From the NCBI GenBank assembly GCA_027021705.1, contig JALUTT010000176.1, forward strand, positions 13,247-77,246: a DNA stretch of 64,000 nt, in the 5' to 3' direction. Position 1 is the stretch's first letter. Each line of letters starts with the position of its first letter. A program made the position numbers and the translations under genes. The notes under the pieces were generated by a model, which was given only the letters and a program-made list of their open reading frames with translations, was not told where the DNA came from and searched no databases. This DNA is from Anaerolineae bacterium (lineage in GTDB: Bacteria > Chloroflexota > Anaerolineae > S140-20). Positions 1-64,000 of this stretch are shown one piece after another.

Positions 1-44
1 CGTGTCTCCCACCGCACCATCCTGGTTTTGATCACCAAGCCCAC

Positions 45-129
45 GACGGACACGAAGGACACCACGAGGACGCAGAAGCCAAATCTATATCCCTTTGTGT
101 CCTTTGTGCCCTTCGTGTCCTTCGTGTCC
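45..129. repeat. Imperfect palindrome built from ~9-bp units (REP-like)
   Basis: Left arm ACGGACACGAAGGACACCACGAGGAC; right arm GTCCTTTGTGCCCTTCGTGTCCTTCGTGTCC. Confidence 0.6.
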
Positions 130-199
130 CCCACTGCACACCGCCGGCCGCTGGCTGCTACGCCACTGCGCCGCTACGCCGCTAGCCGAAAAAAGGGGG

Positions 200-229
200 T
201 TGACGGCCTGGGGCCTTCTGTGGTATAAT
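200..229 (+). promoter_or_regulatory. sigma70-type promoter
   Basis: TTGACG-18 bp-TATAAT with extended -10 TG, upstream of the first M23 gene. Confidence 0.65.
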
Positions 230-281
230 CTGCTCGCTTTCCAGGGAGGCGGGTGGTCAGACCACCGCTCTCGGGGTGCCT

Positions 282-1616
282 ATGATTGAAACATTGAAAC
301 CTCCGCCTGCCGGTCAGGTCCGCGAAACCGCCCGGCCGCCGGAGGAGGGGCTGCGAAACCAAGAGATGTACCGCGTCGCCAAGGCCATCGGCGCCACCTG
401 GGCCCGGGAGGGCCTCGAAGGTCGGGAGCCATGGTCGTTGGACGATCGCCTGCGTCAGGCCCTCGCCCGGGGCATGGCCTGGCTCGTGACCACGGGCTGG
501 CGGGTCATGGCCGACTGGCGAGCCCTGGGGCCCGTCCTGACCCGCTACACAGCTCACCTGACGGTCCTCCTGCTCGCCCTCGCCGTCCTCCTCCTGGTCG
601 GCACCGACTTCTCCCCGACCTCGGTCACCCCCCCCTCCCTCACCCTTTCGGAACACGCCCTCCAGCGTCCGGCAGCGCTCCCCGCCTCCAGCCTCGGCCA
701 CGTCGGCGGCCCCTCGAAGCCGGTGGGGGTGCTCGCCTCGCCGCCGATGGAGCCCCCCAGCATCCTCACCCGGATGGCAGTCCCCACGACGACCATCCCC
801 GTCCGGCCCCGCCGCGATGTAATCACCTACACAGTCCAGCCGGGGGATACCATCTTTGGCATCGCCGGCGCCTTCGGCCTGGCCCCGGAGACGATCTACT
901 GGGCCAACTCGGAGACCCTCCACGACAACCCCCACCTGCTCCGTCCGGGGATGGTCCTCTACATCCTCCCCACCGACGGCATCTACCACACCGTCCAGGC
1001 CGGCGAGACCATTGAGGGGCTGGCCGAGAAGTACGGTGTCGAGCCTGAGGCCATCCTCAACGCCGAGTGGAACCATCTGAAGCGGGGACAGCCCCTCCAG
1101 GAGGGCCAGAAGCTGGTCATCCCGGGCGGTAAGCGGGAGTTCGTCGTCTGGCAACTGCCCAAGTACGCCAGTTCCGGCGTGCGGGGCCGGGGCAACACCG
1201 GCCTCTGCCGTGGCCCCTTCACCGGCGGCATCATCGGTCGGGGCATCTTCACCTGGCCGACGGCCGGCCGTCGCATCTCCGGCTGGTACTTCCGGGACCG
1301 CCGCAACCCGGCCCACGGCGGCATTGACATCGGCCTGCGGCTGGGCGATCCCGTCTACGCCGCCGACAACGGCCTCGTCGTCTACGCCGGCTGGAACACC
1401 TGGGGCTACGGCAACCTGGTCGTCATTGACCACGGCAACGGCTGGCAGACCTGGTACGCCCACCTAAGCCAGGTCAACGTCTCCTGCGGCCAGTCGGTCT
1501 GGCAAGGCGGGATCATCGGCCTGGGGGGCAGCACCGGTAACTCGACCGGCCCCCACCTCCACTTCGAGAGCCGCTACGAGGGCAAGCCCGCAGACCCCCT
1601 CAGCCTGCTTCCCTAG
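282..1616 (+). CDS. Membrane-anchored LysM x2 + M23 metallopeptidase
   Basis: TM helix, two LysM repeats (YTVQPGDT, HTVQAGET), M23 motifs HGGID and HLH, GYGNLVVIDHGNG. Confidence 0.9.
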   Translation: MIETLKPPPAGQVRETARPPEEGLRNQEMYRVAKAIGATWAREGLEGREPWSLDDRLRQALARGMAWLVTTGWRVMADWRALGPVLTRYTAHLTVLLLALAVLLLVGTDFSPTSVTPPSLTLSEHALQRPAALPASSLGHVGGPSKPVGVLASPPMEPPSILTRMAVPTTTIPVRPRRDVITYTVQPGDTIFGIAGAFGLAPETIYWANSETLHDNPHLLRPGMVLYILPTDGIYHTVQAGETIEGLAEKYGVEPEAILNAEWNHLKRGQPLQEGQKLVIPGGKREFVVWQLPKYASSGVRGRGNTGLCRGPFTGGIIGRGIFTWPTAGRRISGWYFRDRRNPAHGGIDIGLRLGDPVYAADNGLVVYAGWNTWGYGNLVVIDHGNGWQTWYAHLSQVNVSCGQSVWQGGIIGLGGSTGNSTGPHLHFESRYEGKPADPLSLLP

Positions 1617-1681
1617 CGGCCCCTCAGGTGAGATCCCGTGGACCACATCCCGCGTTCCCCTCGGCCACTCGGAGAGAAATC

Positions 1682-2911
1682 GTGATCGAAGCGACGATAC
1701 CCGATGATACCCCCTCGTCCGAAGAGGCCATGCCTTCCGGTCCGAGCTTCGCCCAGGACCTGGATGTCCGGCTGCGCCACGCCCTGGCCCGGCTGATCGC
1801 CATCCTGGTGACTCGGGCCTGGCAATTGGCTGCCGATTGGCGGGGGATGCGCCCCTTGCTCAGCCGTACCACGGCTCACCTGACCGTCCTCCTCCTGGCT
1901 GGCCTCGCCTTCCTCCTGCGCGACGCCCCCTTCCAGGCCGTGGCCCGGGAGTGGTCCTCTAACCCTCGGCCGGCCATTGCCGCCAGACTGGCCGCCTCTT
2001 CCTCGACCACCGATCCCCACAACGCCGCCTCGATGAAGAAGGCCGAGAGCACTTCCGGTCTCCTCCAGGTCACCGTGCGCGACCTCCAGGGAACGGGAGG
2101 GCAGGCGCTGGGACCGGCCCTCCTCACCCGGCGGGCAGACCCCAGGACGATCATCCCCCGGCGCCCGCGCCGGGGGGTCATCACCTACACCGTCCAACCC
2201 GGCGACACCGTCCAGAGCATCGCCGACGCCTTCGGATTGCAGCCCACCACCTTAATGTGGTCCAACCCCGCCGTCGAGACGGCCCCCGACCTCCTGCGCA
2301 TCGGCCAGGAGCTGATCATCTTGCCCGTGGACGGGGTCTACCACACCGTGGAGGAAGGCGACACGCTGGAGAGCATCGCCGAGAAGTACAAGGTCGAGGT
2401 TTCCGCCATCGTCGAACTCTCCTACAACCGCTTGGAGCCCCCCTACACCCTGGAAGCGGGGATGAAGCTGATCGTGCCCGGCGGCAAGAAACCTTACGTG
2501 CCCAAGAAGGTGACCAACTACACCGGGCCGGTGCCCCAGGGAGCGCGTGGGACCGGACGCTTCCAGTGGCCGGTGCTGGGCGTCATCACCCAGAGCTACT
2601 GGTGGGGACACCGGGCGCTGGACATCGCCGCCCCGACAGGAAGCGCGGTGCTGGCCGCCGACGGTGGGTTCATCAGCTTCGCCGGTTGGACCGACATCGG
2701 CTACGGCTACCTGATCGTCGTGGACCACGCCAACGGCTTCGCCACCTACTACGCCCACCTGAGCAACATCTACGTCACCACCGGCCAGGCAGTCAGCCGG
2801 GGCCAGGTGATCGGGGCCGTGGGCAGCACGGGGAACTCCACGGGGCCTCACCTCCACTTCGAAGTCCGCTACAACGGTGCGCAGCAGAACCCCTGGGCCT
2901 ATCTGCCTTGA
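1682..2911 (+). CDS. LysM x2 + M23 metallopeptidase (tandem paralogue)
   Basis: Same architecture; HRALD and HLHFEVR; GTG start after GGAGAG gives MIE.. as in the paralogue. Confidence 0.9.
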   Translation: MIEATIPDDTPSSEEAMPSGPSFAQDLDVRLRHALARLIAILVTRAWQLAADWRGMRPLLSRTTAHLTVLLLAGLAFLLRDAPFQAVAREWSSNPRPAIAARLAASSSTTDPHNAASMKKAESTSGLLQVTVRDLQGTGGQALGPALLTRRADPRTIIPRRPRRGVITYTVQPGDTVQSIADAFGLQPTTLMWSNPAVETAPDLLRIGQELIILPVDGVYHTVEEGDTLESIAEKYKVEVSAIVELSYNRLEPPYTLEAGMKLIVPGGKKPYVPKKVTNYTGPVPQGARGTGRFQWPVLGVITQSYWWGHRALDIAAPTGSAVLAADGGFISFAGWTDIGYGYLIVVDHANGFATYYAHLSNIYVTTGQAVSRGQVIGAVGSTGNSTGPHLHFEVRYNGAQQNPWAYLP

Positions 2912-2919
2912 GGGCGGCG

Positions 2920-3267
2920 ATGAGCGCGGATCGGGTGCCCCTCACGACCGGTGAGGACTTGGAAAAGCAGCTCCAAGAGGCCTCGACCCCCGTCCTCGTG
3001 GCCTTCTGCGCCTCCTGGTCCGGTCCCTCCACGATGCTCTCCCCCCTGCTGGAGGAGATCGCCCAGGAGCAGGCCGACCTCCTCCAGGTCGTCAAGGTGG
3101 ATGTAGACGGGGCGAGGCACCTGGCAGCCCACTATGGGGTAAAGCAGTTGCCGACCCTGCTCCTCTTCCGAGAGGGCAATGTCGTCGCCCGCCTCATCGG
3201 CTACATGCCCCGAGAGCGACTCCTCTCTCGCCTCCTTCCCCTCATCCGCCCTGAGAGCAGCCCTTAG
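2920..3267 (+). CDS. Thioredoxin-fold protein with non-canonical WSGPS active site
   Basis: PVLVAFCASWSGPS...VVKVDVD...YGVKQLPTLLLF, a classic Trx pattern; C-terminal part of ORF 2257..3267. Confidence 0.85.
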   Translation: MSADRVPLTTGEDLEKQLQEASTPVLVAFCASWSGPSTMLSPLLEEIAQEQADLLQVVKVDVDGARHLAAHYGVKQLPTLLLFREGNVVARLIGYMPRERLLSRLLPLIRPESSP

Positions 3268-3282
3268 AGCAGCCGTTCACAG

Positions 3283-3311
3283 TTGCCTTTCTCCCCACAA
3301 CGTGTTACAAT
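3283..3311 (+). promoter_or_regulatory. sigma70-type promoter
   Basis: TTGCCT-17 bp-TACAAT with extended TG. Confidence 0.55.
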
Positions 3312-3353
3312 TTCAACCACCACTTATCCAATTTCCCCTCTCAGGAGTCCGAG

Positions 3354-4736
3354 ATGCGGAACGCAGCTCTGGCCTATGCGGAGTCTCAGCGAGACGCCTT
3401 CCTCACCCAGCTCTTCGACTTCCTGCGCATCCCTAGCGTGAGCACCCAGCCGGCCCACCGCCCGGACATCGAACGGGCAGCCCGGTGGCTGGCAGACCAT
3501 ATGCGGGCCATCGGCCTGACCCGGGCCGAAGTCCTCCCCACCGCCGGCCACCCCGTCGTCTACGGGGAGTGGCTGGAGGCCGGCCCCCAGGCCGAGACCA
3601 TCCTCATCTACGGCCACTACGACGTGCAGCCCCCCGATCCGTTGGACCAGTGGCTCTCCCCGCCCTTCGAGCCCCAGGTCCGCGACGACAACCTCTACGC
3701 CCGGGGAGCGGCCGACGACAAGGGCCAGCTCTTCATCCACCTCAAGGCCGTCGAGTCCTACCTGAAGGGGGCGGGTCGGCTTCCCGTCAACGTCAAGTTC
3801 ATCCTGGAGGGCGAGGAGGAGAGCGGCAGCGGCGGGCTGGAAGCCTTCGTGCGGGCCGAGCGGGATCGCCTGCAGGCCACCGCCATCCTCGTCTCCGACA
3901 GCCCGATGCCCTCCCCCCAGCAGCCGGCGCTCCTCTACGCTTTGCGCGGGCTCACCTACATGGAAGTCACCGTCCAGGGACCCGATCACGACCTCCATTC
4001 GGGGAGCTACGGCGGTGCGGTGCGCAACCCGGCCGAAGCCCTCTGCGGCGTCCTGGCCCGCCTCAAGGACGAGGAGGGCCACATCACCATCCCCGGCTTC
4101 TACGACCGGGTGCGTCCCCTGGAGGCCGAAGAGCGGGAGGCGCTGGCCCGGCTGCCCTTCACCGAAGCCCGCTTCCTGCAGGAAACGGGCGTGCCGGCCC
4201 CCTGGGGCGAGGCCGGCTACACCGTCCTGGAGCAGATCACCGCCCGTCCCACGCTGGAGATCAACGGCCTCGTCAGCGGCTACACCGGCCCCGGCTCCAA
4301 GACCATCATCCCCGCCACCGCCGCTGCCAAGATCAGCATGCGGCTGGTGCCCGACCAGGACCCCGAGGAGATCGCCCGTCTCTTCACCGAGCACGTCGCC
4401 CGGCTGATGCCTCCCCAGGTCCGCGCCACCATCGAGACCCGTCACACCGCCTGGCCGGTGCTCATTGACCGCCACGCGTCGGCGATGGAAGCGGCCGCCC
4501 GCGCCCTAGAAGCGGTCTTCGGCGCTCCCCCCGTCTACACCCGGGAAGGCGGCACCATCCCCATCGTCGCCACCTTCCAGCGCCAACTGGGCGCTCCCGT
4601 GGTGCTGATGGGATTCGGCCTGCCCGACGACAACCTGCACGCCCCCAACGAGAAGTTCCACCTGCCCAACTTCTATCGGGGCATCGCCGCGTCCATCCAT
4701 TTCCTGGCCGAGATGGGGGCGCTGAGGACCGGATGA
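3354..4736 (+). CDS. M20 family dipeptidase (ArgE/DapE/CNDP-like)
   Basis: YGHYDVQP, ARGAADDKGQ, EGEEESGS, DLHSG, HAPNEK motifs. Confidence 0.92.
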   Translation: MRNAALAYAESQRDAFLTQLFDFLRIPSVSTQPAHRPDIERAARWLADHMRAIGLTRAEVLPTAGHPVVYGEWLEAGPQAETILIYGHYDVQPPDPLDQWLSPPFEPQVRDDNLYARGAADDKGQLFIHLKAVESYLKGAGRLPVNVKFILEGEEESGSGGLEAFVRAERDRLQATAILVSDSPMPSPQQPALLYALRGLTYMEVTVQGPDHDLHSGSYGGAVRNPAEALCGVLARLKDEEGHITIPGFYDRVRPLEAEEREALARLPFTEARFLQETGVPAPWGEAGYTVLEQITARPTLEINGLVSGYTGPGSKTIIPATAAAKISMRLVPDQDPEEIARLFTEHVARLMPPQVRATIETRHTAWPVLIDRHASAMEAAARALEAVFGAPPVYTREGGTIPIVATFQRQLGAPVVLMGFGLPDDNLHAPNEKFHLPNFYRGIAASIHFLAEMGALRTG

Positions 4737-4816
4737 GAGAGAAGGAGAGTCAGCGACCAATCGTTCTCCTTCCGTTGTAGACCCGTATACCCTTTTTGTG
4801 GTAAGATAGCGGGTAG

Positions 4817-4930
4817 CTGTTCACCCTCCCGCAGGTTAGGCGCGTCTCCGACGCGAAACCGTGCTTCAAATAGTCCATCGGGGCTGAAAGCGCCCTCGAC
4901 CGGTGACCCGCGGGAGGGTAGGCCATAGAT
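4817..4930. repeat. ~115-bp dispersed hairpin element, copy 1 (REP/MITE-like)
   Basis: CTGTTCACCCTCCCGCAGGTTAGGCGCG...GGTGACCCGCGGGAGGGTAGGCCATAGAT; near-identical to 9959-10074 and 15723-15836. Confidence 0.9.
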
Positions 4931-4983
4931 ACGATAACGGCACCGTTCGTCCGCCCATTCTGAGTTGTCGAGGAGATCTGGTG

Positions 4984-6156
4984 ATGCACCGGTTTCATCG
5001 TTTCTGGACCCTTCTGTTGCTGATCCTCCTGGGCGGGACCATGCTGCCCGGAGCCGCCCTGGCTGCTCCCCAATCTCCAGACCGGCGCCTCGCCTGGGAG
5101 GGAAAGGATGCCGCCTGTGCCCGTCAGATCGTCTGGGACGGAAGGCTGCGCTGTCTCGACTACCTCTTCACCACCCCGGCCTCGGTGATCGCCCTGCTGC
5201 GCCTGCCGGCCACCCTTCCCCCCCTGGAGGTGGAACCCCTGGAGAACGAGGCGATGAAGGAGATCCTCCCCTTCACCTACGCCTACGTCAACCAGAACAA
5301 CGTCCCCGTCTACCGCCATCCGGCCGAGGGCGTCGCGGGCGCTCCCCCCAAGCGGATCCTGGAGTACGGCTACCTCTGGGTGAGCGTCGAAGGAAAAGTG
5401 ACCTACGAGGGAAGCCAGTGGTATCAGATCAACGAGGGTGAGTACGTACCCGCCTCGACCTTGAGCCTCTACGAACCCTCCCGCTTCCGAGGCATCTTCC
5501 TCCCCACCCAGCCGGCCACCCCCTTCGCCTGGATTCTCCGCGCCGTGCGCCCCCGCCAGACCCCTGGTGGGGAGGTCAACCCAGAGGCCCCGCTGCGCCG
5601 CCGCTATGAACTGGTCAACATCCTGGAGGCCCGCCAGATCGGGGATCAGGTCTGGTACCGCATCGGCCCCGACCAGTGGATCAACCAGATCTACGTCGGC
5701 AAGGTAGAGGTCACCTCCCGCCCCCCAGAGGTCGGTCCCAACGAGAAGTGGATTGACGTTAACCTCTTCGAGCAGACTCTGGCGGCCTATGAAGGGGATC
5801 GGATGGTCTACGCCACCCTCGTCTCCAGCGGCCTGCCCGGCTGGGATACCCCCCCTGGCCTCTTCCGCATCTGGGTCAAGGTCAAGCACGGCAAGATGAG
5901 CGGATCCGTGGGTAAGCCAGACTACTACTACCTGGAGGATGTTCCCTGGACGATGTACTTCAACCGGGACATCGCCCTCCACGGAGCCTACTGGCACGAC
6001 AGCTTTGGCTACAGGCACAGCCACGGTTGTGTGAACCTGGCACCGGCCGATGCCTACTGGCTCTTCCAGTGGACCACACCCTACGTCGGCCCCGACGGCC
6101 CCCGAGTGGTTTACGCCAAGGACAACGGCACGTGGGTCCGGGTCCGGGAGCGATGA
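4984..6156 (+). CDS. L,D-transpeptidase (YkuD domain), exported
   Basis: Signal peptide; C-terminal ALHGAYWH...SHGCVNL catalytic motif. Confidence 0.9.
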   Translation: MHRFHRFWTLLLLILLGGTMLPGAALAAPQSPDRRLAWEGKDAACARQIVWDGRLRCLDYLFTTPASVIALLRLPATLPPLEVEPLENEAMKEILPFTYAYVNQNNVPVYRHPAEGVAGAPPKRILEYGYLWVSVEGKVTYEGSQWYQINEGEYVPASTLSLYEPSRFRGIFLPTQPATPFAWILRAVRPRQTPGGEVNPEAPLRRRYELVNILEARQIGDQVWYRIGPDQWINQIYVGKVEVTSRPPEVGPNEKWIDVNLFEQTLAAYEGDRMVYATLVSSGLPGWDTPPGLFRIWVKVKHGKMSGSVGKPDYYYLEDVPWTMYFNRDIALHGAYWHDSFGYRHSHGCVNLAPADAYWLFQWTTPYVGPDGPRVVYAKDNGTWVRVRER

Positions 6157-7898
6157 AAGAAGGCACTTCTCCTAAAAAGCCGGGAAGGCCGGGAGGACCG
6201 GGCCTGCGGGCATGGCTCTGGAGCCTGCTCTTGCCCGGTCTCCTCCTGCTGATGACGCTGGCCTGCGGGGGGGAGAGAGCGCTTCCCTCGCCCCCGCCTC
6301 CCCTTTCCTCACCCACCCCCTTCCCGCTGCCGCCACCGACATCGCCCTCCATCCCGTCTCCTACGCCCCCACCAACGCCGACGCCCATCCCCCTCTCCCT
6401 GGCGGCCGGGGTGCCCATCCCGCTCCAGCAGGCAGCCACCGCCCTCATCGAAGCCTACCCCAACCGCTACCGTCCGGCCGGCGACCGTGAGGGCGGAGGT
6501 GTACAGATCCAGATCGCCCCCCCCACCCCCGCCGGCCCAACCATCGAGTGGGTCTACGCCCTCGTCGCGCCCTTCCCCACCATCCCCGATGGCGTCGCCT
6601 GGGCCGACGTGGAGGCGGCCTGGGACGGAACACTGACCGAGGGGCCGTTCGCCCACCGGCCGCTGCTGATGAGCCCGGCGACAGAGGCCGCTCTGGCCCA
6701 GGCCGTCTTTGGTCGGCCCCCCGGCCCCGACGCCGTCCTCGCCCTCCCCGCCGAACAGCTCCTCGACCGGGCCTGGGCCGAGCGCCCCGCCTGGGCCATC
6801 GTCCCCTTCGAGGCGCTGGAGCCTCGCTGGAAGGTGCTGCGCGTAGACGGACGCTCCCCGCTGGACCGGGGGCTGGACACCCGGCAGTACCCCCTGGTCG
6901 TCCGCCTCGGCGTGACCGCCTCCGACCCGGAGTTGGCGGCCCGCTTTCTGGCCGACGCGACGCTGCCCCTCACCAACCGGGACGAATCCCAGATGACCGT
7001 GCTACTGATGACCGGCGTCACCGCCCTGGTACGGGCCACCGCCTGGAAGATGGAGCAGAAGGGCATCCTCTACCCGGCCCAAGACATCGGCGATTGGCTG
7101 CGGTCGGCGGACATCACCCACATCAGCAACGAGATCCCCTTCGCCGAGGACTGCCCCTTCCCTAACCCGGTCCAGGAGGACCTGGTCTTCTGCTCCGATC
7201 CCCGCTACATCGAACTGCTGGAGTCCATCGGGACGGACATCGTGGAACTGACGGGCAACCACTTCGCCGACTATGGAGCCGAAGCGACCCTGCTGACGGT
7301 GGCGATGTACGAGGAGCGGGGCTGGCCCTACTACGGCGGGGGGCGCAACCTGGCCGAGGCCCAGCGGCCCGTCACCATCACCCACAACGGGAACACCTTC
7401 GGCTTCCTGGGGTGCAACCCGGTGGGGCCGGCCTTCGCCTGGGCGACGGAGGAACAGCCAGGCGCGGCCCCCTGCGACTTCGACCTGATGCACGCCCAGA
7501 TTCGGCAGTTACGGGCCCAGGGGGTCCTGCCCATCGTCACCTGGCAGTACTGGGAGTTCTACGACTACGCGCCCACGCCCCAACAGCAGGCCGACTTCCG
7601 GGGGATGGCCGAGGCCGGCGCCGTCATCGTCAGCGGCAGCCAGGCTCACCACCCCCAGGCCATCGAGTTCTACCGGGGGGCCTTCATCCACTACGGCCTG
7701 GGGAACCTCTTCTTCGACCAGATGGACGAACTGGAGACGCGGCAGGAAATCCTGGACCGCCACGTCTTCTACGCCGGTCGGCACATCAGCACCGAACTGC
7801 TGACGGCGATGCTGGAGGAGTACGCCCGTCCTCGACCGATGACCGAGGAGGAGCGCCGCCAGCTCCTGGAAGCCCTCTTCGCCGCCAGTGGCTGGTAG
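6153..7898 (+). CDS. CapA/PgsA-family metallophosphoesterase-like lipoprotein
   Basis: Lipobox TLAC, Pro-rich linker, ELTGNHFADYG, GSQAHHPQ, YGLGNLFFDQ; ATGA overlap with the upstream gene. Confidence 0.8.
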   Translation: MKEGTSPKKPGRPGGPGLRAWLWSLLLPGLLLLMTLACGGERALPSPPPPLSSPTPFPLPPPTSPSIPSPTPPPTPTPIPLSLAAGVPIPLQQAATALIEAYPNRYRPAGDREGGGVQIQIAPPTPAGPTIEWVYALVAPFPTIPDGVAWADVEAAWDGTLTEGPFAHRPLLMSPATEAALAQAVFGRPPGPDAVLALPAEQLLDRAWAERPAWAIVPFEALEPRWKVLRVDGRSPLDRGLDTRQYPLVVRLGVTASDPELAARFLADATLPLTNRDESQMTVLLMTGVTALVRATAWKMEQKGILYPAQDIGDWLRSADITHISNEIPFAEDCPFPNPVQEDLVFCSDPRYIELLESIGTDIVELTGNHFADYGAEATLLTVAMYEERGWPYYGGGRNLAEAQRPVTITHNGNTFGFLGCNPVGPAFAWATEEQPGAAPCDFDLMHAQIRQLRAQGVLPIVTWQYWEFYDYAPTPQQQADFRGMAEAGAVIVSGSQAHHPQAIEFYRGAFIHYGLGNLFFDQMDELETRQEILDRHVFYAGRHISTELLTAMLEEYARPRPMTEEERRQLLEALFAASGW

Positions 7899-7934
7899 CG
7901 CGAGGCAGAGCAGTGGAATCTAGGAGGCGAGAAG

Positions 7935-8294
7935 ATGGCCAAGGCAAGGCGTCCTACGGCAATGGAGTTCGGCTCGATGCCCCTGGACCCCAAGTATGCC
8001 TGGGGGAGGGTGTACGAGCCGGTGGAGGAGATGCTGAACCAGTTGAGCCGGCTGCTGGAGGAGATCGCCAAAGAGGTCTACTACGGCAAGGAGTTCACCG
8101 ACCCCGAACTGGAGGACCGCATCCTCTCCCGCCTCGACGAACTGGTGGAACAGGGGGTGCTGGAGCGGATGCCGGACGAGGAGGGGGCGATGTGGAAGCG
8201 GGTGCTGGGGCGTCGCAAGTACCTGCGAGCCCAGCGGGTCCGCATCAAGCGCATGGTCGAGTACTGGCGAGACCATGGCGGACCCGACATCTAG
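7935..8294 (+). CDS. Hypothetical small helical protein
   Basis: RBS AGGAGG, host-like codon usage, no recognised motif. Confidence 0.75.
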   Translation: MAKARRPTAMEFGSMPLDPKYAWGRVYEPVEEMLNQLSRLLEEIAKEVYYGKEFTDPELEDRILSRLDELVEQGVLERMPDEEGAMWKRVLGRRKYLRAQRVRIKRMVEYWRDHGGPDI

Positions 8295-8493
8295 CGGCGT
8301 TTGAACCACCGGCCGATATGCATATGCAGGAAGCAGGGTTCAACAAAACAGAGCGTCCGTTTGATCCGGTCATGCAGCCTCTCCTGGACGTTGTTCGTTC
8401 GAGGCAGACCTATCCTGAGACATCGGCAACCCCGACATCCCAATGCGTTTGTTCGTTCTCCCCTCCGTTGACGAACCCCCGTCCCGGAGCCCC

Positions 8494-9942
8494 TCAGACC
8501 TCGGCCCCCAGAACCCGCCCGGCAGCCTCCTGAGCCTGGCGGATGCAGTCGGGAAGGCCGATCCCCCGGTAGGCGGCCCCGGCCAGGATCAGCCCCGGAT
8601 GCTCGCCCAGCACCTCGTCCAGTTCCTGCAACCGCTCCAGATGGCCCACCCGATACTGGGGCATCGCCCGGGGCCAGCGGTGCACCCACACCCGCACGGC
8701 CCGGCCCTCCAGGCCCAGCAGGTCCCGCAGCTCCTCCCAGGCCAGGCGGCCCAGTTCCTCGTCGTCCTGAGCCAGGACCCCCTCTTGGCCGGCCCGTCCG
8801 AAGAAGCAGCGCAGCAGGACGAAGCCCTCCGGCGCCCGCCCCGGCCACTTGGAAGCGCTCCAGGTGCAGGCCGTCAGCGCCCGCCCCTCGGTGCGGGAGA
8901 CGACGAAGCCGGTGCCGTCCAGCGGATGGGCCACCTGCTCCCGGCGCAGGGCCAGCGTCACCACGGCGGTGGAGGCGTAGGCGATGTCGGACAGCAGCTC
9001 GGCGGCCTGGGGGCTCAGGGAGGCCACCATCTCGGCCGCGGCGTAGGCGGGCACCGCCAGCACAACGGCGTCCGCCTCGATCGCCCGCCCCTCGGCCAGC
9101 CGCAGTCGGTAAGCGGGTGCCGTGTTCCGCCGTTGGACCTCCACCACGCGCTGGCCCAGGATCACCGAGACGTCCGGGGTCTCCCGCAACCGGGCCTGAA
9201 GCGCCTTCACCAACTCGCTCAGGCCCGACCGCAGGGTCCTGAAGGGAGATCGGGAGACGGGAGCTTTCGGAGGCGCGGAGGCCGGGGGACGTCGGCGGCG
9301 CACGGCCAGGGTTCCGGCGATCAGGCTCCTGTGTCGGCGTTCCATCTCTCGGAAGCGGGGGAAAGTGGCCAGCAGGCTGAGCTGGTCGGCGTCGGCGGCG
9401 TAGATGCCGGCCAGCAGCGGCTCGGCCAGCCGCTCCAGCGCCTCGCGGCCTAGCCGTCGCCGCACGAAGTGGCCCAGGGACTCATCCCCCCCGTCGCGCC
9501 GGGGCGGCACCAGGAGGTCCAGCCCCATCCGCAGCTTGCCCCAGGGGGAGAAGAGGTCGCTGCGCAGGAAGGGGCCGAAGCGGGTCGGCACCAGCCCCAT
9601 CACCCCCTCCGGCAGCCGCCGCAGCCGCCCCCCCACCAGCACGAAGGTCTTGTGGTTCTGGGGCTGCGGCCCCACCACCTGATCAGCCAGCCCCAGCTCT
9701 TGGCAGAGCCGGAGCGCCCAGGGCTTCGTCGTCAGGAAGGCGTCCGGCCCCCCCTCGACGAGGAAGCCGTCCTCCCGCTCCGTCAGCACCTTGCCGCCCA
9801 GCCGGGGCCCTGCCTCGATCAGGTAGACCTCCAAGGGCCGCTGCTGAGCCCGGGCCTGGGCCTGCAGGAAGTAGGCGGTGGCCAGCCCGGTGATGCCCCC
9901 GCCGACAATGGCGATCCGTGAAAGGGCTCTGTTTTCGCTCAT
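8494..9942 (-). CDS. hemY: HemY-type (CgoX) coproporphyrinogen/protoporphyrinogen oxidase
   Basis: IAIVGGGITGL FAD motif, EGGPDAF, GIGLPDCI; start MSENR after GGAG. Confidence 0.93.
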   Translation of the reverse strand: MSENRALSRIAIVGGGITGLATAYFLQAQARAQQRPLEVYLIEAGPRLGGKVLTEREDGFLVEGGPDAFLTTKPWALRLCQELGLADQVVGPQPQNHKTFVLVGGRLRRLPEGVMGLVPTRFGPFLRSDLFSPWGKLRMGLDLLVPPRRDGGDESLGHFVRRRLGREALERLAEPLLAGIYAADADQLSLLATFPRFREMERRHRSLIAGTLAVRRRRPPASAPPKAPVSRSPFRTLRSGLSELVKALQARLRETPDVSVILGQRVVEVQRRNTAPAYRLRLAEGRAIEADAVVLAVPAYAAAEMVASLSPQAAELLSDIAYASTAVVTLALRREQVAHPLDGTGFVVSRTEGRALTACTWSASKWPGRAPEGFVLLRCFFGRAGQEGVLAQDDEELGRLAWEELRDLLGLEGRAVRVWVHRWPRAMPQYRVGHLERLQELDEVLGEHPGLILAGAAYRGIGLPDCIRQAQEAAGRVLGAEV

Positions 9943-9958
9943 CGTTCTCCATTGAGAA

Positions 9959-10074
9959 CTGTTCATCCTCCCGCAGGTTAGGCGCGTTTCCGACGCGAAA
10001 CCGTGCTTCCAATAGCCCATCGGGGCCGAAAGCGCCCTCGACCGGTGACCTGCGGGAGGGGAGGCTGAATAGAT
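9959..10074. repeat. ~115-bp dispersed hairpin element, copy 2
   Basis: Near-identical to copy 1; between hemH and hemY. Confidence 0.9.
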
Positions 10075-10144
10075 ACCTTCAAGGTGTAAAGGGCAGGGTG
10101 TCAGGACGGCCGTCGGGTTGCCCCGGCGTGGTGTCGAACGACCG

Positions 10145-11134
10145 TCAGGTCACCCCTACGTCGTGCCGGAGGAGGGTGGTCTGCTCGCCGCGAGCGGCAT
10201 TCCAGACCACGTCCCGGAGCGCTTGGATCAGGCGGGGATCGTCGTTGAGGGAGTCGGTGCGCTCCAGGTGCATCCCCAGCCCCTCCGCCTGCTCGCGGGC
10301 TTCGATCTCCAGGTCGTAGAGCACCTCCAGGTGGTCGGCGACAAAGCCGACGGGGCAGACCAGCACCGCCGGCACGCCCTGACGGGCCAGCCTCTCCAGC
10401 ACCTCCGACAGGTCCGGTCCCAGCCAAGGTTCGGCGGTGTGGCCGGCGCTCTGGTAGGCGAAACGCCACCGCGTCGCCTCCAACCCCACCCGCTGGACCA
10501 CCCCGACGCAGGTCTCGTGGAGGTGGCGGGGATAGGGGTCGCCCCACTCCAGGATGCGCTGGGGCAGGCTGTGGGCGGTGAAGATGAGGATCAACCGCTC
10601 CCGCTCCGCCGGCGAGAAGCGCTCCAGGCCCCGCTGAACGCGATCCGCCAAGGCTTCCAGGAAGAGAGGGTGCGTGTGCCAGTGCTCAACAAAGCGGAGG
10701 CGCAACGGGGCCTGGAGTTCCTGCAGAGCCTGTTGGGCGGCTTCGATGTAAGCGCCGACGCTTAGACGGGAGTAGTGGGGGGCCAGGGAGAGCCCGACGG
10801 CGTCCCGGACCCCGTCGGCGGCCATCCGGGCGATGGCCTCGCCGATGAAGGGCCGCCAGTGGCGCATGCCCACGTAGACGCGGAAGCCCTCGGCACCGGC
10901 TGCCACCGTACCGTTGAGGGCCGCTTCCAGGGCGCGGGCTTGGGCGCGGGTAATCTCCAGGAGCGGGGAGCGTCCCCCGATACGCCGATAGCGGGCCTGG
11001 AGCGCAGCCACGGCGGTGGGGGAGGGGCGGCGTCCGCCTCGGATGTGGGTGTAGTAGGCCTCCACGTCCTCCAGGCGGTCTGGACTGCCGTAGGCCATCA
11101 GCAGGACGCCGATGGGAGGGTCGGAGTTCGGCAT
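10145..11134 (-). CDS. hemH: Ferrochelatase (CpfC/HemH, monoderm type)
   Basis: GVLLMAYGSP, FTAHSLP, YQSAG...WLGPD, GFVADHLEVLYDL. Confidence 0.93.
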   Translation of the reverse strand: MPNSDPPIGVLLMAYGSPDRLEDVEAYYTHIRGGRRPSPTAVAALQARYRRIGGRSPLLEITRAQARALEAALNGTVAAGAEGFRVYVGMRHWRPFIGEAIARMAADGVRDAVGLSLAPHYSRLSVGAYIEAAQQALQELQAPLRLRFVEHWHTHPLFLEALADRVQRGLERFSPAERERLILIFTAHSLPQRILEWGDPYPRHLHETCVGVVQRVGLEATRWRFAYQSAGHTAEPWLGPDLSEVLERLARQGVPAVLVCPVGFVADHLEVLYDLEIEAREQAEGLGMHLERTDSLNDDPRLIQALRDVVWNAARGEQTTLLRHDVGVT

Positions 11135-11145
11135 CGGTGAGCACC

Positions 11146-12195
11146 TCATCGTGTCGTCGGACGTTCCGTGCGTTCGTGGATCAGAGTGGCCAGGCGTCTC
11201 AGGGTGTCGGGAGGTGTCTGGGGGAGCACGCCGTGGCCCAGGTTGAAGATGTGACCGGGCCGGCCATCGGCCTGGTCCAGCACCTCCAGCGCCCGTTGCT
11301 CCACCCGCTCCCAGGGGCCGAGCAGGAGGGCCGGGTCCAGGTTGCCCTGGATGGCCGTCCGGTAGCCCAGCCGCTCCCAGGCCCAATCCAGCCCCACCCG
11401 CCAGTCCACGCCGATGACGTCACCGCCGGCCTCCTGCATCAGCGGCAGCAGCCCGCCCGTGTTGACGCCGAAATGGATGAGGGGCACCCCGGCCCCTCGC
11501 AGCTCGGCGAAGAGACGGCGCATATGGGGCAGGACGAAGGTCCGGTAGTCGGACGGCCCCAGGCAGCCGACCCAACTGTCGAAGATCTGGAGGGCCTGGG
11601 CCCCGGCCCGCGCCTGGGCCTTCAGGTAGGCGATGATGGCCTCGGTCAGCCGCTCCAACAGCCGATGGGCCAGGGCCGGCTCCCGGTAGAGCAGCGCCTT
11701 GGTCTGGGTGAAGGCGCGGGAGGGGCCGCCCTCGATCAGATAGCTGGCCAGGGTGAAGGGGGCCCCGGCAAAGCCGATGAGCGGCACCTGAAGCTCCCGG
11801 CGCAGGAGCCGGATCGCCTCCAGCACGAAGGGGAGGTCCGCCTCGGGCTCCAGGGGGCGCAGCCGCTCCACATCCTCGGCGCTGCGGATCGGCCTCTCGA
11901 GGACGGGACCGACGCCCGCCTCGAAGCGGAAGGGAGCGCCCATCGGCTCCAGAGGGAGCATGATGTCGGCGAAGAGGATGGCAGCGTCCACCTCCATCTG
12001 GTAGACCGGCAGGAGCGTGACCTGGACGGCCAACTCCGGCGTCTTGCAGAGGGTGAGCAGGTCGTACCGCTCCCGCAGGCGGCGGTACTCCGGCTGGTAG
12101 CGACCGGCCTGGCGCATAAACCAGACGGGGGTGCGGTCCACCGGCTGGCGGCGGCAGGCCCGCAGGAAGCGGTCGTTGAAAGGGGGCGCGCTCAT
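11146..12195 (-). CDS. hemE: Uroporphyrinogen decarboxylase
   Basis: [34 protein letters not shown]. Confidence 0.97.
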
Positions 12196-13478
12196 ACCAC
12201 CTCCTGCAGAGCCTGTCGGACGGCCTCCAGGGTGTAGGTCACGTCCACGGCGGTGTGGGCCAGGGAGACGAACCAGGACTCGAAGGCGGAGGGAGGCGGA
12301 TAAATGCCCCGGTTCACCAGCCCCCAGAAGAAGCGGGCGTACCGCTCGGCATCGGCTGCCTTCGCCGAGGCGTAGTCTCGGACGGGCCGGTCGGTGAAGA
12401 AGGGGGTCAGCATCGAGCCCACCCGGTTGATCTGGAGGGGGACGCCGGCCTGGCGGGCGGCTTCCTCCAGCCCTTGGGCCAGCCGTCCTGCCCGCTCCTC
12501 CAACTGCTCGTAGGTGCCGGGCTGGGCCAGCACCTGCAGGGTGGCGATGCCGGCGGCCATCGCCAGGGGGTTGCCGGAGAGGGTGCCGGCCTGGTAGACG
12601 GGACCGAGGGGGGCCAGTTGGTCCATCACCTCCCGCCGTCCACCGTAGGCACCCACCGGCAGCCCGCCACCGATCACCTTCCCCAGACAGGTCAGGTCAG
12701 GCTGGATGCCGTAGAGGCCCTGGGCACCGCCGTAGGCGACCCGGAAGCCGGTGATCACCTCGTCGAAGATGAGGAGAGCGCCGTGCTCCTGGGTGAGCCG
12801 CCGCAACCCCTCTAGGAAGCCGGGGACCGGCGGGACGACGCCCATGTTGCCGGCCACGGGCTCCACGATCACCGCCGCGATCTGGTCGGGGAAGGTCTCG
12901 AAGAGGGTGTTCACCGCCTCCAGGTCGTTGTAGGGGGCAACCAGCGTGTCCTGGACCACGCTGGGGGGAACGCCGGCGCTGCCGGGTAGCCCCAGCGTCG
13001 TCACACCCGAGCCGGCCTGGACCAGAAGGAGGTCGGCGTGGCCGTGATAGCCCCCGGCGAACTTGACGATCTTGGGACGTCCGGTGTAGGCGCGGGCCAG
13101 ACGGAGAGCGCTCATCGTCGCCTCGGTGCCGGAGTTGACGAAGCGGACCTTCTCGATGGCCGGCATCGCCTGGTGGATGAGACGAGCCAGCTCGATCTCC
13201 CGCTCCGTCGGTGCACCGTAGCTGGTCCCCTCTTCGACGGCGGCCTTGAGGGCGGCTACCACCTGGGGATGGGCGTGGCCCAGGATGAGGGGACCCCAGG
13301 AGCCGACGTAGTCCACCAGCTCGTGGCCCTCGGCGGTGTAGATATGGGAGCCCTGCCCCCGACTGATGAAGAGGGGGGTGCCGCCCACCGCTTTGAAGGC
13401 CCGCACGGGGCTGTTCACCCCGCCGACGAGCCACCGTTGGGCTTCCTCGAAGAGTCGTTGGGAACGGGACCAGTTCAT
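12192..13478 (-). CDS. hemL: Glutamate-1-semialdehyde 2,1-aminomutase
   Basis: [34 protein letters not shown]. Confidence 0.97.
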
Positions 13479-14638
13479 ACCAGCACCTCCTGGCTCCGGG
13501 GTTGGTAGGGGCAGAGGGGATCGCTGCCCAGCGGATCGCCGCTGTCGGCGTAAGCCCGGGCTCGCGAGCCCCCGCAGATCATCCGAAACTCGCATCGTCC
13601 GCACTTCCCGGCGTAGAGGTCGGGATTGCGCAGGCGCTGAAAGAGAGGGGCGTGGCGGTAGATCTCGACGGGGCTCTGCTGGCGGACGTTGCCGGCCGTC
13701 AGGGGCAGGAAGCCGGACGGATAGACCTCGCCCCGGTGGGAGATGAACATGATGCCGTTGCCGTCGCGGATGCCGAAGCCCCGCCCGATAGAGGTCCGCC
13801 GGATCTGGTCGAGGGTCATCCCCTCCCGGCGCAGATGCTGATAGGCCACACGCCGGAAGTGCATCGCCTCGGTGGTCTTGATGACGAAGGGGGCCTCCAG
13901 GGCCCATCGGTAGAGCTGCTGGAGGAGCTGCTCCGCCTGGGCGGAAGTGATGGGGCGCAAGACCGTCCCCCGCCCCACCGAGATCAGGAAGAAGAGGCTC
14001 CAGCGGGCGATCCCCAGATCGCGCATCAGGGCGTAGATCTGCGGGATGTCGTCCAAGGTGTCGGCGGTGATGAGGGTGTTGATCTGGAGCGGGATTTCCA
14101 TCTGGTGGGCGGCCTGGATGGCTTCGAGGGTCCAGTCGAAGCAGCCCGGCACGCCGCGAAAGGCGTCGTGTTTCTCGGCGGTGGAGCCGTCGAGGCTGAG
14201 GGACATGCTCTGCACCCCCAGGGCCTTGAAGGCCTCGATGGTCGAGCGGGTGAGGCGGTTCGTCCCGCTGGGGGCGACGGAGAGGGGCAGTCCCAGTTCA
14301 ACGGCGTACTCGATCAGCTCGAAGAGGTCTGGGCGGTGCAGCGGATCTCCGCCGGTGATGACGACGTGGGGAGGCGGCTCACCGAAGGCCCGCAATTCGT
14401 CGAGCAGGCGCTTGCTCTCCTCGGTGGTGAGCTCCAGGGGGTGGCGATGGGGGATCGCCTCGGCGCGACAGTGACGACAGGTCAGGTCGCAGGCCAGGGT
14501 CAGTTCCCAGTAGACGAGGATGGGCCGGTCATCAAAGACCAGCCGCCCGTCCATACTGGGGTGGAAGGCGCGGGCCGCAGGCAGCCGTCGGCCGGCCGCT
14601 CCTCCCGGCGTCGGCGTGAGAGGTCTCGTGATCGTCAT
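13475..14638 (-). CDS. Radical SAM protein with truncated SPASM domain (NirJ/AhbD-like, TIGR04053-like)
   Basis: CDLTCRHC cluster motif; C-terminal [18 protein letters not shown]...DPLC; translationally coupled to hemL. Confidence 0.88.
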
Positions 14639-14684
14639 ACGTGCTGTCTCCTTGAGTCCACAACGGATCGGGGATTCCGCCGGC

Positions 14685-15665
14685 CTACGCAGCCGCCAGC
14701 CAGCGGGCTGCGTCGCAGGCGAAGTAGGTGATGATCAGGTCGGCGCCGGCCCGCCGGATGGCGGTCAGCATTTCCAGGGCCACCCGCCGCTCGTCGAGCC
14801 AGCCCCGCAGAGCGGCGGCCTTGACCATCGCGTACTCCCCACTGACGTTGTAGGCGGCGATGGGCACGTCGAAGGCCCGGCGGGCGTGGGCGATGATGTC
14901 CAGGTAGGCCAACGCCGGCTTGACCATCACGATGTCGGCCCCCTCCTCCAGATCGAGGCGGATCTCCTGCAGCGCCTCGCGGACGTTGGGCGGATCCATC
15001 TGGTAGCCGGACCGGTCGCCGAAATGAGGGGCCGAGTCTGCCGCATCCCGGAAGGGGCCGTAGAAGGCGGAGGCGTACTTGGCCGCGTAGGCGAGGATGG
15101 CCACCTCGGGGAAACCGGCCTCGTCCAGCGCCTGGCGGATGGCCCCTACCTGGCCGTCCATCATCGCGCTGGGAGCCACCACGTCGGCCCCGGCGGCGGC
15201 GTGGGAGACGGCCACCCGACCCAGCAGGGGCAGCGTCGCGTCGTTGTCCACCGTCCCCTCCCGCACGATCCCACAGTGGCCGTGGGCGGTGTAGGCGCAG
15301 AGGCAGACGTCGGTGATGACGGTCAGCTCCGGCACGGTGCGCTTCAGGAGGCGCACGGCCTCCTGGACGATGCCCTCCTCGGCGTAGGCTTCGGAGCCCT
15401 CGTCATCCTTGTGGCCTGGCAGGCCGAAGAGGAGGACGGCGGGGATGCCCAGTCGGGCCACCGCTTCCGCCTCCTCGGGGAGCCGGTCCAGGGAGAGCCG
15501 GTACTGGCCCGGCATCGAGGGGATCTCCTCCCGCACGTCGTGGCCGGGCCGGACGAAGAGGGGGTAGATGAAGTTGTCGGCGCTCAGGCGCGTCTCACGG
15601 ACCATCCGGCGCAACGCCTCCGTCCGGCGGAGGCGCCGGGGCCGTACCTTGGGAAACCCTGTCAT
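14685..15665 (-). CDS. hemB: Porphobilinogen synthase (Zn type)
   Basis: [31 protein letters not shown]. Confidence 0.97.
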
Positions 15666-15722
15666 CGCTCATCCTCCAGATCCCGAACTGCTGAGCGGCG
15701 AGTCCCGATGCTCGCCTCGTAA

Positions 15723-15836
15723 CTGTTCACCCTCCCGCAGGTGAGGCGCGTTTCCGACGCGAAACCGTGCTTCAAATAGCCCATCGGGGCTGAAAGCGCC
15801 TCCGACCGGTGACCTGCAGGAGGGTAGGCTATAGAT
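15723..15836. repeat. ~115-bp dispersed hairpin element, copy 3
   Basis: Near-identical to copies 1 and 2; its right end overlaps the hemD stop codon. Confidence 0.9.
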
Positions 15837-16626
15837 GCCTCGCCTCGACGAAGGCGGCCAGCGCTTCCACGAGCCCGGCGACGGTGTGCTCCTGGGCGAC
15901 GACGTGGACCGGGAGCCCTGCCCGCTCGACGGTGCGGGCGGTGATGGGGCCGATGCAGGCCACAATGAGTTCGCGGTTGGCGATACTCTCCCGGAGGCGC
16001 TGTCGCACCCAGGGGCGCTCGGTCAGGGGACGGACGGTGGAAGGGCTGGTGAAGGTGACGACGTCGAGACCCTGCCGGAAGAGGGCTTCGAGCCGGGCCG
16101 GGTCCAGAGGGGCCGGCAGCGTCCGGTAGGCGACGACCTCATCCACGAGAGCACCCCGCGCCCAGAGCAGGTGAGGCAGCGCCTTGCGGGCGATGTCGGC
16201 CCGGGGGAGCAGGATGCGCTGGCCCTGGACGTCGCCCATCTCCTCGACGATGGCCTCCGCCACGTAGCGGGTGGGGAGGAAGTCCACGGCCAGCCCCTGC
16301 CGGCGGAGGGCGGTGGCCGTGGCCGGTCCAATGGCTGCCTTCTTCGGCTTCTGGAGCCGCTGGAGGTCGTAGCCCAGCGCCTGTAGCCGCTCCACGACAA
16401 AGCGGACGCCGTTGACGCTGGTAAAGATCACCCAGGCGTAGCGGTCCAGCCGGTGGAGGGCATGGTCGAGGGGAGACCAATCGTCAGGTGGGGCGAAGGT
16501 GATGGTGGGCAGAAGGACGGGCTCAGCTCCCAGGGCCTGCAGCCGCTGGGCCAGGGCCTCCGCCTGCTCCCGGGGGCGGGTGACCAGCACCCGGAGCCCT
16601 GCCAGGGGAAGGTCGGTCGGGGTCAC
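15829..16626 (-). CDS. hemD: Uroporphyrinogen-III synthase
   Basis: VLVTRPREQA, IFTSVNGV, AIGPATA, TFTSPSTV, CIGPIT; GTG overlaps the hemC stop. Confidence 0.92.
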   Translation of the reverse strand: MTPTDLPLAGLRVLVTRPREQAEALAQRLQALGAEPVLLPTITFAPPDDWSPLDHALHRLDRYAWVIFTSVNGVRFVVERLQALGYDLQRLQKPKKAAIGPATATALRRQGLAVDFLPTRYVAEAIVEEMGDVQGQRILLPRADIARKALPHLLWARGALVDEVVAYRTLPAPLDPARLEALFRQGLDVVTFTSPSTVRPLTERPWVRQRLRESIANRELIVACIGPITARTVERAGLPVHVVAQEHTVAGLVEALAAFVEARHL

Positions 16627-17570
16627 GGCCCACCCTCCTCTCCGACGGTTACGGGGGCCTCTAAGAGGCATTGAGCCCCTAGGCTCAGGAGTCGCTCGGC
16701 CAAGCGCCGGCCCAGGGATTCGGCCTCGTCGGGGTGGCCTTGGATCCGGCTGCACAGCCGTTTCTGCCCGTCGGGAGAGGCGACAAGCCCGTCCAGGAGC
16801 AGTTCGCCCGCTTCCAGCCGACCGTAGGCGGCCACCGGCACCTGGCAGCCACCGCCCAGGGTGCGCAGGAAGGCCCGCTCCGCCGTCACGGCGGCCCAGG
16901 TGGGGGCGTGGTTGAGGGGGGCGACCAGGGCCTGGGCCTTGGCGTCGTCGGCCCGGACCTCCAGGGCCAGGGCTCCCTGGCCCACGGCCGGCAGCATGAT
17001 CTCCACCGGCAGGGGCCAGACCGTGTCGCTCCAGCGCCCCAGGCGGATCAGCCCGGCCGCGGCCAGCACCAGGGCGTCCACCTCGCCCTCAGTCAGCTTG
17101 CGTAGCCGGGTGTCCACGTTGCCCCGGATGCCCACCACCCGGAGGTCCGGTCGCCAGGCGAGGAGCTGGGCCTGACGGCGGAGCGATCCCGTCCCCACCC
17201 GGCTCTCCAGGGGCAGCGAGGCCAGCGTCACCCCAGGGCGGGTGACCAGGACGTCGTGGGGGTTAGCTCGCCGGGGGGTGGCGGCCAGGGTCAGGCCCGG
17301 CACCGGCGCGGTGGGCAGGTCCTTGAGGCTGTGGACGGCCAGGTCCACCTCGCCCTCCAGGAGGGCGGTCTGGATGGCCCGGACGAAGGCCCCCCGCCCA
17401 CTGAAGGCGGTCAGGGGGAGATCGCGCCGCCGGTCCCCTTGGGTGGTGATGGTGCGGACCTCGACGGTCAGGTCGGGGTGGTGCTCCCGCAGGGCGGTGA
17501 CCACCGCCTCCGTCTGGGCCAGGGCGAGGGCGCTGCCCCGGGTGCCGACGACCAGCCGCCGGCGGCTCAT
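16623..17570 (-). CDS. hemC: Hydroxymethylbilane synthase
   Basis: GTRGSALAL, AVHSLKD, RGNVDTRL, LGGGCQVP. Confidence 0.97.
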   Translation of the reverse strand: MSRRRLVVGTRGSALALAQTEAVVTALREHHPDLTVEVRTITTQGDRRRDLPLTAFSGRGAFVRAIQTALLEGEVDLAVHSLKDLPTAPVPGLTLAATPRRANPHDVLVTRPGVTLASLPLESRVGTGSLRRQAQLLAWRPDLRVVGIRGNVDTRLRKLTEGEVDALVLAAAGLIRLGRWSDTVWPLPVEIMLPAVGQGALALEVRADDAKAQALVAPLNHAPTWAAVTAERAFLRTLGGGCQVPVAAYGRLEAGELLLDGLVASPDGQKRLCSRIQGHPDEAESLGRRLAERLLSLGAQCLLEAPVTVGEEGGP

Positions 17571-18853
17571 CGGACTTCCTCCAGGGCGAAGAGTTCGCGC
17601 AGGGCAGCGCTGTAGAGGCGGCTATCCCCCCGCTGGGCCTGGGCCTTCAGCCGCACCGTGGGCTCGTGGAGCAGCTTGTTGACGATGGCCCGGCTGAAGG
17701 CGTTGAGGACCTCCCGGTCCCGTTCGGGCAACGGGCCAAGCCGCCGCAGCGCCCGCTCCAGTTCGGCCTGGCGGATGCGTTCGGCCCGAGCCCGCAGCGC
17801 CTTGATGGTGGGGGTCACCTCCAGGGAGCGGAACCAGGCCATGAAGCGGGTCACCTCCTCCTGAACGATGGGGCGGGCCTGGTAGGCGGCGTGACGCCGC
17901 TTCTGTCGGCCGGTCTCGACCACGTTTTGGAGGTCGTCAATGTTGCGAAGGGTGACGCCGGGGATCTGGGCGGCCTGGGGCTCGATGTCGCGGGGGACGG
18001 CGATGTCTATGAGCAACAGAGGGCGGCCCTGACGCTGGGCCATCGCCCGGCGGACGACGTCGGCCCGGATGATGATGTGGGGAGCGGCGGTGGCGCTGAG
18101 GGCCAGGTCCACCTGGGCCAGGGCTTTCGGGAGCTGGTCGAGGGGAAGGGCCTGCCCACCGAACTGCTGGGCCATCGCTACGGCCCGTTCGTAGGTCCGA
18201 TTGGCCACCCAGATCCCGCCGATGCCGTGGGCGTGGAGGGCCTTGGCGGCCAGGGTACTCATCTTGCCTGTGCCCACCAGGAGGACACAGCGGCCCTCTA
18301 AAGAGCCCAAGGTCTGGCGGGCCAGTTCGACGGCGGCCGAGCTGATGGAGACGGGGTGCCGCCCGATCTCCGTCTCGGTCCGCACCCGCTTGCCGGTGTG
18401 GATGGCCTGCTGAAAGAGGGCGGAGAGGAGGGGGCCGGGGGCTTCCAGGGCCTGGGCCATCTCGAAGGCCTCCCGCACCTGCCCCAGGATCTGTGCCTCG
18501 CCCAGGATCATCGAGTCCAAACCGCTGGCGACCCGGAAGAGGTGCGCGACGGCGTTGCGGTCGGCGCAGGCGTAGAGATGGGGGGCCAGCCGTTCGGGGG
18601 AGAGACCATGGAAGTCGGCCAGGAAGCGGGTAAGGGTGGCATGGCCGGCGGCGACCTCCTGGGCGACCCCGTAAACCTCGGTGCGGTTGCAGGTGGTCAG
18701 GATCACGGCCTCGCGGATGCGTCCCGACTCCGGGGGATCCGGGGAGAGGAGTTGTCTGAGGCCCTCTTCCAGAGAGCAGGCGGTGTAGGTGAGCTGTTCC
18801 CGTAGGGCGACTGGAGCGGTCGTGTGGTTGAGCCCCACCAACAGGATGTGCAT
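17567..18853 (-). CDS. hemA: Glutamyl-tRNA reductase
   Basis: GLNHTTAPV, TCNRTE, SGLDSMILGEAQILGQ, DIAVPRDI; RBS GAGG before MHIL. Confidence 0.97.
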   Translation of the reverse strand: MHILLVGLNHTTAPVALREQLTYTACSLEEGLRQLLSPDPPESGRIREAVILTTCNRTEVYGVAQEVAAGHATLTRFLADFHGLSPERLAPHLYACADRNAVAHLFRVASGLDSMILGEAQILGQVREAFEMAQALEAPGPLLSALFQQAIHTGKRVRTETEIGRHPVSISSAAVELARQTLGSLEGRCVLLVGTGKMSTLAAKALHAHGIGGIWVANRTYERAVAMAQQFGGQALPLDQLPKALAQVDLALSATAAPHIIIRADVVRRAMAQRQGRPLLLIDIAVPRDIEPQAAQIPGVTLRNIDDLQNVVETGRQKRRHAAYQARPIVQEEVTRFMAWFRSLEVTPTIKALRARAERIRQAELERALRRLGPLPERDREVLNAFSRAIVNKLLHEPTVRLKAQAQRGDSRLYSAALRELFALEEVR

Positions 18854-18904
18854 CGTAGCCACCTCGGACGAGGGCTGGTGTGATGAATCGTGAGGTACAC
18901 TCAT

Positions 18905-18932
18905 ATTTTAGTAGATTTTGTGGGTTTGTCAA
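18905..18932 (-). promoter_or_regulatory. Probable hem operon promoter
   Basis: Minus strand TTGACA-16 bp-TAAAAT in an AT-rich intergenic segment. Confidence 0.55.
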
Positions 18933-19014
18933 GGGGTAAATTCCATTTCTCACAAATTCCTTACCCATCGTTCCCCATCGTCCGCTTGTTCTTCGCGCGA
19001 GGAGTACTGCGCCC

Positions 19015-22000
19015 TCAGCAATTCAGTGATTCAGGAGGGTGCAGGATCCGGTCCACGACCTCGGCCAGCCGCTCCATGCTGGGCGGTTTGGACAGCCAGT
19101 CTACGACGCCCGCAAGAAGCGGGGCCTGGACCGCTTCGCCCAGCGGATAGCCCGTCAGCACCACGATCTTCAGTGAGGGTTTCCGCTTCCGCAGGGCGTA
19201 GATCAGCGGTATCCCTCCCATCTCCGGCATCACCAGGTCGCTCAGCAGCAGGGCGATCTCGTCCGCGTGCTGTTCGAAGACCGCCAGCGCTTCCCGCCCG
19301 TGGGCCGCTTCCAACACCCGATAGTTCAGCATCTCGAGGATCTCCCGCAGCGCTGATCGGGTGGCTTGATCATCCTCCACCACTAGGATGGTCTCCCCCC
19401 GGCCCCGGGGCAGATCCGTCCCCTTCACGACGGGGAGCTCCCCCTGCGCCACGGTCAGGGCGGGCAGGTAGAGGCTGAAAGTGGTCCCCTCCCCCACACG
19501 GCTTTCCACGTCTACGTGTCCCTCGTGCTGCTTGACGATGCCGTAGACCTGGGCCAGCCCCAACCCTGTCCCCTCACCCGGCGGTTTGGTGGTGAAAAAG
19601 GGCTCGAAGATGTGAGGCAGCACATCCTCGGGAATGCCAACCCCGGTATCCGTAACCATCACCCGCACCCACTCCCCCGCCTCCATATCGGGCAGCGGAG
19701 GGACCTCGTCCGGCCCGATCCGCACGCGCTCCAGGCTGATGTGCAGGATACCCCCCTCGGGCATAGCGTCCCAGGCGTTGAAGGCCAGGTTCATCAGGGC
19801 CTGCTGCAGGCGCGTGGGATCAGCACTGACGGTGTACTCGTCGGAGCCGTAGGCGATCTCGACCTGGATGCTCTCCGGCAGGGTTCGGTCCAGCAGCCGG
19901 GTCAGTTCCTTCAGGAAGGGCAGCAGGTCGAGAGGCCGCCGTTCGAGGGGGGAACGGCGGCTGAAGTCCAGAACCTGCTGGATGAGGTTGGCTGCCCGTT
20001 TGGCCTGCTGGACGACGGTGGCAAGGCGCTCCTGGACGCCGGCGGGGAGGTCAGGGTCTTGGAGGGCCATCTGGGTGTAGAGGATGATCACGGCCAGGAT
20101 GTTGTTGAAATCGTGGGCGATGCCGGCAGCCAACTGGCCCACCGCAGCCAAGCGGTCCTGCTCCTGGATGCGCTGCTGGACCTCCCGCTCTCGGGTGACG
20201 TCCCGCAGGATGAGAACCCATCCTTCGTCCTCGGCCACCGGCTGGGCAACCACTTCGAAGATGCGACGGGGAGGTCCCTCCACGGTCACCTCGTGTCCCA
20301 GGCCATCGGAGGGGGTGGTCAGCAGCTCCGCCACAGGCCGCCCGCCCAGTTGGGTGAGGATGTCCCCCACCTTGACCCCGGCCAGCGCCATCAGGTACTC
20401 CCGGGCAGTCGGGTTGGCCAGGAGGATGCGGTGCTGGGCGTTCAGCAGGAGCACGCCTTCGGGCACCGTGTCCATGATCCGCTGGACCTGGTGGGCCTGC
20501 TCCTGAATCCGGGCCAGCAGGTGGGCGTTCTCCAGGGCGGTCGCTGCGGAGTGGGCGAAGAGGTCCGCCAGCGCCCGTCGGGGGGCCGGGAAGGCGTGGG
20601 GTTCGGAAGCCAAGAGGGTCACCACGCCGAACAACCGCTCGCCGGAGGCCAACGGGAGGAGGTAGGCTGAATGGATGGTAGGATCTAGGCGAATCCAGCG
20701 GGAGTCGGCGTGGCAGTCGGGTAGGTAGAGGGGCTGCCGGGTGGAGGCCACCAGCCCCACCAACCCCCGCTCCTCGCCCAGCGGAAAGACCGGCTGGAGG
20801 AACCTCTCCCGGGCATCGCCCAGAGGAGTACCCCAAGTCTCCTCCAACATCAGCACCCGTGTCTGGCTGTCGTAGCGGAAGAAGTGCACCCGCTCGGCGT
20901 TCACTGAGCGCTGCAGCGTCTCCAGGATCACCGAGACGATGTGAGCTGGCGTGGCAGTGGTCATCTCCGACTGGGCGGCCAACATCTGCTCTACAGCATC
21001 GGCCCGCGCTGTCGCTTCGGAGAAGGCCCGGGCGTTCTCGATGGCGATGGCGGCCTGACCGGCCATGGTGCGGAAGAAAGCGATGTCCTCGTCAGCGAAG
21101 ACCTTGGGCCCTGTGGTCAGGATGTGGAGGATGCCGATGGTCCGGTCGCGTACCACCAGGGGCACACCCAGGTAGGAGACCAGCCGTCCATTGCGGATGC
21201 TCCTCCAGTGCATCTGAACCCGGGGGTCCTGGGCCAGGTCGTAGATGATGACAGGCTCCCGCCGTTCGACGAACCAGTGGAGCAGATTCTCCGCCAGGTC
21301 GAATGCCCGCTCTTCGACGACCGTGCCGTTGGGTAGGCGCATGACGAAGACGCCGGCCCAGCGCTGGGCCTCGTCCAGGAGGCTGATGGCCACCGCGTCC
21401 GCCCCCAGCTCCCTGGGCACCCGCTCCAAGACGATGTGCAGGATCTCCTCCAGGTCGAGGCTCTGGATGATGGCGCGGTCAATGGCCCGCAACGTTTGCA
21501 GGCGGGCCAGCCGCTCTCGGGCCTGGCGATAGGTCCGGGCGTGGTCAATGGCCAACGCCAGTTGGTCACCGATGGCCTGCAACGCGCGCACGTCCTGCTT
21601 GTCCAGAGCTTCGTAGCGCCGGCTGGCCACCATCAGCGCGCCCAGCCACTCCCCCTCCCCGCCATCTTGAGGAGGCAGCCATAGGGGAATGATGGCCCAA
21701 GCCTGGATGCCCTCCTGCTTGGCAAACTCAGGGATGAGGCCGGGATCGCTCAGCCGTTCGTGGACGATGCGCGGCTCGCGCATCCAGTCTGGCAAATCAT
21801 CTATCGGAAAGGAAAGCACCTGGGCGCGGAGGTCATCGGGGAGGTCTCGCCAGGCCCGCAGCACCACCTCGTTATTCTGCACCAAGTGGATACCGCCGAA
21901 CTCCACGTTCAGGAAGGCCAGCACCTCGTCTAAGATGCGGTGCAGGCGCTCGTCCAGATCCACGGTGATCAGAGTGGCTCCGAGGATCCGGGCGCGGACG

Positions 22001-23652
22001 GCCAGCTCATCTCGCTGGCGGCGCAACTCCTCCTCCGCCTGCTTCTCCTGAGTGATCTCTTCCAGGCTTCCCTCGTAGTAGAGCAGGTTACCCTCGGCAT
22101 CGCGGACGGCCCGAGCACTATCGCGCACCCAGATGACCGTTCCATCATACCGACGCAACTGGATCTCGAAGCCCTGCACCGTCCCTTCCTGCTCGATCAA
22201 CTGCTGCCACCGAATGCGCACCTGGGGGTCCACGTACAGGTCGGTGACGTTGACCGCGAGCAGGGATGCACGGTCTGGAAAACCCAGGATGGACACCAAC
22301 GCAGGGTTGGCGTCCAGGATCCGCCCATCGGACGTCGAGCGGTAAAGCCCCACGGGGGCACCGTTGAAAAGAGCGCGGTACTGCATCTCAGCCTCCTGAG
22401 TAGCCTGATATTCCTGGGCTCGCTCCAGAGCGATGGTCCCCTGGTTGGCAAGGAGGGTGAGCAAGCGCACTTCATCGGAAGTGAAGGGACGAGGCTGAGC
22501 GTTGTGAACGCGGAGAACGCCCAGAATCCCCGCCTTTCCCCGAAGGGGCACGATGATGCTGCTGACCACACCGCGCTCCTGTAGCCCGGCCAGAGGGGAA
22601 GAGGGGTTGTGCCCCTGCGAGCCGACCTGGCGAAGGGGTTCTCCATGGCGGAAGACATACCCCTCTTGTGACGCCTCGATGGGCACCCGATAGCGACCGT
22701 AGAGGTCCGGGTCCCAGCCAGCGCCTCTGACCAGCACCAACCAGTGCCCTGTGGGGTCTGGAATCATCAGGGAAACGTAATCCACCCGCAGGGCCTTTTG
22801 TACCACCCGAACGGTGGTCTCGATCACCGCGTGAGGATCGGTCAGCCCAATCAGCTCCTGAGAGAAGTCCAACAGAGTGGTCTGCTCCTGGATGCGTGCT
22901 CGGATGCGCGCGCGCATCGCTTCGAAGGAGTAGGCCAACCGTCCCAGTTCGTTGCGCACCCGCACACCGATGGGGTGCTCTAGGTCCCCTTCCTCCATCC
23001 GTTGGACCACCTTCTTCAAGGTGCTGATGGGGTGAAGCACCTGGAGCGTGAACAGCCCATAGCCCACCGCCAGCGCCAGGACTCCAACGAGAAAGTAAGC
23101 CACCTCCAGCCGTGCTATGCGAGCCACCCGGGCCTCAGCCGCCACTTGGTAGAGGCGCACAGCCCGGTCCATCTCCTCTAGGACCGCTTCGGAGAAGTGC
23201 TCCAGATCGGCCATCCCCCGGATAAAAGCAGGGCTGCCCGGTTCACTCTCCAACACGGTCCGGGCAGCTTGGCGCAACGGTCTCCAAGCAGTTTGCACCG
23301 TCTCCAGGGCTGAGTAGAAGGTCGGATCGGTAGCCGGGGGCACGACGACGGTGGCATCGCCGTAGACGATCTCCCCTCCCTCCATCAAAGCACGCAGACC
23401 TTCCTCGAACTGACGCGCCGCTTCCTCTATATCGGCCCGCCGGCCAGAGTCCTGGCCCTTGAGCAGGCTCAACCAAGTTTTCGTGCTGACCCTCTGGCTG
23501 AGCATCCTCTGCCGCCCAGCCAGGTTCACGATCAGGGCATCGCTCTGATGGGCCCGGATGGCCCACAGGTTGGTCCCTACCGAGAGCCCTCCAAGCAGCA
23601 ACAGCGTGACAAAGATGAACCCCGTTGTGACACGAATGGACGGATTACGCAT
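19015..23652 (-). CDS. Hybrid sensor histidine kinase: PilJ/NarX-like sensor, HAMP, several GAF and PAS domains, HisKA, HATPase, REC
   Basis: IVNLAGRQRMLSQR box between two TMs; H-box AHDFNN; FFTTKPPGEGTGLGL; C-terminal receiver (VVEDD, SDLVMP). Confidence 0.92.
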   Translation of the reverse strand: MRNPSIRVTTGFIFVTLLLLGGLSVGTNLWAIRAHQSDALIVNLAGRQRMLSQRVSTKTWLSLLKGQDSGRRADIEEAARQFEEGLRALMEGGEIVYGDATVVVPPATDPTFYSALETVQTAWRPLRQAARTVLESEPGSPAFIRGMADLEHFSEAVLEEMDRAVRLYQVAAEARVARIARLEVAYFLVGVLALAVGYGLFTLQVLHPISTLKKVVQRMEEGDLEHPIGVRVRNELGRLAYSFEAMRARIRARIQEQTTLLDFSQELIGLTDPHAVIETTVRVVQKALRVDYVSLMIPDPTGHWLVLVRGAGWDPDLYGRYRVPIEASQEGYVFRHGEPLRQVGSQGHNPSSPLAGLQERGVVSSIIVPLRGKAGILGVLRVHNAQPRPFTSDEVRLLTLLANQGTIALERAQEYQATQEAEMQYRALFNGAPVGLYRSTSDGRILDANPALVSILGFPDRASLLAVNVTDLYVDPQVRIRWQQLIEQEGTVQGFEIQLRRYDGTVIWVRDSARAVRDAEGNLLYYEGSLEEITQEKQAEEELRRQRDELAVRARILGATLITVDLDERLHRILDEVLAFLNVEFGGIHLVQNNEVVLRAWRDLPDDLRAQVLSFPIDDLPDWMREPRIVHERLSDPGLIPEFAKQEGIQAWAIIPLWLPPQDGGEGEWLGALMVASRRYEALDKQDVRALQAIGDQLALAIDHARTYRQARERLARLQTLRAIDRAIIQSLDLEEILHIVLERVPRELGADAVAISLLDEAQRWAGVFVMRLPNGTVVEERAFDLAENLLHWFVERREPVIIYDLAQDPRVQMHWRSIRNGRLVSYLGVPLVVRDRTIGILHILTTGPKVFADEDIAFFRTMAGQAAIAIENARAFSEATARADAVEQMLAAQSEMTTATPAHIVSVILETLQRSVNAERVHFFRYDSQTRVLMLEETWGTPLGDARERFLQPVFPLGEERGLVGLVASTRQPLYLPDCHADSRWIRLDPTIHSAYLLPLASGERLFGVVTLLASEPHAFPAPRRALADLFAHSAATALENAHLLARIQEQAHQVQRIMDTVPEGVLLLNAQHRILLANPTAREYLMALAGVKVGDILTQLGGRPVAELLTTPSDGLGHEVTVEGPPRRIFEVVAQPVAEDEGWVLILRDVTREREVQQRIQEQDRLAAVGQLAAGIAHDFNNILAVIILYTQMALQDPDLPAGVQERLATVVQQAKRAANLIQQVLDFSRRSPLERRPLDLLPFLKELTRLLDRTLPESIQVEIAYGSDEYTVSADPTRLQQALMNLAFNAWDAMPEGGILHISLERVRIGPDEVPPLPDMEAGEWVRVMVTDTGVGIPEDVLPHIFEPFFTTKPPGEGTGLGLAQVYGIVKQHEGHVDVESRVGEGTTFSLYLPALTVAQGELPVVKGTDLPRGRGETILVVEDDQATRSALREILEMLNYRVLEAAHGREALAVFEQHADEIALLLSDLVMPEMGGIPLIYALRKRKPSLKIVVLTGYPLGEAVQAPLLAGVVDWLSKPPSMERLAEVVDRILHPPESLNC

Positions 23653-24229
23653 AGCCCTTCCCTTCCAGACATCTGCAGGCTCGGCGAGGTCGCCTTCTGC
23701 AAATCGGCTTCGGCCACACCCGCTTTGTCCACCTTGGGCTTGCATCTCTCCTGTGGATGTTTCCAAAGTATACCACAGAAGCGTGCCTGTGCCACCGGCC
23801 GGCACGCCCCCAAGACGGGCGCAGGATGGGTGGGCTCTGGCCTCCCAATAGGACCTCCTTCCTATGACAATCGTCCTATTGGCGTGAGGGCCTTCTGTTG
23901 GTATCATAAGCTTGGCTTCCAGGGCCGGGTGCTGCGAAGCAGACGAGGCGCGGAGAAGAGACCCAAGAGAGCACGCACGCCCCAGGAACTTCGCGGGAAG
24001 AACCCGGCGCTTTCATTTTGCCCGACAGGCGGATAGCCTGGAAAACGGTCCACAGGCCCCCACGATCCCCGCACCGCCCAGACCTGCCTGAGCGGTGCTT
24101 TTTTGTAGAAGCGCGTGCCTTTAGGCAACGCCAAGGGCACATCTTGGAGAGAGCGTGTCGTATCGTCATAGCCGCCCACGATGAGCAGAGGGAGAGTTGT
24201 TGTGGCAAGAATGATAGGAGGGAGAGACA

Positions 24230-27049
24230 ATGCGTGGGTTGAGCAGTGGTTGGAAGTCCGGTCCCTGGATGAGCATCTTGCTGGGAGTGAGTCTGCTGCT
24301 GGTCTCGTTGTCCTTCCAGCCTCAGGCGATGGCGAGTCCCGCCGGGTCTGGGGAGTTAAGCAGTCCTGGGGTTGCCACCAGCGCCAGCGCGGAGGCGCTT
24401 TGGGTGGACGCCGTGCACGGGGATGATGACAACGATGGCCGCACCCCCGCCACGGCCCTGCGCACCCTTCAGAAAGCGGCCGATCTGGCTCAGCCGGGCA
24501 CTACGGTGCACATCCTGCCCGGCATCTACCGGGAGAGTGTTCGACCAGCCCGCAGCGGCACCATCACCGCCCCCATCCGCTACGTCGCCGAGAAAGGACC
24601 CGGCACCGTCATCCTGCGGGGTTCCGAGCCCTCTTCATCGCTCTCGTGGAGGCGACTGACGGAGAACACCATCGGCCTGCCCGAGGATGTGGATCCCTCC
24701 CGGATCTACTACGCCGATCTCTCGGCCTGGAACCTGGACTCCCCGCCCCGTTTCGTCGTCCAACTGGACGAAGCGGGCAACGTGGTGGCCCGCCTGCCGC
24801 TGGCCCGAGAACCCGACTGGCAGGTGGTCACCGAGTGGAAGGTCCACGAGTTCTGGTGGGCAGCCGACGGCGGGTCCGATGTGGCCGGCTGCGATCCGCC
24901 CACCGACCCGGACCCGAAGAACTGCGACCGCCCCTGGCGCTCCACCACCCAGCTCACCGATCGCACCGATGACACGGACCCTCCCGGCATCGAGCCGGGC
25001 AACCTGACGACGCTGGGCGACCTGACGGGGGCCACCCTGGTGGCGATGGATACCAAGCAGGGTCACTACGTCTATCGGCGCACCATCGTGGCCCACGATG
25101 TGGCTGCCGGACGGGTCACCGTGGACCGGATCGCCGAGCACGACTACGGTTCCGGCAACCCCGGTCTGGGCTGGGGAACGAAGTACTATGTGGAAGGGAA
25201 GCCCATCTTGCTCGATCAACCCGGCGAGTGGTGGTATGACCCCGCTACTCGACGCCTCTACCTGTGGCCTCTGGAGGACCAGTCCCCCGCCGACCTCAAC
25301 CTGGAGGTCTCCATTCGGGATATAGGGATCAACCTCAAGAACCGTTCTTATATCGTCTTGGATGGCCTGACCCTGGAGTTCTTCAACGGAGCAGCCATCG
25401 AAGAACGCAACAGCCCCACAGAAGGGTCCCACGGCAACGTAGTCCGCAACGCCACCTTGCGCTACGCCAACCGAGGCCTCTACATCACCCAGGCGGTGCG
25501 GGCTGACGGCTCTCCGGATTGGGTGACCGATGGCTTCACCTTGGAGCAGTCCGAGATCGCCTATATGGACACCCACGGGCTCTACATGACCGGCTGGTGG
25601 GAGCAGGGAGCTGCCTCAGATGCTTTCTCCCGCCCTCCCATCCTCAACACCGTGATCCGCAACAACGAGTTCCACCACTTGGGGTTCCGCTCTGACTGGG
25701 ACAACGCGATAGGACTGCTCTTCCAGTTCCCCCATCGAATCCGCTTCGAGAACAACTACGTCCATCACATCGCTCATAACGGTGTCCAGTTCTCCCGCTC
25801 TGTGATCCAGTCTTCTAAGACCTACGGCTTCGCGGACGAGGAGATCAAGACGGGAGACATCCTGGTCTGGGGCAATCTCTTTGAGAAGACGTGCCAGTTG
25901 ACGACCGACTGCGGAGGGCTGAAGTTCTGGGGCAAGCCCCCCAGCGGTCATGTCTTCCGCGATGTGCTCATCGTCGGCAACGTCTTCCGAGAGATCCGAG
26001 GATGGACTTGGGTCTCGGAGCAACGGGGCCGTTGGTCGGGCGGCGAGGGAAGTCCCGTACAGGGCATGGGGGGCTTCGGCCTCTACGTGGACAACGCCAG
26101 TGGTCTCCACATTTACCGAAACGTCGCGTACCGCAATGCCCATGCCGGCTTTATGCTGGCCGGTGCCTGGCGCGACGGCACGATGATCTTCTACAACAAC
26201 CTGGCGGCCGACTCGTTATACGGATTCAATCTCTCCGGGCAAAGCTACGATACCCGAGGAAGCTGGCAAACCCTGCTGGTCAACAATGCGCTGGTGAACA
26301 ATGAGGGATACGGGTTGCTTATCACTGACAAAGATGGCGAATTCGGCAACTTGCTGGTTGACTACAACCTGTACTGGAAGAACGGCTGGGGGACCGGCTT
26401 GTGGAAGCCGGGCAATATGGCTATCTACCTGGCCAATGCTCCCAACCGACACTACCCAACGATCGAGGCCATTCGGAACGGGACGGGTTGGGAGTACCAT
26501 GGAAAAGAGGGAGATCCGGTCTTCGCCAACTACTCGGCGCAGCGTTCGAGTGAAGCAGGGGAGGAGCAGCCTGACTTCCGCCTTACGGGCGCCAGCGTCA
26601 ACGCTATAGACCAGGGCACGGTGGAGCTGCCGGCCTCGCTGGTGGCGTTGTTGGTCCGCTTCGGCGTCCAGGACGAGCGGCTGGCCGATCGGTACGACAT
26701 CGGGCCTTACGAAACCGGCTACGCCGTGCAGGCGGTCCCCGCTACCGGAGCCGTCCAGCCGGGACGGGCGGTCTACACGCTGCGCACGTTGCCGCCCGAT
26801 GCCGGCGCGACCATCACGCTCAGCACGGAGGACCTGCCCCCGGACGTGGTGGTCGAACTGGAGTCTGCCGAGATCCCACCGAACGGGGAGACGAGGCTGA
26901 CGATGACCAGCCGCAAGGAGGAACCCCAGCAGCCCGGTGAATGGCGCACGGTGACCATCACGGCCACCAACCAAGCCTTCACCCACACGACGACGCTGAA
27001 CCTGCTCGTCGGTGGATGGCGCTTCTACTTGCCCGGGGTCCGCCGGTAA
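24230..27049 (+). CDS. Secreted right-handed beta-helix (pectin lyase-like, DUF1565-type N-terminus) protein
   Basis: Signal peptide; WVDAVHGDDDNDG...TLQKAA; PGEWWYD; Asn-rich beta-helix repeats; YDIGPYE; C-terminal FYLPGVRR. Confidence 0.8.
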   Translation: MRGLSSGWKSGPWMSILLGVSLLLVSLSFQPQAMASPAGSGELSSPGVATSASAEALWVDAVHGDDDNDGRTPATALRTLQKAADLAQPGTTVHILPGIYRESVRPARSGTITAPIRYVAEKGPGTVILRGSEPSSSLSWRRLTENTIGLPEDVDPSRIYYADLSAWNLDSPPRFVVQLDEAGNVVARLPLAREPDWQVVTEWKVHEFWWAADGGSDVAGCDPPTDPDPKNCDRPWRSTTQLTDRTDDTDPPGIEPGNLTTLGDLTGATLVAMDTKQGHYVYRRTIVAHDVAAGRVTVDRIAEHDYGSGNPGLGWGTKYYVEGKPILLDQPGEWWYDPATRRLYLWPLEDQSPADLNLEVSIRDIGINLKNRSYIVLDGLTLEFFNGAAIEERNSPTEGSHGNVVRNATLRYANRGLYITQAVRADGSPDWVTDGFTLEQSEIAYMDTHGLYMTGWWEQGAASDAFSRPPILNTVIRNNEFHHLGFRSDWDNAIGLLFQFPHRIRFENNYVHHIAHNGVQFSRSVIQSSKTYGFADEEIKTGDILVWGNLFEKTCQLTTDCGGLKFWGKPPSGHVFRDVLIVGNVFREIRGWTWVSEQRGRWSGGEGSPVQGMGGFGLYVDNASGLHIYRNVAYRNAHAGFMLAGAWRDGTMIFYNNLAADSLYGFNLSGQSYDTRGSWQTLLVNNALVNNEGYGLLITDKDGEFGNLLVDYNLYWKNGWGTGLWKPGNMAIYLANAPNRHYPTIEAIRNGTGWEYHGKEGDPVFANYSAQRSSEAGEEQPDFRLTGASVNAIDQGTVELPASLVALLVRFGVQDERLADRYDIGPYETGYAVQAVPATGAVQPGRAVYTLRTLPPDAGATITLSTEDLPPDVVVELESAEIPPNGETRLTMTSRKEEPQQPGEWRTVTITATNQAFTHTTTLNLLVGGWRFYLPGVRR

Positions 27050-28823
27050 GGCGATCAGAGCCGTGGAGGCGGATGTGCTCGTGCAAACGCTGCTGTTGCA
27101 GACGTGCCATACGGGCGTACAGGCCATCCTCCTCGGCCAGCAGGGCGGTGTGTGAACCCCGTTGCGCGACGCACCCCTGGTGGAGCACCACGATCTCGTC
27201 CATCGCTTCCAGCCCCACCAGGCGGTGCGTCACCCACAACACACCACGCCCCTGAGTGGCCTGCAACAGCACGTCCACCAGGGCCTGCTCGGTGAGGGCA
27301 TCCAGGTTGGCCGTCGGTTCGTCCAGCAAGAAGAAAGGTGCCTCGCGCAGCAGGGCTTGAGCCAAGGCCAGACGCTGGCGCTGGCCGCCGCTCAACTGCA
27401 CCCCCTGAGCACCGACGTCGGTGTCGTAGCCCTGGGGCAGGCTGTGGATGAACTCGTAGAGCTGCGCCTGTCGGGTCACCTCGTCCAACATAGCCGGCGT
27501 GGCATCGGGCCGGGCCAGGAGCAGGTTCTCGCGGATGGTGCCGCTGAACAGGAAGGGGCGCTGGGCCACCACGGCGAAGAGGCGACGGAGGTCCTCGACG
27601 GCGTACTCCCGCAGGTCGTGCCCGTTGAGCCAGACCCGGCCACGCTGGTAATCCCAGAAGCGCAGCAGCAGCGCGATGAGGGTGGACTTGCCCGCTCCGC
27701 TGGGACCCACCACAGCGATGCGCTTGCCCTCTTCCAAGGTCAGGGAGAGGTCCTGCAACACCCACGGATCCTCGGGAGTGTATCGGAACCAGACACCCTC
27801 CAGGCGCAGCACGGGGCGCACGGCGGGGAGGGGACGGGGCGTGGGGGGATCCTGCACCTCGGGCCGAGCTTCCACGAGGGTGAACAGACGGCGGGCAGCA
27901 GCCAGGTTGGCATCCAGGAACGAGGCGGCGGTGGAGAGGCCCATCGCCGCCTCGAAGCTGCTCAGGGCCATCAGGACCAGGGCAACCCACACCACCCCTT
28001 CCAGGCCGCCGCTGCGCACCAAGGGGATCCCCAGGACCAGCACCGCCAGCATCCCCAGCCCGGAGAGCAAGACCTGCAGGGCCTGTTCGATGCCTTCTAG
28101 GGCGGCCAGACGGGCCTGAAGGGCCAGCAAACGGTCGCCCGCACGGTTGGCCTCGTCCCGCAGGTGGGGGGCGTGGCCGCTGACCAGGGCGTCGGCCAGG
28201 CCCTGGACGCTGTCCACCAGGGTGGCGTTCAGGACACCCCGGGTCGCCACGAGCCGGGGGCCGAGGGTTCTGGCCTGCCGGCGCACCCAGACCGGCACAA
28301 CCACCGCCGCCAGCAGGAAGCAACCCAGCCAGGCCCAGCCCATCGCCGGCGAGAAGGTCCCCAAAAAGCCGCCGATGAGCAGGGCGGTCAGCGCCGCCAC
28401 CAGGGGCGGGGCCAGCACCCGCACGAAGAAGTGCTCCAGGGTGCGGATGTCGCCGACGATGCGGGCCAGGAGGTCCCCGCTGCGATAGGCCTGCAGCCGC
28501 GCGGGGGCCAGGGGTTCCAAGGCAGCGTAGAACCCCACGCGCAGGCGGGTGAGCACACGAAAGGTGGTGTCGTGGGAGACCAGGCGCTCGGCATAGCGGA
28601 AGACGCCCCGGGCGATGCCGAAGAAGCGCACACCGACCACGGCGACCTGGAGCGCGCCGAGGGGTGGGCGCAGGGCTGCACGGGCGATGAGGTACGCACC
28701 GGTTCCCAACAGGCCCACGCCGCTGAGCACCGTGGCGGTGCCCAGGATCACTGCCAGCAGTACGCGGCGACTTTCGGGCCACACCAGCCCGAGGAGGCGG
28801 CGCAACACCTGACGGGTGCTCAT
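26979..28823 (-). CDS. cydC: Thiol-reductant/heme ABC exporter CydC
   Basis: VRFFGIARGVFRYAERLVSHD, Walker A GPSGAGKST, LSGGQ. Confidence 0.93.
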   Translation of the reverse strand: MSTRQVLRRLLGLVWPESRRVLLAVILGTATVLSGVGLLGTGAYLIARAALRPPLGALQVAVVGVRFFGIARGVFRYAERLVSHDTTFRVLTRLRVGFYAALEPLAPARLQAYRSGDLLARIVGDIRTLEHFFVRVLAPPLVAALTALLIGGFLGTFSPAMGWAWLGCFLLAAVVVPVWVRRQARTLGPRLVATRGVLNATLVDSVQGLADALVSGHAPHLRDEANRAGDRLLALQARLAALEGIEQALQVLLSGLGMLAVLVLGIPLVRSGGLEGVVWVALVLMALSSFEAAMGLSTAASFLDANLAAARRLFTLVEARPEVQDPPTPRPLPAVRPVLRLEGVWFRYTPEDPWVLQDLSLTLEEGKRIAVVGPSGAGKSTLIALLLRFWDYQRGRVWLNGHDLREYAVEDLRRLFAVVAQRPFLFSGTIRENLLLARPDATPAMLDEVTRQAQLYEFIHSLPQGYDTDVGAQGVQLSGGQRQRLALAQALLREAPFFLLDEPTANLDALTEQALVDVLLQATQGRGVLWVTHRLVGLEAMDEIVVLHQGCVAQRGSHTALLAEEDGLYARMARLQQQRLHEHIRLHGSDRLTGGPRASRSAIHRRAGSASSCG

Positions 28824-30622
28824 CGGGCGGTCTCCTGGGGGGCCGGCCGGTAGGCACCCACCAGCCGGCGATAAAGGCCCTCCTGGGCCAACAACGTCCC
28901 GTGGGTGCCCTCCTGGACCACACGCCCGTGGTGCAGCACCACGATGCGATGGGCGCGGACCACGGTGTTCAGGCGGTGGGCGATGACCAGGACGGTGCGG
29001 TGAGCCAACAGGCGCTCCAGGGCGGCCTGCACGGCGGCCTCCTGCTCGGGATCCAGACTGGCCGTGGGCTCATCCAGGATCAGCAGGGGAGCATTTTTGA
29101 GTAGGGCGCGGGCCAGGGCCAACCGCTGCGCTTGCCCTCCGCTCAGGCGCACGCCTTGCTCGCCGAGGGGCGTCTTGTAACTCTGGGGAAGGGCGCGGAT
29201 GAAGGCATCGGCCCGGGCCAGGCGGGCAGCCTCCACCATCTCATCCCAGGAGACGTCAGGGCGGGCCAGGCGCAGGTTCTCCTCCACCGTGGCGTTGAAC
29301 AGGTAGGGACGCTGAGGAACCCAAGCCACCCAACGCCGCCACATCTGGGGAGGATAGTCGGAAAGCGGACGTCCATCCACCAGGATGCGCCCCGCCTGAG
29401 GAACGATGAAACGCAGCAGGAGGGCCGCCACGGTGCTCTTGCCCGCCCCGCTGGGGCCGACCAGGGCCGTGATCTGGTTCTCGGCGATGACCAACGAGAG
29501 GTCCTCCAGGGCCGGTGTCCTGGCCTCGGGATAGGTATAGGTAACCTGCTCCAGGACCAGGTGCATCCGGGGCGGGGAAAGGGATTCCCGGAGGCCGGCG
29601 ACGCGATGGGGAGACGGCGACGGGCGGGAGGGGACCTCCGTGGCCACTGCATCCCCCCGAGGGTGCGGAACGGGGAGGTCCAGGAGGGCGAAGAGGCGCT
29701 CGGCGGCGGCCACCCCACCCATCCCGGCGTGGAAGCGCGTCCCCAAGAGTCGGAAGGGCTGGTAGAATTCGGGAGCCAAGAGCAGGACGAGGAAAGCCTG
29801 GCTGAAGGTAAGGTGACCGTAGAGCAGGCGCAGGCCGATGCCCACAGCCACCACGGCGGTGCTCAGGGTGCCGGCCCACTCCAGCACCAGGGCGGAGAGG
29901 AAAGCGATGCGCAGGACCTGCAGGGTGGTCCGCCGGAAGCGATCGCTGACGGCCTCCACGCGCCGGACGTACTCCCGGCTGCGTCCCAGGACCTTGAGGG
30001 CGGTGAGGCCCTGGAGGGCATCGAGCAGAAAGGCGCTCATCCGGTTGAGTTGCTGCCACTGCGTTCGGGTCAGGGCATCGGCCAGGCTGCCGATGAGGTT
30101 CATAAAGAGGGGGATGACGGGGGCGGTGATCAGCAGGATGAGGCCCGAGATCCAGTCACGGGGGAAGACGACGATCAGGACGAGAAGGGGGACCAAGGCG
30201 GTGAGGACCACCTGGGGGAGGTAGCGGCGGAAGTAGGTTTCCAGCTCTTCCAGGCCCTCGGTCAGGGCGTTGGTGATCTCGCCGGTGCGCTCGCCCGAGA
30301 GATGGACCGGCCCCAGAGCGAGGAGGTGGTCCAGCAGGCGCCGGCGGAGAGTGCGCTTGATCTGCGCGGCGAAGTGGAAAGCGGCCACCTCGCAGCCCCA
30401 GGCAGCGGCGGCCCGCAGAAGCAAGACGGCCACCAGGGTCAGCAGGATGGGACGTACAGCGGTCAGGCCGGCCCCCTGGAGGAAGACGGCATCCAGGACG
30501 CTGGCGAGCAGCGCGGCTTGGAGGACGATGAGCCCCCCACCCAGCAAGCCCAGGGCAACGGTGAGGGCCAGCCAGGCGATCGGCCGGCGGGCCAGGCTCA
30601 GGAGGCGACGGTTGAGGTTCAT
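28820..30622 (-). CDS. cydD: ABC exporter CydD
   Basis: YFRRYLPQ, LRIAFLSALVLE, LLLAPEFYQP...FHAG, ABC motifs. Confidence 0.93.
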   Translation of the reverse strand: MNLNRRLLSLARRPIAWLALTVALGLLGGGLIVLQAALLASVLDAVFLQGAGLTAVRPILLTLVAVLLLRAAAAWGCEVAAFHFAAQIKRTLRRRLLDHLLALGPVHLSGERTGEITNALTEGLEELETYFRRYLPQVVLTALVPLLVLIVVFPRDWISGLILLITAPVIPLFMNLIGSLADALTRTQWQQLNRMSAFLLDALQGLTALKVLGRSREYVRRVEAVSDRFRRTTLQVLRIAFLSALVLEWAGTLSTAVVAVGIGLRLLYGHLTFSQAFLVLLLAPEFYQPFRLLGTRFHAGMGGVAAAERLFALLDLPVPHPRGDAVATEVPSRPSPSPHRVAGLRESLSPPRMHLVLEQVTYTYPEARTPALEDLSLVIAENQITALVGPSGAGKSTVAALLLRFIVPQAGRILVDGRPLSDYPPQMWRRWVAWVPQRPYLFNATVEENLRLARPDVSWDEMVEAARLARADAFIRALPQSYKTPLGEQGVRLSGGQAQRLALARALLKNAPLLILDEPTASLDPEQEAAVQAALERLLAHRTVLVIAHRLNTVVRAHRIVVLHHGRVVQEGTHGTLLAQEGLYRRLVGAYRPAPQETAR

Positions 30623-30649
30623 AAGTGCACCGGAGGGAGAGGGGCCCAA

Positions 30650-30720
30650 AGGGCCTCACCCCTCCTCGGAGGGGAGAGCGCGGCGGTGGCCCAGGAGGGG
30701 TGAGGGAGGCGAAAGGCCCT
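30650..30720. repeat. Intergenic REP-like hairpin between cydB and cydD
   Basis: CCTCACCCCTCCT (30654-30666) / AGGAGGGGTGAGG (30693-30705), perfect inverted repeat. Confidence 0.65.
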
Positions 30721-30728
30721 ACGAGCGC

Positions 30729-31745
30729 TCAGTAGACCATCTCCTCCGGCCTGTCGGCCCGGATGCGGTGGCGGAAGGTGTAGTACGTCCAGCCCTGGTA
30801 GAGCAATACGATCGGCAGGAGGATCAGGGTGATGATGAGCATCACCCTGAGGGTGTACGGACTGGAAGCGGCGTTGTAGATGGTCAGGCTCCAGTCAGGG
30901 TTCAGGCTGGAGACGATGAGGCGCGGATAGAGAGCCACGAAGAGGGTGGCGGTGATGAAGACCACGCTCAAGGCCACCAGGACGAAGCCCTTGCCGTGGT
31001 CGCGCCGGCGGATGAAATAGCCGCTGCTCAGCAGGCTCAGGACGCCCAGCACCGGGATGACGCCGGGATTGACGCCCACGTGCTGGACGAAGTCGGTTTC
31101 AAAGTAGCTGTAAACGATGAAGAGGAAGAAGAGGCCGGTGGTCCAGGGCCAGAGGCGTTCGGCGAAACGGCAGGCCCGTTCCCGCAGGCTTCCTTCCAGC
31201 TTCATGCCCAGGAAGAGGGCCCCGTGGAGCAGGAACGCCACGACCATATTGATGCCACCCAGCAGGGCGTAGGGATTGAGCAGGTCGAAGAGGGTGCCCA
31301 CGTAGTGCATATCCCGATCAACAGGCACCCCTCGGATGAGGTTGCTGAGGGCGACGCCCCACAGGAGGGCAGGCACCAGGCTGCCGACGAAGATGGCCCA
31401 GTCCCAGGCATTGCGCCAGCGGGGGTTCTCCTCCTTGCTGCGAAACTCGAAGCCCAGGCCGCGCACGATGAGGGCACCCAGCAGGAGCACCAGCGCCAGG
31501 TAGAAGCCGCTGAACAGGGTGGCGTAGACGTGGGGAAAGGCGGCGAACATCGCCCCGCCGGCGGTGATCATCCAGACCTCGTTGGCATCCCACACAGGAC
31601 CGATGGTGTTGATGATGGCACGACGCTCGTGGTCCTCTCGGGTCAGGATGCGCAGCAGCATCCCGACGCCGTAGTCGAAGCCCTCCAAGAACAGAAAGCC
31701 GATGAACAACACGGCGATCAAGATGAACCACAGGGTGTTCAACAT
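30729..31745 (-). CDS. cydB: Cytochrome bd ubiquinol oxidase subunit II
   Basis: LEGFDYGVG, IGPVWDANEVW, FEFRSK. Confidence 0.96.
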   Translation of the reverse strand: MLNTLWFILIAVLFIGFLFLEGFDYGVGMLLRILTREDHERRAIINTIGPVWDANEVWMITAGGAMFAAFPHVYATLFSGFYLALVLLLGALIVRGLGFEFRSKEENPRWRNAWDWAIFVGSLVPALLWGVALSNLIRGVPVDRDMHYVGTLFDLLNPYALLGGINMVVAFLLHGALFLGMKLEGSLRERACRFAERLWPWTTGLFFLFIVYSYFETDFVQHVGVNPGVIPVLGVLSLLSSGYFIRRRDHGKGFVLVALSVVFITATLFVALYPRLIVSSLNPDWSLTIYNAASSPYTLRVMLIITLILLPIVLLYQGWTYYTFRHRIRADRPEEMVY

Positions 31746-31768
31746 CACGCCCTCCTCGGATGAGTCCG

Positions 31769-33130
31769 CTAGCTTGCCCCAACGGATTGCGGCGAGGCGA
31801 CGGCCGACCGCAGGTGCTTGCCGATCAGGTAGACGCCGGCGTACATCCCGAGGATGTACAACACCAGGAGGAAGATCAGGGAAAAGGCGATCTCGCCGGC
31901 CGAGACGGTGGGGGAGACCGCATCTTCCACCCGCTGCAGGCCGAAGACGATCCACGGCTGCCGCCCCACCTCGGTCAGGATCCAGCCTGTGGTGGAAGCC
32001 AGGTAAGGCAGGGCGGTGGCCCACACCAGCCCCTTGAGCAAGCGCGGGCTGTCGGCGAAGCGCTCCCGGGCGACCAGATAGACCGCCCAGGCGGCCAGCG
32101 CCAGCATCAGGAAACCGGCCCCCACCATAAGGCGGAAGCTCCAATAGGTGACGTTGATGGGCGGGACGTAGTTGCCAGGGCCATACCGGGCTTCGTAGGC
32201 GGCCTGCAGCTCCTGGATCCCTTTCACCTCACCGGAAGGGCGGTTGTAGGCCAGGATGCTCAACAGGTAGGGAATGCGCAACGAGATCAGCTCTCGCCCG
32301 GTGGCCTCGTCGGTGATGGTGAGGATGGAGAAAGAGGCGGGGTTTTCGGAACGCTGCAAAGCCTCGGCCGCAGCCATCTTCATCGGCTGGACGGCGACGA
32401 TGTGCTGGGCCTGAGTATGGCCGACCAGCACGATCAGGAGGGTTCCCAGAAGGGCGTACACGGCTGCGACGCGGAAGGAGCGCATCACCATCGCATCCCG
32501 GCGACCGCGCAACAGGAGATAGGCGCTCAGGCCCAGGATCACGAAACCCGCCGTGGCGATGCCGGCGGCGAGCACATGGGGGAATTGCACCCACACGTTG
32601 GGATTGGTGATGAGGGCGAAGAAGTCCACCATCTCGGCGCGACCGTTGCGGATGACGTACCCCACCGGCTCCTGCATAAAGGAATTGGCGATGAGGATCC
32701 ACAGGGCCGAGATGTTGGACCCCAGGGCGATGAGCCACATCGTAGCGGCGTGCAGCTTGGGGGAGAGCTTCTCCCAGCCGAAGACCCACACACCGATGAA
32801 GGTGGACTCTAGATAGAAGGCCAGCAGGGCCTCAATGGCCAGGGGCGCGCCAAAGATGTCGCCCATAAAGCGGGAGTATTCCGACCAGTTCATGCCGAAC
32901 TGGAACTCCTGGACAATGCCGGAGACCACGCCCAGGGCAAAGTTGATCAGAAAAACCTTGCCCCAAAACTTCACCATATCCTTGTACACCTCGTCCTGGG
33001 TGCGGACGTAGAGGGTCTCCAGGATTGCCAGCAGGATGGTGATCCCCAACGTCAGGGGGACGAAGAAGAAGTGGATGATGGTGAGGACGGCGAACTGCCA
33101 ACGGGCTAAGGCCAGGGCCAACGTGTCCAT
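31769..33130 (-). CDS. cydA: Cytochrome bd ubiquinol oxidase subunit I (short Q-loop)
   Basis: LARWQFA...HFFFVPLT, EFQFGMNW, QPMKMAAAE, EVGRQPW. Confidence 0.97.
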   Translation of the reverse strand: MDTLALALARWQFAVLTIIHFFFVPLTLGITILLAILETLYVRTQDEVYKDMVKFWGKVFLINFALGVVSGIVQEFQFGMNWSEYSRFMGDIFGAPLAIEALLAFYLESTFIGVWVFGWEKLSPKLHAATMWLIALGSNISALWILIANSFMQEPVGYVIRNGRAEMVDFFALITNPNVWVQFPHVLAAGIATAGFVILGLSAYLLLRGRRDAMVMRSFRVAAVYALLGTLLIVLVGHTQAQHIVAVQPMKMAAAEALQRSENPASFSILTITDEATGRELISLRIPYLLSILAYNRPSGEVKGIQELQAAYEARYGPGNYVPPINVTYWSFRLMVGAGFLMLALAAWAVYLVARERFADSPRLLKGLVWATALPYLASTTGWILTEVGRQPWIVFGLQRVEDAVSPTVSAGEIAFSLIFLLVLYILGMYAGVYLIGKHLRSAVASPQSVGAS

Positions 33131-33402
33131 TGGGACACCTCCTCTGCTTGAAAAGCGAACAGCCGGAGAGGGGGGTGAGATGGCTCAGGTGGATGGCAAG
33201 TGTAACCAATGGGACCCCAGCGGCAAGTGTTAAGCATCACCTTTTCCCCCTGACAGATGTCACCTCTTCTCCTGTTAGGCACTGCCAGTGGGCCTGGGAA
33301 AAGCCTTGTCAGAAGCGAGGAGCGTGGAACCGGCCATCCGCCGCAGTCCATTTCCCCCTTGCGATCCGGGAGGCTTCGCAGGTGGTCCCCGGAGGGCGGG
33401 CC

Positions 33403-33431
33403 TTGACGCTCTTCGGTTCCTCGCTTATAAT
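33403..33431 (+). promoter_or_regulatory. sigma70-type promoter
   Basis: TTGACG-17 bp-TATAAT. Confidence 0.7.
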
Positions 33432-33472
33432 GGGCGCGTCATAGCTGCTCTCTCAGGCGGGTCCGCAAGACG

Positions 33473-34390
33473 ATGAAACTCCACCTGATCCGTCCCAACG
33501 CCTACCACCTCCGGGGCGGCTCCAACGCCGGCCTCCTCGTCCACGGCAAAGAGGCCCTGGTGATTGACGCCGGCCTGGATGACGATGCAGGCCGGCGCAT
33601 CCTCCGCTTGGCGGAGGGGCTGGGGGTCTCGATCACAGCCATCCTCATCACCCACGCCCACGCCGACCACTTCGGCGGCGGGGCCTTCCTGCGCCGGCGA
33701 ACCGGCGCGCCCGTCTACGCACCGGCGGTGGAGGCCGGCATCGTCGCCCATCCGCTGCTGGAGCCCCTCTTCCTCTTCGGCGGGGCGATGCCCATCGCCG
33801 AACTGCGGGGGCGGTTCACCCTGGCCCGACGCGCCTGCCCGGTGGATCACCCGCTGGAGCCCGGCACCCTCTCCATCGGCCCGTTCACCGTCGAGGTCGT
33901 CCCCCTGCCCGGCCACGCTCCAAATCAGGTCGGCATCGCCTGGGAAGATGTCCTCTTCTGCGCCGACGCCTTCTTCCCCACCAAAGTGCTACAAAAGCAT
34001 CCCATCCCCTTCTGCGCCGACGTGGGACCGGCACTGGAAACGCTCGCCCGCCTGCCCGCGATGCCCTATGCTTTCTTCGCCCCCGGCCACGGCGATGTCC
34101 TGACCCCGGAGACCCTGCCCGCCGTCATCGAGGCCAACCGGCAACGGCTCCAGGCCATCCTCCGGGTCGTTCAGGAGACCTTGGACGAACCCCGGGAGAC
34201 GGCGGTCCTGCTGAAGGCGGTGGCCGACCACCTGGGAGCCGAGCACCGCGCCCCCTGGCAGCACTACCTGGCCCAGACCACCGTTTTGGCCGCCCTGGCC
34301 TATCTGCGGGAGCAGGGTCTGGTGGATGTGGAGATGCGGGAGAACCGGCTGCTGTGGACTCGGAAACCCGAGCCTTTCGAGAACCGATAA
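33473..34390 (+). CDS. MBL-fold metallo-hydrolase with C-terminal wHTH-like tail
   Basis: THAHADHFGG, PGH motifs. Confidence 0.9.
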   Translation: MKLHLIRPNAYHLRGGSNAGLLVHGKEALVIDAGLDDDAGRRILRLAEGLGVSITAILITHAHADHFGGGAFLRRRTGAPVYAPAVEAGIVAHPLLEPLFLFGGAMPIAELRGRFTLARRACPVDHPLEPGTLSIGPFTVEVVPLPGHAPNQVGIAWEDVLFCADAFFPTKVLQKHPIPFCADVGPALETLARLPAMPYAFFAPGHGDVLTPETLPAVIEANRQRLQAILRVVQETLDEPRETAVLLKAVADHLGAEHRAPWQHYLAQTTVLAALAYLREQGLVDVEMRENRLLWTRKPEPFENR

Positions 34391-34449
34391 CCCCTGGACA
34401 GCAGGTAACCGGTGATCACCCATATCTTTGGAGATAGGGAGACTGGCCG

Positions 34450-34520
34450 TCCACGAATGGGGCACGAATACACGAATTAAGGACCGCCTCATTCGTGCAT
34501 TTGTGAGAAATTCGTGGACG
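34450..34520. repeat. CACGAAT-based imperfect palindrome (REP-like)
   Basis: CCACGAAT..CACGAATACACGAAT / ATTCGTGCATTTGTG..ATTCGTGG. Confidence 0.6.
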
Positions 34521-34577
34521 GCCTGCTACGGACCACTCTCTCGCTCACTTGTAGGTAATCATCGCAGCAGGTAAGCC

Positions 34578-34606
34578 TTGACTTTCTCAGGTGTTAGCGT
34601 TATACT
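34578..34606 (+). promoter_or_regulatory. sigma70-type promoter of the ABC locus
   Basis: TTGACT-17 bp-TATACT, about 265 nt upstream of the start codon. Confidence 0.7.
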
Positions 34607-34703
34607 CTTTAGCGTCCCCAACGATCTTCTGATCTTTTGCCCGAACGTCCCAGACCTGCCGCAAACCGATCCTGCGACCGAATGAATGAAAGGAGGTGGT
34701 GCG

Positions 34704-34809
34704 CTCCGGAGAGGTTCTGCCTGGTTCGTCAGAGCGCCAACGGACCATATCGGGCGGAAGGGCTGGGTTTCCAAGCCTGACCGCAATCCCGGCAGCCTCT
34801 ATCCGGGAC
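34704..34809 (+). ncRNA. Candidate structured cis-regulatory leader (partial glycine-riboswitch resemblance)
   Basis: Pairings CCGGAGAGG/CCTCTATCCGG, GTTCTG/CAGAGC, GCC/GGC, GGA/TCC, GCGG..GGGCT/AGCCT..CCGC. Confidence 0.35.
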
Positions 34810-34872
34810 CAACGATGAACGGTTCCCTTCCCCTCTAAGTCCTGCTCATAGAGTTCCGAAGGAGGAGAAAAG

Positions 34873-37212
34873 ATGAAAGCCATATCCAAACTCTACGCGC
34901 TGACCGCCCTGATCCTGGTGCTCAGCGTCGTGCTGACGGCTTGCGGTGGTGGGGCGACCCCCACGAAAGCCCCTCAACCGACCAAGCCGCCGGCGGAGAA
35001 ACCCACCAAAGCGCCGACCGAAGCACCAATGGAGAAGCCGACGGAGGCGCCGGCGAAGAGGGAGATCGGCAAGATCACCGTTGGTACCAACGCCGAGTAC
35101 CCGCCCTTCGAGTTCGTGGACGAGAGCGGCAACATCGTCGGCTTCGACATTGACCTGATGAAGGCCATTGCCGAGGCGGCGGGCTTCGAGGTCGAGTTCG
35201 TCAACACCCGCTGGGACGGCATCTTCGTCGCCCTGGCCTCCGGCGAATTCGACGCGGTCATCTCGGCGGCGACCATCACCGAGGAGCGCAAGCAGACCGT
35301 TGACTTCTCCGATCCCTACTTCAACGCCGGTCAGATCATCGCGGTCCGCGCCGACAACACCGACATCAAGGGACCGGAGGACCTGGACGGCAAGGTGGTC
35401 GGTGTGCAGCAGGGCACCACGGGCGACATCTGGGTCACCGAGAACACCAAGGCCGAGGTCAAGCGCTATGATGAGATCACCCTCGCCTTCCAGGCCCTGG
35501 CCAACGGCGATGTGGACGCCGTGGTCAACGATGCGCCCACCTCTGCCGACATCATCAAGGCCAACCCGGAGATGAACCTGAAGCTCGTGGGCGAGCCCTT
35601 CACCGAGGAACTCTACGGCATCGCCGTGCGCAAGGACTTCCCCGAGCTGCTGGAGGCCATCAACAAGGGATTGGCCGAGGTGAAGGCCAGCGGCAAGTAC
35701 GACGAGATCTACAACAAGTGGTTCGGCCTGCCGGAGGTGGAGGAGAAGCCGGCCGAGGCGATGGCCGAGACCATCATCATCGGCACCACCGACAAGGTGA
35801 CCGACCTTGACCCGGCCAACTCCTACGACTTCCACACCTGGGAGATCCATCACAACACGATGGACACCCTGCTCCACTACATCCCCGGCACCACCGACCT
35901 GGAGCCCGGCCTGGCCAAGGACTTCCCCGAGGTGAGCGACGACGGGCTGGAGTACACCTTCCGTCTCAAAGAAGGGCTCAAGTTCCCCGATGGCACCCCC
36001 TTCAACGCCGAAGCGGTGAAGTGGTCCATTGATCGGGTGATGGCCCTGGGCGGCGATCCCAACTGGCTGGTGACCAGCTTCGTGGACCGCGTCGAGGTGG
36101 TGGACGAGTACACCGTCAAGTTCGTCCTCAAGCAGCCGGTCAACTACTTCCCGCTGCTGGTGGCCACTCAGCCCTACGCCCCCGTCAGCCCCAACTGCTA
36201 TCCCGAGGACCGGTTCGACTCGGACAGCACCTGCGGCGGCATCGGCCCCTACCTCATCACCAAGTGGGAGCGGGACGTGGAGCTGGACCTGACGGCCAAC
36301 CCCGACTACCCCGGCCCGGCCCCCAAGACCAAGAACATCATCGTCAAGTACTTCGCCGATGCCACGACGATGCGGCTGGCGCTGGAGAACGGCGAGATTG
36401 ACATCGCCACCAAGACCCTCAACCCCACCGACTACGAGGACCTGCGCCAGAACCCCGACTTCCAGGTGATCGAAGGGCCTGGTGCGCAGATCCGCTACCT
36501 CTGCTTCAACCACACCATTGCGCCCTTCGACAACCCGCTGGTCCGCCAGGCCATCGCCTACGCGGTGGATCGGGACGCGGTGGCCAACAAGGCTTTCCTG
36601 GGCACCCACCAGCCGCTCTACTCGATGGTCCCGATGGGGATGTGGTCCCACATTGATGCCTTCCCCAAGCGCGACATCGAGAAGGCCAAGGAGTTGCTCC
36701 AGGAGGCCGGCTACAGCGCCGACAACCCGCTGGAGATTGACCTCTGGTGGACCCCCACCCACTACGGGGACACGGAGGCCGATGTGGCCGCCGTCATCAA
36801 GGAGGCCCTGGAGGAGACGGGGATGATCAAGGTCAACCTCCAGAGCGCCGAGTGGGCCACCTATGTGGACCAGTTCGGCTCGATGGGCTTCTACCTGCTG
36901 GGGTGGTACCCCGACTACCTGGATCCCGACAACTACACCACCCCCTTCGCCGACTCCGAGGCCTCTAAGGACATCGGCATCTTCTACGCCAGCGAGGAGA
37001 TGGATGCCTTGCTGAAGGCGGAGCAGGCGGCCACCGATCTGCGCGGTGCAGAGCGAGAGCAGATCTTCAAGGACATCCAGGAGCTGTGGGCCAAGGACAT
37101 CCCCACCATCCCGCTGACCCAGGGGACGCTCCTGGTCGCGGCTCAGAAGGACGTGAAGGGCATCGTCCTCGACACCAATATGCTCTTCCACTACTTCCTG
37201 GTCTACAAGTAG
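34873..37212 (+). CDS. Fused ABC substrate-binding lipoprotein: family 3 (polar amino acid) + family 5 (peptide/nickel)
   Basis: Lipobox LTAC; aa ~67-285 GTNAEYPPFE...TITEER...YNKWFG; aa ~300-779 DLDPA...YTFRLKEGLKFPDGTPFNAEAV...VRQAIAYAVDR. Confidence 0.93.
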   Translation: MKAISKLYALTALILVLSVVLTACGGGATPTKAPQPTKPPAEKPTKAPTEAPMEKPTEAPAKREIGKITVGTNAEYPPFEFVDESGNIVGFDIDLMKAIAEAAGFEVEFVNTRWDGIFVALASGEFDAVISAATITEERKQTVDFSDPYFNAGQIIAVRADNTDIKGPEDLDGKVVGVQQGTTGDIWVTENTKAEVKRYDEITLAFQALANGDVDAVVNDAPTSADIIKANPEMNLKLVGEPFTEELYGIAVRKDFPELLEAINKGLAEVKASGKYDEIYNKWFGLPEVEEKPAEAMAETIIIGTTDKVTDLDPANSYDFHTWEIHHNTMDTLLHYIPGTTDLEPGLAKDFPEVSDDGLEYTFRLKEGLKFPDGTPFNAEAVKWSIDRVMALGGDPNWLVTSFVDRVEVVDEYTVKFVLKQPVNYFPLLVATQPYAPVSPNCYPEDRFDSDSTCGGIGPYLITKWERDVELDLTANPDYPGPAPKTKNIIVKYFADATTMRLALENGEIDIATKTLNPTDYEDLRQNPDFQVIEGPGAQIRYLCFNHTIAPFDNPLVRQAIAYAVDRDAVANKAFLGTHQPLYSMVPMGMWSHIDAFPKRDIEKAKELLQEAGYSADNPLEIDLWWTPTHYGDTEADVAAVIKEALEETGMIKVNLQSAEWATYVDQFGSMGFYLLGWYPDYLDPDNYTTPFADSEASKDIGIFYASEEMDALLKAEQAATDLRGAEREQIFKDIQELWAKDIPTIPLTQGTLLVAAQKDVKGIVLDTNMLFHYFLVYK

Positions 37213-37258
37213 GCGAGCCCATTGCGCCCGTCTGGGTCGCTCTCATCGCAGTCAACCG

Positions 37259-37290
37259 CCAGGGGCGGGTCACCGGCCCGCCCCTGGTTT
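37259..37290 (+). terminator. Strong hairpin after the SBP gene (terminator or mRNA stabiliser)
   Basis: CCAGGGGCGGG-loop-CCCGCCCCTGG followed by TTT. Confidence 0.6.
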
Positions 37291-37295
37291 ATGCT

Positions 37296-37337
37296 CCCTC
37301 CCGCAGGTCACGCGGGTGGATGAGACCTGCGAGAGGG
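37296..37337. repeat. Minimal hairpin of the CCCTCCCGCAGG repeat family
   Basis: CCCTCCCGCAGGTC...GACCTGCGAGAGGG. Confidence 0.75.
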
Positions 37338-37350
37338 TTCCCGGAAGAGG

Positions 37351-38376
37351 ATGGCTATGCGATCCCTACGTGTCTACATCATCACCCGCATCCTGCTGAC
37401 CATCCCGATGCTCTTCATCCTGGTGACGCTGGTCTTCTTCATTATGCGGGTGCTCCCCGGCGACCCGGTGAAGGCCATCATCCGGCCCGGTGCACCCCAG
37501 GAGTACATTGACGAGATCCGTCACACATTGGGGCTGGACCGCCCCCTGCTGGTCCAGTACGTGGACTATCTGGGCGACCTGGTCCGCTTGGACCTGGGCA
37601 CGACCTTGGCCCCGGTCCGAGGGCGATCGGTGCTCCAGGATTTGAAGGACAAGTTCCCGGCCACGTTGGAGCTCTCCTTGGCCGCCATCCTCGTCGCCAG
37701 CCTCGTCGGGATCTTCACGGGGGTGCAGTCGGCCTACCACCGCCGTTCCACCCTCGACTACGGCCTTCGCCTCTACTCCATCGTCATCTACACCATACCC
37801 GTCTTCTGGCTGGGGCTGATGCTTCAGTTGATCTTCAGCGTGAAGCTGGGCTGGCTGCCCGTCTACGGGCGAGTGGACACGCTGGACATGGCCCCGCGCA
37901 CCATCACCGGCCTCTACGTGGTGGACAGCATCCTGACGCGGAACAAGGAGAGCCTGATCAACAGCCTCCAGCACCTGATCCTGCCGGCCCTCACCCTGGG
38001 ACTCTACCTGTCGGGGGTCTTCACCCGCCTCACCCGCTCCAACATGCTGGATGTGCTGCGCCAGGACTTCATCACCGCCGCCCGAGCCCGAGGCATCGCC
38101 GAGCGGGCCGTCATCTACCGCCACGCCCTCAAGAACGCCTTCATCCCGGTGCTGACGATGATGGGGCTCCAGTTCGCCCTGCTCCTGGCCGGGGCCGTGC
38201 TTACCGAGTCCACCTTCACCTGGCCGGGGTTGGGACGCCTCCTGGTGGAGCGGATCGAGTATCGGGACTTCCCGACCGTCCAGGGGGCCGTCGTCTTCTT
38301 CGCCCTCCTGGTCTCCCTGGTGAGCCTGATCGTGGACATCATCTACGCCTATCTGGACCCCCGCATCCGTTACTGA
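37351..38376 (+). CDS. dppB: Peptide ABC permease DppB/OppB
   Basis: PGDPV, LGLDRPL, PATLEL, TAARARG...HALKNA. Confidence 0.93.
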   Translation: MAMRSLRVYIITRILLTIPMLFILVTLVFFIMRVLPGDPVKAIIRPGAPQEYIDEIRHTLGLDRPLLVQYVDYLGDLVRLDLGTTLAPVRGRSVLQDLKDKFPATLELSLAAILVASLVGIFTGVQSAYHRRSTLDYGLRLYSIVIYTIPVFWLGLMLQLIFSVKLGWLPVYGRVDTLDMAPRTITGLYVVDSILTRNKESLINSLQHLILPALTLGLYLSGVFTRLTRSNMLDVLRQDFITAARARGIAERAVIYRHALKNAFIPVLTMMGLQFALLLAGAVLTESTFTWPGLGRLLVERIEYRDFPTVQGAVVFFALLVSLVSLIVDIIYAYLDPRIRY

Positions 38377-38413
38377 CCACAACACGCAACACGTAACACG
38401 CCACACGCCCCTT

Positions 38414-39592
38414 ATGGCTGAACAAACCCTCACCCTCGAACAACCCTGGGAAGACGTTGGACTCCTGCGCCGCATCTGGCGAGGCCGTCGCTGGTACGGT
38501 GCGGAGTGGTACATCACCGTCGCCGGAGGGGTCCTCCTGACCCTCATCCTCCTGATGACCTTCCTGGCCCCCGTCCTGGCCCCCTTTGATCCCATCAAGA
38601 CGGTGGGAGGGCGCTTCACGCCCCCTGGCGGGGGAAAGCAATGGCTCATCGCCGAGGCCGAGAACGAGGCCATCCAGAGGCCGGAGGACCTGGCCGGCCG
38701 CAAGGTGGGCGTCCTGCCGGATACCACCGGAGAAGTACTGGCCGAAGAGCTGGGAGCCGAAGTCGTCTACTACCCCTCGATGCTCAAAGCCTTCCAGGGG
38801 CTGACGCGCCGTCGGCCAGAAGTGGAAGCGCTTATCGTGGAGCCCGAAGCTGCGGGCAACTTTATGAAGACCTACGGACGCTTCGTGCGTCAGGTCGGTC
38901 CGCCCTTCGGCCCCACCTTCGTCCTGGGAACCGACAACCTGGGGCGGGACATCCTCAGCCGGATCATCTGGGGAGCCCGCTCGGTCCTCCTGGTGGCCAT
39001 CCTTTCCGCCCTCTTCTCCAGCGTCGTCGGCGTCCCCCTGGGGCTCCTCTCCGGCTTCTGGGGGGGCAAGCTGGACCGGGTGCTCTCCTTGGTGATGGAC
39101 AGCATCTACTCCTTCCCCGGCCTCATCCTGGCCATCGCGATGGCAGCGATGCTGGGGCCGGGGGTGCTGAACATCGCCGTCGCCATCGCCGTCGTCTACA
39201 TCCCCACCTACTTCCGCATCGTGCGCGGCCAGACCCTCTCGGTCAAAGAGGAGCTCTACGTTGAGGCGGCCCGCAGCCTGGGAGCCAGAGCCCGCACCAT
39301 CCTGTGGCTCTACGTCTTCCCCAACGTCATCCCCTCCATCGTCGTCCTCTTCTCCCTCAACGTGGCCGACAGCATCCTGACCGAGGCGGGACTGAGCTTC
39401 CTGGGGTTGGGGCTTCCCCCGCCCACCCCCGACTGGGGGTTCGACCTGAACAAAGGGAAAGCCTACCTGCCCAACGGCTACTGGTGGCCCATCACCTTCC
39501 CCGGCCTGATGATCACCCTGGTCGCCCTAAGCTTCAGCCTGCTGGGCGAGGGGCTGGGCGAGATCCTGAACCCTCGGCTCACGGAGTCGTAA
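38414..39592 (+). CDS. dppC: Peptide ABC permease DppC/OppC with an inserted family-3 SBP lobe
   Basis: APFDP...LGTDNLGRDILSR, EAARSLGA, EAGLSFLGLG; ~94-aa insert in the first external loop. Confidence 0.9.
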   Translation: MAEQTLTLEQPWEDVGLLRRIWRGRRWYGAEWYITVAGGVLLTLILLMTFLAPVLAPFDPIKTVGGRFTPPGGGKQWLIAEAENEAIQRPEDLAGRKVGVLPDTTGEVLAEELGAEVVYYPSMLKAFQGLTRRRPEVEALIVEPEAAGNFMKTYGRFVRQVGPPFGPTFVLGTDNLGRDILSRIIWGARSVLLVAILSALFSSVVGVPLGLLSGFWGGKLDRVLSLVMDSIYSFPGLILAIAMAAMLGPGVLNIAVAIAVVYIPTYFRIVRGQTLSVKEELYVEAARSLGARARTILWLYVFPNVIPSIVVLFSLNVADSILTEAGLSFLGLGLPPPTPDWGFDLNKGKAYLPNGYWWPITFPGLMITLVALSFSLLGEGLGEILNPRLTES

Positions 39593-39684
39593 GGGGGTGA
39601 CCGAAAACCGTTGGAGGCCGTAGGGTAGAAACGCAGTGCCGTTGTGCCTCCACACTTCAACATTGCATTCGAGTTGTAAGGGCC

Positions 39685-39713
39685 TTGCCCGCCCTGAACC
39701 ATCGTTGTATACT
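39685..39713 (+). promoter_or_regulatory. Possible promoter of the inserted ATPase gene
   Basis: TTGCCC-17 bp-TATACT. Confidence 0.5.
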
Positions 39714-39759
39714 TTAGGCAGATGACTTATAAGTCAGTTGACTGAATCCTGGGGGTATT

Positions 39760-41421
39760 GTGTTCGCCTTCTACCCTGCTTATCTGCGGGAGCGCTTCAC
39801 AAACCGCACCTATGAACTGGCTTTCCTGGAGCGGGTCGCCGAAGACCTGCGACGGGGACAACCCCGTCACGTGGCGATCTTTGGCCTGCGGCGCATCGGC
39901 AAGACGGTCTTGTGTCAGGAACAGGCATCGCGTTTGCTCTCCCAGGGAGACCTCGCTCCCGTCTACCTGGACCTGGAGGAACTCTGTACAGCGCCGGAGA
40001 TCTTCGCCCAACGCTACATTGGTCTGACCTGCTTCTGGGTTCTGACCGGAGCCAAGGGGCCCATTGACCCTTATCTCACAGTGGAAGGCCTGCTGGAGAC
40101 CCAGGCGGTCGAGGTTCCCTTAGTCGCCCGGACGGCCGGGAGCATCACCCAGGCGCTCAGCCGCAGCCGGCCCGACTACGCCGCCCTCCTCAAGCTGGCC
40201 TTCGACTTTCCCGACCACCTGGCTCAGGCCGTTGGCCGCCCCCTGATCTGCTTTCTCGACGAGTTCCCCGAGCTGTCCAGCCTGAGCAACTTTCCCGGCG
40301 TGGGAGATCCCCTCCAGCACTTCCGTGCTGCGCTGCAGCGGCAATCCTATGTGAGCTATGTCATCACCGGCTCGGCCATCACGGTGATGGAACGGCTTAT
40401 CCGCCATCACGAGTCTCCCCTGTTCCTCCAATTCCGCACCCTGGAACTGCGGCCTTTCACCGAGGAAGATACCAAGGCTTTGTTGGAGAAGCTGATCGGC
40501 CCGCTGGCCCCGGACGCCCAGGCAGCGGTTCACCGCTACACCTTCGGCCATCCTTTCTACATCACGGTGCTGGCCGAGCGGCTGCGAGAGCTGGTACCCG
40601 AGGCCCCCGAAGGGGTGAACCGCTCCCACGTGCAGCATGCCTTCCTGCTGGAGACCCTCTCGCGCCAGGGCCAGATCTACAGTTACTGCCGCTATCTGTA
40701 TGATATCTCTCTGCAGAAGGCCCGGGGTTACGGGCTCCTGAAGGCGCTCCTCCAAGTATTGGCCGAGGAAGAGGGGCTCACCCTCTCCGAAACAGCCCGC
40801 CGGCTGCGACGGCAAGCCTCGGCAACCCGGGAGTACTTACGCTGGTTGATGGAGGTGGACCTGATTATCGAGGAGGACGGGCGATACTACTACCGGGATC
40901 CTGTGCTCCGCTTCTGGGTGGCCTACACCAGCCGGGGGATTGAGGTTGACCTCTTTCCGCGACGGGAGGAACTGGAAGGACTGATCGCCGACTTGCAGGA
41001 GCGTTTCCAGCGGGTCTCCACGCAGTTGGGACGGGCCAAGGAGAGCGAGGTGCGGGAACTGCTGCGGAGGATGGCCGGACAGACCGTGGATGGGGCACTT
41101 TTGGGCCGGGCCGGCCCTCTGCACATCCCTAAGTTTGTCCGTGTCGAGCCCTATCGCTCCTCAGATGGCCGGATTGAGATAGACGCCTTGGCCGAGAACG
41201 ATGAGCGGTGGATCGTTGAGGTAAAGTGGCGACGGAGGCGGGTGGGACAAAAGGAACTGAAACGCCTCTTGGAACTGGCAGAGCAGTTTCAGGCCCGGCC
41301 CTGGTGTATCTCCCAGGCCGGCTTCACTCCAGAAGCCATCGCTTACGCTGAGCATCACGGCATCCTGCTCAGTGATGGCCACGATCTGGCTGCCTTAGAA
41401 CGGGCCGTCTTGGCCAGATAG
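39760..41421 (+). CDS. Archaeal-type AAA ATPase + wHTH + C-terminal PD-(D/E)XK nuclease-like domain
   Basis: FTNRTYEL, Walker A GLRRIGKT, Walker B FLDEF, EIDALA...IVEVKW...AGFT. Confidence 0.85.
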   Translation: MFAFYPAYLRERFTNRTYELAFLERVAEDLRRGQPRHVAIFGLRRIGKTVLCQEQASRLLSQGDLAPVYLDLEELCTAPEIFAQRYIGLTCFWVLTGAKGPIDPYLTVEGLLETQAVEVPLVARTAGSITQALSRSRPDYAALLKLAFDFPDHLAQAVGRPLICFLDEFPELSSLSNFPGVGDPLQHFRAALQRQSYVSYVITGSAITVMERLIRHHESPLFLQFRTLELRPFTEEDTKALLEKLIGPLAPDAQAAVHRYTFGHPFYITVLAERLRELVPEAPEGVNRSHVQHAFLLETLSRQGQIYSYCRYLYDISLQKARGYGLLKALLQVLAEEEGLTLSETARRLRRQASATREYLRWLMEVDLIIEEDGRYYYRDPVLRFWVAYTSRGIEVDLFPRREELEGLIADLQERFQRVSTQLGRAKESEVRELLRRMAGQTVDGALLGRAGPLHIPKFVRVEPYRSSDGRIEIDALAENDERWIVEVKWRRRRVGQKELKRLLELAEQFQARPWCISQAGFTPEAIAYAEHHGILLSDGHDLAALERAVLAR

Positions 41422-41488
41422 TAACGGCTCAGGGGCGTCGCACCTCTGCCAATCCAGACAACTCAAGGACCTCTTCGAGATTCAACCT

Positions 41489-42469
<981 letters not shown>

Positions 42470-42472
42470 GCT

Positions 42473-43465
42473 ATGCAGAACGGTTACTTGGTCGAAGTTC
42501 AGAGCCTGAAGAAGTGGTTCCCCGTTCAGCAGAGCTTCCTCGAAAACCTCCTCTCCCGGCGGAAAGAGTTCGTGCGGGCCGTGGATGGGGTGAGCTTCGC
42601 CATCCGGCGGGGGGAGGTCTTCGGGTTGGCCGGCGAGAGTGGTAGCGGCAAGACGACGACGGGGCGGCTGATCCTCCGCCTCATCGAGCCCACCGAGGGC
42701 CAGATCCGCTTCGACGGCATCGAGATCACCTCCCTTCCGCCGGAGGAGATGCGCCGGCTACGCCGTCGGATGCAGGTCATCTTCCAGGACCCCTTCGCCT
42801 CGCTCAACCCCCGGATGAAGATCGGCGACGCCATCGGCCACGGGCTGGTGATCCACGGCCTGGCCCAGGGAGAGGCGAAGCGGGAGGCCGTGCTGGAGAT
42901 GATGGAAAAGGTGGGGCTAACGCCGGCGGCCATCCTCTACGAGAAGTACCCCCACCAACTCTCCGGCGGCCAGCGCCAGCGGGCCGTCATCGCCCGGGCT
43001 CTGGTCACCCATCCCGACCTGGTCGTGGCCGATGAGCCCATCGCGATGGCCGACGTCTCGGTCCGGGCGATGCTCCTGGAGCTGATGCGCCAGCTCAAGG
43101 AGGAGTTTCACCTCACCTACCTCTTCATCACCCACGACCTGGCCACAGCCAAGTACATCTGCGACCGCATCGCGGTGATGTACCTGGGCAAGATTGTCGA
43201 GGTGGGGTCCCTGGAACAAGTCTACCGCAGCCCCGTGCACCCCTACACCGAAGCGCTCCTGGCGGCGGTCCCCGTCCCCGACCCCCGGGCGCGGAGGACG
43301 ACGCCGATCCCCAAAGGCGAGATCCCCAACCCCATCAACCCACCCCCGGGCTGCCGCTTCCATCCCCGCTGTCCTCTGGCCGAGCCGGTCTGCAGCCAAG
43401 AAGAGCCCACCTTGATTGAGGTCGAAGCGGGCCACGCCGTCGCCTGCCACGTCCGCACCCGCTGA
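42473..43465 (+). CDS. dppF: Peptide ABC ATPase DppF
   Basis: [25 protein letters not shown]...VACH. Confidence 0.95.
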
Positions 43466-43472
43466 CCTGCCT

Positions 43473-43501
43473 TTGACAGATTGGGGATTCCGAGGTATAA
43501 A
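43473..43501 (+). promoter_or_regulatory. Internal sigma70-type promoter
   Basis: TTGACA-17 bp-TATAAA. Confidence 0.6.
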
Positions 43502-43540
43502 GGAAGCCATCGGCGGGCCAAAGCGATCAGGAGGACAAGG

Positions 43541-43951
43541 ATGGAAAGCGAGGAAAAGGAAGCACTGCGGGAGATGATCCGGGAGACCGTCTACGAGGTC
43601 CTGGAGCCCTTCGTCGCCCAGATGAGCCGCGACTACGAGGAGACCCGCCGGTGGATGCGCTCGATGGAAGAGCGGATGAGCTCGATGGAGGCACGGATAG
43701 AGCGCATCGAGGCCCGGCTGACCAGCCTGGAGCGGCGCGTCTCCCGCCTCGAAGACGAGGTGTGGGAGATCAAGACGACGCTCCGCTCCTTGGAACAGCT
43801 CCTCGTCGAGCGAGGAGTCATCCAGCCTGAAGCGATCCCCCACGAACGCTGGGCCACCTTCCAGGAGCTCCGCCAATTGGAACAACGGGTCACTCAGTTG
43901 GAGATCGCCGTCTTCCATCAGGCCGATGGCCAGGCCGAAGAAGAGGCCTGA
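43541..43951 (+). CDS. Hypothetical coiled-coil protein
   Basis: RBS AGGAGG; heptad repeats [30 protein letters not shown]. Confidence 0.75.
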
Positions 43952-44032
43952 AGGCACGACAGCGCTCCCGGTTCGTCCTGGGACCACCATCCGTATCCCC
44001 CCTTCCCATGCTCAACGCAGAGGTGAGAGGCC

Positions 44033-44887
44033 ATGACCGTTCGAGAGGGAACCCGCCCCAAGTCCGTCGGAGGCGCGCTGGTAGATTGGCTGGCCGAAGT
44101 CCCCTGGTGGGTGGTCATCATCATTGTGCTGATCACCCTCTTCGTGGGCAGAATTCTCACCAGCCCCCAGGAACGGGAGCTCTACTGGAAAGCCCTCCAG
44201 TTCGTCACCGCCTGCCCTCAGGGGCAGGAGACCTGCGCCGTGTGGGACCGCATCGGGGTGATGCTCACCCTCAAGGCGACGGTGGTGGGCTATGCGCTGG
44301 CCCTGGTGCTGGGCCTGATCGGGGGGCTCTTCCGGGTCTCCAAGAACCCCGTCACCTACGCCATCTCCACCCTCTACGTTGAGGTGGTGCGGGGCATCCC
44401 CCTGCTGGTTATCATTATGTACGCCGGTTACGTCATCACGCCGGCCCTACGCGATGCCACCAACCAGCAAGTGGACCTACGGGGCTTCCCCTCGGCGGTG
44501 CTGGGGCTGGCCTTTGGCTACGGAGCCTACCTGGCCGAGGTCTTCCGGGCCGGCATTGAGTCCATCCCCAAGGGCCAGATGGAAGCCGCCCGCTCCTTGG
44601 GGATGAGCTACCCCCAGGCGATGCGCTACGTCATCCTCCCGCAGGCGATCCGGGTTATCCTGCCTCCTCTGGGCAACAACTTCATCGCCATGCTCAAGGA
44701 CTCCTCCCTCATCTCCGTCATCGCCCTGCCCGACCTGCTCCAGCAGGGACGGCTCTTCGTCTCCCGCACCTTTCGGGCCTTCGAAGGGTACAACACGGTG
44801 GCCCTGCTCTACCTCCTGATGACCTTGATCTTGTCCATCATCGTCCGCCTGATCGAGCGGAAGTCGGCGTTGCCAGGGCGCTTGTGA
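44033..44887 (+). CDS. Polar amino acid ABC permease (HisM/GlnP family)
   Basis: YVEVVRGIPLLV, AYLAEVFRAGIESIPKGQMEAARSLG, LKDSSL. Confidence 0.95.
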   Translation: MTVREGTRPKSVGGALVDWLAEVPWWVVIIIVLITLFVGRILTSPQERELYWKALQFVTACPQGQETCAVWDRIGVMLTLKATVVGYALALVLGLIGGLFRVSKNPVTYAISTLYVEVVRGIPLLVIIMYAGYVITPALRDATNQQVDLRGFPSAVLGLAFGYGAYLAEVFRAGIESIPKGQMEAARSLGMSYPQAMRYVILPQAIRVILPPLGNNFIAMLKDSSLISVIALPDLLQQGRLFVSRTFRAFEGYNTVALLYLLMTLILSIIVRLIERKSALPGRL

Positions 44888-44905
44888 GGATAGGAGGGCT
44901 GTGCA

Positions 44906-45643
<738 letters not shown>

Positions 45644-45653
45644 GAGAGAGGCG

Positions 45654-46592
45654 GTGACAGAGCATACCCTTTTCGACCGCGTGCTCAAGCTCCTGGCCCG
45701 CAACCACGCCGAAGCGTTTCTCCGGCTGGCCTTCCCCAGCAGGCCGGTGCGGTTGGTCGGCACGGTGGAGAACGTGGAGATAGACCTGCCGGCCCAGCGG
45801 GTTGACTTCGTCCACCAGATTGAGGACGACGGCGTCCTGAAGCTCTTCCACCTGGAGTTCCAGACCCACCACGAGCCGAGCCTACCGGAGCGGCTCTTCG
45901 TATACTCAGGCGCGCTCACCCGCCGCTTCGGGCGGGAAGTGCTGACGTTGGTCCTCTACCTGGAGCGGCGACGGAACCTGCCACCAGGCGTCTACGAGAC
46001 ACGGCTGGGGGACCTGGTGGTGAACCGTTTCACCTACCCGACGGTGGGGTTGTGGGAACACGAAGATCGGATTCGGAGTGGCGAATTGCGGGAGCTGGCA
46101 CCGCTCCTGGTTGCCATCGCTAAGGAGCGGGACAAAGCGGTCCTAGAGACAGAGCGAACGCTGATCCTGCAGGAACAGGACGAGAAGCGGCGGGCAGACC
46201 TGATCGCGGCCGCGGTGACGGTGGCCAGCCGCTACTTCGAGCGGGATTTCCTGTGGGACTTCTTCCGCGAGGAGGTGGAGCTGATGCGCGAGGCGAGTTT
46301 TATCGAAGAATGGATCGAGGAGGGCATCCAGAAGGGAATCCAAAAGGGGATCCAGCAGGGGCTACAACAAGGACTACAGCAAGGACTACTTAAGGGGCGG
46401 CGGGAGGACATTATGAACCTCCTGATGGCCCGCTTCGACCTTTCCTACCGACAGGGCAAAGCCCTGGAGGACCGCCTGAAGGCCATCGAAGACCCCGATC
46501 GCCTGAGCGACCTGGTGATCCTGGCCGCCCAGGTAGAGAGCGTGGAGGCTTTTCTAGACCAGCTTCCCCCCTTGGACAAGACCCTCTCCTGA
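45654..46592 (+). CDS. Rpn/DUF4351-like putative nuclease/transposase
   Basis: FDRVLK, RVDF...HLEFQT, C-terminal GIQKGIQKGIQQGLQQGLQQG repeats. Confidence 0.8.
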   Translation: MTEHTLFDRVLKLLARNHAEAFLRLAFPSRPVRLVGTVENVEIDLPAQRVDFVHQIEDDGVLKLFHLEFQTHHEPSLPERLFVYSGALTRRFGREVLTLVLYLERRRNLPPGVYETRLGDLVVNRFTYPTVGLWEHEDRIRSGELRELAPLLVAIAKERDKAVLETERTLILQEQDEKRRADLIAAAVTVASRYFERDFLWDFFREEVELMREASFIEEWIEEGIQKGIQKGIQQGLQQGLQQGLLKGRREDIMNLLMARFDLSYRQGKALEDRLKAIEDPDRLSDLVILAAQVESVEAFLDQLPPLDKTLS

Positions 46593-46712
46593 AGGTGCCG
46601 GGTCTCCCCCTGGTGTGAGGAACATCACCCGGAAGAGGCGAGGGTTGCCACTTGCCTTCGGCTCCTCGGCCCGGTAGGCTGGAGGAGGAGAAACGGGAAA
46701 GGATTGGGGAAG

Positions 46713-47699
46713 ATGCTTGAGCTACGGGTGCTCTCCGGTGAGGAGGTCCGCCAGGCGCTCCCGATGGCGGAGGCCATTGAGGCGATGAAAACGGCCTACG
46801 CCCAACTCTCGACCGGTCGGGCCACGGTGCCCCTGCGCACCCCCATCGAGGTACCAGCTCACCACGGGCTGGTCCTTTTTATGCCCGCTTACCTGGCCGG
46901 CGACGACCAGATGGCGATCAAGATCGTCTCCGTCTTCTCCGACAACCCGGCCCGGGGACTCCCCCTCATCCACGCCCTCGTCGTCGTGGTGGACCCGACG
47001 ACGGGCCGACCGGCAGCGGTGATGGACGGCACCGTCTTGACCGCCCTGCGCACAGGGGCGGCCTCGGGGGCGGCCACGGACCTGCTGGCCCGCCCCGACA
47101 GCCACGTGGCCGCCGTCTTCGGGGCCGGCGTCCAAGGGCGCACCCAACTGGAAGCCGTCTGCGCCGTGCGCCCCATCGAGCAAGCCTGGATCTACGATCC
47201 CAAGCCTCCGGCAGCCCGGGCCTACGCCGAGGAGATGGGCGCTCGCCTGGGCATCCCGGTGCGGCCGGCCGCCACCCCCGCCGAGGCGGTGCGGGAAGCC
47301 GACGTGATCTGCACGGCGACGACCTCCGCCACGCCGGTCTTCGATGACGCCGACCTGAAGCCGGGTGTCCACATCAACGCCATCGGTGCCTACACGCCCC
47401 AGATGCAGGAAATCCCGGCGGAGACGGTCGTCCGAGCCCGCGTGGTGGTGGACCATCGGCCCGCCGCCCTGGCCGAGGCCGGTGACCTGATCATCCCCTT
47501 GCAGCGCGGGCTGATCACCGAGGACCACCTGGAGGCCGAGATCGGCGAGATCGTTGCCGGCCTCAAACCCGGTCGGACGACGCCGGAGGAGATCACCCTC
47601 TTCAAGTCGGTGGGGGTCGCGGTGCAAGACGTGGCCGCCGCTGCTCAGGTCCTGGCGGCCGCCGAGCGCCGGGGGCTGGGGAGCGTCGTCGCCCTCTGA
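46713..47699 (+). CDS. Ornithine cyclodeaminase/mu-crystallin family protein
   Basis: LFMPAY, TALRTGAASG, FGAGVQG, FKSVGVAVQD. Confidence 0.92.
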   Translation: MLELRVLSGEEVRQALPMAEAIEAMKTAYAQLSTGRATVPLRTPIEVPAHHGLVLFMPAYLAGDDQMAIKIVSVFSDNPARGLPLIHALVVVVDPTTGRPAAVMDGTVLTALRTGAASGAATDLLARPDSHVAAVFGAGVQGRTQLEAVCAVRPIEQAWIYDPKPPAARAYAEEMGARLGIPVRPAATPAEAVREADVICTATTSATPVFDDADLKPGVHINAIGAYTPQMQEIPAETVVRARVVVDHRPAALAEAGDLIIPLQRGLITEDHLEAEIGEIVAGLKPGRTTPEEITLFKSVGVAVQDVAAAAQVLAAAERRGLGSVVAL

Positions 47700-47742
47700 A
47701 CCCGCAGCCCCCCTCCGCATACAGCGCATCAGGAGGTCGGAT

Positions 47743-48684
47743 ATGTTGCGACCGCTCTTTCTCTATCTGTCGAGGAATGACCTGGCCCGGCGGTTCGTGA
47801 TGGGGTTTCCGCTGGCGCGGCGGGCCTCCCTCCGCTTCGTCGCCGGCGAGACGCTGGACGACGCGATGGCCGCCGTCCGCGCCTTTCAGGCCCGGGGCAT
47901 CCACGCCACGATGGACCACCTGGGGGAGAACGTCTACAACGAGGCCGACACCCGGCGGGCAGCCGACGAGTACGTGGAGCTCCTGGAGCGGATCCACCAG
48001 GAGGGAGGCTGGAACGGGCACATCCCCCACTGCTCCGTCAAGCTCACCCAGTTGGGGCTGGACATCGGCCCGGATCTGGCCGAGGAGAACCTGGAGCGGG
48101 TGGTAGCGAAGGCCCAGGAGATCGGCACCTTTGTCCGCATTGATATGGAAAGCTCCGACTACACGGACGCGACCTTGGAGATCTACCGCCGCTTGCGGTC
48201 GCGTTACGACAACCTGGGGGTCGTCATCCAAGCCTACCTCTACCGCAGCGAGCGGGATGTGCGGCAGCTCATCGAGGAAGGCATCGCCAACATCCGGCTG
48301 TGCAAAGGGGCCTACAAAGAGCCCCCCACCATCGCCTTCCCCAAGAAGGCCGACGTGAACACCAACTTCGTCAACCTGATGGAACTGCTGCTCAGCCGCG
48401 AGGCGCTGGAGAAGGGGGCCTACCTGGCCGTCGCCACCCACGACGAGAAGATGATCGCCGCCACCCGTGCCTGGGAGGCCGCCCACCAGGTGCCCCGCGA
48501 CCGCTTCGAGTTCCAGATGTTGCACGGCATCCGGCGGGACCTGCAGGAGAAACTGGCCGCCGAAGGGTACACCGTGCGCATCTACATCCCCTATGGCACC
48601 GAGTGGTATCCCTACTTTATGCGCCGCCTGGCCGAGCGGCCGGCCAACGTCTGGTTCATCGTCAGCAACCTCTTCCGCCGCTGA
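47743..48684 (+). CDS. Monofunctional proline dehydrogenase
   Basis: RFVAGET, SVKLTQLG, RIDME, RLCKGAY, ATHD, YFMRRLAERPAN. Confidence 0.95.
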   Translation: MLRPLFLYLSRNDLARRFVMGFPLARRASLRFVAGETLDDAMAAVRAFQARGIHATMDHLGENVYNEADTRRAADEYVELLERIHQEGGWNGHIPHCSVKLTQLGLDIGPDLAEENLERVVAKAQEIGTFVRIDMESSDYTDATLEIYRRLRSRYDNLGVVIQAYLYRSERDVRQLIEEGIANIRLCKGAYKEPPTIAFPKKADVNTNFVNLMELLLSREALEKGAYLAVATHDEKMIAATRAWEAAHQVPRDRFEFQMLHGIRRDLQEKLAAEGYTVRIYIPYGTEWYPYFMRRLAERPANVWFIVSNLFRR

Positions 48685-48749
48685 CCTTCCGGCCCTCCCT
48701 CCCCCCAAGCCCCTGGTCTCGACGGCAAACGGACAGAAGTCGGCGGATT

Positions 48750-48805
48750 GGGGAACGGATTGAGCGGATGAGAGAGCCCTCCTCTCCGTTCAATCCGTTC
48801 TCCCC
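48750..48805. repeat. Long intergenic hairpin (CGGAT-type REP-like)
   Basis: GGGGAACGGATTGAGCGGA / TCCGTTCAATCCGTTCTCCCC. Confidence 0.65.
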
Positions 48806-48807
48806 TT

Positions 48808-48836
48808 TTGACCGGTCCGAGGGCCTGTGTTACAAT
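48808..48836 (+). promoter_or_regulatory. sigma70-type promoter
   Basis: TTGACC-17 bp-TACAAT. Confidence 0.6.
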
Positions 48837-48887
48837 GGGCCTTCGCCCGACGAGACAACGGTGGAAGGGTTCGTAGGAGGAGAACCG

Positions 48888-49757
48888 GTGCTACGGGGAT
48901 ACGGCCTGATCCTGCTGGCAGCCTTTCTGTGGAGCACCCTGGGCCTCTTCTACAACCGGCTGCTCCACCACCACGACCTGACGACGACGACCATCGCCTT
49001 CTTCCGGGCAGCCGTGGCCTCGCTCACCCTCTTCGTCGGGCTGAGCGGACGGGCGGGGCGCTGGCCGGCCATCTCGCGCCGGGAGGTGCCCTTCTACGCC
49101 CTCTTCGGGGCCTTCGGCGTGGCCGCTTTCTTCCTCGTCTACATCCGGGCCATTGACCGGGTGGGGATGGGGGTGGCCGCCGTGCTCCTCTACACCGCGC
49201 CGGCCTGGGTTGCCCTCATCGCCGCCCTCTTCCTGGGCGAGCCCCTGACCCGCCGCAAGGGGGTGGCCCTGCTCCTCGCCTTCGGCGGGGCCGCCCTGGT
49301 CGCCCGCATCTACCACCTGGGGAGCGTCCGGCTGGACCTGGTGGGAATCCTCTTCGGGCTAGGGTCCGGGCTGACCTACGGCCTCTACACCATCTTCAGC
49401 AAGGTAGGGGTGCGCCGGCGCTCATCCTGGGAGGTCCTGGCCTACGCCCTGGGGTTCGGTGCCCTCTTTATGCTCCCCTGGCAATCGGCGGAGAGCCTGC
49501 GTCGGGCGGTGACCACGCCGGGAACCCTTCTCTGGCTCCTGGGCCTGGGGTGGCTTCCCACGCTGGGGGCCGGCGTCGCCTTCAACCAAGGGCTGAAGAC
49601 GGTGCCGGCCAGCGGGGCCAGCATCGTCGCCAACCTGGAGCCGGCCCTGGCCGCCCTGTGGGGAGCCCTCTTCCTGCACGAGCGGCTGGAGCCCTTCCAG
49701 GTCCTCGGCGGCGCGATGATCCTGGGAGCGGTGCTCATCCTCCAGCGGGAAGGGTGA
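48888..49757 (+). CDS. EamA/DMT family transporter
   Basis: About 10 TM helices, LLYTAP, LFLGEP, NLEP; GTG after AGGAGG. Confidence 0.9.
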   Translation: MLRGYGLILLAAFLWSTLGLFYNRLLHHHDLTTTTIAFFRAAVASLTLFVGLSGRAGRWPAISRREVPFYALFGAFGVAAFFLVYIRAIDRVGMGVAAVLLYTAPAWVALIAALFLGEPLTRRKGVALLLAFGGAALVARIYHLGSVRLDLVGILFGLGSGLTYGLYTIFSKVGVRRRSSWEVLAYALGFGALFMLPWQSAESLRRAVTTPGTLLWLLGLGWLPTLGAGVAFNQGLKTVPASGASIVANLEPALAALWGALFLHERLEPFQVLGGAMILGAVLILQREG

Positions 49758-51360
49758 GGGCCTGGATCCGAAAGCTCTGCGTCGGCTCCAGCCCTGCCCG
49801 GCTCATCGCGGCCTCGTCGGCCATCACCTCCCACGGATCGCCGTTGGCGACGACCTCCCCGCCGGCCAGCACGACCCAGCGGTCGGCGCACCGCTCCGCG
49901 AACTCCAGATCGTGGGTCACCAGCACCACCGTCTGACCACGGGCCCGCAGTGCCGCCAGCAACTCCCCCAACGCCCGGCGGAAGGGCCAGTCCTGCCCCG
50001 TCGTCGGCTCGTCCAGGACCAGCACCTCGGGCCGGGCGGCCAGGGCCGAGGCGAAGGCGACCCGCTTCTTCTCCCCCTCGCTCAGCCGGTAGGGGGATCG
50101 CTCCAGCAGCGGCTCCAGGTGGAAGAGGGCCACCAGCTCCCGCAGCCACCCCTCGTCGTAGCGCCCCAGCGCCCGCGCCCCCACCTCGATCTCCTCCCGC
50201 ACCCGGAAGCGGAAGAACTGGTCGTTGGGGTTCTGGAAGGCCATCCCCACGTGGCGGGCCAGTTGGGAGACCTTCGCCCGGCGCGTCTCCCGGCCCAGCA
50301 CCACCACCCGCCCCCGCCGGGGCCGGTAGAGGCCGTTGAACTGCTTGATCAGCGTCGTCTTGCCGGAGCCGTTGGCCCCCACCAGCGCCAGGCACTCGCC
50401 CGCCCGGAGGGTCAGGTCCACGCCCCGCAGGACCGGCGTCTTCCCGAAGGCGAAGGTGACCCCTTCGACCTGAAGCACGGGGACTCCGCCGGCCGGGCCG
50501 GGGGCGGACCGTGAGGGCAGGACCTCCGGCGGCAGGGCTCGCCCGTCGAGGGCCGGAGCCAGCTCCTCCACCGTGAGGGGAACCTCCGGCAGCCCCAGGG
50601 CCTGGGCCACCCGGACGACGGGGGGCAGGTTGAGCCCGAAGGGGGCCAGCTCCTCGGCCAGCACGCGCCTGGGCGGGCCGTCCAGCACGATCCGCCCTTG
50701 GTGGAGCACCACCATTCGGTCGGCGTCGGCGACGACGCGCTGGAGCCGGTGTTCGGTGACGACGATGGCCGTACCCCGCCGGTGCACCTCCCGCAGGGCG
50801 GCCCGCACCCGGCGGACGTTGGCCGGGTCCAGGCTGGCGTAGGGCTCGTCCAGGACGATGAGGGCGGGGCGGAGGGCCAGGGCGGCGGCGATGGCCACCA
50901 GTTGCTGCTCCCCGCCGGAGAGTTCGTGGGGGTTGCGGTCCAGCAGGTGGGCGATGCCCACGGTGGCGGCGCTCTCCTCGACCCGTCGGACGATCTCGGC
51001 GGGGGGCAGCCCCAGGCTCTCCAGCCCGAAGGCCAGCTCGCGGGCGACGGTGCTGTTGAAGAGCTGGGCCTCGGGGTTCTGGAAGACCATCCCCACGTGG
51101 GCGAAGAGCTCGCTGACCGGGTGCTCGCGCGTCTCCAGGCCGGCCACCCGGACCCGCCCCTCCAGCCGCCCGCCGTGGAAGTGGGGGATCAGGCCGTTGA
51201 AGGTCCGGCAGAGGGTAGACTTGCCGGAGCCGCTGGCCCCGCAGACCAGCAGGTACTCCCCCGGCTCAACCCGCAGGTTGATCTCCTCCAGCACCCAGCG
51301 GGGGCCGGCGGCGGTGTAGCGGTAGCGCAGGTTCTGAAGGTGGGCTACGGGTTGGGACAT
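49735..51360 (-). CDS. ECF transporter fused double ATPase (A-A')
   Basis: Two ABC domains GASGSGKST and GANGSGKTT, VFQNPEAQLF, LSEGEKKR. Confidence 0.9.
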   Translation of the reverse strand: MSQPVAHLQNLRYRYTAAGPRWVLEEINLRVEPGEYLLVCGASGSGKSTLCRTFNGLIPHFHGGRLEGRVRVAGLETREHPVSELFAHVGMVFQNPEAQLFNSTVARELAFGLESLGLPPAEIVRRVEESAATVGIAHLLDRNPHELSGGEQQLVAIAAALALRPALIVLDEPYASLDPANVRRVRAALREVHRRGTAIVVTEHRLQRVVADADRMVVLHQGRIVLDGPPRRVLAEELAPFGLNLPPVVRVAQALGLPEVPLTVEELAPALDGRALPPEVLPSRSAPGPAGGVPVLQVEGVTFAFGKTPVLRGVDLTLRAGECLALVGANGSGKTTLIKQFNGLYRPRRGRVVVLGRETRRAKVSQLARHVGMAFQNPNDQFFRFRVREEIEVGARALGRYDEGWLRELVALFHLEPLLERSPYRLSEGEKKRVAFASALAARPEVLVLDEPTTGQDWPFRRALGELLAALRARGQTVVLVTHDLEFAERCADRWVVLAGGEVVANGDPWEVMADEAAMSRAGLEPTQSFRIQALTLPAGG

Positions 51361-51636
51361 CCTGGTTACCCCCTTGTTTCTGTTCGGCGGCGCGTCCGAC
51401 AACGGCTCTCCCTCCCGGCTCCCGCCGGTGGGGGGCCAACCGTGCCGGCCTCTCCCCCTGCCCGGCCCGTCGCGCCGGTGCGGTTGCCCCTCAGGTATAA
51501 CACAACCCGGCCCAACAGGCAACCCCGCCGATCGGCACCGTCGTGGACGGGCGGTGCCGGGTCTGACCACCAAGCACACGACGAGCACGAAGGGCTCACG
51601 GGAGGGAGGGCCGGCGAGGGAGACCCTGGGGGAGAC

Positions 51637-52040
51637 CCCTCCCGCAGGCCCAACGTGGGCCGAGCTGCTTCCCGGCGGGGGGCCTGCGGGAGGGAAGGCC
51701 GGCGGGGGAGGACCCTCCCGCAGGTCCAACGTGGGCCGAGTTGCCCCCCAGAGGGGTGGCCGGGCGAGGGAGGCATAGCCCCCGACGGGGGGCCTGCGGG
51801 AGGGTGGGCCGGCGGGGAGGGTGGACTGGCGGGGGAGACCCCTCCCGCAGGCCCAACGTGGGCCGAGCTGCCTCCCGGAGGGAGGGCCGGGCGAAGGAGG
51901 CATAGCCCCCGGCGGGGGGCCTGCGGGAGGGTGGGCCGGCGGGGAGGACCCTCCCGCAGGCCCAACGTGGGCCGAGCCGCCTCCCGGAGGGGTGGCCGGG
52001 CGAGGGAGGCATAGCCCCCGACGGGGGGCCTGCGGGAGGG
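51637..52040. repeat. Tandem array of four hairpin units bounded by CCCTCCCGCAGG/CCTGCGGGAGGG
   Basis: Units at 51637-51694, 51713-51804, 51840-51931, 51949-52040 share CCAACGTGGGCCGAG; three share AGGCATAGCCCCCG. Confidence 0.92.
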
Positions 52041-52042
52041 GA

Positions 52043-52549
52043 TCACGAAGACTCGCCCGTGAGCTCGGCGTAGCCGGCCTGCTCCAGCAGCTTCAGGGCG
52101 GCCAGGCCGATGAGGGTCCCCAGGATGGTGCTGCCCAGGAAGGAGGCGATGAGGGCGGTCATCGCCATCGTCTTGTGCATGAAGACGGGGGCCACGAACC
52201 AGCCGCTGACCAGGGCGGCGATGATGCCGGTGCCGATCACCTCGCCCAGGCCGGCCAGGTAGATGTTGCGGCTATAGCGGTAGGCGTAGCCGGCCAGAAA
52301 GGCTCCGATCATCCCGCCGGGGAAGGCGAGCAGCGTACCCACCCCCATCGCGTTGCGGATGATGCCGATGATGGCGGCGTTGGCCACCGCCCACCAGGGC
52401 CCTAGCAGCACCGCGCCCAGGACGTTCACGAAGTGCTGGGTGGGGTTGACCTTGGCGATCCCGATGGGAAACGACGTGTAGGGAGCCAGAGCCACGCCGA
52501 TGGCCACGAGGATGACCGCTTGAGCCACCTTACGGGTTTGACTTTGCAT
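52043..52549 (-). CDS. thiW: ECF S-component ThiW (thiazole)
   Basis: PTQHFVNVLGAVLLGP, GTLLAFPGGMIG, LGEVIGTGII. Confidence 0.9.
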   Translation of the reverse strand: MQSQTRKVAQAVILVAIGVALAPYTSFPIGIAKVNPTQHFVNVLGAVLLGPWWAVANAAIIGIIRNAMGVGTLLAFPGGMIGAFLAGYAYRYSRNIYLAGLGEVIGTGIIAALVSGWFVAPVFMHKTMAMTALIASFLGSTILGTLIGLAALKLLEQAGYAELTGESS

Positions 52550-52559
52550 CGCACACCTC

Positions 52560-53567
52560 CTAAAAGTGCTCCCATCCCCTCGCCTCCAGGGGCCTCTTCC
52601 GCCCATCCTCCAACACCAGCCACCGCCCCTCCTCCGCCGGCAGTACCTCCCCCACGACCGCCACGGGCGTTCCCGTCTCACGCCGGACGGTGGCGGCCAG
52701 CCGGGCAGCGGCCTCCGGCGGGGCGGTGAAGCAGAGCTCGTAGTCCTCTCCCCCCTCTAGGGCCAACCGCCACGGCGCTCTGCCCAGCAGCTCGGCCACT
52801 CGCCGGGTCGCCGGCGCGATGGGCAGCCGGTCCGCCCAGAGCCGCACCCCCACCCGGCTCTGCTCGCAGATGTGGCCGACATCGCTGCTCAGGCCGTCGC
52901 TCACGTCAATCATCGCCGTCGCCGCCCCCGACCGAGCGATGATGGCCGCCTCGGGAAGCCGGGGCGTGGGCGTGAGGTGGCGGGCCAGCAGCGCCTCCCG
53001 GTCCGAAGAGGCCACGGCGAGGTCGGGGTCCAGCAGGAGGTGCAGGCCGGCCGCCGAGCCTCCCAGATGGCCGGTGACCAGCACCCGGTCGCCGGGACGG
53101 GCCCCTGAGCGGAGCAGGAGGTGCCGACGGTGCACCCGGCCCAGCACGCAGACGTCCACGAAGGCCCCCCCCGGCGAACGGGCTATGTTCCCCCCCACGA
53201 CGACCACGCCGAAGCGCTCCCCCTCTTCGCACAGCCCCCGGTAGAGGGCTTCCACCCAGGCCACCTCGGTGTCGGCCGGCAGGGCCAGGGAGACGAGGGC
53301 ATACTCGGCCCGCCCCCCCATCGCGGCGATGTCGCTCAGGTTGATGGCCAGCGCCCGCCGGCCCAACTGGTAGGGGGTGATCCGGTCCGGCAGGAAGTGG
53401 ACCCCCTCCACCTGGCTGTCCACCGTCGCCAGGAGCAGTTCGTCGCCCCGGTCCTCCAGCACCGCCACATCGTCGCCGATGCCCACCACCACGTCGGGCC
53501 GTTGGAGCCCGACGATCCGCCCTACCCGGTCAATGAGGGGGAACTCCCCCAGGTCCGAGATGCGCAT
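52560..53567 (-). CDS. thiL: Thiamine-monophosphate kinase
   Basis: GEFPLI, GIGDDVA, NLSDIAAMG, IDVSDGL, GGEDYEL. Confidence 0.96.
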   Translation of the reverse strand: MRISDLGEFPLIDRVGRIVGLQRPDVVVGIGDDVAVLEDRGDELLLATVDSQVEGVHFLPDRITPYQLGRRALAINLSDIAAMGGRAEYALVSLALPADTEVAWVEALYRGLCEEGERFGVVVVGGNIARSPGGAFVDVCVLGRVHRRHLLLRSGARPGDRVLVTGHLGGSAAGLHLLLDPDLAVASSDREALLARHLTPTPRLPEAAIIARSGAATAMIDVSDGLSSDVGHICEQSRVGVRLWADRLPIAPATRRVAELLGRAPWRLALEGGEDYELCFTAPPEAAARLAATVRRETGTPVAVVGEVLPAEEGRWLVLEDGRKRPLEARGWEHF

Positions 53568-53577
53568 CAGAGTTCAC

Positions 53578-54396
53578 CTAGCCTTTCTGCGCCAGCTCCA
53601 CCACCCGAGCGCCTTGGGCCAACCGCTCCGGCGTCAGGTGGTAGAGGGCGTCGAAGAGGGCGACCTTGAAGCTGGCCGGCCCCCGGGCCTCCTGAGCGGC
53701 TTGCTCCGCTGCCAGGCCAAAGCAGGCCATCCCCCCGGCCGCGGCGATCAGGGGATCGGGCTCGACGGCGGCGAAGGCGGCGATCACCGTCGTCGCCATG
53801 CAACCGGTGCCGGTGAGGGTGGTCAGCCAGCGGTGGCCGTTGTCCACCCCCAGGACCCGCTCGCCGTCGGCCAGGACGTCCCGCCGGCCGGAGATGACCA
53901 CGACGGTGCGCCACCGGCGGGCCATCGCCTGGGCCACGGCGACGGGGTCCTGCACCCCCTCGACGCTCTCGACGCCCCGGACGAGGCCGCCGGCCCCGCC
54001 CAACGCGCCGATCTCCCCGGCGTTCCCCCGCACCACGGCGATCTTGAGCTCCCGCAGCAGGCGCAGGCCCGTCTCGGTGCGCAACCGGGTGGCCCCGGCC
54101 CCCACCGGGTCCAGCACGATGGGGATGCCCCGGGCGTTGGCGGCGTGACCGGCCAGGCGCATCGAGTCCACCCAGGCCGGCGTCAGGGTACCGATGTTCA
54201 GGACCAGGGCATCGGCCATCCCCGTCATCTCCGCCACCTCCTCCGGCGCGTGGGCCATCACCGGCAGCGCCCCCACGTGCAGCGTCACGTTGGCCGTGTC
54301 GTTCATCACCACCAGGTTGGTGATCTGGTGGATCAGAGGTCTCCGCTCGCGGATGCGAGCGAAAGCGTTGGCGATTTGGGAGTTGATGTCGGGCAT
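53578..54396 (-). CDS. thiM: Hydroxyethylthiazole kinase
   Basis: PLIHQITNLV, LNIGTL, LDPVGAG, GNAGEI, TGTGC. Confidence 0.96.
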   Translation of the reverse strand: MPDINSQIANAFARIRERRPLIHQITNLVVMNDTANVTLHVGALPVMAHAPEEVAEMTGMADALVLNIGTLTPAWVDSMRLAGHAANARGIPIVLDPVGAGATRLRTETGLRLLRELKIAVVRGNAGEIGALGGAGGLVRGVESVEGVQDPVAVAQAMARRWRTVVVISGRRDVLADGERVLGVDNGHRWLTTLTGTGCMATTVIAAFAAVEPDPLIAAAGGMACFGLAAEQAAQEARGPASFKVALFDALYHLTPERLAQGARVVELAQKG

Positions 54397-54425
54397 AGGA
54401 CGTGTTGCGTGCTGTGTGTTTCGTG

Positions 54426-55070
54426 CTACGGGTTGCGGGTCGCGCGTTCGACGGCCTCCCGCAGGCGTCGGGCGGCGGCCTCGGGGTCGGGAGCGCCGAC
54501 GACGGCGGAGATGACGGCCACGCCGGAGGCCCCGGCCCGGATCGCCGCCACCGCGTTGTCCGGCCTGATGCCGCCGATGGCGACCACAGGAATGGAGACG
54601 GCCCGCGTGATCTCGGCCAGCCCCTCGACGCCGATGGGCTCGCCGGCGTCGGGCTTGCTGGGTGTGCCGTAGACATCGCCCACGCCCAGGTAGTCGGCCC
54701 CGTCTTGCTGGGCTTGGATCGCCTCCTCCACCGTGCCCGCCGACACGCCCAGGATGCGGTCGGGGCCGATGAGGCGGCGAGCCAGGGCGGCCGGCATGTC
54801 GTCCTGCCCCACGTGGACCCCCTCGGCCCCGATGGCCAGGGCCACGTCCACCCGGTCGTTGACGATGAGGGGGACGCCAGCCTCCTGGGTGATGCGGTGC
54901 AGCGCCCGGCCCAGCTCGATCATCTGGCGGGTGGTGGCCTCCTTCTCCCGAAGCTGCACCACCGTGGCCCCACCCCGCAGGGCCGCCCGCACCACCTCCA
55001 GGATGGACCGGTCACCGGCCACCCGCCGATCCGTGATCACGTAGACCGACCAGTCCACCGCCTGCTTCAT
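54426..55070 (-). CDS. thiE: Thiamine-phosphate synthase
   Basis: VQLREK, NDRVDVA, HVGQDD, TPSK, VAIGGI. Confidence 0.96.
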   Translation of the reverse strand: MKQAVDWSVYVITDRRVAGDRSILEVVRAALRGGATVVQLREKEATTRQMIELGRALHRITQEAGVPLIVNDRVDVALAIGAEGVHVGQDDMPAALARRLIGPDRILGVSAGTVEEAIQAQQDGADYLGVGDVYGTPSKPDAGEPIGVEGLAEITRAVSIPVVAIGGIRPDNAVAAIRAGASGVAVISAVVGAPDPEAAARRLREAVERATRNP

Positions 55071-55082
55071 CGTCGGCACTCC

Positions 55083-56447
55083 TCACCCTCGCTGGACCGC
55101 CGCCTCCCAGACGGGCAGCCCCACCCGCACCAGGGCCAGGTAGAGCAGGAAGGCGACGGCAAAGCTGGGGATGGACGCCCCCAGCCAGGGCAGGTAGCGG
55201 GTGATCAGGTGGTAGGCCGCGATGCCGCCCACCCAGGCCAGCACCGCCACCCAATGGACCCCGCCCCGGTACCAGTAGGCCCCGCCGGGGCGGTAGAGCT
55301 CGTCCACCACCAGGTGGCGCCGGCGCAGCACGAAGTAGTCGGCGGCCAGGATGCCGAAGAGGGGGACGAAGACGGAGCCGATGAGCAGCAGGAAGTCGAA
55401 GTACTGGCTCATGGTCAGGAAGGCGGCCATCAGCAGGCCGACGACGCCGATGACCACCACCAGCAGCCGTTGGCTGAGCCGGGGGAAGATGTTCTGCAGG
55501 GTCACCGCCGCCGAGTAGATGTCGGCGAAGGCGTTGTCCGTCTCATCCACCAGGATGACCAGCAGGGCCACCACGCCCCCCGTCAGGGCCATGATGGCCG
55601 TCGCCAGGTTCTCGGGCGTCGGCTCCGCCATCTCCAGGGTCAGGATGAAGAGGGCGCCCAGACCGTAGAACCAGACGTTGGCCAGCAGGTAGCCCAGGTA
55701 GGTGCCCCAGAAGGCCGACTTGGAATGGCGGGCGAAGCGGTTGTAGTCGGCCACCAGGGGCATCCAGGAGATGGGCATGGCGACCACCAGGTCCACGGCC
55801 AGCCAGAAGGGGAAGTCGCCGGTGCCGGGGCGGGCGAGCAGGGCGGGGATGTCATAGTGGGTGAAGAGGTAGAGGGTCATCCAGGCGGTGACACCGTAGA
55901 CGAGCCAGACGCCGAACTTCTCCAGCCACTGGCGGACGACGACCAGGGGGCCGCCGAGGGCCAGCAGGATGCACCAGAGGGTGAAGAGGACCAGCCAGAA
56001 GCCGTAGCCGGAGAAGCCGAAGAGGGCCTGGCTCACCCGGTTGGCGGCCAGGGCGATGACCCAGAGCTCGAAGGCGGTCCAGCCGATGAGCTGGGCCAGG
56101 TTGAGCAGGCTGGGCAGGTAGGAGCCGCGCTGGCCCAGGACGGGGCGCAGGAGGACCATCGTGGGGACGGCGTGGTCGCTGCCGGCGACGCCGGCCAGGG
56201 CCAGCAGCAGGTTGCCCACCAGCGTGCCGATGAGGATGGCCAGCAGCGCCTGGCCCAGGCTCAGGCCGGGCACCAGCAGGGCGCCGGCCTCCAGCACCAG
56301 CAGCCCCACGCCCAGGCTGGACCAGAGGACGAAGAGGTCGAGGAAGCGCAGCCCGCGATGCTCCGAGGGCACCGGCTCAATCCCCCACTCCGGTGGAGCC
56401 TGCACCTGGGGGAGAAGGGCACGAAGGCCGGTTCGCTGCTTCGTCAT
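55083..56447 (-). CDS. cytX: NCS1-family hydroxymethylpyrimidine permease (CytX-like)
   Basis: MPISWMPLVADYNRFA, 12-TM profile, first gene after the TPP riboswitch. Confidence 0.8.
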   Translation of the reverse strand: MTKQRTGLRALLPQVQAPPEWGIEPVPSEHRGLRFLDLFVLWSSLGVGLLVLEAGALLVPGLSLGQALLAILIGTLVGNLLLALAGVAGSDHAVPTMVLLRPVLGQRGSYLPSLLNLAQLIGWTAFELWVIALAANRVSQALFGFSGYGFWLVLFTLWCILLALGGPLVVVRQWLEKFGVWLVYGVTAWMTLYLFTHYDIPALLARPGTGDFPFWLAVDLVVAMPISWMPLVADYNRFARHSKSAFWGTYLGYLLANVWFYGLGALFILTLEMAEPTPENLATAIMALTGGVVALLVILVDETDNAFADIYSAAVTLQNIFPRLSQRLLVVVIGVVGLLMAAFLTMSQYFDFLLLIGSVFVPLFGILAADYFVLRRRHLVVDELYRPGGAYWYRGGVHWVAVLAWVGGIAAYHLITRYLPWLGASIPSFAVAFLLYLALVRVGLPVWEAAVQRG

Positions 56448-56546
56448 AAGCACCTCCTTGAACATCTCCTGACGTGCTAGGTATGGCGTACAACGTGCAG
56501 TTTTTTGGGGGGAATGGGCGTGGGGAAGGCGGGGCAGGCGGAAGAC

Positions 56547-56574
56547 AAAAAAACGCCTCCGATGCAGGGAGGCG
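56547..56574 (-). terminator. Intrinsic terminator of the TPP riboswitch expression platform
   Basis: Minus strand CGCCTCC-loop-GGAGGCG-TTTTTTT. Confidence 0.85.
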
Positions 56575-56624
56575 GTTGCTGTCGAGAGGCCGTATCCGGC
56601 CCACACCGATACGCGCTCTGTCCA

Positions 56625-56736
56625 TCGTCTCCCTACGCCGGCATTACCCGGATCAGGTTCGTTGGGTCGGCACCGGTGGCTGCGCCGCAGCCCGGGTGCC
56701 CTCTCAGCCTGGCTCCCCCAAGCTCCCCAGCGACGG
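56625..56736 (-). ncRNA. TPP riboswitch
   Basis: Minus strand GGGGAGC...GCTGAGAG...GACCC..GAACCTGATCCGGGTAATGCCGGCGTAGGGA. Confidence 0.97.
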
Positions 56737-56760
56737 GTTTTTAAGGAACGGCTTGGAAAA

Positions 56761-56789
56761 ATTATAGCACCAACCGTTGGGTTCGTCAA
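56761..56789 (-). promoter_or_regulatory. Promoter of the thi operon
   Basis: Minus strand TTGACG-17 bp-TATAAT with extended TG. Confidence 0.75.
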
Positions 56790-56807
56790 ACAGCTCGCGG
56801 TTAGGGC

Positions 56808-56861
56808 TTGACAAAACTGCCCCTCTAGTTTATAATCATTCCAAGTTTAGAGCAGTTCTAA
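56808..56861 (+). promoter_or_regulatory. Promoter with two Per-box-like operators
   Basis: TTGACA-17 bp-TATAAT; TTATAATCATTCCAA (56830-56844) and TTAGAGCAGTTCTAA (56847-56861). Confidence 0.75.
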
Positions 56862-56879
56862 GAAAGGCGGTGATCGGAG

Positions 56880-57395
56880 ATGGATCGAACGGAGCAGCTT
56901 GTCCAGGCTTTGCGTGAGGCCGGCCTGCGCCTCACCCCGCAGCGGCTGGCCATCGTCCGCCTGCTGGCGACGACGGACCAGCACCCCACGGCGCAGATGA
57001 TCTACGAGCAACTGCGCCCCGACTACCCTTCCCTCAGCCTGGCGACGGTCTACAACACCCTGGAGACGCTGGTGGACCTGGGCGTGGTCAACGTCCTGGG
57101 CAGCGCCGGCGACGACGCGGTCCACTACGACGCCGACACCGACCCCCACGTCAACCTGGCCTGCATCTCCTGCCACCGGGTGATTGACCTGCCCAGCCAG
57201 TACGTCCACGCCCTGGAGCAGGAGGTGGCCACCACCTCGGGATACCGCCTGCTGGGGGCACGGGTCGTCTACTACGGCCTCTGCCCCGACTGCCAGCGGG
57301 AAGCGGCCCGTCAGCCGGCGGGCGGACGCCGACATCGCCGACGACGCCGACGAAGAGACGAGCATCACCAAACCCAATCTGGATCAGAGGAGTGA
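56880..57395 (+). CDS. perR: Fur-family regulator, PerR-like
   Basis: GLRLTPQR, HPTA, SLATVYNTL, two CxxC motifs (CISC, CPDC). Confidence 0.82.
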   Translation: MDRTEQLVQALREAGLRLTPQRLAIVRLLATTDQHPTAQMIYEQLRPDYPSLSLATVYNTLETLVDLGVVNVLGSAGDDAVHYDADTDPHVNLACISCHRVIDLPSQYVHALEQEVATTSGYRLLGARVVYYGLCPDCQREAARQPAGGRRHRRRRRRRDEHHQTQSGSEE

Positions 57396-57403
57396 GTTGA
57401 CCG

Positions 57404-59731
57404 ATGACGACGATGGAACGTTCCTGGCCGACGGAACCCTCCCCACCCCTTTCGGGAACCCGTTGTACCGACGTTCTCAGCGATCTCCTGCGCGGATACC
57501 GGGGGATCCGCGAGGCGGAGTTTGACCTGGAGACCGGCCACCTGCAGGTGGTCTACGACCCCCGACTGTTGAGCGATGAGCAAGCGATGCACCTGGTCCG
57601 CAAGGCGGGCCGCGACGCCTGGGAGCGGGTGAGCCACTGTGCGGTGAAGAACGCGCCCGTCTGCGCGGCCTGCGCGGCCGGCCTGGGCACCGAGTTGATC
57701 CAGCACTACCGCCGCCTGGCCGAGTTCCAACCGGCCCCCGAGGTCCGGTTCCGCGAGGGGCTGATCGAGGTCCATCTGGACGGATCGGGCCTCCCGGCCT
57801 CGGAGACCGCCCGGGTCGAGGCGGTCCCTGCCCCCGCCGAGGTTCCGGCCCGGCGCGGGATTCCGCGCGAGCGGATGGAGATCATCTTCACCATCGTCAA
57901 CGGGCTGACCGGCTTGGCGGCCTTCCTGGGCGCTCGCCTGGGGCTGGGGCCGCTCCCCGTCGCCCTGCTCTACACCATCGCCTACGGAACGGGCGGCTAC
58001 TACGGGCTGATGGACGGCCTGGAGTTGCTGCGGGAGCGCCGCCTGGACGTCAACCTGCTGATGATCCTGGCGGCCCTAGGCGCAGCCCTCATCGGTCAGC
58101 CGGCCGAAGGTGCGGCCCTGCTCTTCCTCTTCTCCCTCTCCAACACGTTGCAGACCTACGCAATGGGCCGCAGCCGCCAGGCCATCGAGAAGCTCCTGGA
58201 CCTGCGGCCGGCGGTGGCGACGGTGCGCCGAGGCTCCCGCCTGGTCACGCTGCCGGTGGAGCAGTTGGTCCTGGGCGACGTGGTCATCGTCCGCCCCGGC
58301 GAGCGCTTCCCCATTGACGGCGAGGTGATCAGCGGCACCTCGGAGGTGGACCAGTCCACCATCACCGGCGAGTCCATGCCGGTGCACAAGGCGGTGGGCG
58401 ATCCCGTCTTCGCGGGCACGGTCAACGGCCACGGGGCGCTGGAGATCCGGGTCACCCGGCTGGCCCAGGACACCACCCTGGCCAAGATCGTCCAACTGGT
58501 GGAGGAGGCCCAGGCCAACAAGGCCCGGACCCAGCGGATGCTGGACGATTTCGAGCAGGTCTACGCCCTCCTGGTGCTGCTGGGGGCAGGGCTGCTCATC
58601 GTCGTGCCCGCCCTCCTGCTGGGCCACGACTTCTACCCCACCTTCTACCGGGCGATGACCTGGCTGGTGGTGGCCTCCCCCTGTGCCCTGGTCATCTCGA
58701 CGCCGGCCAGCATCCTCTCGGCCATCGCCAACGGGGCCCGCCGGGGGGTGCTCTTCAAGGGCGGTGCCTACCTGGAGCAGACGGCGGCGCTGAAGGTGAT
58801 CGCCTTCGACAAGACGGGCACGCTGACCAACGGCACGCCCCTCCTGACCCGGATCCTGCCCCAGGAGGGCGTGGAGGAAGAGGAGCTCCTGCGCCTGGCG
58901 GCGGCGGCCGAGGCCCGTTCCGAGCACCCCCTGGCCAGGGCCATCGTCCAGGCCGCCCAGGAGCGGGGCCTGGACCTCCCCACGGCGACCGACTTCCGGG
59001 CCATCCCCGGCCAGGGAATCGAGGCGCGGGTGGAGGACCGGGTGGTGTGGATCGGTGGGGAGCGGCTCTTCGCCGAGCGGGGCGTGACCCTCCCGGCGGA
59101 GCTACGGGCCCGGGTCCGTCGCCTGGAGGAAGAGGGGCAGACGGTGATCCTGGTCTACGCCGATGGGCGCTGGATGGGGCTGCTGACGGTGGCCGACGGC
59201 CTGCGCCCCGACGCCGCCGAGATCGTGGCGGCTCTGAAGCGGGTGGGGATCGCCCACGTGGTGATGCTGACCGGAGACAACGAGCGGGTGGCGGCCGACA
59301 TCGCCGCCCGGGTGGGGGTGGACGAGTACCACGCCGGCCTGCTCCCCCAGGACAAGGTGCGCGTGCTGAAGAAGCTGCGCCAGAGGTACGGCCCGGTGGC
59401 GATGGTGGGCGACGGCGTCAACGACGCGCCGGCCCTGGCCGTCGCCGATGTGGGGATCGCGATGGGCGGTGCAGGCACCGACGTGGCCCTGGAGACGGCC
59501 GACGTGGTGCTGATGGCCGACGACCTGGCCCAGCTTCCCTACGCCATCGGCCTGGCCCGCAAGGCTCGCCGGGTCGTCTGGCAGAACCTGGCCTTCTCGA
59601 TGGCCGTCATCGTCCTTCTGGTGGCGATGGCCTTCGGGGCGAACCTGCCCCTCCCCCTGGGCGTGGTGGGCCACGAGGGGAGCACCGTCATCGTGGTCCT
59701 CAACGGGCTGCGGCTCTTGGTCCACCGGTAG
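57404..59731 (+). CDS. P1B-4 heavy-metal ATPase (PfeT/ZosA-like Fe2+/Co2+ exporter)
   Basis: TGES, SPC in TM, DKTGT, SEHP, GDGVND, HEGST. Confidence 0.93.
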   Translation: MTTMERSWPTEPSPPLSGTRCTDVLSDLLRGYRGIREAEFDLETGHLQVVYDPRLLSDEQAMHLVRKAGRDAWERVSHCAVKNAPVCAACAAGLGTELIQHYRRLAEFQPAPEVRFREGLIEVHLDGSGLPASETARVEAVPAPAEVPARRGIPRERMEIIFTIVNGLTGLAAFLGARLGLGPLPVALLYTIAYGTGGYYGLMDGLELLRERRLDVNLLMILAALGAALIGQPAEGAALLFLFSLSNTLQTYAMGRSRQAIEKLLDLRPAVATVRRGSRLVTLPVEQLVLGDVVIVRPGERFPIDGEVISGTSEVDQSTITGESMPVHKAVGDPVFAGTVNGHGALEIRVTRLAQDTTLAKIVQLVEEAQANKARTQRMLDDFEQVYALLVLLGAGLLIVVPALLLGHDFYPTFYRAMTWLVVASPCALVISTPASILSAIANGARRGVLFKGGAYLEQTAALKVIAFDKTGTLTNGTPLLTRILPQEGVEEEELLRLAAAAEARSEHPLARAIVQAAQERGLDLPTATDFRAIPGQGIEARVEDRVVWIGGERLFAERGVTLPAELRARVRRLEEEGQTVILVYADGRWMGLLTVADGLRPDAAEIVAALKRVGIAHVVMLTGDNERVAADIAARVGVDEYHAGLLPQDKVRVLKKLRQRYGPVAMVGDGVNDAPALAVADVGIAMGGAGTDVALETADVVLMADDLAQLPYAIGLARKARRVVWQNLAFSMAVIVLLVAMAFGANLPLPLGVVGHEGSTVIVVLNGLRLLVHR

Positions 59732-59754
59732 GGAGCAAGGACGGCGGGCGTGGG

Positions 59755-60540
59755 CTACGGGGTGCGTGTCGAGAGCGCATCCCGTAGCCGCGCTGCGGCC
59801 CAGGCGGCGTCCTCCCCCTCCAACGGGGGAACGGGATCGCGGGTGTAGTCAATGCTCAGGTCGTAGCCGGCGCGGTCGTAGAGGGCGTGCAGGAGGGCGT
59901 TGAGGTCCACCAACGGCTCCTCGTCGCCCGGGCGCAGCGGAAGGGGGAAGGTGGGGATCGGATCGCGCACGCTGAAGAGGTAGAGGTCGGCCTGGGGGCG
60001 GCGCTCGCTGCGGCTCACCAGGATGCGATAGTGGCCGATCTCCCCGGTACCTTCCATAGGCATCGGTGGGTACTGGCGCAGCAGGTCAATCTCGACCAGG
60101 TGACTGGAGGAGTCGAGGATGGCCTGCCGCTTCCGTTCGTAGTCCCGCCGGTTTGGACCGGGCCGTTTGTTGGTGGGCGAGAGCAACTCGACCACGGTGA
60201 CGATGTCGCCTGTGGCCGGGTCCCTGACCTGCAGGTAGCCCTGTCGGACCCAACCGGTGACCGGCACCCGGACGGGCCGAGGTTGCGAGGGCGAAGGGGC
60301 TCGATAGGCAGCGGCCGCCTGCTCCCGCATCACGTGGCCCACGTCCACGTCGGGGCGTCCGAGAAGCTCTAGACCGGCGGCGGTCTCCCGATAGGTGCGG
60401 ACCTCGACCCGGACCACGTAGCAGGGGCGCACCTGGGGGCCTAGCGCGTCCGCCAGGGCGGTGATGAGCCGGTGGTGCAGGTCGGGCCAGAGGTCAGGGT
60501 GCTCCAGGTAGGGGTCCATACCGGGAAAGGGCGAGGGCAT
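59755..60540 (-). CDS. DUF4058 family protein (PD-(D/E)XK-like)
   Basis: MPSPFPGMDPYLE start, RPDV, VELLSPTNK, HLVEIDLLR. Confidence 0.88.
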   Translation of the reverse strand: MPSPFPGMDPYLEHPDLWPDLHHRLITALADALGPQVRPCYVVRVEVRTYRETAAGLELLGRPDVDVGHVMREQAAAAYRAPSPSQPRPVRVPVTGWVRQGYLQVRDPATGDIVTVVELLSPTNKRPGPNRRDYERKRQAILDSSSHLVEIDLLRQYPPMPMEGTGEIGHYRILVSRSERRPQADLYLFSVRDPIPTFPLPLRPGDEEPLVDLNALLHALYDRAGYDLSIDYTRDPVPPLEGEDAAWAAARLRDALSTRTP

Positions 60541-60561
60541 CGGCGCACCTCCACATAACGC

Positions 60562-61761
60562 TCACCACACACGACAGATGAAACCCTTCAGGTAGGCCGA
60601 CTCGGGGAAGGTGAGCAGGATGGGGTGGTCGCTCCCCTGGCTCAGCCGGCCCACGATCTGCACCTCCCGTCCCGCGTCCAGGGCCGCCGCGAAGAGGATC
60701 TTCTGGAAGAGGTCTTCGGAGACCAGGCCGGAGCAGGAGAAGGTGAAGAGGATGCCTCCAGGCCGCAGGAGCCGCATCCCCAGCCAGTTGATGTCCTTGT
60801 ACCCCCGGCTGGCCCGCTCCAGGTGTCGGCGGGAGAAGGCGAACTTAGGGGGGTCCAGGATGACGACGTCGAAGGTGCGGCCGGCATCCCGGTAGCGCCG
60901 CAGCACCTGGAAGGCGTCCCCCTCCACGTACTCGTCCTGGGGGCGATGGAAGCCGTTCAGGGCCATCTGCTCTCGGGCCAAGGCCAGGGCCTCGCCGGAG
61001 GTGTCCAGGTTGACGATCTGGGCAGCCCCCCCGGCCGCGGCGTAGACGGCAAAGGCTCCGGTGTAGGCGAAGGCGTTGAGCACTTCGGCGTCGGCGCAGA
61101 AAGGGGGCAGCCGGGCCCGGTTCTCCCGCTGGTCCAGGTAGAAGCCCGTCTTGTGGCCCCGCCGCAGGTCCACCCAGAAGCGGAAGCCCTTCTCCCGGAT
61201 CACCAGCCGGTCGGGAGGGGGCTCCCCCCACAGCGTACCGGTGGCCGGCTCCAGCCCCTCCTTGGCCCGCACATCCACGTCGGAGCGCTCGTAGATGCCG
61301 ACCACGCCATCCACCAGCCCGGCCAGCCAGCGGGCCAGTTCCCGCTTCCGCCGCTCGATCCCCAGGGTGAGGGCCTGGAGCACCAGCCAATCCCCGTACC
61401 GGTCCACGATGAGGCCCGGCAGCCCGTCCGCCTCGGCGTGGACGAGCCGGTAGGCGGTCGTCGTCGGATCGGCGGCGAGGGCGGCCCGGCCCCGGATGGC
61501 TCGCTCCAGCCGCCGTTGCCAGAAGGCCGCGTCCACGGGCTCTTCGGGGTCCCAGGTGAGCAGCCGGACGACGATCTGGGAGGCGCGGTTGAAGTAGCCT
61601 CGGGCCAGGAAGGAGCCATCGGCAGCCCGCACCTCCACCAGGTCGCCGTCGGCCGGCGACCCCTCGATGCGGGCCACCGCGCCGGAGAAGAGCCAGGGGT
61701 GGCGCTGGCGGACGGGCTTCTCCCGACCGGGTTTCAACACGACGGCGCTCAGTGCCTTCAC
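60562..61761 (-). CDS. rlmI: 23S rRNA m5C1962 methyltransferase RlmI-like
   Basis: PUA HPWLFSG, GHKTGFYLDQRENR, FAYTGAF, LDPPKF, TFSCS. Confidence 0.88.
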   Translation of the reverse strand: MKALSAVVLKPGREKPVRQRHPWLFSGAVARIEGSPADGDLVEVRAADGSFLARGYFNRASQIVVRLLTWDPEEPVDAAFWQRRLERAIRGRAALAADPTTTAYRLVHAEADGLPGLIVDRYGDWLVLQALTLGIERRKRELARWLAGLVDGVVGIYERSDVDVRAKEGLEPATGTLWGEPPPDRLVIREKGFRFWVDLRRGHKTGFYLDQRENRARLPPFCADAEVLNAFAYTGAFAVYAAAGGAAQIVNLDTSGEALALAREQMALNGFHRPQDEYVEGDAFQVLRRYRDAGRTFDVVILDPPKFAFSRRHLERASRGYKDINWLGMRLLRPGGILFTFSCSGLVSEDLFQKILFAAALDAGREVQIVGRLSQGSDHPILLTFPESAYLKGFICRVW

Positions 61762-61795
61762 CCCCTTCAGGGCTTCAAGGATTCCGGTCCCCCGC

Positions 61796-63775
61796 TCAGA
61801 GGGCCTCGACCAGGTCGAAGTACTCCTGGCGCTCCAGCTTGCGGGCCTCCACGCCCAGGATGGCGAGGAGTTCGCCGATGAAGCGGGCCTTCAGCTCGGC
61901 GTCGGCCTTGGACCAGGTGCGGCTCTTGATCTCCAGGTAGTAGCCCTCCGTCGGCGGGTGGAGGATGCGGTCCAGGTTGACGGCGAAGCCGGTGTCCCGG
62001 TAGATGATGCGCCACCGTTTGCGCTCTTTGTGGACTTCCCGCTCGCCGGCCGGCTGGAAGTACTCCCGGTAGAAGCGCAGGCTGCGGGTGGCCGGCGCGT
62101 TGTAGCGGGAGCGGGAGAGGAGGACGGCGTTGGCGTACTCCCGCTCCTTGGCCGGTCCCGTCAGCGTCAGCCGGTAGAAGACCTCCTTGATGTTCCCCTC
62201 CTCGTCCAGCACCTCATCCTCCCGGTAGCGCAGGCGTCCCTGCTCGGGGTCGTCGAAGAAGAAGTAGGTGTCGTACTGACGGCGGATGGTCGGCTTGACG
62301 ACGTCTATGTCCTCCCGCCGGAGGGCGGCCTCGATGATGGCGGGGTCGTCCAGCCGGACCTTGACCTGTACCTCGAAGGTCTCGTCAATCTCCACGTCGG
62401 AGATGGCGACCAGCTTGTCCAGGACGTTCCCCTCGCGGGCGACGAGGAAGGCGTCAATGCGGCGGGCAATGGCCTGGGCCTCGGCCTGTAGGACCGGCTC
62501 GTCGAGGGTGAGCACCTGCCAGTCGCGCATCAGCGGCCGTCCGTTGACCCAGACGTGGCGGACGTCGGCGGCCTTGGCGGCGTAGACGAGTTGGGAGTAG
62601 ATGGCGTCGGGATCGCGGGCGAATTTGGGCGTGAGGTGGACGCCGCTGAGGTCCACGACGGCGATGTCCGCCCGCTTCCCCACCTCCAGCGAGCCGATGA
62701 GGTGGGAGAGGTGGAGGGCGCGAGCGCCCTCGATGGTGGCCATCGCCAGGGCCTGGCGGGCGGGGAGGGCCTGGGGATCGCCGCTGATGCCCTTGGCCAG
62801 GAGGGCGGCCAGGCGCACCTCCTCGAACATGTCCAGGTCGTTGTTGCTGGCCGGCCCGTCGGTGCCGATGCCCACGTGGAGGCCCAACTCCAGCATCCGG
62901 GGCACCGGGGCCACGCCGCTGGCCAGCTTCAAGTTGCTGGTCGGGTTGTGGGCCACGCCCACGTTGTGGTGGAGCAGCGTGTGCAGCTCTCCATCGTCCA
63001 CGTGGACGCAGTGGGCGGCGAGGGTCTTGGCCTGGAAGACGTTCTGCTTCTTCACCCAGGGGATGGGGGGCATGCCGTGCTCGTCGCGGCTCTCCTGGGC
63101 CTCCAGGGCCGTCTCGTTGAGGTGGATCTGGAGGGGCACATCGTACTCCAGGGCCAGTTCGGCCGCCGCCCGCAGCATCTCCGGCGTGGCCGTGTAGGGC
63201 GCGTGGGGGCCCACCGAGGGAACGATGAGGGGGTGGCCCAGCCAGCGTTCGATGAACTCCCGGCTGTAGGCCAGGCTCTCCTCGTAGCTGAGGGCGTCGG
63301 GGGAGGGGAAGCGCAGGATGGTCTCGGCGCAGACGGCCCGCAGCCCGGCCTCGGCGACGGCGGCGGCCACGTCGTCCTCGTAGTAGTACATATCGGCGAA
63401 ACAGGTCGTCCCGGAGCGGATCATCTCGGCGCAGCCCAGCAGCGTCCCCAGCCGGACGAAGTCGGGGTTGACGAACTCCCGCTCAACGGGCATCATATAG
63501 CCGTGCAGCCAGACGTCCAGCCGCAGGTCGTCGGCCAGGGCCCGCAGCAGGGTCATCGGCACGTGGGTGTGCGCGTTGATCAGTCCGGGGATCACCGCCA
63601 TCCCTGTGCAGTCCACCACGTCCTTCGCCTCACCCTGAGCCAATACCTCCTCGGTCGTGCCTACAGCGGCGATCTGATCTCCTTGAACGGCGACGGCACC
63701 GTCGGGGATCACCGTGAAGTTCTCGTCCATCGTGACGACAATGCCGTGGATGAAGAGGGTGTCGAATTGGGTCAT
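61796..63775 (-). CDS. MtaD-like amidohydrolase fused to a C-terminal CYTH domain
   Basis: NAHTH, PHAPY, HLNET, GTDGPASNN; C-terminal EVQVK, QYDTYF, RLRYR, KERKRW, YLEIK. Confidence 0.88.
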   Translation of the reverse strand: MTQFDTLFIHGIVVTMDENFTVIPDGAVAVQGDQIAAVGTTEEVLAQGEAKDVVDCTGMAVIPGLINAHTHVPMTLLRALADDLRLDVWLHGYMMPVEREFVNPDFVRLGTLLGCAEMIRSGTTCFADMYYYEDDVAAAVAEAGLRAVCAETILRFPSPDALSYEESLAYSREFIERWLGHPLIVPSVGPHAPYTATPEMLRAAAELALEYDVPLQIHLNETALEAQESRDEHGMPPIPWVKKQNVFQAKTLAAHCVHVDDGELHTLLHHNVGVAHNPTSNLKLASGVAPVPRMLELGLHVGIGTDGPASNNDLDMFEEVRLAALLAKGISGDPQALPARQALAMATIEGARALHLSHLIGSLEVGKRADIAVVDLSGVHLTPKFARDPDAIYSQLVYAAKAADVRHVWVNGRPLMRDWQVLTLDEPVLQAEAQAIARRIDAFLVAREGNVLDKLVAISDVEIDETFEVQVKVRLDDPAIIEAALRREDIDVVKPTIRRQYDTYFFFDDPEQGRLRYREDEVLDEEGNIKEVFYRLTLTGPAKEREYANAVLLSRSRYNAPATRSLRFYREYFQPAGEREVHKERKRWRIIYRDTGFAVNLDRILHPPTEGYYLEIKSRTWSKADAELKARFIGELLAILGVEARKLERQEYFDLVEAL

Positions 63776-64000
63776 CGTCAGCTTCCTCCGATCGTTGGAA
63801 TGCAAGGATTGGGTCGGTTGTGAGTGTGTAGGGGAGATTATACCAGAAATAAGGGGGGGATGGAAGAGGGGCTTGGCGACCGTCACGAGTTTGGGACATC
63901 ATTCTGAGTTGCCTCCAAAGGCCAGACAACGCTCAGGCCGGCGCAAAGGGAAGCCATCGGCACCTGGCTGATGTCGTAGCCGGCCAACTCCAGCGGGCAC

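Follow-up and report, generated by a model that had tools for sequence, protein, structure and literature searches.

A DppC-type permease from Anaerolineae with a single lobe of a family-3 amino-acid-binding protein in one extracytoplasmic loop

Domains attached to importer permeases

To our knowledge, accessory extracytoplasmic domains are found on the permeases of very few ABC importers, the textbook case being the P2 domain of MalF, and the binding protein-permease fusions known to us so far involve whole two-lobe domains. In E. coli MalFGK2, P2 folds as a domain of its own from a periplasmic loop and is reported to bind the binding protein (SBP) MalE with a Kd of 7-22 uM and to do so through the transport cycle (PMC6906923). 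Here, a 64,000-nucleotide stretch of Anaerolineae DNA (the window) was found to encode a DppC/OppC-type permease that carries one lobe of an SBP as an insert. The insert resembles P2 in folding independently within a periplasmic loop of the permease of a type I ABC importer. The two differ in fold and place: P2 has an Ig-like fold in the TM3-TM4 loop of MalF, and the insert is a Rossmann-like SBP lobe in the TM1-TM2 loop of a subunit of the DppC/OppC type. Its fold and its loop therefore separate it from P2 by descent and leave only a functional analogy, in which SBP binding has been demonstrated for P2 and we infer it for the insert.

In GlnPQ (SBD1-SBD2) and OpuA, a family-3-type fold is also covalently joined to an importer permease, and the GlnP SBD chains 6h30, 4la9 and 4kqp were among the matches to the insert. 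Those domains are complete and two-lobed, sit at the permease terminus, and bind and deliver substrate, whereas the insert is lobe II alone, half a domain enclosed in a loop, and its transporter family works with family-5 SBPs. The S1S2 core of ionotropic glutamate receptors, including GluR0 (1iiw and 1ii5, which together with 2pyy were also among the matches), is likewise a family-3-type fold spliced into the loops of a membrane protein, but it comprises both lobes, split over two segments, that close on glutamate. Another comparison is offered by the E. coli Dpp permease, in which the TM1-TM2 periplasmic region of DppB is described as holding a scoop motif, a helix-loop-helix of about 30 residues that enters the cleft of DppA, with DppC differing at this position (PMC12136057). 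Both are TM1-TM2 elements of a Dpp-type permease, the scoop engaging the SBP, but the insert is a globular domain of 95 amino acids and belongs to DppC. The same structural unit as the insert has been obtained as the isolated D2 domain of Thermotoga ArgBP (6GPM), which is reported to fold alone (PMC7589609), with a denaturation temperature given as 102.6 C (PMC11328109). That domain is a product of laboratory dissection, while the insert is a natural stand-alone lobe inside a membrane protein.

Public annotation of these DppC proteins reads 'ABC transporter permease' only. Such an insert is undescribed in the titles and abstract openings found by a full-text literature search, which leaves subscription journals largely outside and so is not proof of novelty.

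The permease, its operon and the inserted lobe

All features described below lie on the forward strand. The permease gene (38414..39592) encodes 392 amino acids, in which Pfam identified BPD_transp_1 at residues 206-390 (E 1.8e-31) and OppC_N at residues 36-62, the latter at 23.0 bits and thus slightly below its cut-off of 23.9. The best Foldseek match of an AF2 model of the protein was E. coli DppC (8z1w_B, 3.1e-17), and 8j5q_C was also matched (2.5e-13). The BPD_transp_1 domain, the OppC_N first helix and the structural match identify it as an OppC/DppC-type permease of the PepT-family ABC importers. NCBIfam models for Opp, Dpp, Nik and Gsi C-type permeases all begin at DppC residue 166-169, skipping the insert, and all score below their cut-offs; since no equivalog cut-off was reached, the substrate was left unassigned. 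TM1 was placed at residues ~29-61 (38498..38596) from a hydropathy window, the OppC_N match and a helix at residues 30-50 in the AF2 model, so that the loop after TM1 lies outside the cytoplasm. The TM1-TM2 region of E. coli DppC is likewise described as periplasmic (PMC12136057).

The operon consists of a DppB-type permease, DppC, a family-5 SBP and two oligo_HPY ATPases. In the window, the SBP is a fused, lipoprotein-type protein of 779 amino acids (34873..37212) with an N-terminal family-3 domain of the amino-acid type (SBP_bac_3, residues 68-285, E 1e-48) and a C-terminal family-5 domain of the peptide/nickel type (SBP_bac_5, residues 343-698, E 8.2e-94); all of its matches to NCBIfam models of LAO, cystine and GlnH types and of NikA, GsiB and DppA types were below cut-off. 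It is followed by a DppB/OppB-type permease of 341 amino acids (37351..38376; Pfam BPD_transp_1 8.6e-47, BPD_transp_1_N 3.9e-11), and, downstream of dppC, by a DppD-type ATPase of 326 amino acids (41489..42469; ABC_tran 1.7e-30, oligo_HPY 1.1e-19) and a DppF-type ATPase of 330 amino acids (42473..43465; ABC_tran 9.9e-34, oligo_HPY 7.3e-19). Between dppC and dppD lies a gene unrelated to the transporter, which encodes 553 amino acids with an ATPase_2 domain and a C-terminal Mrr_cat nuclease domain (39760..41421; Pfam 1e-8 and 8.7e-10, respectively).

The insert occupies DppC residues 73-169 (38630..38920), immediately 5' of the conserved GTDxxGRD motif and with TM1 on its other flank. Between the equivalents of residues 72 and 170, the window's protein has 97 residues and insert-less orthologues have 3, a difference of about 95. 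A preliminary description of this DNA had proposed that about 94 extra residues in the extracellular loop of DppC are lobe II of a family-3 binding protein, alignable with residues ~153-244 of the upstream SBP. Nucleotides 38630-38911 indeed encode 94 residues in the DppC frame, and BLASTP aligned the insert with SBP residues 154-243 (35332..35601), at 31 of 92 positions identical (34%, E 1e-10). When the insert was compared with the window's own genome, the adjacent SBP ranked next after the insert itself (E 1.8e-7), and the following two matches had E values of 0.19 and 0.30. A phmmer search against 1.84 billion representatives returned seven matches at E<=1e-3, one being a DppC with the same insert and the other six bona fide SBP_bac_3 proteins aligned at lobe II (best 2.2e-10). 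Pfam made no SBP_bac_3 call on the insert, its only match being NMT1 at E 0.019, below cut-off; the homology is visible only in pairwise, full-library and profile searches, to which the curated models are blind. A profile of six inserts matched 4zv1_A in the PDB at 5e-16 (residues 98-190) and 6gpm_A at 1.8e-11, so the profile match to lobe II is significant and the proposed identity of the insert was borne out.

The AF2 model of the window's DppC has a mean pLDDT of 85.7, and the blocks of the insert reach 90-95. Five strands (residues 76-81, 97-100, 116-119, 139-142 and 158-165) alternate with four helices, as in lobe II of the type II binding-protein fold, in which these elements lie between two hinge strands. 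Foldseek aligned the DppC model with family-3 proteins, including 4zv1, ArgBP, GlnH and GlnP SBD2, over ~100-130 columns (E 7e-6 to 1e-4). Sequence similarity to SBP_bac_3 covers lobe II only, and of the two hinged lobes that close on a ligand just the counterpart of SBP residues 154-243 remains, which makes the insert a piece of the SBP_bac_3 fold and not a member protein. By model and topology it is an independently folded domain in an extracytoplasmic loop, and we conclude that the DppC insert represents lobe II (D2) of a family-3 amino-acid-binding protein as an autonomous unit.

A second, diverged version of the insert is longer, at ~115 amino acids. It aligned with the shorter insert in hhalign with a probability of 97.3% (E 1.7e-11), and in a PDB search it matched 4zv1_A at 3e-6. 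The AF2 model of a Pelolinea DppC with this version was poor overall (mean pLDDT 58.9), and the insert alone (pLDDT 73-85) was used, with low-confidence stretches trimmed. VIA-align superposed it on Peb1A with Z 10.8 and an rmsd of 2.2 A over 94 residues, and on 6gpm with Z 8.6 over 88 of 92 residues; the range for the long variant was Z 8-10.8 and rmsd 2.0-2.9 A over ~90 residues. The two versions are the same domain, which is confidently folded in both deep branches according to the AF2 models and VIA-align. Pelolinea submarina MO-CFX1, an organism with a complete genome record, also has the insert.

Conservation of ligand-site residues was compared, in SBP numbering, between 34 SBP lobes and 31 inserts (23 short and 8 long). 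Gln179 is present in 34/34 SBP lobes and 0/31 inserts, Gly181 in 32/34 and 10/31, and Thr183 in 31/34 and 12/31. Asp220 is present in 32/34 SBP lobes and in 19 of the 31 inserts, that is, in 19/23 short and 0/8 long ones; Asp or Glu occupies its position in 21/23 short inserts. Ser or Thr is found at the T182 position of 30/31 inserts, and Gln154 of the first hinge strand is retained in 16/23 short inserts. In proteins of the HisJ/LAO/GlnH type, the positions of T182, D220 and Gln154 contact the carboxylate and amino groups of the ligand. Several family-3 ligand-site residues are thus no longer conserved in the inserts. Of the GVQxGTT motif of lobe II and the Asp that follows its last strand, only Ser/Thr182 is retained. 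By comparison, motif residues are intact in the family-3 domain of fused SBPs, for example R139, G181-T182-T183 and D220, which are invariant in nine sequences.

Spread, origin and selection

A word-indexed protein search with the insert region found three proteins only, and genome searches revealed a far wider spread. Among 401 Anaerolineae genomes, the insert is present in 32/45 orthologous DppC genes and absent from the other 13. A scan of 185,579 species genomes gave, among the best 80 loci, an insert in 38/46 from Chloroflexota and in 0/34 from other phyla; the latter 34 have a plain DppB as well, and their operons look intact. In a tree of the lobes, 24 inserts lie on one side of a branch and 34 SBP lobes on the other (SH-aLRT 90.9), a grouping that fits a single capture. 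An origin of the window's insert as a recent copy of the neighbouring SBP was rejected, since inserts group together and this one is 42% identical to other inserts against 34% to its own SBP.

The class-only DppC tree contains three changes of insert state, from which one gain at the base with at least three losses had been proposed. This history was softened, because the wider tree has six changes in its best topology on an unresolved backbone (row L141, which ends at a contig end, was left out of these counts), and a tree forcing all 56 insert-bearing DppC rows together was not rejected (p-AU 0.198).

Mean pairwise identity is 0.32 among inserts and 0.46 among SBP lobes. For seven pairs with finite values, dN/dS was 0.10-0.38 in the insert and 0.015-0.09 in the remaining gene, the insert being 3-6 times above the membrane part. 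The insert is under purifying selection, yet evolves faster than the membrane part. The preliminary description had called it in frame, well diverged, probably old and selected, which agrees with these values and with its presence at the orthologous loci; it is an old, conserved add-on, located at one and the same site in an Anaerolineae (Chloroflexota) transporter group.

In part of the family, DppB carries an insert in its own TM1-TM2 loop, a bacterial SH3 domain that many orthologues have and that, on comparison with them, the window's DppB does not. Both genes were readable at 39 loci of the class, of which 17 have the lobe only, 12 the lobe and the SH3 domain, 10 the SH3 domain only, and 0 neither. 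A lobe-less DppC is therefore found in the class only beside an SH3-bearing DppB, in two independent contrasts, which suggests that the two inserts have overlapping roles.

Possible roles of the lobe

Our preferred but tentative reading, to which we give a probability of roughly 0.45, is that the lobe serves as an SBP-recruiting extracytoplasmic arm analogous to the P2 loop of MalF. It would no longer act as half of a ligand clamp; instead it would project from the translocator at the docking face and help to recruit, position or keep hold of the family-5 SBP of its own operon during the transport cycle, much as P2 holds MalE. Its place at the docking face is inferred from the topology and from insert-less E. 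coli structures. Lobe II lends itself to insertion into a loop because in the parent proteins it is already contiguous, entered and left by two hinge strands that lie side by side, and because it can fold by itself. Several observations count against the arm: the lobe is dispensable in evolution, with 13/45 orthologues in the class and 34/34 from other phyla working without it; its dN/dS exceeds that of the membrane part; and with Ser/Thr182 (30/31) and Asp220 (19/23 short inserts) retained, some ligand contact is possible. That same absence from apparently intact operons, the lower identity among inserts than among SBP lobes and the raised dN/dS would also fit a lobe that had no direct part in the transport cycle and were a stable decoration for folding, complex stability, transporter pairing or envelope contact. 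Its companion in DppB would fit here too, as bacterial SH3 domains often bind the cell wall. A dN/dS of 0.10-0.38 nevertheless denotes constraint, the domain is confidently folded in both deep branches, and it is probably located at the docking face, so we consider mere decoration unlikely.

The preliminary description had suggested a different partner, namely that the lobe docks, tethers or exchanges lobes with the family-3 half of the fused SBP, thereby linking peptide import to the occupancy by amino acids. Within the class sample, insert and family-3 domain did tend to co-occur: where the SBP was resolvable, a family-3 domain was fused or adjacent in 13/20 insert-bearing loci, compared with 1/9 insert-less ones. 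Two divergent family-3 types, one window-like (45-76% identical) and a second (30-35%), have been recruited to insert-bearing operons, and the fused SBPs keep the motif residues of their family-3 domain. The species-wide scan found a family-3 domain on neither strand of the fetched region in 19/26 resolvable insert-bearing loci. The other 7/20 class loci also lack one, and family-5-only SBPs occur in the oldest and largest insert-bearing groups. Conversely, at one orthologous locus (G029) the fused SBP stands beside an insert-less DppC, and family-3/family-5 fusions with an unrelated family-5 half occur in a genus, and in genomes, without this DppC group. The insert was not copied from the neighbouring SBP, its clamp residues are partly lost, and co-occurrence of the lobe, be it with family-3 domains or with SH3 in DppB, amounts to only two phylogenetically independent contrasts, which carry no statistical power. 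A three-chain complex prediction (family-3 domain, family-5 domain and lobe) gave a score that the built-in control showed to be unspecific, and is neither support nor counter-evidence. Docking to or sensing of the family-3 half is therefore improbable as the general role, though a secondary link may exist in the window's subclade. Rather less probable still is a half-site for an amino acid or peptide terminus, retained at the entrance of the translocation path, where it would serve for sensing, gating or hand-over. The Ser/Thr at the T182 position, the Asp/Glu at the D220 position and Gln154 would speak for such a site, but Gln179 is lost from every insert, Gly181 is kept in about a third, Asp220 is absent from all eight long inserts, and lobe I, where the parent family has its carboxylate-binding Arg, is missing. 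The arginine-sensing scaffolds made from TmArgBP are described as having the truncated monomer and D1, and not D2, as their basis (PMC7589609). Least likely in our estimate is that lobe II is half of a split receptor, pairing in trans with a lobe of the docked SBP (family-3 by lobe exchange, or family-5) to form a composite site through which the transporter itself would sense bound amino acid or peptide and gate ATP hydrolysis to match; were this true, family-3 domains would have been recruited repeatedly to insert-bearing operons because the lobe was already there.

The locus presents a single SBP lobe built into a permease loop and long kept across a whole bacterial lineage. As a natural autonomous SBP lobe, it bears on ideas that SBPs originated from single lobes, and it provides a testable case of how monoderm bacteria keep lipoprotein SBPs at their peptide-type importers.

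Identity and placement of the DppC insert

An ABC importer operon of the peptide type (PepT family) lies on the + strand of the window (34873-43465), and in it Pfam identified a fused substrate-binding protein (SBP) of 779 aa (34873-37212), a DppB-type permease of 341 aa (37351-38376), a DppC/OppC-type permease of 392 aa (38414-39592) and two ATPases with an oligo_HPY tail, all on the same strand. The SBP combines a family-3 domain (residues 68-285, Pfam E 1e-48) with a family-5 domain (343-698, E 8.2e-94). Since neither it nor DppC met any NCBIfam equivalog cut-off, 'Dpp' is used here as a type name and not for a substrate. The operon is split between dppC and dppD by a 553-aa gene unrelated to the transporter (39760-41421, +), in which Pfam recognised an ATPase_2 domain of archaeal type and, at the C-terminus, a restriction-endonuclease domain (Mrr_cat); unlike the window, the orthologous loci compared have dppD directly 3' of dppC. 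The genes upstream of the operon, a cytochrome bd oxidase subunit I (31769-33130, -, Pfam E 1.4e-165) and a metallo-beta-lactamase-fold hydrolase (33473-34390, +, Pfam E 8.8e-26), are ordinary.

At one place in the TM1-TM2 loop the window DppC has 97 residues, compared with 3 in insert-less orthologues. In alignment with close orthologues the edges of this insert are clean, with a conserved Pro71 before it and an invariant Gly172-Thr173-Asp174 (GTDxxGRD) after it. The 94 residues singled out in the preliminary description are the in-frame translation of 38630-38911, and their likeness to the upstream SBP, noticed there by eye, was borne out (SBP residues 154-243, 31/92 identical, E 1e-10). Within the whole genome this SBP was the one convincing match besides the insert itself (E 1.8e-7), and the following two stood at 0.19 and 0.30. 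A search of 1.84 billion representative proteins with the insert alone gave seven matches at E<=1e-3, comprising one DppC with the same insert and six true SBP_bac_3 proteins, all aligned at the position of lobe II (D2), one half of the family-3 fold (best 2.2e-10). A profile of six inserts matched 75 PDB sequences at E<=1, led by 4zv1_A (5e-16, residues 98-190) and including the 92-residue chain 6gpm_A (1.8e-11); the matches listed were family-3-type binding proteins, permease-fused GlnP domains, BvgS/EvgS sensor domains and glutamate-receptor cores. Pfam run on the insert returned NMT1 alone, at 0.019, with no SBP_bac_3 call, and all NCBIfam permease matches to the window DppC start at residue 166-169, so that the insert escapes curated models.

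An AlphaFold2 model of the window DppC, computed from a 25-orthologue alignment, had a mean pLDDT of 85.7 and a pTM of 0.77, and the insert formed blocks at pLDDT 90-95 with alternating strands and helices, five strands in all. Foldseek with the whole model found E. coli DppC (8z1w_B, 3.1e-17) first, and the insert matched family-3 proteins (4zv1 at 6.8e-6; ArgBP, GlnH and GlnP SBD2 at about 1e-4 or better). The chain in 6GPM is D2 of Thermotoga ArgBP on its own. D1 of that protein comprises residues 20-114 plus 207-233 (PMC7589609), which leaves D2 as one uninterrupted segment from the first hinge crossing to the second, as the earlier reading of the insert as a small lobe between two hinge strands had it. 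This isolated D2 is given a denaturation temperature of 102.6 C (PMC11328109), and lobe II is thus, by precedent, of a type known to fold alone.

The insert follows a strong hydrophobic stretch at DppC residues 29-61, and the OppC_N match spans 36-62. The E. coli DppBCDF structures are reported to have a periplasmic TM1-TM2 region, where DppB bears a scoop motif that inserts into the cleft of the docked DppA and where DppC is unlike DppB (PMC12136057). From this topology and these structures, the lobe is placed on the extracytoplasmic side, at the SBP-docking face.

Distribution and history of the lobe

Using the DppC membrane part at E<=1e-80, a matching gene was found in 45 of 401 Anaerolineae genomes (67-84% identity, with paralogues at 48% or less). 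The 45 genes compared came from 44 of these genomes and from G011; the frameshift-split gene of G105 was excluded. Of the 45, 24 have an insert of about 95 residues, eight a longer one of about 115 residues and 13 none; the insert is therefore not peculiar to the window. The G105 locus (L093, G105:C1:902500-913000) has both dppB and dppC split in two frames, by frameshifts or assembly errors, with separate family-3 and family-5 genes upstream, and its dppC still encodes the C-terminal part of a lobe. The DppC of G011 (L026:2042-3295, -) and a relative, P0005, have a second insertion of 26 residues in the membrane domain after a conserved AIAMAA stretch.

The longer inserts represent this same domain and differ by an extended second helix. 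Alignment of 23 long with six short inserts by hhalign gave a probability of 97.3% (E 1.7e-11, 77 columns), and the best PDB match of the long inserts was also 4zv1_A (3e-6). In the Pelolinea submarina model, which was poor overall (mean pLDDT 58.9), the insert was the best part (pLDDT 73-85); its superposition gave Z 10.8 and an rmsd of 2.2 A over 94 residues with lobe II of Peb1A, and Z 8.6 over 88/92 residues with 6gpm.

A scan of one genome per species (185,579 species), sharing some species with the class sample, was reduced to its best 80 loci. Judged by record title, Anaerolineae or other Chloroflexota accounted for 46 of these, 38 with the lobe. The other 34, from Spirochaetota, Desulfobacterota, Actinomycetes, Humimicrobiia and two archaeal MAGs, had no lobe at any locus, and all had a plain DppB and a family-5-only SBP. 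Orthologues of this DppC from Spirochaetota, Desulfobacterota, Actinomycetes and archaeal MAGs (L122, L125-L134, L138, L143-L177) are at 62-72% identity; other-phyla DppC genes interleave with Anaerolineae genes in the tree, which points to the transporter having been transferred horizontally, or to misbinned contigs.

In a weakly resolved tree of lobe II (91 columns), all 24 inserts fell on one side of a branch from 34 lobes of free or fused SBPs (SH-aLRT 90.9), and the window insert is 42% identical to the nearest other insert versus 34% to its own SBP. When the tree of the DppC membrane part was restricted to the class and five paralogues served as its root, the long-insert clade came out as sister to the rest and insert-less genes were nested among insert-bearing ones, requiring three changes. 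With other phyla added, the backbone was unresolved and the best tree needed six changes; a tree keeping all 56 insert-bearing rows together was not rejected (p-AU 0.198). We conclude that the lobe was probably captured once. Losses are likely; for at least one, the argument is that DppB genes with the same SH3 insert adjoin lobe-bearing and lobe-less DppC alike. P0009, a family-3 binding protein of 343 aa, has lobe II in tandem (125-216 and 212-302, both matching the lobe profile at 2e-14), another sign of the lobe moving as a module.

Among closely related pairs, the seven that gave finite values had a dN/dS of 0.10-0.38 for the insert versus 0.015-0.09 for the rest of the gene. The insert is thus under purifying selection, though this is 3-6 times more relaxed than in the membrane part. 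In SBP numbering, 34 SBP lobes were compared with 31 inserts (23 short, 8 long) at positions which we take to line the ligand site in HisJ/LAO/GlnH-type proteins. Gln179 is present in 34/34 SBP lobes and 0/31 inserts, Gly181 in 32/34 and 10/31, Ser/Thr182 in 34/34 and 30/31, Thr183 in 31/34 and 12/31, and Asp220 in 32/34 SBP lobes, 19/23 short inserts and 0/8 long ones. This is consistent with retention of the domain for fold and surface rather than as the canonical half-site.

Binding-protein partners and a proposed role of the lobe

The lobe had been proposed to dock or sense the family-3 half of the fused SBP, and the co-occurrence of the two was mixed. Among the 29 of 45 class loci with a resolvable SBP (16 were not), a family-3 domain was fused or adjacent at 13 of 20 insert-bearing loci and absent from seven, and it was found at one (G029) of nine insert-less loci and not at the other eight, a comparison holding two phylogenetically independent contrasts only. 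Among insert-bearing loci of the species-wide scan, seven had a family-3 domain, 19 showed none in the fetched region on both strands, and contig ends cut the other 12; the 19 without one speak against docking of a family-3 half as the general role. Because so many insert-bearing loci lack family-3 domains, as does the whole long-insert clade, Pelolinea submarina included, with family-5-only SBPs, the lobe came first and needs no family-3 partner. A derived interaction between lobe and family-3 domain within the window's subclade is possible.

Family-3/family-5 fusions are common in the class (window 34873-37212; L018:5775-8099; L026:7630-9933; L052, L055 and L056), and the two halves are separate adjacent genes in G019, G059 and G105. 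Insert-bearing operons have two divergent family-3 types, fused at some loci and separate at others, and in a genus without this DppC group family-3 domains are fused to another family-5 protein (about 30% identical). The fusions arose more than once, with two divergent family-3 types and at least two family-5 types among them. Family-5 SBPs of the long-insert clade (L086:4625-6340, L087:4006-5691, L147:3109-4782) match the window SBP in two pieces, and Pfam SBP_bac_5 also falls in two stretches; their middle appears to have been inserted into or rearranged.

A conserved globular domain that lies at the docking face, has a decayed ligand site and mostly accompanies ordinary family-5 SBPs, the lobe is best explained, from anatomy and precedent, as an arm that would recruit or steady the SBP. 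The precedent is the Ig-like P2 loop of MalF, reported to bind MalE with a Kd of 7-22 uM and to stay bound through the cycle (PMC6906923); P2 has been shown to hold MalE, whereas for the lobe we infer such a role. Over 39 class loci with both permeases readable, 17 had the lobe only, 12 the lobe together with an SH3_3 insert in DppB's TM1-TM2 loop, ten the SH3 insert only and none neither, a supporting hint for an SBP arm. Other-phyla orthologues carry neither, so both add-ons are habitual in this lineage but not required.

The bacterial SH3 domain lies in the extracytoplasmic TM1-TM2 region of many orthologous DppB proteins, directly after the stretch of the E. coli scoop motif, as in L018:4240-5697 (-), L022:1964-3325 (+) and L079:2775-4031 (-) (Pfam SH3_3 E 1.7e-6, 3.1e-8 and a weak 0.0034); these proteins are 416-499 aa long versus 336-346 aa for plain ones. 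It is absent from the window's DppB (37351-38376). In one subclade the DppB insert reaches about 430 residues (L019:4368-6683, +; ORFs of 762-822 aa in L059, L064, L065, L066, L069 and L070), with an SH3-like part and a long stretch rich in repeated W-x-G segments, for which Pfam named no family.

Titles and abstract openings, mostly outside subscription journals, yielded no description of a single binding-protein lobe inside a permease loop. The architecture is a variant of known themes, namely accessory loop domains and SBD-permease fusions. The insert is a real, old and selected feature of this transporter, and its function may be that of an arm for the SBP.
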